This document shows positions 1-25,322 of a DNA stretch of 25,322 nt, piece after piece. The translations under genes were made by a program, and so were the position numbers. The notes beneath the pieces were generated by a model. That model ran no database searches. It was given only the letters and a program-made list of their open reading frames with translations, and had not been told where the DNA came from. The stretch spans positions 1 to 25,322 of the IMG/VR virus record IMGVR_UViG_3300025099_000126. One strand, given 5' to 3'. The stretch is from a virus (taxonomy: Duplodnaviria > Caudoviricetes). The stretch's first letter is position 1, and every line of letters begins with the position of its first letter.

Positions 1-1
1 A

Positions 2-2119
2 TATAATATTGACCATGACATGGTTGTTATATCTAAGACTGGACAAATTGGAGAGATTTATGAAATACAAAATCTTAAAATAGCTTTACCTAAACAAAAC
101 AATGTTCATAAGTTTGAAGAAGACAAATGGACTAGGTTTGATTACCCTAAAGTATTAAGTAAAATAAAAACAGTGTTTGACTGGAGAGAATATCCAGAGG
201 ACTTTAAAGAAAAATGGTATGATTACATTGATGAAGAATTTGCTCGTAGAGAAGAAGGTTTCTGGTACTTTAATAAAGGTATCCCTACTTACATTACTGG
301 CACTCATTATATGTACTTGCAGTGGTCCAAGATTGATGTTGGGCAGCCAGATTTTAGAGAGGCCAACCGTCTCTTTTTCATATTCTGGGCCGCATGTGTT
401 GCAGACTCCAGGTGTTACGGTATGTCCTATCTCAAGAACAGACGTTCTGGCTTTTCGTTTATGGCATCCGGAGAGTGCGTTAACATGGCGACCATATCAA
501 CCGACGCACGTTTTGGGATTTTGTCCAAATCTGGCGCCGATGCTAAGAAGATGTTTACCGACAAGGTTGTACCAATATCCGTTAATTATCCATTCTTTTT
601 CAAGCCCATCCAGGACGGAATGGACCGTCCAAAGACCGAGCTTGCCTACAGAGTCCCCGCGTCCAAGTTCACACGAAGAAGTATCGTCAAGACCAGCGAT
701 GAAACCGGTGAAACCCTCTCGGGTTTGGACACCACAATCGACTGGAAGAACACAGGCGATAACGCCTACGATGGAGAGAAACTCAGGCTCCTCGTCCACG
801 ATGAGTCGGGGAAGTGGGAGAGGCCCAACAACATCCTCAACAACTGGCGTGTTACGAAAACCACCCTTAGATTAGGTAGTAGAGTAATTGGTAAGTGTAT
901 GATGGGATCAACATCAAATGCTTTAGATAAAGGTGGTAGAAATTTTAAAAAATTATATGATGACTCAGACGTTACAAAAAGAAATGCCAATGGACAAACA
1001 CGTTCAGGACTCTATTCTTTGTTCATTCCTATGGAGTGGAACTACGAGGGATACATTGATTCTTATGGCCACCCTGTCTTCGAAACTCCATCAGAAAAAG
1101 TGTATGGACCTCATGGAACACCAATCACAATTGGGGTTATTGAATACTGGGAAAATGAGGTAGAAGGTCTTAAAGATGACCAAGACGGATTAAATGAATT
1201 TTATAGACAATTTCCTCGTACAACTAAACACGCGTTTAGAGACGAGTCTAAACAATCTTTATTTAATCTAACTAAAATATATCAACAAATAGATTACAAC
1301 GAAGATTTAGAAAAAAATTCAGTTGTAACTACAGGCAGCTTTAGTTGGGAAGATGGAATTAAAGATACAAAAGTTATATTCGTTCCAAATAAAAATGGTA
1401 GATTTAAGGTTTCTTGGGTGCCACCTGTGCATCTACAGAATCAAATATTTATAAAACACAACATGAAATACCCAGCGAATGAACACATAGGGGCTTTTGG
1501 TTGTGATAGTTATGATATATCAGGCACAGTAGATGGTAAAGGTTCTAATGGATCTTTGCATGGTTTAACTAAATTTAGCATGGATGAAGCACCGTCTAAT
1601 AACTTTTTTTTAGAATATATAGCTAGACCACAAACTGCTGAAATGTTTTTTGAAGATGTTTTAATGGCTTTGCATTTTTACGGAATGCCAATATTGGCAG
1701 AAAATAATAAACCAAGATTATTATACTATTTAAAACGTAGAGGTTATAGGAATTTTTCTATGAATAGACCTGATAAATTAAAATTATCTGTGACAGAAAG
1801 AGAGATTGGTGGAATACCTAACTCTAGTGAAGATATAAAACAAGCTCACGCTTCAGCTATAGAAACATACATAGAAAATCACGTAGGAAGTTTAGGAGAA
1901 AAATTTGGAAATATGTATTTTCAAAGAACACTAGAAGATTGGGCTACGTTTGATATTAACAATAGAACTAAGCACGATGCTTCTATTAGTTCAGGATTAG
2001 CTATAATGGCTTGTAATAAAAACAAATATAGACCAGTAAATGAAATAATTAGAGAAAAAGTTTCTTTAGGTTTTTCAAAATATAACAACAAAGGAGATTT
2101 TTCTAAAATAATAAAATAA
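2..2119 (+). CDS. terL: Terminase large subunit (5'-partial; true start probably upstream of the window)
   Basis: Frame is open from base 2 (YNIDHD before the ATG at 20). Deviant Walker A KNRRSGFS, Walker B LLVHDESGKW, coupling motif MGSTSN, RNase H-like nuclease motifs GCDSYD, AENNK and HDASISSGLA. Directly upstream of portal. Confidence 0.93.
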   Translation, partial: YNIDHDMVVISKTGQIGEIYEIQNLKIALPKQNNVHKFEEDKWTRFDYPKVLSKIKTVFDWREYPEDFKEKWYDYIDEEFARREEGFWYFNKGIPTYITGTHYMYLQWSKIDVGQPDFREANRLFFIFWAACVADSRCYGMSYLKNRRSGFSFMASGECVNMATISTDARFGILSKSGADAKKMFTDKVVPISVNYPFFFKPIQDGMDRPKTELAYRVPASKFTRRSIVKTSDETGETLSGLDTTIDWKNTGDNAYDGEKLRLLVHDESGKWERPNNILNNWRVTKTTLRLGSRVIGKCMMGSTSNALDKGGRNFKKLYDDSDVTKRNANGQTRSGLYSLFIPMEWNYEGYIDSYGHPVFETPSEKVYGPHGTPITIGVIEYWENEVEGLKDDQDGLNEFYRQFPRTTKHAFRDESKQSLFNLTKIYQQIDYNEDLEKNSVVTTGSFSWEDGIKDTKVIFVPNKNGRFKVSWVPPVHLQNQIFIKHNMKYPANEHIGAFGCDSYDISGTVDGKGSNGSLHGLTKFSMDEAPSNNFFLEYIARPQTAEMFFEDVLMALHFYGMPILAENNKPRLLYYLKRRGYRNFSMNRPDKLKLSVTEREIGGIPNSSEDIKQAHASAIETYIENHVGSLGEKFGNMYFQRTLEDWATFDINNRTKHDASISSGLAIMACNKNKYRPVNEIIREKVSLGFSKYNNKGDFSKIIK
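219..875 (+). CDS. Putative overprinted gene 1 in the +1 frame of terL; signal/lipoprotein-like N-terminus, Pro/Ser/Thr-rich (ATG at 219 or 231)
   Basis: The +1 frame has no stop from 168 to the TAG at 873-875. terL codons here become C/G-ending: 37/60 GC at 601-660 versus 14/60 at 61-120 and 11/60 at 1261-1320. N-terminus MKNLLVEKKVSGTLIKVSLLTLLALIICTCSG. Confidence 0.6.
   Translation: MITLMKNLLVEKKVSGTLIKVSLLTLLALIICTCSGPRLMLGSQILERPTVSFSYSGPHVLQTPGVTVCPISRTDVLAFRLWHPESALTWRPYQPTHVLGFCPNLAPMLRRCLPTRLYQYPLIIHSFSSPSRTEWTVQRPSLPTESPRPSSHEEVSSRPAMKPVKPSRVWTPQSTGRTQAITPTMERNSGSSSTMSRGSGRGPTTSSTTGVLRKPPLD
957..1163 (+). CDS. Putative overprinted gene 2 in the +1 frame of terL (68 aa)
   Basis: ATG at 957 lies in AAAATTATATGA, identical to the start context of the gene at 15923. 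terL again uses CTC/TTG/GTC/ATC-type codons over this stretch. Confidence 0.4.
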   Translation: MMTQTLQKEMPMDKHVQDSILCSFLWSGTTRDTLILMATLSSKLHQKKCMDLMEHQSQLGLLNTGKMR

Positions 2120-4513
2120 ATGATTCAAGGAAATTATAACAGTGGTTTTCCTAGTCAGGTAGTACCTGACGCAGAGAAAATGAGTTTGGAGTACGGTACT
2201 CGCGTAGGTAGAGCTATAGAGTATGAGTGGTTCAGAAGTAATAGAGGTGGTGACAGATTCTCTATGAATTTTGCTAATTTTCATAATTTAAGGTTATACT
2301 CTAGAGGAGAACAATCTATACAAAAGTATAAAGATGAGTTATCTATTAATGGTGATTTGTCTTATCTTAATTTAGACTGGAAACCAGTACCTATTATACC
2401 TAAGTTTGTTGATATAGTCGTAAATGGTATGTCTCAAAGAGATTATGATGTTAAAGCTTATGCTCAAGACCCTGAATCACAAAAGAAAAGAACTAATTAC
2501 GCTGAAGGTTTATTAAGAGATATACAAGCTAGGTCATTTTTGCAAAAAGCAGAAAAAGAAATTGGCATGAATTTATGGACTACATCAGCTCCAGAAAATT
2601 TACCAGAAAATAAAGAAGAGTTAAGTTTACATATGCAGCTTAGCTATAAGCAGTCTATTGAAATAGCAGAAGAAGAAGCTATATCAAACGTAATGGCTCA
2701 AAACAAATATATACAGACTAAAAAAAGAATGCTTCAGGATTTGGTTGTCTTAGGTATTGGAGCGGTTAAAACAAACTTTAACAAGTCTAATGGAATAACA
2801 GTTGAATACGTAGATCCTGCTAATTTAGTATATTCTTATACTGATGACCCTAATTTCCAAGATCTTTATTACGTAGGTGAAGTTAAAATGATACATTTAT
2901 CTGATCTTCAAAAACAATTTCCAGATTTAACACCTGATGAACTAAAAAGAATTGAAAAATTTCCAGGAACACAAAACTACCTTAGAAACTGGAACGAATC
3001 TCCAGATATGGTTGCTGTTTTGTTTTTTGAATACAAAACTTATAGTAATCAAGTATTTAAAATTAAACAAACAGATCAAGGTTTAGAAAAAGCATTAGAA
3101 AAAACAGACTTTTTTAATCCTCCACCTAATGATAATTTTGAAAGAGTATCAAGATCTATAGAAGTATTATATAGTGGCGCTAAAGTATTAGGTATTGATA
3201 ATATGTTATCATGGGGAATGTCACAGAATATGACTAGACCTTTTTCTAATATGACTAAGGTTAATATGAATTACCAAATATGTGCTCCTAGAATGTATAG
3301 AGGGCGTATAGAATCTTTAGTAGGTAGAATAACAGGCTTTGCTGATATGATTCAATTAACACATTTAAAATTACAACAAGTTATAGCAAGGATGGTGCCA
3401 GATGGTGTTTTTGTTGATGTTGATGGTTTAGCAGAGGTTGATTTAGGTAATGGAACAAATTATAATCCACAAGAAGCGCTTAACATGTATTTCCAAACAG
3501 GTTCTATTGTTGGTAGATCTTTAACGCAAGATGGTGATCCTAATAGAGGTAAAGTACCAATACAAGAGCTTCAAACGTCTAGCGCTAATGGTAAAATACA
3601 ATCACTTATAGGTACTTACCAATATTATCTTCAAATGATACGTGATGTAACAGGGCTTAATGAAGCTAGAGATGGTAGCACTCCTGATAAAGACGCTTTA
3701 GTTGGTATACAAAAAATGGCGGCTGCTAATAGTAATACAGCTACACGTCATATATTGCAATCATGTTTGTATTTAACTGTAAAAGCAGCTGAAAACGTAT
3801 CACTTAGAATAGCGGATATGCTTGAGTTTGATTTATTAGCGGATACTTTAAAGAAATCTGTTAGTAATTTTAACGTAGGTACGTTAGAAGAAATGGCTAA
3901 TTTAAATTTATTTGAGTTTGGCATATATCTTGAACTACAACCAGACGATGAAGAAATAGCTAAGTTAGAAGAAAACATACAAGTAGCTTTACAATCAGGT
4001 CAAATATTTTTAGAAGATGCTATTGATATAAGACAAATAAAAAACTTAAAATTAGCTAACCAAATGCTAAAAGTTAAACGTAAAGCTAAACAAAAAATGG
4101 ATCAAGAGATTGCGCAGCAAAATATAGCGGCTCAATCACAGGCTAACATACAAGCGCAAGAAGCATCTGCTTTATATGAGGTTCAAAAGCACGAAGCTAT
4201 GGCGGCTTCAAAATTACAAATCGAACAAGGTAAAGCTGGTTTTGAAATACAAAAAATTGAAAAAGAAGCTCAAATAAAAAAGGAGTTAATGGAGATAGAA
4301 TTTCAGTACCAAAAACAATTAGCTCAAATAGACAAAGGATATATGAGTGCTAAAGAAACAGAAATAGAAGATCGTAAAGATAAAAGAACAAAAATGCAAG
4401 CAACACAACAAAGTGAAATGATTGCGCAAAGAAACAATGACTCAGGTCCTGTAGATTTTGAATCAGGTAATGATAGTCTTGGTGGAATAAACTTAAATGG
4501 CTTTGGTCTTTAA
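2120..4513 (+). CDS. Portal protein
   Basis: 797 aa, abutting the terL stop (TAAATG). LDWKPVPIIPKFVDIVVNGM and IRDVTGLNEARDG segments resemble crAss-like/podovirus portals. Long C-terminal coiled coil. Confidence 0.85.
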   Translation: MIQGNYNSGFPSQVVPDAEKMSLEYGTRVGRAIEYEWFRSNRGGDRFSMNFANFHNLRLYSRGEQSIQKYKDELSINGDLSYLNLDWKPVPIIPKFVDIVVNGMSQRDYDVKAYAQDPESQKKRTNYAEGLLRDIQARSFLQKAEKEIGMNLWTTSAPENLPENKEELSLHMQLSYKQSIEIAEEEAISNVMAQNKYIQTKKRMLQDLVVLGIGAVKTNFNKSNGITVEYVDPANLVYSYTDDPNFQDLYYVGEVKMIHLSDLQKQFPDLTPDELKRIEKFPGTQNYLRNWNESPDMVAVLFFEYKTYSNQVFKIKQTDQGLEKALEKTDFFNPPPNDNFERVSRSIEVLYSGAKVLGIDNMLSWGMSQNMTRPFSNMTKVNMNYQICAPRMYRGRIESLVGRITGFADMIQLTHLKLQQVIARMVPDGVFVDVDGLAEVDLGNGTNYNPQEALNMYFQTGSIVGRSLTQDGDPNRGKVPIQELQTSSANGKIQSLIGTYQYYLQMIRDVTGLNEARDGSTPDKDALVGIQKMAAANSNTATRHILQSCLYLTVKAAENVSLRIADMLEFDLLADTLKKSVSNFNVGTLEEMANLNLFEFGIYLELQPDDEEIAKLEENIQVALQSGQIFLEDAIDIRQIKNLKLANQMLKVKRKAKQKMDQEIAQQNIAAQSQANIQAQEASALYEVQKHEAMAASKLQIEQGKAGFEIQKIEKEAQIKKELMEIEFQYQKQLAQIDKGYMSAKETEIEDRKDKRTKMQATQQSEMIAQRNNDSGPVDFESGNDSLGGINLNGFGL

Positions 4514-4547
4514 GTAGTATTATTTATTAATTTTATATTATTATATT

Positions 4548-5747
4548 ATGTCAGAAACAAAAACAAACGATGAAGTGATAGCTGAAAACCCTATTGAAAG
4601 AAGTGGTGAGGTTAAAACTGAAACAAAAGCAGATTACAAGGTTGATTTAAAAACAGGGTCAACAACAAAAAACAAACCATCTACTGTTACAAAGGTGGAT
4701 TTAACTAAAAAACCAAAAGAAGATGCCGTTCAAATCGGAGAAACAAAAGAAGTGGTTGTGGAAGAACAAACCGGAGATAGCCTTAAAATGGACGAACAAG
4801 TACATGAGTCCAGCAAAGCTACTGAAGAGTTTAAACAAATCCAAGAAATAGACGAAAAAGAAGTTAAACAAGTAGAGGCAACAGTAAAAGAAGCAATAAG
4901 AGATGAAAAAGTACTAGGTAAACAATTACCAGAAAACATCGAAAAACTTGTTAATTTTATGGAAGATACAGGTGGCACCGTGGAAGATTATGTCAGATTA
5001 AACGCTGACTACTCTAATGTAGACGGTAGCGCTTTGTTAAAAGAATATTATAAAAAAGCTAAACCACATCTTAATGATGAGGAAATAGGTTTCATCATGG
5101 AAGATAATTTTGAATATGATGAAGAAGTGGACGATGAGCGAGACGTCCGAAAGAAAAAACTTGCTTTTAAAGAAGAGGTTGCAAAAGCTCATAGTTATTT
5201 AGAAGATTTAAAAGGTAAATATTACGACGAAATCAAGTTGAGACCGGGCGTTACCCAAGAACAGAAAAAGGCTATGGATTTTTTTAATCGATATAACGAA
5301 GATCAGCAAATTGCTTCACAACAACACGAGGACTTTAAAACTAAAACTAAAGAATACCTCTCCGATGATTTCAAAGGTTTTGATTTCAAAGTTGGAGATA
5401 AAAATTTTAGATACAATGTTAAAAATCCAAATGAAGTTGCTGAATCCCAGTCAAATATTTCTACGTTTGTTCAAAAGTTTTTGGACAATGACGGAGCAGT
5501 TAAAGACCACGAAGGATATCACAAAGCAATATACGCTGCTAGAAACGCTGATACTATAGCGCAACATTTTTACGAGCAAGGCAAAGCCGACGCTGTTAAA
5601 GATGTAGTGTCTAAATCTAAAAACATTAATAACGAATCTAGGCCACAGCCTACAGGAGACGTTTTTGTTGGAGGGTTTAAAGTAAAAGCTGTTAGTGGTT
5701 CTGATTCTCGTGGACTTAAAATAAAAACACGTAAATTTAACAATTAA
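4548..5747 (+). CDS. Acidic coiled-coil protein, probable capsid scaffold/assembly protein
   Basis: 399 aa, very E/D/K-rich with a low-complexity N-terminus. Lies between portal and MCP. Ends ...FYEQGKADAVKD...GLKIKTRK. Confidence 0.6.
   Translation: MSETKTNDEVIAENPIERSGEVKTETKADYKVDLKTGSTTKNKPSTVTKVDLTKKPKEDAVQIGETKEVVVEEQTGDSLKMDEQVHESSKATEEFKQIQEIDEKEVKQVEATVKEAIRDEKVLGKQLPENIEKLVNFMEDTGGTVEDYVRLNADYSNVDGSALLKEYYKKAKPHLNDEEIGFIMEDNFEYDEEVDDERDVRKKKLAFKEEVAKAHSYLEDLKGKYYDEIKLRPGVTQEQKKAMDFFNRYNEDQQIASQQHEDFKTKTKEYLSDDFKGFDFKVGDKNFRYNVKNPNEVAESQSNISTFVQKFLDNDGAVKDHEGYHKAIYAARNADTIAQHFYEQGKADAVKDVVSKSKNINNESRPQPTGDVFVGGFKVKAVSGSDSRGLKIKTRKFNN
4723..4851 (+). CDS. Putative overprinted 42-aa basic protein in the +1 frame of the scaffold gene (MPFKSEKQKKWLWKNKPEIALKWTNKYMSPAKLLKSLNKSKK)
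   Basis: ATG at 4723 with A-rich leader TAACTAAAAAACCAAAAGAAG, TAG at 4849-4851. Host-frame codons are locally atypical (GCC, ATC, ACC, AGC, TCC). Resembles a small phage MPFKS.KQ..W.W...PE.A..W...Y motif recalled from memory, not searched. Confidence 0.7.
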   Translation: MPFKSEKQKKWLWKNKPEIALKWTNKYMSPAKLLKSLNKSKK

Positions 5748-5758
5748 AATTAACAATT

Positions 5759-7201
5759 ATGGGAATATTAACTCCTCAATTTGGTAGTTTAGTGCCTTCA
5801 CAGTCACAACAGACTTTGGCTAACAACTACTTAAACTTCAACGGCGCTGCTGGTGGAGGAACATTCGCACAACAATACCTTCCTGAAATTTATGAAGCTG
5901 AAGTAGAAAGATACGGTAACCGTACTATCTCTGGTTTCTTAAGAATGGTTGGTGCTGAAATGCCAATGACTTCTGATCAAGTAATTTGGTCTGAACAAAA
6001 TAGATTACACATCGCGTATGATAACGTTGCTTGTAATAAAAATCAAACAATCACGTTACCTGCTGGCGTTACTAACGTACTAGCACCTAACATGACTGTT
6101 GTAATTATGGATCCAGCTAATCCATCTGCTACTGTACATGCTATCGTAGGAAATGGTGCTGCTCAAACAGGAAACCAAACTGCTACAGTTTATCCATATG
6201 TTGCTGCAAACCTTGCTGGTTTATCAGCTACTGGACTAAAACTATTTGTATATGGTTCTGAATTTGCTAAAGGTACTGCTGGTTCTACTGAGAACATCAC
6301 TCCTTCTTTCACGCAATACGCTAACTCACCTATCATTATTAAATCCAATTATCAAATAAATGGATCTGATACTGCTCAAATCGGTTGGGTTGAAGTTGCT
6401 GCTGAAGACGGAACATCAGGGTTCTTATGGTATCTAAAAGCTGAAGGTGAAACTAGATTAAGATTTGAAGATTACTTAGAAATGAGTATGGTTGAAGGTC
6501 AATTAGCTACAGCTGGTTCTGGTTTTACTACTAATCAAAACGCAATACCTGGATTTGGTGGTGCTGCGCCTACAGTTGCTGCTAAAGGAACTCAAGGTTT
6601 ATTTTCTGCTATACAGTCAAGAGGTAATGTACTTGCTGGATACGGTGGAACGTTAACTGATTTTGATTCTATATTACAAAACTTAGATTCTCAAGGTGCT
6701 ATTGAAGAAAACATGCTTTTCTTAGATAGAGCTACAGAGTTACAGTTTGATAATATGTTAGCACAACAAAATTCTTACGGAGCTGGAGGTACATCTTACG
6801 GTGTATTTGAAAACTCTGAAGAAATGGCGTTGAATTTAGGATTTTCTGGTTTCAGAAGAGGTTCTTATGACTTCTACAAAACTTCATGGAAATACTTAAA
6901 TGATGCTTCTACAAGAGGTGGTTCTGGAAACTTCACTGGCGGTGACAACATCGATGGTGTATTAGTACCTGCAGGAACAACTACTGTGTATGACCAATTA
7001 CTTGGTACAAACATCAGAAGACCGTTCTTACATGTACGTTACAGAGCTTCTCAAGCAGATGACAGAAGAATGAAATCTTGGATCACAGGATCTGTTGGTG
7101 GTGCATTTACTACAACTTCAGATTTTATGCAAGTTTCTTTCTTATCTGAAAGATGTTTAGTAACTCAAGCTGCTAATAACTTCGTGTTATTTGTTGCTTA
7201 A
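5759..7201 (+). CDS. Major capsid protein (HK97-fold, crAss-like type)
   Basis: 480 aa, follows the scaffold, has highly-expressed codon bias (GCT, GGT, AAC, TTC) and is followed by a strong terminator. Segments QQYLPEIYEAEVERYGNRT and YGSEFAKGT...PIIIK. Confidence 0.85.
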   Translation: MGILTPQFGSLVPSQSQQTLANNYLNFNGAAGGGTFAQQYLPEIYEAEVERYGNRTISGFLRMVGAEMPMTSDQVIWSEQNRLHIAYDNVACNKNQTITLPAGVTNVLAPNMTVVIMDPANPSATVHAIVGNGAAQTGNQTATVYPYVAANLAGLSATGLKLFVYGSEFAKGTAGSTENITPSFTQYANSPIIIKSNYQINGSDTAQIGWVEVAAEDGTSGFLWYLKAEGETRLRFEDYLEMSMVEGQLATAGSGFTTNQNAIPGFGGAAPTVAAKGTQGLFSAIQSRGNVLAGYGGTLTDFDSILQNLDSQGAIEENMLFLDRATELQFDNMLAQQNSYGAGGTSYGVFENSEEMALNLGFSGFRRGSYDFYKTSWKYLNDASTRGGSGNFTGGDNIDGVLVPAGTTTVYDQLLGTNIRRPFLHVRYRASQADDRRMKSWITGSVGGAFTTTSDFMQVSFLSERCLVTQAANNFVLFVA

Positions 7202-7208
7202 TATTTAT

Positions 7209-7253
7209 GTAATTCTTACCCTCGTTGTATTGACGGGGGTAATTATTACTTTT
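7209..7253 (+). terminator. Rho-independent terminator after MCP
   Basis: Stem TTACCCTCGT (7216-7225) / ACGGGGGTAA (7233-7242) with one G-U pair, extended by GTAAT/ATTAC, followed by TTTT. Confidence 0.75.
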
Positions 7254-7278
7254 ATAAACTATTTAATTATATTATATT

Positions 7279-8055
7279 ATGTCAAAAACAAAAGAAAAAA
7301 AAATAAGCAACCCAGAACAAGGCTGGGAAATAAAAGATAGAAATTACTTTTTAACAGGAACAGACAAACCTTTAACATACACGCTTCCTTCTAAGCACTC
7401 AGCACGTTACCCTTTATTATGGTTTAACGAAGAAACAGGAGAGCAAAAAGCTATAAGATACGCTACTAACCAAATGTCTCCGTTTGAAGCAGATCAAAAA
7501 GGTGAAGTTACAATGTCTCATATTGTTTTTAGAGACGGCGCGTTACACGTTCCAAAAAGAATGCAATCTTTACAAAAGCTTTTATCACTATATCATCCGT
7601 ATAAAGGAACAAGATATCAAGAGCATTCGCCAGTACAAGAAGCTCAAAGTGATTTACATTATTTAGAATTAGAAATAGAAGCTTTAAATCATGCTAAAAA
7701 TATAGATATTGATGAAGCTGAGGCTATTCTTAGAGTAGAAAAAGGCTCTGTAGTTTCTAAAATGAGTTCTAAAGAAATAAAAAGAGATGTACTATTGTTC
7801 GCTAAAAATGATCCACAATTATTTATTGAGTTAGCTCAAGATGATAATGTTCAGTTAAGAAACTTTGGTATAAAAGCTGTAGAAGCTAATATATTAAGTT
7901 TATCAAGTGACAATAGAGATTTCAAATGGGCTAGCAATGGCCGAAAACTTATGACTGTACCTTTTGAAGAACACCCATATTCAGCTTTAGCTGCTTGGTT
8001 TAAAACAGACGAAGGTTTAGAAGTTTTTAAAACTATAGAGAAAAAACTCTCTTAA
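7279..8055 (+). CDS. Conserved virion-module protein downstream of MCP (function unknown)
   Basis: 258-aa ORF with genome-typical codon usage, flanked by two hairpins, in the post-MCP position of crAss-like structural blocks. Confidence 0.6.
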   Translation: MSKTKEKKISNPEQGWEIKDRNYFLTGTDKPLTYTLPSKHSARYPLLWFNEETGEQKAIRYATNQMSPFEADQKGEVTMSHIVFRDGALHVPKRMQSLQKLLSLYHPYKGTRYQEHSPVQEAQSDLHYLELEIEALNHAKNIDIDEAEAILRVEKGSVVSKMSSKEIKRDVLLFAKNDPQLFIELAQDDNVQLRNFGIKAVEANILSLSSDNRDFKWASNGRKLMTVPFEEHPYSALAAWFKTDEGLEVFKTIEKKLS

Positions 8056-8065
8056 TCTGTAATAC

Positions 8066-8099
8066 TAATATAGGGTCCGTTTAATCGGGCCCAATATTA
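8066..8099 (+). promoter_or_regulatory. GC-rich intergenic hairpin (weak terminator, or RNA processing/stability element)
   Basis: TAATAT-A-GGGTCCG-(TTTAAT)-CGGGCCC-A-ATATTA. No clean U-tract follows. Confidence 0.55.
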
Positions 8100-8115
8100 T
8101 AATAAAAATATACAA

Positions 8116-9039
8116 ATGGCAATAAACGTAGATACTGTTTATAAAACAGTTTTATTAATACTTAACCAACAGCAAAGAGGCTACATGACACCTGACGAAT
8201 TTAACAAAGTCGGTGCTCAAGTTCAACTTAATATGTTTGAAAATTACGCTAGTGATCTTAATCAACAATATAGAGTTGCACAAAACGACACGGAGTACGC
8301 TAATAGAGTTAAGAATATAAACGAAAAAATTGACATTTTTAAAAAAATTGGATCAGCTAACTACAATACGGCTGAATCATACTTTACACTTCCTTACGCA
8401 GACAGTTCTCCTTATTTTGTAGAAAACGAAGCAAACAACGGTACTAATAGCTATACTGTTGCGGGTTTTACTAGTAATAATAGTTCTAATTTTGACACTC
8501 AATGGAGAGTTACTGCTGGTGGAACAGAGGTATATAACTACACGTTTACAACTAGCGGAACTGGTACTCAGTTTATTTTTACTAGCTCACCTGCAGGCGC
8601 TATGGTTTTTGAAGCTTACTCTATGGATTTTTATAGAATTGGAACAGTTATATACAATGATCTTACAGAAGTACAGATGATAGATAGAAACGAATGGTAT
8701 TTAATAAAAAAAGCACCATTAGTAGCGCCTACAACGTCTCAACCTGTTTGTTTATATGAAGACCAAAAAATATATGTATACCCTACGTCTATAATTAATA
8801 GCTTACAAGTTTCGTATATAAAAAAACCTAGTAATCCTATTTGGGGTTACGTATCAGGTGCGTTAGGTCAATACAGTTACTACGAACCTTCTTCAACTCA
8901 ATTTGAATTACATCCATCAGAGCAGACAGAACTTATAATAAAAATATTAATGTATGCTGGTGTTATTATAGAAGATCCAAACTTAGTGCAAATAGCTGCG
9001 CAAAAAGTACAGGGTGATGATTTAAATGAAAAAAGCTAA
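8116..9039 (+). CDS. Head-tail adaptor / tail ring protein
   Basis: 307 aa. N-terminal helical MAINVDTVYKTVLLILNQQQRGYMTPDEFN and C-terminal YIKKP..P.W...FELHPSEQTELIIKILMYAG pattern of crAss-like ring proteins; synteny. Confidence 0.65.
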   Translation: MAINVDTVYKTVLLILNQQQRGYMTPDEFNKVGAQVQLNMFENYASDLNQQYRVAQNDTEYANRVKNINEKIDIFKKIGSANYNTAESYFTLPYADSSPYFVENEANNGTNSYTVAGFTSNNSSNFDTQWRVTAGGTEVYNYTFTTSGTGTQFIFTSSPAGAMVFEAYSMDFYRIGTVIYNDLTEVQMIDRNEWYLIKKAPLVAPTTSQPVCLYEDQKIYVYPTSIINSLQVSYIKKPSNPIWGYVSGALGQYSYYEPSSTQFELHPSEQTELIIKILMYAGVIIEDPNLVQIAAQKVQGDDLNEKS

Positions 9040-9042
9040 TAA

Positions 9043-10239
9043 ATGGGACTACTTACAGAAAACAACTTACAATATTACGGAGGAACTCAACTGTTTACTC
9101 AGAACGCTAACACTCGAAACTTTATTAGCACATTTGATACTGAGTTAATATTTACTACAAACGATCCTACTAACACAAACTATTCTTTAAATAACTGTGA
9201 ATTATACCAAAGCGCAGATCTAGGTGTTACATGGACACCTTATAACACTTTAGCTAACGCAAGTTATACAGCTACTTTTAATTCTTTAAATAGTACTATA
9301 ACTACAAATACAGCTATAGCGGCTGGAACGTGGTTCATGATACAGTTAAGACAAGCTGCTATAGAAAATAATTACGGTAGTTATGAATACATAAGCATAA
9401 ACGATATAGTTAATAACTATTTAATTGCTTATGTTGGTGAGGGTAAACTAGTTCCTAATGTTAAAAGAACTGATGTTATATTTCACGCTAAAAGAGGTTT
9501 ACAAGAATTTAGTTACGATACATTAAAAAGTATTAAGTCTGTAGAATTAAGTATACCTTCTAGTTTATCTTTAATAATACCGCAAGACTACGTAAACATT
9601 GTAAGATTATCTTGGATAGATGAGTTAGGAGTACAAAGAATAATATACCCAGCTAACAACTTAACAACAGCGCCTTACTCTGCTTTGTCGCAAGATCAAT
9701 CAGGGTTTCCTATACAAGATGCTAATTCAAATAATGTAGAAGTTCCACCTACAACTATAGAAAGATGGAATGATGCTGATACTAGAAAAATAACAGGAAA
9801 TTATAGTTGGAACGCTGCTTATAATACTGACGCTTGGCTGGATGGTTATCCTATGCTATGGCAACAAGCTGTTGGCGAAAGATATGGATTAAACCCATCG
9901 ACAACACAGGTTAACGGTTGGTATTTAGTAGATGAAAGAAGAGGTACTTTTAATTTTTCAAGTAATTTAGCTGGAAGATTAATAGTATTAGAATACATAT
10001 CTGATGGCTTAGCTACTGACTTAGAGACTAAAGTGCCTAAGTTGGCTGAAGATGCTATGTACGCTCATATAAATCACTCTATATTAGCTAGTAGAATAAA
10101 CCAACCAGAATATATTGTACAAAGATATAAAAAAGAAAGAAGTGCTAAACTAAGAAATGCTAAGATAAGATTATCAAACATAAAACTTGATCAAATAGTG
10201 CAAGTTATGAGAGGTAAATCTAAGTGGATTAAAAATTAA
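9043..10239 (+). CDS. Tail ring / tubular protein with N-terminal extra domain
   Basis: 398 aa. IPQDYVNIVRLSW and IVLEYISDGL...VPKLAEDAMYAHI resemble tail tubular/ring proteins. Directly precedes the stabilisation protein. Confidence 0.6.
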   Translation: MGLLTENNLQYYGGTQLFTQNANTRNFISTFDTELIFTTNDPTNTNYSLNNCELYQSADLGVTWTPYNTLANASYTATFNSLNSTITTNTAIAAGTWFMIQLRQAAIENNYGSYEYISINDIVNNYLIAYVGEGKLVPNVKRTDVIFHAKRGLQEFSYDTLKSIKSVELSIPSSLSLIIPQDYVNIVRLSWIDELGVQRIIYPANNLTTAPYSALSQDQSGFPIQDANSNNVEVPPTTIERWNDADTRKITGNYSWNAAYNTDAWLDGYPMLWQQAVGERYGLNPSTTQVNGWYLVDERRGTFNFSSNLAGRLIVLEYISDGLATDLETKVPKLAEDAMYAHINHSILASRINQPEYIVQRYKKERSAKLRNAKIRLSNIKLDQIVQVMRGKSKWIKN

Positions 10240-10242
10240 TAC

Positions 10243-13200
10243 ATGGCAGAAATTAAAAATACCTTTTTAAAAGGTAAAATGAATCAAGATTTAGACGCTA
10301 GACTTGTTCCAAATGGAGAGTATAGAGAAGCTACAAATTTACAAATAAGTAGATCAGAAGGATCAACTGTTGGTGAGTTTGAAAATATTTTAGGTGATTT
10401 AGCTGTTGCTAGTACTGGGTCACAAAATATTAAAATAATAGGTCAATTTTCTGATACTACTAATAATATTATATATTTTTTTGCCAGTGATCATTATGAT
10501 AATTCATCGCCACCAGAAAGAACAGACAGCAGCAACAACTGTAGAATATACTCTTATAACATAGACACAAACGCTTTGGTTAATTTAGTAGATGGGTATT
10601 GGTTAAACTTCAATCAAGCTTACCCTATTTATGGAGTTAATCTTGTTGAAGAATTATTATTCTGGACTGATAACTTAAATCAACCAAGAAAAATAAATAT
10701 AAGTTTAGCTAACCCAACCCCTTTAGCTACTCCAGTTTATTATTTTAATGAAGACCAAGTTTCAGTAGCTAAATATTACCCGTATCAACCTATAGTTGCT
10801 ATGGAAAGAAGCACGTATAGAGTCGATGGGGCTGTAAATAATAGTAATATAGTAGTTTTAGATCAAGCGGCTTCTAACATACAGGTAGGAGATATAGTTA
10901 CAGACAAAATTAAAACAGGTACTGTAGTTATAAATTCTTTAATTACTGTAATTGAAATAACAGCAAGCAAAACTGTTAAATTATCACAAGCTGTGACTTT
11001 AGCAGACGGTTTTAAAATAGATTTCAGCAGACCTTCAATGGAGAATCAATCTAGCGAATATGTTAGCGATTATAGTTTAATAGAAAGCTATGCTGTTGCA
11101 GGTAATAACGCTGGAGACAATATAACTATACTGTCAACTCTTTTAAATAACACGCCTACAATAGGTATGTATGTGACTTGTCCTGATAGTCCTAGTAAAA
11201 TATCTAGTAGTAATTTTGGGGCAACCCCAGCTAATACAGGTGTTATAACATCAGTTAATGTTAGTGGTAGTAATACTATAATAACTTTAAACGTCGCTAA
11301 CACGTTAAACGCTAGTTCGCCTTTTCCTGATATATTGATAGGTAAAAATCCTAATTATGATTCTCAATGGAAAGGCGACCCTGATTTATTAAAACAAGAA
11401 TACGTTAGGTTTAGTTATAGGATAAAATTTATTGACAACGAGTATTCTTTAATGGCTCCTTTTAGTCAAATAATGTTTATCCCTGAGCAGTACAGTAAGT
11501 TTGGCAAAGGTATAAATACGCAAGAAGAAGATATGGACGACGCTTATCAAAGCACTATAGTATCTTGGATGCAAAATAATATTGACAATATTTTATTAAG
11601 AATACCTATACCAAAAATTATAAAAAGTAATCAGAATTTAGCAACAACAGCTAACGCTGCTGATTTAATCGCAAGTCTTCATATTAAGTCTATTGATATA
11701 TTATATAAAGAATCTGATTCATTAGCTGTTAAAGTTCTTGATACTGTTCAAATAACAAGCGCGACTACTTTTAGTTCTATTTTATATGAAGATCTAGTTA
11801 ATTTTAGTAATACTGTAAAATATTTAGATTACAATTACGAATCTAGCAAGCCATACAAAACACTACCTCAAAACCAAACAGTTAGAGTTTATGATAAAGT
11901 TCCTGTAAAAGCTTTATCGCAAGAAATTATAGGTAATAGAGTTGTTTACGGTAACTATATAGACAAGCATAGTAGTCCTTTAGCCGCTAATTATGGTGTT
12001 ACTATAGCCGACAAGTCTGTGGTTTATGATAACTATACTCAGTTTCCTAGTAGCTCTTTAAAACAAAACAGAACTTATCAAGTTGGTTTGGTTTTAGCAG
12101 ATAGATATGGTAGACAATCAAATGTTATTTTATCTACTCAAGATGATAATCCTAATCAACCTGGTTCTACTGTTTTTTCTCCTTATAAAAAATATTTAGA
12201 CAACGACGTTTTTAATTGGCTTGGTAATGCGTTTAGACTTACTTTTAACGCAGCTATACCTGTTGATAACCCTGGTCCTGGCATATGGAACTCTACAACA
12301 ACTCCATTAGGTTGGTTTTCTTATAAAACTGTTGTTAAACAACAAGAACAAGATTATTACAACGTGTACTTGCCAGGTTTTGTAAATGGTTACCCGGTAA
12401 CACAGAACGTAGAACAAGATCAAACTGTTTTTACAGTTTTAACTGGTGACAACATAAACAAAGTACCTAGAGATTTAACCGAGGTTAGTGGTCAACAAAC
12501 TCAATTTAGTAGTAGTGTTAGGTTGTTTGGCAGAGTGAATAATCCTAACATAAACAATAAGCAGACTGGATCACCAGTTATACCATACACTAATCATTCA
12601 ACTCCTTGGAACCAACAATATTATCCTAATATAAGTTCTGAATTTGTAAGAAACATAACAACAATACAAGATGGTGAAATACAAGCCTCGCCTTTTCAAG
12701 CTGGGATAAACGCTGGCGCTTTTGATAACGTTGCAGGTAAAATACCTTGGGGCACTACGCCTGGTGGAAATAATGATGATATGGCCCCGTTGTACAATGC
12801 TGACGCTAATCCTTATTTTGCAGAACTAAGTGTAGGTCAAAGAGTGTTAGAAACTAATGACACAGACCCTGTAAACGCTTCAAGAAACAGAAGTAATCAA
12901 TTAGGCGCTATATGTACAGTTAACGCAGCTGGATCTTCTGGTGCAATAATTACTATGCAACCTTTTTTAACTATATCTGAAACAGATCCTACGGTTTCGT
13001 TGTTAGATATATTTTGGGAAACATCCTCTACGGGTAATTTAATAGATTTAAATAATACTATCAACGCACAGTATGCTGGTTTAGTTACAACTACAGATGT
13101 TGATTTATCATTTTTTGAAAACGCAGTGCCAGAGACAGCTATAGATGCTAGTTTTAGTTTTGTAGATGGTGGTGGAACTCCTAGAACAAATCTTACGTCC

Positions 13201-14508
13201 GCTAGTATAACAACTATAGTAGACAACTTAAATAACTCTGTAGACAACAAAACATTTGAATTAAGAGCAAACAGTAACGGTACTTATGGTCTTTATACTG
13301 GTAAAGCAAGCACCACAGGCTTAGACGCTTATTTTTGGTATGGAACAAGTTCGCCTCAAGTAAACGACTATACAATAACTTTTGCTACTGTTTTTACAGC
13401 TGGAGACGGAGTAACATACTCAAATTCTATATCTACAATGAACGTTAAAGTAAAAAACATTATACCATCTACTCTAGTAGGTAATCAATGTCCTATAACT
13501 TTATCAGGAACTGATGCTCCATCTGTTAGCGATACTACTATATTTAATTTTTTAACTGGTCAAACAGTTGGTAGCACAGCTAACTATGGTAAATGGGTTA
13601 ATGGATCTGCTGATGTTAATAATCACCAGCAAGAATTAATTTTTAGTATTATATCTCAAGTAGATACAAGCGGATCAGTTAATATATTTGAATTTGCTAC
13701 GCCTTCAAACGGTGTTTTAACCGTAAAAAGTAACTCAACTTTAGTAACTGGAAAAACTTATACTATAAACGTTGGTATAACAGATAACAATGGTGTTACA
13801 ACTGGCGCTGTACCATACACTGGTCTTCAAGGTAATTGTTCTATATCGTTTACTGTTGGGGCTCAGCATATAAATAGAGCGCCTTGTAATGGCCCAATAT
13901 TAACTGGATTAAACATAGGGTGTGGAAATTATAGACAAATATGGGCGTTTGTAAATAGCGCTTCGCAATCAGGAACTTCTGGTGGTTTAGGAACATATCC
14001 TTCAACAGGCATACCTACTATATTTTATGGCACGTCAAACAATTATACTTATTATAATGTGGCAAATAAGTATAGCGCAAGCATAGTAGGCAACACTACA
14101 AACGGAGGTTTAAACTCTGGAGCGTCACTATATATAACGCCTACTTTAAGATTTACACAAGCTCCTAATAATCCAAGTGCTAATGTATATTATACTATAC
14201 AGCATAGAGCTAACGCTCAAAGCTCTTGGCAACAAGCGGTTTATTACAAAATACAGCAAAATAATGGATCTATAGTAACAACAACAGGCGCTGTTGGTAC
14301 AGCAAATTATTTAACTGGATCTTATATAAGTGGAGGAGCCACAGATTACAAAACAAAATATTGGTTTAATGTTGCTGGTGAATATAGGGTTTTATCTTCT
14401 TATGTTCAAGGTCAACTTTGCTCTACAGGTTCAGCAAGCACAGTTACATTTTTTCCTGATTTTGGAGATGGCGTGTACAGTGGCCAATGTAGTTTAGGCC
14501 CATTGTAA
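10243..14508 (+). CDS. Tail stabilisation/muzzle protein (P22 gp10-like), N-terminal part, with C-terminal beta-rich cadherin/Ig-like extension
   Basis: 1421 aa. MAEIKNTFLKGKMNQDLDARLVPNGEYREATN, LLFWTDNLNQPRKIN, RFSYRIKFIDNEYSLMAPFSQ, VPVKALSQEIIGNRVVYGNY and SLKQNRTYQVGLVLADRYGR match patterns of this family. Confidence 0.72.
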   Translation: MAEIKNTFLKGKMNQDLDARLVPNGEYREATNLQISRSEGSTVGEFENILGDLAVASTGSQNIKIIGQFSDTTNNIIYFFASDHYDNSSPPERTDSSNNCRIYSYNIDTNALVNLVDGYWLNFNQAYPIYGVNLVEELLFWTDNLNQPRKINISLANPTPLATPVYYFNEDQVSVAKYYPYQPIVAMERSTYRVDGAVNNSNIVVLDQAASNIQVGDIVTDKIKTGTVVINSLITVIEITASKTVKLSQAVTLADGFKIDFSRPSMENQSSEYVSDYSLIESYAVAGNNAGDNITILSTLLNNTPTIGMYVTCPDSPSKISSSNFGATPANTGVITSVNVSGSNTIITLNVANTLNASSPFPDILIGKNPNYDSQWKGDPDLLKQEYVRFSYRIKFIDNEYSLMAPFSQIMFIPEQYSKFGKGINTQEEDMDDAYQSTIVSWMQNNIDNILLRIPIPKIIKSNQNLATTANAADLIASLHIKSIDILYKESDSLAVKVLDTVQITSATTFSSILYEDLVNFSNTVKYLDYNYESSKPYKTLPQNQTVRVYDKVPVKALSQEIIGNRVVYGNYIDKHSSPLAANYGVTIADKSVVYDNYTQFPSSSLKQNRTYQVGLVLADRYGRQSNVILSTQDDNPNQPGSTVFSPYKKYLDNDVFNWLGNAFRLTFNAAIPVDNPGPGIWNSTTTPLGWFSYKTVVKQQEQDYYNVYLPGFVNGYPVTQNVEQDQTVFTVLTGDNINKVPRDLTEVSGQQTQFSSSVRLFGRVNNPNINNKQTGSPVIPYTNHSTPWNQQYYPNISSEFVRNITTIQDGEIQASPFQAGINAGAFDNVAGKIPWGTTPGGNNDDMAPLYNADANPYFAELSVGQRVLETNDTDPVNASRNRSNQLGAICTVNAAGSSGAIITMQPFLTISETDPTVSLLDIFWETSSTGNLIDLNNTINAQYAGLVTTTDVDLSFFENAVPETAIDASFSFVDGGGTPRTNLTSASITTIVDNLNNSVDNKTFELRANSNGTYGLYTGKASTTGLDAYFWYGTSSPQVNDYTITFATVFTAGDGVTYSNSISTMNVKVKNIIPSTLVGNQCPITLSGTDAPSVSDTTIFNFLTGQTVGSTANYGKWVNGSADVNNHQQELIFSIISQVDTSGSVNIFEFATPSNGVLTVKSNSTLVTGKTYTINVGITDNNGVTTGAVPYTGLQGNCSISFTVGAQHINRAPCNGPILTGLNIGCGNYRQIWAFVNSASQSGTSGGLGTYPSTGIPTIFYGTSNNYTYYNVANKYSASIVGNTTNGGLNSGASLYITPTLRFTQAPNNPSANVYYTIQHRANAQSSWQQAVYYKIQQNNGSIVTTTGAVGTANYLTGSYISGGATDYKTKYWFNVAGEYRVLSSYVQGQLCSTGSASTVTFFPDFGDGVYSGQCSLGPL

Positions 14509-14529
14509 AAAACAAGTAAAAACAAGTAA
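14508..14529 (+). repeat. 10-bp tandem duplication (AAAAACAAGT x2, plus AA)
   Basis: 14508-14517 and 14518-14527 are identical; located in the spacer between the two stabilisation-protein genes. Confidence 0.8.
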
Positions 14530-14539
14530 TAATTAATAT

Positions 14540-15916
14540 ATGGCAGTTACTATTGAATTAGGTTATTTTAATACCTTTGCATTAAAAAGATTAGCTAGCA
14601 CAGCAGTGCCACAAGTAGCTGATCCTAACGAAGACTGGTTCATTGAAGAATCAAGAATAAAAGGTGGTTATAATAATACAACTGTTGATTTTGGAGTTAA
14701 AGCTTATTTAGTTGAAGATGTGTCTCAATCATCTAGAAGAACTAATTCTCTTATATATTCTGGCGTTTTTAATTCAAGAACAGGTATAAATCAAACAAAT
14801 CAATTTAGCGTAGCAGAAGAAATAACTAGAAGCGTAGATCCTATTGGTGGTTCTATACAAAAACTTTACGCTGAAGACACAAATTTAATAGTTTTTCAAG
14901 AAAAGAAAGTCAATAGAGCTTTAATAGATAAAGACGCTATATACTCTGCTGAAGGATCTGCCATAACAACAACGGCTAACTTAGTTATAGGGCAAATAAC
15001 TCCTTACGCAGGTAACTGGGGTATTGGTACTAATCCAGAATCATTCGCCGTGTATGGTTATAGAAAATACTTTGTAGATAAAAATAGAAACGCTGTATTA
15101 AGATTGTCTCAAGATGGCATAACAGAATTATCTAACTATGGTATGAGTGATTATTTTAGAAAACAACTATCTTTAATAACTTCTACTGGTAAAATAACAG
15201 GCGGCTGGGATATACATAATAAAAATTATATATTAAACATGGTTCCTTCATATGGTTCTTCGAACTATCAAACACTTTGTTTTGATGAAAGATCTTTAGG
15301 TTGGACTACTTTTTATACTTATAATCCTAGTTTTATTACAAGTTTAAAAGGAAACACTTATACTAGCAAAGATGGTAAATGGTATCAAAGTTATGTAAAC
15401 GGTCGACCAAGAAATAAATTTCATGATGATTCAGCACCGTCACAAAGTACGGTTAAATTTATTTTAAACCCAGCTCCTGATAAAATGAAAAACTTTAACA
15501 CGTTGAGCTACGAAGGTACAAACGGTTGGGAAGTTACTTCAATTATAAGTGATGAAACTGGTTATGATTTAAACGTTAGTGAATCAGCTTATGGGTCAGA
15601 AACAGACATTTCTTCGACTATATGGAGTTATGATCAAGGACAATACCAAGAAGGTGGTGTTACTCAATACGCTGGGTTTGCAAGAAAACAAAATAATTAT
15701 GTGGCTGCAATAAAAAGCGCTACGCCTGCTCAAGTAGGAGAAGTTATTTTTGGTAATTCAATGATGGGTATAAAAGGTTACACAGCTGTAGTCACTATGA
15801 CAACAGACACAACTAGATCTGTTACAGCAAATGGCCAAACAACTAATTTAACAGCTACTGATAATGGAGGATTAAAAGAGTTGTTTTCAGTAGGAAGCAC
15901 TTTTTCGTTACAATAA
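14540..15916 (+). CDS. Tail stabilisation/muzzle protein, C-terminal beta-propeller-like part
   Basis: 458 aa. LIYSGVFNSRTGINQTNQF, GSIQKLYAEDTNLIVFQEKKV, YAGNWGIGTNPESFA..YFVDKNRNAVLRLSQDGITELS and GWTTFYTY are typical of the C-terminal half of this family. Confidence 0.7.
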   Translation: MAVTIELGYFNTFALKRLASTAVPQVADPNEDWFIEESRIKGGYNNTTVDFGVKAYLVEDVSQSSRRTNSLIYSGVFNSRTGINQTNQFSVAEEITRSVDPIGGSIQKLYAEDTNLIVFQEKKVNRALIDKDAIYSAEGSAITTTANLVIGQITPYAGNWGIGTNPESFAVYGYRKYFVDKNRNAVLRLSQDGITELSNYGMSDYFRKQLSLITSTGKITGGWDIHNKNYILNMVPSYGSSNYQTLCFDERSLGWTTFYTYNPSFITSLKGNTYTSKDGKWYQSYVNGRPRNKFHDDSAPSQSTVKFILNPAPDKMKNFNTLSYEGTNGWEVTSIISDETGYDLNVSESAYGSETDISSTIWSYDQGQYQEGGVTQYAGFARKQNNYVAAIKSATPAQVGEVIFGNSMMGIKGYTAVVTMTTDTTRSVTANGQTTNLTATDNGGLKELFSVGSTFSLQ

Positions 15917-15922
15917 AATTAT

Positions 15923-16333
15923 ATGAAATTAAATATTAGAAAAATACAACATGACGACTGGGACACTTTAGTTTCCTGGTGGTTAGAGTGGAGGTACTGG
16001 AAAGTTGCCCCGCCAAAAGATTTTTTACCAGACAATGGAACTGGTGGGTTTATGGTTGAAAAAGACGGTATACCTATAGTTTCAGGTTTTTTATATTTTA
16101 CTAATTCACAAGGCGTTTTGCTAGAGTGGATAGTTTCAAATCCAAACTATAGAGATAGTGATAGAAAAGAAGCTATAATTCTTTTAATAGATACAGCAGA
16201 AGACTTTATAAAAAAACAAGGTAAATCTTATATATTTAGTATAGGTAGAAATAAACATTTAATAAAAATACATGAAGAGTTAGGTTATTCTGTGGATAAA
16301 AAACCTTCTCATGAAATAATAAAAACAATTTAA
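15923..16333 (+). CDS. GNAT-fold acetyltransferase-like protein
   Basis: 136 aa with GNAT topology: NIRKIQHDD, GFMVEKDGIPIVSGFLY, LEWIVSNPNYR, LIDTAEDFIKKQG and terminal HEELGY. Confidence 0.6.
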   Translation: MKLNIRKIQHDDWDTLVSWWLEWRYWKVAPPKDFLPDNGTGGFMVEKDGIPIVSGFLYFTNSQGVLLEWIVSNPNYRDSDRKEAIILLIDTAEDFIKKQGKSYIFSIGRNKHLIKIHEELGYSVDKKPSHEIIKTI

Positions 16334-16334
16334 T

Positions 16335-17060
16335 ATGGCAGCAGTAACAGCAGCGGTCGCTGGCACGGTAGGCGGCGCGTTAGTTAAAGGCATTGGCGCT
16401 AAAAAAGCAGCAAGAAGAGCAGGTAGAAAAGCCGCGGCTGCGCGTAGAGCTATTACAGACCTAGAAGCAAACAGACAAGATGTTATAAATCCTTTTGACA
16501 ATATGGAAGGAGTTGCAGATATGGCTCAAAACTTAACCGGCATGATGTCTAATCCTATGGCTAATTTAGGTGTAGCAACTCAAGCAGCTGAGATGCAAGC
16601 AGAAGAAGCAGATATAGCTCTAGCAAATACTTTAGATACGTTAAGAGCAACTGGAGCTGGTGCTGGAGGAGCTACTGCGTTGGCGCAAATGGCACTTAAA
16701 AGCAAGCAAGGTATAAGTGCTAGTATACAACAACAAGAAGCTCAAAACCAAAAATTAAGAGCTCAAGGAGAACAAAACTTACAACAAAGACAAGTTGCTG
16801 AAGAACAAAGAATACAAGGTGTAGAGATGAACGACGCTGTTAGACTTCAAAATGCTCAATCACAAGGTAGAATGTTTGAATTTAACACACAAGAAAGTAG
16901 AGACAACACTAAGCTTAGTAGATTATACGGACAACAAGCAAATGCAGAAGCTAATCAAGCACAGGCAAGAGCATCTGGTGTTAATGCTTTATCGGGTGGG
17001 TTAACTGGTCTAGGTAGTTTAGCACTAGGCGGAGCTTTTGGTGATATGCCAGGAACCTAA
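16335..17060 (+). CDS. Probable internal virion/ejection protein (small, Ala/Gly/Gln-rich)
   Basis: 241 aa. Hydrophobic Ala/Gly N-terminus followed by a basic stretch, Gln/Ala coiled coil and Gly/Leu C-terminus, as in podoviral ejection proteins. Confidence 0.6.
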   Translation: MAAVTAAVAGTVGGALVKGIGAKKAARRAGRKAAAARRAITDLEANRQDVINPFDNMEGVADMAQNLTGMMSNPMANLGVATQAAEMQAEEADIALANTLDTLRATGAGAGGATALAQMALKSKQGISASIQQQEAQNQKLRAQGEQNLQQRQVAEEQRIQGVEMNDAVRLQNAQSQGRMFEFNTQESRDNTKLSRLYGQQANAEANQAQARASGVNALSGGLTGLGSLALGGAFGDMPGT

Positions 17061-17079
17061 TAATAATAAAAAAAATATA

Positions 17080-18669
17080 ATGGCAAAACAAAATCAAGCA
17101 GGTTACCCAGTAACAGTAATAAAACCTTTTGACGAAAGAGAAATACAATCTATAGCATCGCCTTTTGTTGCTTTAGGAAACGCATGGAAACAAGGTCAAG
17201 ATGCTCTTACTAAAAAACAAAAAGCTATACGCAACAGAGAGGCTACAATGTATGAGACTGCTTACAAAAGTTTAGGTAAAATAGAAAGCGTTGACTATGC
17301 TACTTTTGACGATAATATGAGAAGTTTTTTTGATGGCAAGGTGGATGACTATGTTAAAATAAAAAACAACATTGATTCTGGTCTTATAAACCCTCAAGAA
17401 GGAGCTAGATCATTAGCTTACATATCTAACATGATAGATGAATACAAAACGTTAGCGCCAAAAGTTTTAGCACAAGCTAAATATATGATGGATAACGGCG
17501 CTGGTGGTAACAACTTATTATCAAAGTTAAATGACCCTAATTTAGAAATATTATTTTCAAAATTACTAGAAGGATCTGGAGAGGTTACCTTAGCAGAAGA
17601 TAACAAAGGTAAAATGTACTTAAAAGGTTCTGGTAAGTTAGATGGAGAAGATTGGAACTATGATTTAAACTTAAGTGAGTTTGCAAAATTAGACGGCAAA
17701 GGAGATAGCTTAGCAATAACAACAGTTGATTTAGATGATTTAGGTTTGACTGATGTAGCTAAAGCAGCTTTAGAAGCCTCAACTTATGAAGAACAAAAAG
17801 AAAATGGAACTTCTATAGCTTACACTAATGTTGATCAAGTTAAAAGAGTATTAAGCGGCCCTATGAACAATGCTATTATAGATATAACTAAAGGTGAAGA
17901 CTTTGCTAGTGTGTGGGCTGATCAAATATATAAAGACAAAACAGTAGATGAATTAAAAGAAGAAAATTTACTATGGGATGCTGCTGATCCAGTTAAAATG
18001 AAAACAGCTATTGATTGGCTGATAGATAAAGCTATAGATATAAACGTTCCTATACAACAGCAAATTCAGTTTGAAGGAAGAGGTGAAGATGGTTCTTTTG
18101 ATCCTACTAGTAAAATGATAGGTGTAGATGAAAACTCTACTTTTAATGTAAAACCTAAAATAAAAATTGAAGAAGAAGTTACTGACACGCAAGCTGTAGA
18201 TACAGTTCGTATTTACGCAACTGATCCTATTGGTTCAATGGATTCTACTTCTGTTGACGGAGACGTTGTTTCTACAACTCAAAAAGGAAACATGATAACT
18301 GTTACAACTACAAAAGAAGGTTTTGAGCCTAATGAAAAAACATATAATCTTAGAAAAGAAAAAGATTTTATTGCATATTTTCAAAAAATAAGAGAAAGAA
18401 ACAAAAGGTTTGAAGGCACGGCTCAAGATTCACAAAAAAGAAAAGAAGACTTTTTACAAGAATTAAAAATGGAATTTATTAAACAAGAAAATCAAATAAA
18501 AGATGCGGGTGCTAGAAACGAAATAAGTGATACATACACGCTTGAAGATTTTAAAAATTCAAAAGACACAAGCAACATGAGCTTAGACGAAATAATAAGC
18601 GCGTATAAAAAAGAAGTAGACAAAAGAGTAAAGCAACTTCAAGAAGCTGCTGACTATAAAGTTAAATAA
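17080..18669 (+). CDS. Probable second ejection protein (529 aa; start revised to ATG 17080)
   Basis: ATG at 17080 follows the A-rich leader TAATAATAATAAAAAAAATATA and avoids overlap with the previous gene. Acidic helical protein between the small and giant putative ejection genes. Confidence 0.5.
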   Translation: MAKQNQAGYPVTVIKPFDEREIQSIASPFVALGNAWKQGQDALTKKQKAIRNREATMYETAYKSLGKIESVDYATFDDNMRSFFDGKVDDYVKIKNNIDSGLINPQEGARSLAYISNMIDEYKTLAPKVLAQAKYMMDNGAGGNNLLSKLNDPNLEILFSKLLEGSGEVTLAEDNKGKMYLKGSGKLDGEDWNYDLNLSEFAKLDGKGDSLAITTVDLDDLGLTDVAKAALEASTYEEQKENGTSIAYTNVDQVKRVLSGPMNNAIIDITKGEDFASVWADQIYKDKTVDELKEENLLWDAADPVKMKTAIDWLIDKAIDINVPIQQQIQFEGRGEDGSFDPTSKMIGVDENSTFNVKPKIKIEEEVTDTQAVDTVRIYATDPIGSMDSTSVDGDVVSTTQKGNMITVTTTKEGFEPNEKTYNLRKEKDFIAYFQKIRERNKRFEGTAQDSQKRKEDFLQELKMEFIKQENQIKDAGARNEISDTYTLEDFKNSKDTSNMSLDEIISAYKKEVDKRVKQLQEAADYKVK

Positions 18670-18676
18670 TATACAT

Positions 18677-21600
18677 ATGAATCAACCAGAATTTTATACA
18701 GCAATTGGTTTTGACGAACCGGTTGATATAAATGAATTAAGTGAAGAAAATAGAAAGTTCTTTTTTGAACAGTTCTCACCTAAACCAGTAAAGAAAAACG
18801 ATCCTGCTGTAAATGCGGAGACCAATGTGGGATCGACAAACAATACGGTCTCACAATCGGTGGATGGTTCTTTGGAATTACAAGAAGCTAAAAAATTAAT
18901 AAAAGAAGATTTATTTAGTAAAGAAAAAAAAGAAAAGCTAACTTTAGAGGCTGACGAGGCGTATAACGCGTTAGAGCAAGATATTTCTAATCAAACCACT
19001 AGAAGAGAGGAGGCTAATCAAGCGACAGAGTTTATGTTTTCAAATATGAGTATGTTTGATAAGTCTTCTTTTAAAGGTCCTTTTAGTGATGAAGACAATA
19101 AAAATGTTTCTAAAGATACTCAAAAAAACACTATATTAAATGACGCGTATTATTATTCTTTAAGTCTTATGGATAAACTTGCGCTTGGTGGTAGAAATAC
19201 AGATGCTGATGGATCAGAAAGAGCACCTTTAACTGAAAAAGATATAGAACAACAAAATAGCAATATTATTGAAGGTAAGAAATTACTAAAAGACAGTAGA
19301 GAGGTTAAAAATTTTAATTTACTTAAAAAAAATAGAGAACAAGTAGCTATAGACGCGTTACAGTCGCAAAACAATAAAAACATTTCTGACGAACAAGTGT
19401 TAGATTATGTAGATAAAAACAAAGAAGACGAAAATTTTAAAACAAGTGTTAAAGATTTTTTTGTAAAAGGCTATATAAAAGAAAGGCAAAAAGAAGCCAT
19501 AATAGAACGTAATAAAAAAGAATCTGGCTGGGATGGTTTTACAGAAGGTGAAAATCAAAATAGATTAGAAGAAGCCGCTGCTTTAGTTTCTAGTAGTTTA
19601 GACGAAGAAGCTCAAAGTAACATAGCCACATCTGTAAACATAGATTCTAAAATACAAAAAATTGAGCAATCACTAAAGTCTTTGCAAACTTTAAGGCCAA
19701 AAAATCAAGAAGAAGCTGATTTAATAATAGAGCAAGCGGGTTTATTTATAAAAGAAAGACAAGGACTAGTTAATGCTTATGGTGAATTAGTTAATAAGCA
19801 AATAGAAATAGGTACTGAAGCAAAAGACATTAGAGGTTACTTAGACACTGTTAGTCGTAACCAAGGTTGGTTAGTAAACCCTATTGGTGCTTTAGTAGGC
19901 GGTGTATATGATTTTGTTAATAACGTTGACGAATTTGTAGATAGACTTAGTTATACTCCTTTTGAAATGGCTGCTGATTTAATTAAAGTTAAAACAGATG
20001 AAAATTCTTGGCTTCACAAAGGTGTATTAGCTATGGAAGGATTAGAAAAAACTAATTTTGGTGTTGATACAGCTATAAAAAACATGAGAAACGGTTTAGC
20101 AGAACCTATAAGTGTTACTGACATAAACAATTGGAGTGACATGTGGCAGTGGAGTTCTTATTTAGTAGGATCTCAAGCAACAAACACAGCTGTCATGTTA
20201 ACAACAGGTGGTTGGGCATTACCATTGTTAGGCGCAAGCTCAGCAGGTGCTTCGTTTAACAGTATGCAAGAAGAAATAGACTTGTATGGAGCTGAATACA
20301 CGCCTCTTCAAATGTATACAGTTGCTTTAGGTAGTGGTTTAGCAGAAGCTTTAAGCGAAAGAATAACTTTAGGTCAATTAAATAGAATAAAAAGAGGTTT
20401 AGCGGCTAGTAAAAAGTCTTTAAAACAAGGTACTTTTGATTACATTAAAAGCTTGTCTACAAGTAAAGGTAGAAAAAATGCTGCTTTAGGAGCTTTTGTA
20501 TATGGTAAAGAAACTTTTGAAGAAGGTTTTACTGAATCTGTAGCTGGTTTTTCACAAAGAGCTTTAGAAAGATATGTGTTAGGTAAAGATGTTGACCTGT
20601 TTGAAGGTATGTTAGACGAGTTTGTGTCTGGAGCATTTATGAGTGGTTTTGTTTATAAAGCACCAGGTTTAGGTATTAAAATGTATAGAGCGTTTCAACC
20701 ACCTGATTCTAACGAAGCAATAGGTAAGATTCAGACAAGAATGGACGAAATAGGTAACATACTTATGAACAATCCTTCTATGGATATTCGTGTTAGAAAA
20801 AAATTAGAAGACGAATTACAAGAAGGTGCTACTAAAGTTCAGCAGATAATGTCTAGGGATTTTAAAAACATGGACAAAATGACTCAGCAAGAGCAGAGTG
20901 ATTTAATGAAAAAAGAAGATCAAATATATAAGTTGAGACAACTGTATGACGCTACTCTTAATGATAATACTATAAACGAAAAAGATAAAACAGATATATT
21001 AAATAGTTTAAATGCTGAGTTTAAATCTATAAGAAACGACAAGGTAAAAATATTATCTGAAGTTAATGTAAGAGAAGAAATAGCTTTAGCTCAAAAGCTA
21101 GGCAAGGAAACAGGTAGAACAGATTTTGGTGACAACGCGGTTGGAACAGGTCAAGCTGTAGAAGTTGTAGAAGATGACGCTGCTTTTATGGAAATGACTA
21201 AGATAAAAGAAACAGGTGTTGAAGGTACTGAGTTAGATAATGGTCAAATAGTTCTTAACAAAGCTCAAATGCTTGCCTCTGCTATGCGTAACGATGGTAA
21301 TATAGGTACTGGTATACATGAGGTTTTACATAAAGTATTAAAATCTGAATTTAGTAGTAAAGATCCAGCAAAAGCTAAAAAATTAAAAGACCAATTTTTA
21401 AAAGTACTAAAATCTGAAAATAAATCAATACATGATTTAGTTATAGCTAGAGCTGATGCAAATTACAGTCCAGATTATTTAGAAAAAAATCCTGATGAAT
21501 ACATTACAATATTCGCTAGTGTATTAAAAGAAAACAATATAGAGTACAGCCAAGCGACAGATAGTGTGTTTAAAAAATTAGCTAACTTTGTTGGTGGCTT

Positions 21601-24600
21601 ATTTAGTAGTAAATTAGATGTTGATCCAAACGACTTTAAATTTAAAGACGGTAAAGATTTATATAACTTTGTTCAAACATATGTTAAAAACACTTCTGAG
21701 GGTAAAATATCTGACAGAGCTAAAAAGCTAGCAGATGCAGGTAAAGATATTACAACTGATATTAAACTTTCTAAAAATGCTTCTGACACTGTTCAAGAAA
21801 TATTTGAAACTAAAGGTAAAGATGGTGCTTTTGAAATAATAGAACAATACAGAGGTATGGCTAATAAGTTGGCTAATAAATACCAAAACGTACCAGGCTT
21901 TGAAAGACAACTACTTGTTGACGAAATACTAACAGGTAAACGTGGTGTTATAGATATGATAAACGAATATAAAGCAGACACTAATGTTCCTTTAGCCGCT
22001 TATATAAATAAATTTTTATCATCAAGATCTATAGAAGCTGCTAATAGAGTTTTAAAACAAGAGTTTGAAACTGATGTCACAGAGGCTAAAGCAGTTGTAG
22101 CTAAAGAAGCTTCTACAGAAGTTGAAGCAGAAACAAAAGCTAAACCAAAGCCTAGGTTAAGAAAAGATTTAAAGTTACAAGATGATGTTATAGACAAAAT
22201 TAAAAACGCTGTAATCAAAACTTTTGGAACTAAACTACCTAGTGTTAAATCACCTCAGTTTAAAAAAGAACTAGAAAAACAATTTAAAACAGAACTAAAA
22301 CCTGTTATAGCTAAATTGATGGGTAGAACTGATAGTTACGAAACTTTTTTAAGAGATAATTTTGAAGCTATATATAAAGCATTGCCTCAAGAAATAATAA
22401 ACAAAAGATTTAGAGACTTTGCAGATCCTGTAATGAAAGACGGTAAACAGGTAAGAGAAAAGACAGCGCAAGGTAATGCTGTTTTTACTAAGAAAAAAAT
22501 TACTAAAGCTGAATTTATAAAATACTTTTTAGGTTCTGATGTAGGTAGATCAACTCAAGGAACTAGAAAAACTGCATTAGCAGAAGCATTAGCTCAAGAG
22601 TTAGCCTTAGACGCTACTATGGAAGTCATACAAAACCCAGGTGTGTTAGAAAAAGCTATAGCTATATCTAACCTAGTAGATGGTGACTTTACTATAGAAG
22701 GAGTTTCTTTAAGTATAAAAAGACCTAAAGGCGTTAAGTTCTCTAAAGTTGAATTAAACGACTTTAATGACGATGTGGCTGATCAATTAACTTTAACCAA
22801 CGCTTTTCAAAGTGGTCCTTTTAACACTGTTAAGCTACAACAGTACAATAGTCAAGCACTTAATTATAAAAAATTATTAAAAGATCTAAATGTTGAAGGT
22901 TTTGATATGAAAACTGCCAAAGGTAGAAAACAGTTTTTAGATTATGCTTATACTCGCAATATGATAACTAAATTTCCTAAAGCTTTCTGGAGAAGTATGC
23001 AAGGAACAACTGATGACGCTGTTTTAGATCCAAATATTCGTTCTAAATCTGAATCACAGTCCGATACTGGTTACCAAATTTCTATGCAAGAATTAGACGA
23101 AGCTGGAAATATAGTGTCAATTGGTTATGATGTAGATACGTTTGACAGTAGTACTTTAAGAGATTTTGCTGGTAACTTACCTTTTAGAAGTGTAACAGAA
23201 GCAGACGCTTGGATAGATCAAATTGAAAATGGAGAATATGAAATAGACGGTGTAATACAACCTGCTGTTAAGTTTGCAAACGAAAATTCTATTAGTCCTA
23301 ATATGATGGCTGCTTTGTCAAGCACAAAGTACACCAACATGAAAGAAAATGGCAAACAAAGTTTTAACAAAATAAAAACTAGTAAGTTTCAAGCTGAGCA
23401 AGACAAATCAATAGATGGGTTAAAAGAAATATTTTTAATATTTGAGCAAGCTATTAAAGATGATAAAAACGCGGCTGCTTTTGTTGCGGCTATATTATCT
23501 TCTACAGCTTCTAATCAAGGTCATTTCATGAGAACATCTGCGCCTATTAGATTTTTTACAACTAATTTGCAAGCTGGGCCAAAAGGAATAAAATTTGTAG
23601 AAGAACACAGCTTACCAGCCTCAAGTGTTGCTAAGTATTTATTTGCATTAGCTATAAACGGAACAGTAGAATCTAAATTTGACGGCGTTAAAAACAATTA
23701 TTATCAAGGCGCGATAAATAGCATAGATGATAAGAAATTAAAAGGAACAATGTTAAATGGTGAAAAGTTTAACTATGGTTCTGTAATGCCTTTAGGTTGG
23801 ACTATAAACGACCAAACATGGGCTAGATACTTTAATATTAACGTAGGTAATACAAGAGGAGGTATTGATCCTGCTAAAATAATATGGAACGACGGTAAAA
23901 GTATTGCTGAAAAAACAGGCGTTAATTCATATGGCTTTATAGCTAAAGGAGAAACTAAAATTACCGAAAAAGAAGCAAAAACTCAAAACGGAAAGCTGTC
24001 TAGAAATATACCAGTCGATGCTTCTATTAGTAAACAAGTTGAAATAATGTCTAACATGGATAAAACCATGAAGCTTGCTAGAAACATTAATACACCTGAA
24101 AAGGGTATCAGTGTGTTTGACTTTGACGATACTTTAGCTAGAACAAGCAGCAAAATTATAGTAACCATGCCTAACGGTAAGGTTATGAAAATTAACGCTA
24201 CTGAGTTTGCTAAAAGAGACGCAGAGCTTACAGCGAAAGGAGCTAAGTATAATTTTAGCGAATTTAATAAAGTTATTAATGGCAAAAAAGGACCACTTGC
24301 TGATTTAGCATTAAAACGTCAAGGTAAGTTTGGTAGTAAAGATATATTTGTATTAACAGCTAGACCACAAATAGCAGCTGATGCAATTAAAAAGTTTTTA
24401 GACGGTATAGGATTAAGTCTACCTTTAGAAAACATTACAGGTTTAGAAAACGGAACACCACAAGCAAAAGCTGATTGGGTTTTATCTAAAACAGCTCTAG
24501 GTTATAATAATTTTTATTTTGCTGACGACGCAATTAAAAATGTTAAAGCAGTTAAACAAATACTAGATCAAGTTGATGTTAAGTCAAAAGTTCAAATAGC

Positions 24601-25322
24601 TAAATTTAGTAAAGCATCAAACCTCAATAAACAGTTTAACGACATTATAGAAGACGCAACAGGTATTGCTAATTACAAAAACTTTTCAACAGCAAGAGCA
24701 AGAACTTTAGGTAGAGGTAAAAGTGCGGGTTGGTTTATACCTCCTCAAGCTGAGGACTTTGTAGGTTTATTGTATCCTTTATTAGGTAAAGGCAAAACTG
24801 GTGACGCAGGTATGAAGTTTTTTAAAGAAAACTTACTAGATCCTTTTAATAAAGCTGAAAATGCTTTAACACAGGCTAAAATATCTGTAGCTAATGATTT
24901 TAGAGCTCTTAAAAAACAATTTAAAACTATACCTAAAACTCTCAAAAAAGAGGCTATGGATGGTTTTACATATGGAGACGCTGTAAGAACTTATATATGG
25001 TCTCAACAAGGTATGGAGATACCTGGTTTATCAAAAAGAGATGGTGTTGAATTAATTTCGTTTATAGAAAACGACATAGAGCTAAAACAGTTTGCTCAAG
25101 GTTTACAAATGATACAAAAAGATAGAATGTATCCTGAACCTGATGAGTCTTGGTTGTCTGGAACTATTACAACTGACATAATAGGAGGTATAAACAATGT
25201 TGTAAGAAAAGATTATTTACAAGAGTGGGAACAAAATATAGATATTATATTTTCACCTGAAAATCTAAATAAATTAGAAGCTGCTTACGGTCAAAACTAT
25301 AGAGAAGCTTTAGAAAATATTA
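18677..25322 (+). CDS. Giant multi-domain (polyvalent) virion/ejection protein, 3'-partial, at least 2215 codons
   Basis: ATG at 18677 (MNQPEFYTAIG...). Segments I translated are all in one frame and no terminated + ORF is listed here, so it appears to run off the window. Contains Gly/Ala hydrophobic helices (~20180-20680), HEVLH (21317-21331), a sigma-like segment (~21833-22055), EEHSLP (23600-23617) and HAD motifs DFDDT/LTAR/K/FADD (24119-24529). Confidence 0.85.
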   Translation, partial: MNQPEFYTAIGFDEPVDINELSEENRKFFFEQFSPKPVKKNDPAVNAETNVGSTNNTVSQSVDGSLELQEAKKLIKEDLFSKEKKEKLTLEADEAYNALEQDISNQTTRREEANQATEFMFSNMSMFDKSSFKGPFSDEDNKNVSKDTQKNTILNDAYYYSLSLMDKLALGGRNTDADGSERAPLTEKDIEQQNSNIIEGKKLLKDSREVKNFNLLKKNREQVAIDALQSQNNKNISDEQVLDYVDKNKEDENFKTSVKDFFVKGYIKERQKEAIIERNKKESGWDGFTEGENQNRLEEAAALVSSSLDEEAQSNIATSVNIDSKIQKIEQSLKSLQTLRPKNQEEADLIIEQAGLFIKERQGLVNAYGELVNKQIEIGTEAKDIRGYLDTVSRNQGWLVNPIGALVGGVYDFVNNVDEFVDRLSYTPFEMAADLIKVKTDENSWLHKGVLAMEGLEKTNFGVDTAIKNMRNGLAEPISVTDINNWSDMWQWSSYLVGSQATNTAVMLTTGGWALPLLGASSAGASFNSMQEEIDLYGAEYTPLQMYTVALGSGLAEALSERITLGQLNRIKRGLAASKKSLKQGTFDYIKSLSTSKGRKNAALGAFVYGKETFEEGFTESVAGFSQRALERYVLGKDVDLFEGMLDEFVSGAFMSGFVYKAPGLGIKMYRAFQPPDSNEAIGKIQTRMDEIGNILMNNPSMDIRVRKKLEDELQEGATKVQQIMSRDFKNMDKMTQQEQSDLMKKEDQIYKLRQLYDATLNDNTINEKDKTDILNSLNAEFKSIRNDKVKILSEVNVREEIALAQKLGKETGRTDFGDNAVGTGQAVEVVEDDAAFMEMTKIKETGVEGTELDNGQIVLNKAQMLASAMRNDGNIGTGIHEVLHKVLKSEFSSKDPAKAKKLKDQFLKVLKSENKSIHDLVIARADANYSPDYLEKNPDEYITIFASVLKENNIEYSQATDSVFKKLANFVGGLFSSKLDVDPNDFKFKDGKDLYNFVQTYVKNTSEGKISDRAKKLADAGKDITTDIKLSKNASDTVQEIFETKGKDGAFEIIEQYRGMANKLANKYQNVPGFERQLLVDEILTGKRGVIDMINEYKADTNVPLAAYINKFLSSRSIEAANRVLKQEFETDVTEAKAVVAKEASTEVEAETKAKPKPRLRKDLKLQDDVIDKIKNAVIKTFGTKLPSVKSPQFKKELEKQFKTELKPVIAKLMGRTDSYETFLRDNFEAIYKALPQEIINKRFRDFADPVMKDGKQVREKTAQGNAVFTKKKITKAEFIKYFLGSDVGRSTQGTRKTALAEALAQELALDATMEVIQNPGVLEKAIAISNLVDGDFTIEGVSLSIKRPKGVKFSKVELNDFNDDVADQLTLTNAFQSGPFNTVKLQQYNSQALNYKKLLKDLNVEGFDMKTAKGRKQFLDYAYTRNMITKFPKAFWRSMQGTTDDAVLDPNIRSKSESQSDTGYQISMQELDEAGNIVSIGYDVDTFDSSTLRDFAGNLPFRSVTEADAWIDQIENGEYEIDGVIQPAVKFANENSISPNMMAALSSTKYTNMKENGKQSFNKIKTSKFQAEQDKSIDGLKEIFLIFEQAIKDDKNAAAFVAAILSSTASNQGHFMRTSAPIRFFTTNLQAGPKGIKFVEEHSLPASSVAKYLFALAINGTVESKFDGVKNNYYQGAINSIDDKKLKGTMLNGEKFNYGSVMPLGWTINDQTWARYFNINVGNTRGGIDPAKIIWNDGKSIAEKTGVNSYGFIAKGETKITEKEAKTQNGKLSRNIPVDASISKQVEIMSNMDKTMKLARNINTPEKGISVFDFDDTLARTSSKIIVTMPNGKVMKINATEFAKRDAELTAKGAKYNFSEFNKVINGKKGPLADLALKRQGKFGSKDIFVLTARPQIAADAIKKFLDGIGLSLPLENITGLENGTPQAKADWVLSKTALGYNNFYFADDAIKNVKAVKQILDQVDVKSKVQIAKFSKASNLNKQFNDIIEDATGIANYKNFSTARARTLGRGKSAGWFIPPQAEDFVGLLYPLLGKGKTGDAGMKFFKENLLDPFNKAENALTQAKISVANDFRALKKQFKTIPKTLKKEAMDGFTYGDAVRTYIWSQQGMEIPGLSKRDGVELISFIENDIELKQFAQGLQMIQKDRMYPEPDESWLSGTITTDIIGGINNVVRKDYLQEWEQNIDIIFSPENLNKLEAAYGQNYREALENI
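18784..18891 (+). other. Candidate programmed -1 frameshift cassette giving a Cys-rich alternative C-terminus (..EKRSCCKCGDQCGIDKQYGLTIGGWFFGITRS*)
   Basis: The -1 frame is open between TAA 18781-18783 and TAA 18889-18891 with no start codon. A_AAG at 18790-18793 (G_AAA_AAC at 18793-18799), then an 8-bp stem GATCCTGC/GTGGGATC (18800-18834, two G-U pairs). Local GC elevation. Confidence 0.5.

Follow-up and report, generated by a model that had tools for sequence, protein, structure and literature searches.

The +1 frame of the terminase large subunit gene (terL) in a 25,322-base fragment of a marine phage genome, which we call the window, is almost certainly a translated gene, and its product very probably replaces a stand-alone lipoprotein gene found in related phages. 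That the overprinted gene arose de novo is likely. For the more complete proposal, in which a de novo overprinted lipoprotein takes over from the stand-alone lipoprotein of the lysis cassette and acts like an o-spanin in the breakage of the outer membrane, we consider the chances to be about even.

The first in-window ATG, at position 20, is internal to terL and the true start lies upstream of the window; the TerL proteins of relatives are 736–757 aa long and start about 37 residues earlier. Portal and structural genes follow downstream, and a giant ORF (18677–25322; over 2,215 aa) runs off the contig end, the lysis cassette being next in relatives. The nearest annotated record is MW202828 (65%), in which the +1 frame is closed; phages of Flavobacterium, Cellulophaga, Tenacibaculum and Maribacter stand below 60% to the window, and the Elemovirus rows displayed at 45%. 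From these records we infer a flavobacterial host for the window phage.

The open frame, its alleles and its product

Recomputation gave the stop-free run of about 235 codons that had been described in the original prediction: it extends from 168 to 872 (235 codons), being preceded by +1 stops at 81, 156 and 165 and followed, as had also been claimed, by an immediate return of stops (TAG 873, TAA 885 and TGA 900). When terL was recoded with the codon usage of the phage, runs of at least 235 codons appeared in 0 of 3000 trials (mean 58, maximum 158), and synonymous shuffles across the whole of terL likewise gave 0 of 3000; shuffles within the overlap region only gave 14 of 3000. The +1 runs in nine other large genes were 34–105 codons long. 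The GC-rich stretches reported earlier were measured at 61.7% (601–660) and 58.3% (781–840). The rise in GC held, but the 18–23% once given for the flanks did not, total GC being mostly 26–39% in 100-nt windows; the lower figure suits GC3 or the lines poorest in GC and is not typical of the flanks. GC3 is 0.45–0.80 across terL codons 81–280 and 0.10–0.40 elsewhere. An antisense ORF of 100 codons on the minus strand (497–799), inside the overlap and with no Pfam match, is probably a by-product of the GC3 rise.

Table 1. Coordinates of terL, of the overprinted gene and of its parts in the window
Feature	Position	Strand	Basis or remark
terL (terminase large subunit, host frame)	1..2119	+	phrog_6681, E=1.6e-162; 5' end cut by window
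Overprinted gene, +1 frame of terL, 218 aa	219..875	+	ATG 219, stop TAG 873-875
GC3 island, co-extensive with the +1 gene	250..872	.	GC and GC3 profiles
Basic n-region of leader	219..278	+	sequence, carrier comparison
Hydrophobic h-region	279..308	+	Leu fixed by T-ending terL codons
Non-canonical lipobox-like I-C-T-C; predicted lipidated Cys at 318-320 (Cys34)	309..320	+	site counts
Variable polar body, predicted disordered	321..683	+	pLDDT <50 for residues 37-201; high synonymous diversity
Ser/Thr/Arg/Gly/Pro-rich tail, missing from shorter alleles	684..872	+	Ser/Thr codons fixed where present

In a first sample, made up of the window and 80 terL loci of 74–94% amino acid identity (the best 80 of at least 600), the +1 run through terL codon 120 was bimodal, with 157–266 codons in 63 of the 81 genes, 22–83 in the other 18 and none between; dereplication at 95% left 55 carriers and 18 non-carriers. 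A second, pattern-based sample, which reaches more distant phages and overlaps the first in part, had 27 open and 47 closed frames among the 74 loci with enough flank (of 120). The carriers listed all have an ATG or TTG between terL codons 67 and 74, the start ATG standing at the window's codon in 46 of 54, and the alleles stop at terL codon 221–232, 254 or 277–284. An open frame without the second Cys of the leader was seen at five loci (L152, L198, L199, L200 and L209) and an intact leader with an early stop at three (L094, L120 and L193); these may be stages of decay or birth. In the 3 kb upstream of terL, 39 carriers and 12 non-carriers were alike in gene content; in relatives this side of terL holds GroEL/GroES-like genes and a 3TM holin (phrog_3427), distant from the endolysin (G001:27005-28799 and relatives; L028:1054-1509).

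ORF status changes 11–12 times on terL C-terminal trees and 6 times on the tree of the overlap (FastTree). The window and locus L001 are near-identical after codon 270 (87–100% nucleotide identity, vs. 62–90% inside the overlap), yet they carry different open alleles, and in L002, a close relative of the window, the frame is closed. A mosaic structure at the scale of 100–600 bases is visible in terL among the window (20–2119), L001, L002, L007 and L012. The ATPase segment of terL is exchanged by recombination, and these trees therefore do not tell how often, or in which direction, the gene was gained and lost. The overprint is narrower in distribution than terL itself; the terL family is very common (an estimated 12,000–14,000 stored viral stretches), so that standard annotation often misses the overprinted gene.

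The leader, MITLMKNLLVEKKVSGTLIKVSLLTLLALIICTCSG, agrees with its earlier description as a basic n-region and a hydrophobic stretch followed by C-T-C, and the lipoprotein features found in the 55 carriers are a basic n-region, a hydrophobic h-region and an invariant Cys. The lipobox is imperfect, as had been noted: I/T-C-T-C departs at -2 and -1 from the canonical [LVI][ASTVI][GAS]C given in the accessible part of the spanin survey (PMC6139136). Among the papers listed by a search on Thr-1 lipoboxes in Bacteroidetes none was usable. We regard lipidation of the product as fairly likely. The mature chains of the 55 alleles, 120–185 aa long with a net charge of +2 to +28, are rich in Ser, Thr, Leu, Arg, Gln and Pro, and none contains a second or C-terminal transmembrane (TM) segment (best 19-residue hydropathy 0.17–1.17). 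The AlphaFold model consists of a single helix (residues 2–34) with pLDDT below 50 beyond it (mean 44), which suggests that the mature chain may be disordered, although low pLDDT of a de novo sequence is no proof of this. Among the 157 hits of a profile search of 1.84 billion proteins, 150 were listed: 149 fall in the terL +1 frame (E<1e-5), the remaining one is a TerL chimera, and no stand-alone homologue is among them. Pfam, PHROG and NCBIfam gave no match to the overprint, the Atlas matches are all below 0.9 and serve as leads only, and contigs from RNA runs span the overlap but show neither strand, frame nor level.

Probable exchange with a lipoprotein of the endolysin cassette

The complete non-carrier genome G001 encodes a lipoprotein of 145 aa ahead of an M15 endolysin. 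This lipoprotein has a clear SSC box, its middle is rich in Tyr and Trp and its tail consists of Pro, Thr, Ser and Asn; its gene overlaps that of a 96-aa protein with one TM segment and an acidic coiled-coil-like end. The members of this stand-alone family have a clear xSC box and a net charge of +6 to +10, are rich in Asn, Thr, Pro, Tyr and Ser, and are usually encoded in the endolysin cassette, about 30 kb from terL. Co-occurrence was scored in contigs fetched by the 96-aa membrane protein (the best 80 of 243), in which 16 of the 80 cassettes have the stand-alone lipoprotein. After 16 contigs with no terL match had been dropped, 64 long contigs were left, 19 with interrupted frames and 45 with open ones (16 of them seen in part, one with an N gap, and four with a stop only upstream of the codon-71 start). 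The stand-alone lipoprotein, its divergent form included, accompanies 17 of the 19 interrupted vs. one of the 45 open frames (Fisher p=2e-12, kinship being ignored and one phage being counted twice, as G096 and G099). Of the 64 genomes, 41 were placed on a tree of the terL C-terminal part; there one trait changes 11 times, the other 10 and the two together 13 times, and sisters of opposite state are G051/G062, G083/G057, G074/G056, G045/G039 and G044/G067+G069. Two further genomes, G023 and G025, are consistent with the exclusion.

All-frame scans of 12 carriers (84–100% complete) found the nested ORF and neither stand-alone form; three of the 12 have a lipobox-bearing YfiM-like gene, and the few other candidates look spurious. 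The exclusion has exceptions, for G075 possesses both genes, and in the records of G049, G107, G013 and G012 (53–99% complete; incomplete or distant) a long overprint and the stand-alone family are both missing. Short overprints, with an intact leader plus 54–88 residues, stand beside the stand-alone gene in G044, G023 and G096/G099, which suggests that the leader alone is insufficient. The divergent stand-alone form came to light in an all-frame scan after a genome-wide search had overlooked it, and partial contigs may hide further forms of this kind. No homology between the overprint and the stand-alone lipoprotein was detected by sequence comparison; a weak HMM match of the stand-alone family to the overprint of one contig (G010, E=0.001) is taken as compositional, and the conserved N-terminal motif of the stand-alone protein is absent from the overprint.

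The usual order of the cassette is barrel, lipoprotein (where there is one), membrane protein, thioredoxin-like protein and endolysin. The window ends before it, and the candidate partner of the overprint is known from relatives only: a 95-aa membrane protein of i-spanin topology, with a TM segment and an acidic coiled-coil-like part, which adjoins the M15 endolysin. Its post-TM, periplasmic part has a charge of -2 to -10 (mean -7), opposite to that of both lipoproteins, and its gene lies 26–33 kb from the overprint in G006, G070 and G103. No match to a spanin family was found for the 95-aa protein or for either of the two lipoproteins.

The replaced gene adjoins the endolysin and the partner has i-spanin topology with opposite charge; for these reasons a role of the overprint in lysis deserves to be considered, with prospects that we see as evenly balanced. 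The spanin-like role suggested in the original prediction gains indirect support from the mutual exclusion with a lipoprotein of the lysis cassette. The overprint probably works like an o-spanin. Translation would start at ATG 219 on the late head-gene transcript, and the product would be exported by Sec, lipidated at Cys34 (window 318), cleaved and delivered to the outer membrane. Its long basic chain would then span the periplasm and bind, mainly through charge, to the acidic coiled coil of the 95-aa protein in the inner membrane; after removal of the wall by the 3TM holin and the endolysin the pair of lipoprotein and membrane protein would disrupt the outer membrane. Since the task seems to call for no more than an anchor and a long polar chain, a TerL-constrained sequence could serve, and the stand-alone gene would be lost thereafter. 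Against the o-spanin reading, the overprint sits in terL, neither embedded in, overlapping nor adjacent to an i-spanin gene, and spanin models leave no part for the outer-membrane barrel and the exported thioredoxin-like protein of the cassette. The non-canonical box, the lack of homology between the two lipoproteins, the exceptions to the exclusion and the open alleles devoid of the second Cys likewise speak against the full proposal. By the tests run the overprint is not a member of a spanin family, and it would represent a new arrangement of the embedded-lipoprotein type. Tentatively, we propose that a lysis lipoprotein born de novo within the ATPase gene of the terminase took the place of an ancestral lipoprotein unrelated to it, that two interchangeable solutions segregate in marine phages, that the spanin-like halves are encoded 30 kb apart, and that the outer half may need nothing beyond a lipid anchor and a chain that is long, basic and disordered.

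The unexplained barrel and thioredoxin-like genes keep alive an explanation that accepts the same lipoprotein and the same replacement and assigns them to another task: together with these two proteins the lipoprotein would alter the envelope, hide a receptor or keep out superinfecting phages. Exclusion lipoproteins are known in phages (T5 Llp, Cor), the barrel gene adjoins the stand-alone lipoprotein in most cassettes, and the barrel fold is supported, the barrel itself having a lipobox-like leader in G015 and G019. We nevertheless hold this explanation to be unlikely. The carriers G003 and G010 have the 95-aa protein with no barrel match in their partial contigs, a gene within terL should be late, and receptor blocking usually needs a conserved surface, whereas the body of the overprint is highly variable.

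The barrel protein (390–420 aa, with a signal peptide) is modelled as an outer-membrane beta-barrel (pLDDT 78; L213:921-2147 = G001:66430-67656, with 78 related genes in L214-L292). Its best fold matches, at low TM-score, are porins, autotransporter barrels and BamA, and it has no family in Pfam, PHROG or NCBIfam. The lipobox-like leader that opens the barrel gene of the non-carriers G019 (L359:5952-7049) and G015 (L340:1495-1989) is perhaps a third way to supply an anchor. The exported thioredoxin-like protein, of about 132 aa, is encoded between the membrane protein and the endolysin (L216:3291-3689 and relatives), and the CxxC motif is missing in the examples examined. In two relatives of 114–115 kb a different basic lipoprotein of 237–249 aa, rich in Tyr, Trp and Asn, adjoins the barrel (L282:2279-2992, L290:1048-1797).

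Selection on the leader and on the tail

The original reading as an overprinted gene is borne out, and the gene is under selection: the frame is kept in most close relatives, and synonymous choices in terL fix the leader, the Thr-Cys pair and the tail. Its caveat that +1 frames may be hydrophobic on their own was justified in part, because the first Cys and some of the hydrophobicity are forced by TerL. The first Cys follows from a Met-Tyr of TerL and is present in 16 of 18 non-carriers too, and the residue before it shows no difference between carriers (34 of 54) and non-carriers (11 of 18). The second Cys, at the Cys+1 position, requires TTG or CTG at an invariant TerL Leu; it is present in all 55 carriers vs. 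4 of 18 non-carriers, and Cys occurs at 23 of 177 comparable Leu sites in the body. Ser is common at those body sites and never found at the second-Cys position. In the second sample the Cys codon was present in 26 of 27 open and 11 of 47 closed frames. At residue -1 of the second Cys TerL allows only Ile or Thr, and Thr was found in 53 of 55 carriers vs. 5 of 18 non-carriers. Leu at terL codons 89, 93 and 95 is encoded in 53, 54 and 53 of 54 carriers and in 10, 8 and 11 of 18 non-carriers; these h-region residues are fixed via T-ending terL codons, while C-ending codons increase elsewhere. The mean hydropathy of the h-region is 3.3 in carriers vs. 2.1 in non-carriers, and synonymous diversity is lowest at terL codons 85–99 (0.28), the body having 0.5–0.6. 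Selection acts on both the leader and the second Cys.

These counts bear on the possibility that the gene is real and its product carries no lipid, being either an uncleaved inner-membrane anchor or a polar chain exported by signal peptidase I, with the CxC serving in a disulfide-linked dimer. Such a product would agree with the non-canonical box, with the single helix modelled over residues 2–34 and with the few alleles lacking the second Cys. However, the preference for Thr over Ile at -1 exceeds the 56% seen for Thr at comparable sites in the body and, like the Cys that is never Ser, fits lipidation; under the general rules of signal-peptidase cleavage, the Pro found three residues on in 26 of 55 alleles disfavours cleavage after Gly; and the gene that the overprint excludes encodes a clear lipoprotein. 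We judge a non-lipidated product to be rather improbable.

That carriers lack stop-forming codons follows from how they are defined. NTA codons preceding pyrimidines are retained in carriers (380 of 707), and therefore their codon change is not a generic GC gain. GC3 follows the reading frame of each allele class: at codons 222–254 it is 0.19 in the class that has already stopped vs. 0.60–0.62, at codons 255–284 it is 0.20 vs. 0.59, and in long alleles many tail sites are fixed for Ser or Thr. Since GC3 drops at every class's own +1 stop, the GC island is a coding footprint, left by selection for a polar +1 product and not by RNA structure or a foreign patch.

It is accordingly very doubtful that a structured RNA, a site for packaging or DNA acquired from a GC-richer phage holds the frame open with no protein made. 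The segment does recombine and GC-richer relatives exist (L063, L069), but those relatives carry many +1 stops, and selection in the leader is site-specific. The structured-RNA alternative raised originally failed, for the GC-rich segment folds no better than its shuffles (z=0.44), and no Rfam match covers the overlap region. Scattered +1 stops combined with high GC had been named as favouring such an element; 16 of the 18 non-carriers have low GC3, and the other two are GC-richer throughout. A recombinant patch with no conserved ORF had been put forward as well, but the exchanged alleles carry the ORF, and a foreign GC-rich patch is ruled out by the fall of GC3 at each class's +1 stop. A programmed +1 frameshift fusing the TerL N-terminus to the +1 frame, for which four TerL/+1 chimeras among database proteins (P0004, P0009, P0044, P0064) might speak, was rejected and is scarcely credible, as the chimera junctions all differ and come from one contig each, as assembly indels would give, and the carriers have start codons of their own whereas a fusion would bury the leader.

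Relation to known overprinted and lysis genes

According to the accessible part of the spanin survey (PMC6139136), lambda Rz1 lies in the +1 frame of Rz, as T7 18.7 lies in 18.5, and the overprint resembles both as a probable lipoprotein gene read in the +1 frame of a different phage gene, in its flexible Pro-containing chain after the Cys and in being missed by gene callers. Unlike these, it has the packaging ATPase gene and not an i-spanin gene as its host, and its candidate partner is 26–33 kb away, the largest separation of spanin genes in the survey being about 1 kb. It also differs from Rz1 and 18.7 in its mature chain of 120–185 aa, its non-canonical box and its presence or absence among close relatives, and shares no sequence similarity with them. 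The word "terminase" does not occur in that part of the survey.

The original prediction knew of no published case of a membrane-anchored lysis or exclusion protein overprinted on an essential packaging gene, but ORFs nested in a terminase gene have been described before. The T7-like genes 19.2 and 19.3 are nested in gene 19, with products of 41–56 aa in the phages tabulated (PMC4925675), and are described as hypothetical genes with a potential lysis function (PMC8365609). Like the overprint they are out-of-frame ORFs within a terminase large subunit gene for which a link to lysis is suggested; unlike it they belong to another terminase family, and the accessible parts of these two papers mention neither a lipoprotein leader nor a gene replacement. 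Among the papers listed by a literature search made largely outside the subscription journals, none describes the terL-overprinted gene.

Overprinted lysis genes are familiar from small phages, such as phiX174 E in D and the sgl genes of ssRNA phages, and phiKT gp28 is said to be a cationic outer-membrane disruptor. The overprint is similar to E and sgl as a de novo envelope-acting product, if our reading is right, over an essential gene, and is cationic like gp28, but it differs from all three by its place in a tailed phage of 60–70 kb with its own holin and endolysin and by its long exported chain in place of a short peptide. A de novo gene is seldom accompanied by living relatives still in the ancestral non-coding state and also by a hint of its function. 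Among phages 74–94% identical in TerL, the +1 frame of this one essential gene is open in some and closed in others, the length variants show tail extension or trimming, the gene apparently replaced can be named, and birth and takeover of function become testable by exchanging the two genes. This may also account for some phages with no spanin found, where the lipoprotein may hide in the packaging gene, far from the cassette.

With unimolecular spanins (u-spanins) of the T1 gp11 type the overprint shares a lipoprotein leader, and unlike them it is devoid of a C-terminal TM segment. Distant relatives encode this topology by the endolysin. The non-carriers G014, G017 and G021, which have no match to the 95-aa membrane protein or the barrel, share a family of u-spanin-like proteins with a lipobox and a C-terminal TM segment; in G017 the gene (phrog_5885; L347:4798-5268) directly follows a holin (PF05105) and an endolysin (PF13539), and G018 has another protein of this topology (L350:3073-3492). 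Such a pattern would be expected if the cassette and a u-spanin were alternatives, as judged from four genomes and by topology rather than family. The u-spanin-like proteins of distant relatives, those at L440 and L441 included, are unannotated.

Follow-up and report, generated by a model that had tools for sequence, protein, structure and literature searches.

The window analysed here is the whole 25,322-nucleotide stretch of a viral record (IMGVR_UViG_3300025099_000126), a 25.3-kb fragment that is about 39% complete. On its plus strand, a portal gene (2120..4513; phrog_6547, E 1.9e-140) and a major capsid gene (5759..7201; phrog_13704) enclose a gene for a 399-aa scaffold-like protein (4548..5747), referred to below as the host gene, while further downstream a giant gene (18677..25321), which in relatives serves as an alternative nesting host, is cut by the window end. 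Entirely inside the host gene, in its +1 frame, lies an ORF of 42 aa on the same strand (4723..4851), the only match to the MPFKS family in the source record. The cultured phages nearest to the window are the Bacteroidota phages Maribacter phage Panino, Elemovirus and Calle/phi38:1, with major capsid proteins of Panino, Elemovirus, Calle and phi38:1 being 36–49% identical to that of the window, and by sequence similarity the source phage is an Elemovirus/Pervagoviridae-like Bacteroidota phage.

The nested ATG and the following CC are formed from the host codons GAT GCC, and a TAA in the nested frame (4702-4704), six codons 5' of the ATG, opens an A-rich leader (4702..4722). The first-pass annotation had described the ORF with this translation, its own ATG, an A at −3, the A-rich leader, the upstream TAA and a strong basic charge, all of which are present exactly as claimed; only the regular spacing ascribed to its Trp residues is wrong, as these stand at positions 11, 13 and 23. 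The peptide carries a net charge of +11 (13 K/R) as opposed to −8 for host residues 59–101. Its conserved module spans approximately residues 1–28 and is followed by a Lys-rich tail; the predicted fold is a two-helix hairpin (helices 6–15 and 17–28) with the tail modelled at low confidence. A spanin or lysis gene of the Rz1 or E type was considered and rejected, as the sequence contains neither Cys nor a hydrophobic run.

AlphaFold assigns a pLDDT below 50 to nearly all of residues 1–123 of the host protein, its acidic and predicted disordered N-terminus (4548..4916), whose coding sequence runs across the nested gene; the remainder is modelled with a helical core. The position between portal and capsid genes, the acidic character and the helical core are those of a scaffold-type protein, and the homologues in Elemovirus and phi38:1 are annotated as 'structural protein'. 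Since a PHROG search of the host protein and a PDB search with its structure model returned no match, the scaffold label is taken from gene position together with the predicted core, from which we infer a scaffold-like function. No further nested gene was found in the window 3' of the MPFKS gene, nor a second family copy in the part of the giant gene that the window contains. A +1 ORF near 5110–5202 that recurs in relatives was dismissed as a shadow, with conserved host sequence beneath it and ordinary third-position variation. Two related scaffolds of 424 and 421 aa (L055 and L061) have an extra +1 ORF of the MKKIILTR type (39–40 aa, host codons 113–157), which does not occur in the window.

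Among the related scaffold loci compared (the best 80 of 600 scanned, 54–99% identical), 70 keep a stop-free +1 ORF of 36–52 aa beginning MP(F/I), so that the conserved ATG and open +1 frame on which the first-pass annotation had staked its claim are found in most relatives. These 70 loci yield 54 distinct peptides, and the scaffold-nested subtypes are MPFKSEKQ, MPFKHKRQ (subtype B), the Cys-bearing MPFKSKxQMKAC and MPI(K/Q)SKKQ. The ORF is absent from nine scaffolds, which are shorter (374–386 aa). At the one remaining locus (L020), a subtype B peptide has a Thr codon in place of the ATG at about host codon 38, and this copy is either decaying or uses a non-ATG start. When 54 scaffolds were aligned (that of the window and every other one of 106 representatives), +1 stops occurred at rates of 0.001 and 0.000 per codon across host codons 61–90, compared to 0.015–0.16 in all other 15-codon windows. 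The counts of 0 stops in 2,250 codons and of ATG-CC in 67 of 67 genes are circular, because the ORFs were chosen by those same features, and were not relied on.

The two frames differ in how they are conserved. In the overlap, amino acid identity is 80–88% in the +1 frame and 62–68% in the host frame, and the nucleotide differences fall mostly at host codon position 1, the wobble position of the +1 frame. For 59 of 67 distinct genes, belonging to four subtypes and compared over their first 27–32 codons (two genes with an insertion and six from two small subtypes were excluded), pN/pS in the +1 versus the host frame was 0.25/1.06 (n = 30 sequences), 0.12/1.64 (n = 17), 0.23/1.31 (n = 7) and 0.14/5.88 (n = 5), figures that are descriptive pairwise rates and not independent, because the sequence pairs share ancestry. 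In the host core, the pattern is reversed (pN/pS 0.09–0.16). The contigs of three RNA libraries, each from a different study, agree in that all four listed variants inside the ORF are silent in the +1 frame and change the host protein; the contigs cover the nested ORF in three of four runs (not X10), show 76 further differences in the stretch and do not in themselves prove transcription, strand or translation. Judged from these substitution patterns, the nested frame is under purifying selection while the host frame drifts there. The comparison between frames that had been proposed as a check therefore falls clearly on the side of the nested frame (0.12–0.25 vs 1.06–5.9), and together with the disordered host N-terminus it bears out the suggestion that the nested coding shapes the acidic linker of the host protein.

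The start of the nested gene resembles a genuine start as well. An A occupies positions −3, −11 and −13 in 83, 98 and 93% of nested starts (n = 54), in 100, 81 and 96% of the true gene starts of these phages (n = 103) and in only 35, 35 and 26% of other +1 ATGs (n = 912); across relatives the nested leaders are enriched in A at −3, −5, −8, −11 and −13, like the phage's own gene starts. Of 185 Lys, Glu and Gln codons immediately 5' of the nested start, 179 have A as their last base, as against 78–85% elsewhere. One study describes Flavobacterium as being without Shine-Dalgarno sequences and A at −3 as a positive determinant of initiation (PMC6847099). A Shine-Dalgarno-like motif precedes six of the 17 copies nested in giant genes, and the start region in the window is not unusually unstructured (−4.2 vs −5.1 kcal/mol background). 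By the composition of its leader, the nested gene has an initiation signal of its own, like the true starts of the phage, and the ATG would likely be translated from this A-rich start on the late head mRNA to give the 42-aa basic peptide.

The statement in the first-pass annotation that such peptides occur in many phages as a small ORF or N-terminal module proved right. A profile search returned 3,222 representatives at 50% clustering, in free-standing and fused forms, so that the search for homologues, whose outcome could have spoken against the gene, uncovered a large phage family. MPF stands at the start of 133 of 146 newly listed representatives, and 53 of the 146 are at least 150 aa long. 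Most of these long fusions have no known domain, and a few carry lysozyme or DUF6321; elsewhere in the family, fused partners also include a PBCV basic adaptor domain and tape-measure-like motifs. Just behind the module, 35 of the 53 carry an xGG motif, and repeated xGG motifs are common in the long module-first proteins among P0141–P0283; as a speculation, they are possibly protease sites. Free-standing copies were found in P-RSP2, C75C1, 023Pt_psg01, S-CBS2 and FlowerPower, several of them surrounded by further tiny K/R-rich genes or situated next to head genes. Three of these five, in P-RSP2, C75C1 and S-CBS2 (L081:4001, L082:4001 and L300:5001), are unannotated in the GenBank records, and other tiny K/R-rich ORFs cluster around the free-standing copies at L082, L083, L546 and L548. 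Within the inspected set of gene neighbourhoods, which excludes the cluster B mycobacteriophage copies near 60 kb, most phage copies are found inside structural genes or next to them. A nesting rule applied to three pattern samples, with 120 viral loci in each, classed 117, 35 and 66 loci as nested; the 'free' class includes some scaffold loci that are truncated, and in the second sample roughly seven of the loci classed as nested have short, GC-rich frames possibly open by chance. In prokaryote genomes, 22 of 43 family matches are free-standing in soil Acidobacteriaceae-type contigs, and no phage genes were recognised among the ORFs nearest to these copies. The members on these 22 contigs (L550–L586) have strong Shine-Dalgarno sites, and three lie just 5' of a 274-aa gene that we take to be Ku-like from its appearance. 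A literature search of incomplete coverage, which did not include the Elemovirus paper, returned no description of the MPFKS family or its nesting.

A distant form of the family occurs in 486 actinophage records. PHROG_1375, which includes gp10 of mycobacteriophage Patience and gp9 of Barnyard, shares the F(K/R)S.(K/A)Q...(F/W)A....A.KW module and the basic tails; unlike the window gene, its actinophage members are free-standing, and the module follows an N-terminal basic extension. The link is weak: of 49 aligned peptides, 20 matched it with E-values no higher than 0.1, the best being 2.5e-6, the window's own peptide had no PHROG match, and in the reverse direction the actinophage members score 13–22 bits. 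Patience gp10, which matches PHROG_1375 at 1e-31, is distant from the family profiles (13.4 and 8.2 bits), yet its score exceeds those of all 2,000 shuffled sequences with one profile and of 1,999 with a second. Patience gp4, counterpart of the Adjutor capsid accessory protein, is a small head accessory protein in phages with an MPFKS-family homologue (PMC11965321), but it was set aside as a relative of the window peptide, as it gives no score on either profile and is not among the fold matches; the homologue in Patience is gp10. The nearest neighbours in the ESM Atlas point to DUF3008 (PF11450), with values of 0.83 for the window peptide and 0.90 for the homologue P0093 and clusters containing 15% and 37% DUF3008 members, but a Pfam search gave no DUF3008 match and the resemblance is weak, a lead only. 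Sequence and fold searches of solved structures with the nested peptide gave nothing usable (best E 0.92; best Z 3.1), and of the BFVD matches, all of them to proteins that are unnamed or uncharacterised, none reached E < 0.001.

The nested gene is not bound to the scaffold-like gene. In Elemovirus and in a Manatee Spring phage, the scaffold lacks the ORF, and a copy of the Cys subtype lies instead in the +1 frame of the giant gene. A family match is present in 68 records of the cultured Elemovirus, where the giant host is a virion gene of 3,694 aa. In one of these giant genes (L168:1105-1137, NC_055853.1), a truncated duplicate of 10 codons followed by a stop lies 396 nt 5' of the intact copy, as though the gene had been duplicated or had moved inside its host. 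Exactly one profile match was found in each of 18 positive genomes, and in five genomes that carry the giant-nested form the scaffold lacks the ORF. Three contigs with gene-free scaffolds show no copy elsewhere, though these contigs are partial and absence is not established, and Panino, phi38:1 and phi13:2 have no family match. Twelve loci of the second pattern sample have host frames that are open for more than 500 codons upstream, at 32–66% GC; of ten hosts scanned, most have no match, and one each matches DUF3293, a polyvalent ADP-ribosyltransferase (weakly), an internal virion protein and a structural protein of the virion. Polyvalent phage proteins are thought to be packaged, according to PMC5512222. 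In all, several unrelated genes act as hosts, and every nested copy overlies a linker, be it predicted or apparent.

Closely related scaffolds may differ in the version they carry. The cores of L014 and L027 are 94.5% identical, and the two genes are nearly identical up to ATGCCATTCAA and contain different subtypes beyond it, while L024 with the gene and L043 without it are 93.9% identical. The giant gene of Elemovirus holds a cassette that shares 86% identity over 125 nt with one nested in a scaffold. In a tree of 117 scaffold cores, built by a quick method, the subtypes are clustered but interleaved, and strongly supported branches force at least six changes of subtype A, at least four of subtype B and at least four of absence. 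Near-identical scaffolds with swapped or lost versions are best explained by capture and recombination, the direction of which is inferred, as the tree is unrooted. The nested gene was thus probably captured from an existing gene, a reading favoured because the same subtypes are free-standing in unrelated phages and nested elsewhere. Under this reading, an existing small gene would have recombined into the disordered linker of the scaffold-like gene; its Lys/Trp-rich codons, read one base back, would give an acidic Glu/Gln/Val spacer tolerated by the host protein, and the conserved start ATGCCnTTyAAr could have served as the crossover point for later allele swaps.

Three other accounts of the reading frame itself have to be weighed. 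That the ORF is a mere shadow, a by-product of host-frame conservation, draws on the fact that acidic Glu/Lys-rich frames often leave the +1 frame open: given host protein and codon usage, an open frame is expected by chance at a median of 0.08 and up to 0.37 per locus, and 9% of 36-codon +1 windows in the host core are open, for which reason a single genome is weak evidence and it is the comparative data that establish the gene. As synonymous resampling of the host frame predicts only about 5 open frames in 54, and as the +1 frame is more conserved than the host frame in the overlap with changes at the +1 wobble position, this account is refuted for practical purposes, and the ORF at 4723–4851 is almost certainly a real gene. 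A programmed frameshift or slippage, producing a fusion of the scaffold N-terminus and MPFKS with no separate protein, could exploit the A-runs in the leader, and predicted fusions of this kind exist in the database (e.g., P0011, P0041, P0050, P0051, P0135); these, however, stem from single contigs with differing junctions and look, from their sequences, like indel errors, whereas the ATG is kept, free-standing members share the same first Met and the start-type leader favours separate initiation, which leaves frameshifting improbable. De novo overprinting, with the peptide born in the scaffold linker and the free-standing copies later or convergent, would fit subtype B, of which no copy was seen outside a host gene, and the Cys-bearing subtype, for which 117 of 120 viral loci are nested. 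The family is nevertheless far wider (actinophages, cyanophages, Acidobacteriaceae), the scaffolds of distant relatives are without the gene, and the equivalent of the host frame is usually closed in free-standing copies (open in 21 of 60 and 3 of 41). A product restricted to the overlap is ruled out by the free-standing and differently nested homologues, and 'overprinted' in the de novo sense, as the first-pass annotation had it, is a still less probable description than frameshifting.

As to function, we lean, with some reservation, towards a selected gene for a late, virion-packed DNA-binding peptide, based on sequence traits and neighbourhood. The helical hairpin and Lys tail would bind the packaged genome and neutralise its charge, as a minor internal core protein; the gene is small, basic and encoded between portal and capsid genes, in line with core proteins, and the host genes of nested copies are virion-type. 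Patience gp10 is listed among the virion proteins and expressed (PMC4324244, Table 1 and Table S1), and its tiny K/R-rich neighbours gp11, gp12, gp17 and gp111 are well detected in particles according to the same tables and text. The same source gives gp10 itself one spectrum in particles, while its basic neighbours have 30–124, and four and two spectra in infected cells at 30 min and 2.5 h, respectively (PMC4324244). These counts, higher in infected cells than in particles, speak for a peptide whose target lies in the infected cell, be it host nucleic acid, the ribosome or a defence system, as do the very different subtypes replacing one another on near-identical scaffolds, as though by host-driven turnover, the cellular copies and the weak DUF3008 resemblance; the structural neighbourhood of most inspected phage copies and the purifying selection within each subtype argue against it, and we regard it as rather unlikely. 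A little less doubtful is a capsid-targeting tag that docks on the procapsid interior or core and carries fused cargo into the head. The prevalent MPF start, the long fusions with their partners and the xGG motifs behind the module would suit such a tag, but it is hard to see what a tag without cargo, as in the window, would serve for, members of the family occur in phages whose capsid proteins and hosts are unrelated, the actinophage module sits behind a basic extension rather than at the N-terminus, and chromosomal copies exist. The latter, free-standing in Acidobacteriaceae-type contigs, fit DNA binding and do not fit a virion-only role. The gene seems dispensable, given the scaffolds without it, the ATG-lost locus and the lack of a match in Panino, phi38:1 and phi13:2.

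Small genes with their own start, fully embedded in another gene in a shifted frame, are familiar from lambda Rz1 in Rz and phiX174 E in the scaffolding gene D, both lysis genes with a fixed partner gene. E likewise lies inside a scaffolding gene, but the window peptide is basic, soluble and nested in several unrelated hosts. The internal proteins of T4 are small, basic, late proteins packed in the head, and its capsid-targeting sequence is a short N-terminal motif common to different cargo; the MPFKS product, as a putative head protein, is likened to them by these traits. In tailed phages, the members of a nested pair are usually viewed as fixed partners that arose by overprinting. Inside genes 91 and 20 of Patience lie out-of-frame embedded ORFs whose translation was seen by mass spectrometry (PMC4324244); they are ambiguously conserved or not conserved and have no database relatives, in contrast to the strong selection and large family of the MPFKS gene.

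Embedded phage genes are therefore already known, and what is unusual here is that one gene occurs free, fused and nested in different hosts, with allele swaps. It is tempting, if clearly tentative, to see in MPFKS a portable dual-coding cassette of about 130 bp that repeatedly enters the disordered linkers of unrelated late virion genes, one per genome and across phages of diverse hosts, swaps alleles via its conserved 5' end, and may act as a widespread virion module that binds the genome and loads fused cargo. Many annotated phage proteins contain an acidic 'linker' motif, D/N-A-I/V-Q..., that is the shadow cast by an overlooked gene, and as the nested form is present in a cultured system, represented by the Elemovirus records, its expression and function are directly testable. 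The family, with its free, fused and nested members, offers a natural series for how overlapping genes arise by capture.

Follow-up and report, generated by a model that had tools for sequence, protein, structure and literature searches.

The giant virion-protein gene that closes the analysed stretch of phage DNA (a single contig of 25,322 nt, hereafter the window) very probably encodes a second, short protein. Conservation among relatives argues that a minority of ribosomes slip at an A_AAG tetramer near the start of this gene, with a predicted pseudoknot positioned 5-6 nt downstream, giving a 71-residue product. A -1 shift at A_AAG, with a short product sharing the N-terminus of the giant protein, had been proposed by the initial annotation, and the comparison of related sequences now strongly supports it. 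According to the proposed mechanism, ribosomes on the giant gene would stall at the pseudoknot, and tRNA-Lys would slip from AAG to AAA, moving the ribosome back by one base. The product of the -1 frame would thus share the first 39 residues with the giant protein, followed by a basic linker with Cys residues and then by a predicted beta-hairpin. In all likelihood, shifting occurs in the host through this slippage of tRNA-Lys. By analogy with measured sites, its efficiency may amount to a few percent in the window, and would be higher in relatives with G_GGA_AAG or A_AAA_AAG.

The phage and the element in the window

The window belongs to a tailed marine phage and holds 13 genes, arranged in the order terminase, portal, capsid, virion genes, a crAss muzzle-like gene, three smaller genes and the giant ORF. 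Judged by sequence, the phage appears to be a member of a crAss-related podophage cluster, akin to the Flavobacteria phages Panino and phi38:1, and the relatives of its capsid protein in culture are found in Maribacter phage Panino (49%), the Flavobacterium elemo phages, and Cellulophaga phi38:1 and phi18:3. The three smaller syntenic genes that follow the muzzle gene and precede the giant gene (136, 241 and 529 aa; 15923..18669, on the plus strand, as are the giant gene and the parts of the element) serve here as context only. The 136-aa gene (15923-16333) has a counterpart at the same position in MW202828 that is annotated as acetyltransferase-like, and in some relatives (L013:9881-10798, L018, L026) the 241-aa neighbour is extended at its C-terminus by a domain of about 60 aa. 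No match to cultured phages was obtained by blastn with the element region or by tblastn with the 241-aa neighbour. At the other end of the window, the terminase gene exhibits highly atypical codon use at 300-870 (GC3 0.56-0.78, the lowest adaptation in the window), and an open +1 frame of 235 codons lies over it at 168-875; this stretch may have been recombined in or may hold an overlapping ORF.

The giant gene (18677..25321) encodes more than 2215 aa, runs off the window, and is a virion-protein homolog within the virion cluster. In blastp searches its protein matched gp101 of phi38:1, annotated as a structural protein (E 2e-19), and gp18 of elemo (E 8e-11), and the positional counterpart in phi18:3 owes its annotation to virion MS/MS. 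The protein holds an HEVLH zincin-like motif at aa 881 and, from the order of the genes, could be ejected cargo.

The first 39 codons (18677..18793) are common to the giant and the short product and end with the slippery site A_GTA_AAG (18787..18793), whose A_AAG tetramer occupies 18790-18793. The GTA AAG AAA AAC string lies at 18788-18799, where the initial annotation had placed it, and the overlapping -1 frame (18784..18891) is bounded as described there, by TAA at 18781..18783 upstream and TAA at 18889-18891 downstream. It contains 35 open codons (18784-18888), four of them for Cys, and no ATG, GTG or TTG. The 32 codons used after the shift comprise the basic, Cys-containing linker and the conserved motif YGLTIGGWFFGI (18844..18879), predicted to be a beta-hairpin, as in the AlphaFold model of an in-frame relative, so that a shift at A_AAG yields 39 + 32 = 71 aa. 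The atypical codons noticed in the 0 frame are likewise real, if moderate in degree, falling in the lowest 0.7% of 2183 giant-gene windows and 3.6% of 7934 windows from the 13 genes. Another candidate slip site, G_AAA_AAC, was rejected, being not conserved and abutting the stem. The site in the window is a tetramer and not a tandem heptamer.

By themselves, open -1 frames of 35 codons are frequent, with 11 in the 25 kb of coding sequence, and so are in-frame A_AAG tetramers (15 in the giant gene); the single-window features, namely the open frame, A_AAG and the stem, are therefore within chance, while their conservation is beyond it. Scored together with its pseudoknot, the site is the best of the 229 slip-type sites in the genes of the window (score 37, the next being 28).

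A contig from an independent DNA run is identical to the window over 18682-19017, and the element sequence is thus not an assembly error. The contig of a relative is alike up to 18910 and diverges just beyond the -1 stop. In two runs, contigs match the window only over 18787-18860, that is, the slip site and the pseudoknot, with different sequence upstream, which suggests that the element may move as a module. Contigs from RNA libraries also span the element, and are uninformative on strand, level and slippage.

Pseudoknot, slip sites and the -1 frame in relatives

The 8-bp stem at 18800-18834 that the initial annotation had seen downstream of the site does fold (-8.4 kcal/mol), but not as a lone stem: it is stem 1 of a predicted H-type pseudoknot. 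Taken alone it is within chance (z -1.21, with 22 of 200 shuffles as good). In the full structure, supported by folding and covariation, stem 1 has 9 bp (18799..18807 with 18827..18835; -11.9 kcal/mol), and stem 2 is formed between 18818..18823, within the loop of stem 1, and 18847..18852, which shares bases with the Gly-Leu codons in the -1 motif (duplex -8.3 kcal/mol). The spacer (18794..18798) measures 5 nt, or 6 nt if C18799 and G18835 are unpaired, and is 5-7 nt long in 79 of 80 strong pseudoknots. A predicted and covarying structure hence lies within 5-8 nt downstream of the site, as expected of a stimulator.

Stem 2 shows compensatory changes in L008 and in the distant L007. When 29 elements selected for their similar geometry were aligned with MAFFT, 93% of the cells were paired and 11 of 14 pairs had changed on both sides; the covariation score was reached by none of 500 shuffles, and slid controls were 29-42% paired. 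Furthermore, 90 of the 112 elements with room for the structure beat all 12 of their shuffles, in a control that slightly favours the real sequence. A pseudoknot search blind to both the peptide and the slip site retrieved 55 of 93 genes, 48 of them with an in-phase site 5-7 nt upstream, against a null that is not small (16/90). In the window, stem 1 faces competition from a rival 10-bp hairpin (18826-18855, -12.6 kcal/mol) whose formation excludes the pseudoknot. It is also present in L003 and is absent in L004 and L040; it is possibly an attenuator, and could lower the shift rate in the window strain.

Homologous giant genes were collected in two ways. Fetching loci via the 241-aa neighbour gave 129 entries, of which 104 reach the start of the giant gene and 93 are distinct, and searching with a nucleotide pattern that encodes the peptide returned 120 loci, out of roughly 400 estimated in IMG/VR. 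The initial annotation had looked to the conservation of the -1 peptide, and the motif YG(I/F)x(I/F)GxW/YF(F/I)G(I/F) was indeed present in the -1 frame of 44 of the 93 neighbour-selected genes. The +1 frame had it in 0/93, and of 762 internal windows a single one did. It also occurred in 33 of 59 genes fetched later, some of whose contigs overlap the motif-selected set. In that set, 117 of the 120 matches overlap a long or open ORF and are read in its -1 frame, mostly 48-111 codons past the ATG and with a stop soon after; the remaining three are one true element with an early 0-frame stop and two chance-like matches. All these counts refer to related sequences, and to motifs and slip classes defined after part of the data had been viewed.

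A peptide HMM, built with some of the neighbour-selected rows included, found the element in 62 of the 93 genes and gave no other match of at least 15 bits in 67,378 segments. The element is thus not universal, as 31 of the 93 syntenic giant genes are devoid of it by HMM, and no standalone gene for the peptide was found in the DNA of these 31 loci. The 136-aa gene is commoner in loci bearing the element (35/62) than in those without it (5/31), a difference confounded by kinship. Strict dependence of the element on this gene can be dismissed, with both present in 35 loci, the element only in 27, neither in 26, and the gene only in 5.

The pattern of substitutions points to a translated -1 frame. 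Among the 48 genes selected blind to the peptide, entropy over the motif peaks at the -1 wobble position (1.36, compared with 0.90 and 1.04), and three Gly codons have GG fixed with the third base free. Codon changes were synonymous in 248 of 526 cases (47%) in the -1 frame and in 100 of 557 (18%) in frame 0, as counted over 102 non-independent pairs from 43 neighbour-selected elements picked by a -1 regular expression. Substitutions therein follow the -1 frame, and the open frame is under selection.

Both sets were pooled into 146 distinct elements, and the slippery site inferred initially from the window alone has proved constant in phase and swapped in sequence among relatives. An in-phase slip-type site is present in all 146 (null 50%), a perfect heptamer in 108 (null 21%), and a perfect heptamer or A_AAG in 132 (null 31%), with a U-run class added post hoc and three rows anchored at the wrong regex match. 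The commonest primary site is G_GGA_AAG (42), followed by A_GTA_AAG (16 of the 112 pseudoknot-type elements, the window included), A_AAT_TTT and G_GAT_TTT (9 each) and A_AAA_AAG (8). On a quick tree of the neighbour gene, site class changed 33 times, meaning repeated switching. In the E. coli measurements reported by Sharma et al. 2014 (PMC4066793), A_AAG, followed by U_UUC and U_UUU, is the best tetramer, reaching up to 5.6% shifting with the IS3 pseudoknot, and G_GGA_AAG and A_AAA_AAG are among the best heptamers; the sites used in the elements match the top of that ranking.

Another 29 elements, mostly without Cys, carry a bare A9 or A10 run just ahead of the motif, with no room for a pseudoknot; such runs were absent from 22,305 nt downstream. 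Runs of 9 A or T are described as supporting polymerase slippage (PMC5009743). At the corresponding position, the cultured phages phi38:1, phi18:3, Panino and elemo possess a run of A9-A11; their degenerate peptides, read by eye, were not detected by the HMM. The run is in frame in phi38:1 and elemo (A10) and in MW202828 (A11). In Panino (A9; L057:31586-31840) and phi18:3 (L261:34732-35100), by contrast, the N-terminal module and the giant ORF are in different frames on either side of the A run. The true start of the giant gene in Panino is probably unannotated, and this phage has two copies of the motif. In a further locus, L060, the N-terminal module reads directly into the peptide, and the giant protein would need the shift. 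The frame states of these three may be real phase states or homopolymer errors, gp122 and gp123 of phi18:3 may be a single recoded gene, and the annotated giant-gene starts of Panino and phi18:3 may be wrong.

The short product and its possible role

Across the elements the product has a median of 83 aa in total, with a tail of median net charge +5 and aromatic alternation, placed behind N-terminal modules that vary widely. Searching 1.84 billion proteins with the peptide profile retrieved 25 matches of 58-127 aa, nearly all with the C-terminal motif behind the same kinds of N-terminal module. Ten were looked up and none had a functional name; eight of these were singletons, and some in-frame database proteins may therefore be indel artefacts. 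Two proteins, P0007 and P0022, seemingly contain the element region twice in tandem, with the first or second copy read in frame 0 and the remaining one in -1. The AlphaFold model of a natural in-frame relative, P0003, presents two helices, a disordered Cys linker (pLDDT under 50) and a two-strand hairpin (46-53, 56-63), at a mean pLDDT of 67 and pTM of 0.35. Searches of the product against Pfam, PHROGs, NCBIfam, PDB sequences, the ESM Atlas and Foldseek-PDB returned nothing significant, a GNAT strand in 3dns reaching E 0.15, and Rfam gave nothing at the element.

The initial annotation had taken the product for a metal-binding protein. Its Cys cluster is indeed selected in pseudoknot-type elements, exceeding a pairing-preserving null that ignores frame-0 residues (2.85 vs 0.57, in 79 of 80), and 98 of 112 such elements have at least two Cys at variable spacing, but it is absent from most of the 29 poly-A types. 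Since these mostly do without Cys, the conserved core is the basic, predicted beta-hairpin tail and not metal binding.

Tentatively, we favour a role as a helper of virion assembly or ejection. The shared N-terminal module would route the product with the giant cargo protein or bind it to that protein, the hairpin would dock on a virion partner or on the membrane, and the shift would set the ratio of the giant to the short product. The absence of the element from 31 of 93 syntenic genes counts against an essential role.

Alternatively, the shift could be real and the product a membrane-active cationic beta-hairpin working outside the virion, in lysis or outer-membrane disruption, superinfection exclusion or host-protein binding. 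The charge and aromatic alternation of the tail, together with the predicted hairpin, may liken it to hairpin antimicrobial peptides, and the variability of the N-terminal modules would place the function in the tail. However, the tail is always fused behind the N-terminal module of the giant protein, a separate gene for it was never found in the loci scanned, and its strands are probably short for a bilayer; we consider this role rather unlikely, and the virion-helper role preferable.

It is improbable that the shift merely lowers the output of the giant protein, with the peptide a by-product or a degradation tag. The -1 frame does end soon past the motif, and in Panino and phi18:3 the giant frame itself requires a shift at the A run, but past the pseudoknot, too, changes are synonymous and preserve the 12-residue motif, poly-A types retain it with no pseudoknot at all, and Cys exceeds the structure-preserving null.

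Polymerase slippage would suit the 29 relatives with A9/A10 runs, which are of the length classic for it (PMC5009743). For the window, RNA-polymerase slippage or internal initiation in place of ribosomal slippage is very improbable, as no run of at least 9 A or T is found at the element, the -1 frame lacks a start codon, and the pseudoknot lies at ribosome-stalling distance. Least credible of all is an untranslated -1 frame in which a conserved RNA structure and a low-complexity frame-0 linker mimic a coding signal, which could draw on the commonness of the single-window features and the overlap of stem 2 with part of the motif, but is opposed by the phase-locked slip sites of several different sequences, the wobble signature in -1 and the in-frame cases.

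Known recoding systems and meaning for the phage group

The element works like the IS3 and G/GT frameshifts, and its protein family is undescribed. With the IS3 family it shares A_AAG, a pseudoknot stimulator 5-8 nt downstream and the same ranking of shifty motifs (PMC4066793). It differs in residing in a phage virion gene and not a transposase, and in that the shift truncates to a short protein, whereas in IS3 it fuses two ORFs. The shift of lambda gpG/gpGT, a tail assembly chaperone, uses G_GGA_AAG, the commonest site among the relatives. As in lambda, a -1 shift conserved in tailed dsDNA phages yields two proteins that share their N-terminus and are made in a set proportion (PMC5009743). 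Here, however, the cluster is of the podophage type, with terminase, portal, capsid, muzzle-like and giant genes and no tape measure gene seen, the shift lies near the 5' end (codon 39 of an ORF of more than 2215 codons), the long product is the unshifted one, a pseudoknot is present, and no homology was found. In G/GT, the gene lies between those for the major tail protein and the tape measure in long-tailed phages, and shifting near the 3' end lengthens a short ORF; by gene position and shift geometry, the element is not a G/GT member.

In dnaX the shifted frame stops almost immediately, whereas here the new frame adds a selected tail of about 32 residues. The likeness to dnaX tau/gamma lies in the shorter shifted product and in related genomes using ribosomal or poly-A slippage signals, dnaX being ribosomal in E. 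coli and in Thermus relying on a 9-base run at which the polymerase slips (PMC5009743). Short overlapping ORFs in a long ORF, recoded with diverse stimulators, are also known from the RNA-virus transframe products alphavirus 6K/TF, flavivirus NS1' and potyvirus P3N-PIPO (PMC5009743), from which the element differs in belonging to a bacterial dsDNA phage and in its unrelated sequence. Phage T7 has an internal virion cluster, gp13-gp16, and small virion proteins, gp6.7 and gp7.3, from separate genes. The window resembles it in having a small gene followed by genes of about 240 aa, 530 aa and giant size, and in its putative small virion helper.

No prior description of the element was found in searches of open-access papers, and the portion of PMC10274946 drawn on here mentions neither Flavobacter nor Cellulophaga. 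As far as these sources go, phage frameshifts are known mainly in tail chaperone, capsid and tail genes (PMC5009743, PMC10274946), and here a pseudoknot-type signal is situated in an internal virion-protein gene. The product has been missed by gene callers, with about 400 matching stretches estimated in IMG/VR. One conserved peptide reached via two kinds of signal offers a natural comparison of ribosomal and polymerase slippage, and the system is testable now, since phi38:1, phi18:3, Panino and elemo carry the A9-A11 run at the same spot.

In its widest and more speculative form, the finding would mean that a large group of podophages of marine Flavobacteria possesses an unannotated protein family at the head of the gene for a giant ejected protein, expressed through interchangeable recoding devices, either a pseudoknot-driven ribosomal slip or a poly-A polymerase slip. 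Its members may then be an essential virion part, with the N-terminal module loading or pairing with the giant cargo and the hairpin anchoring in the head or in the host membrane, and would constitute the podophage counterpart of the G/GT ratio switch.
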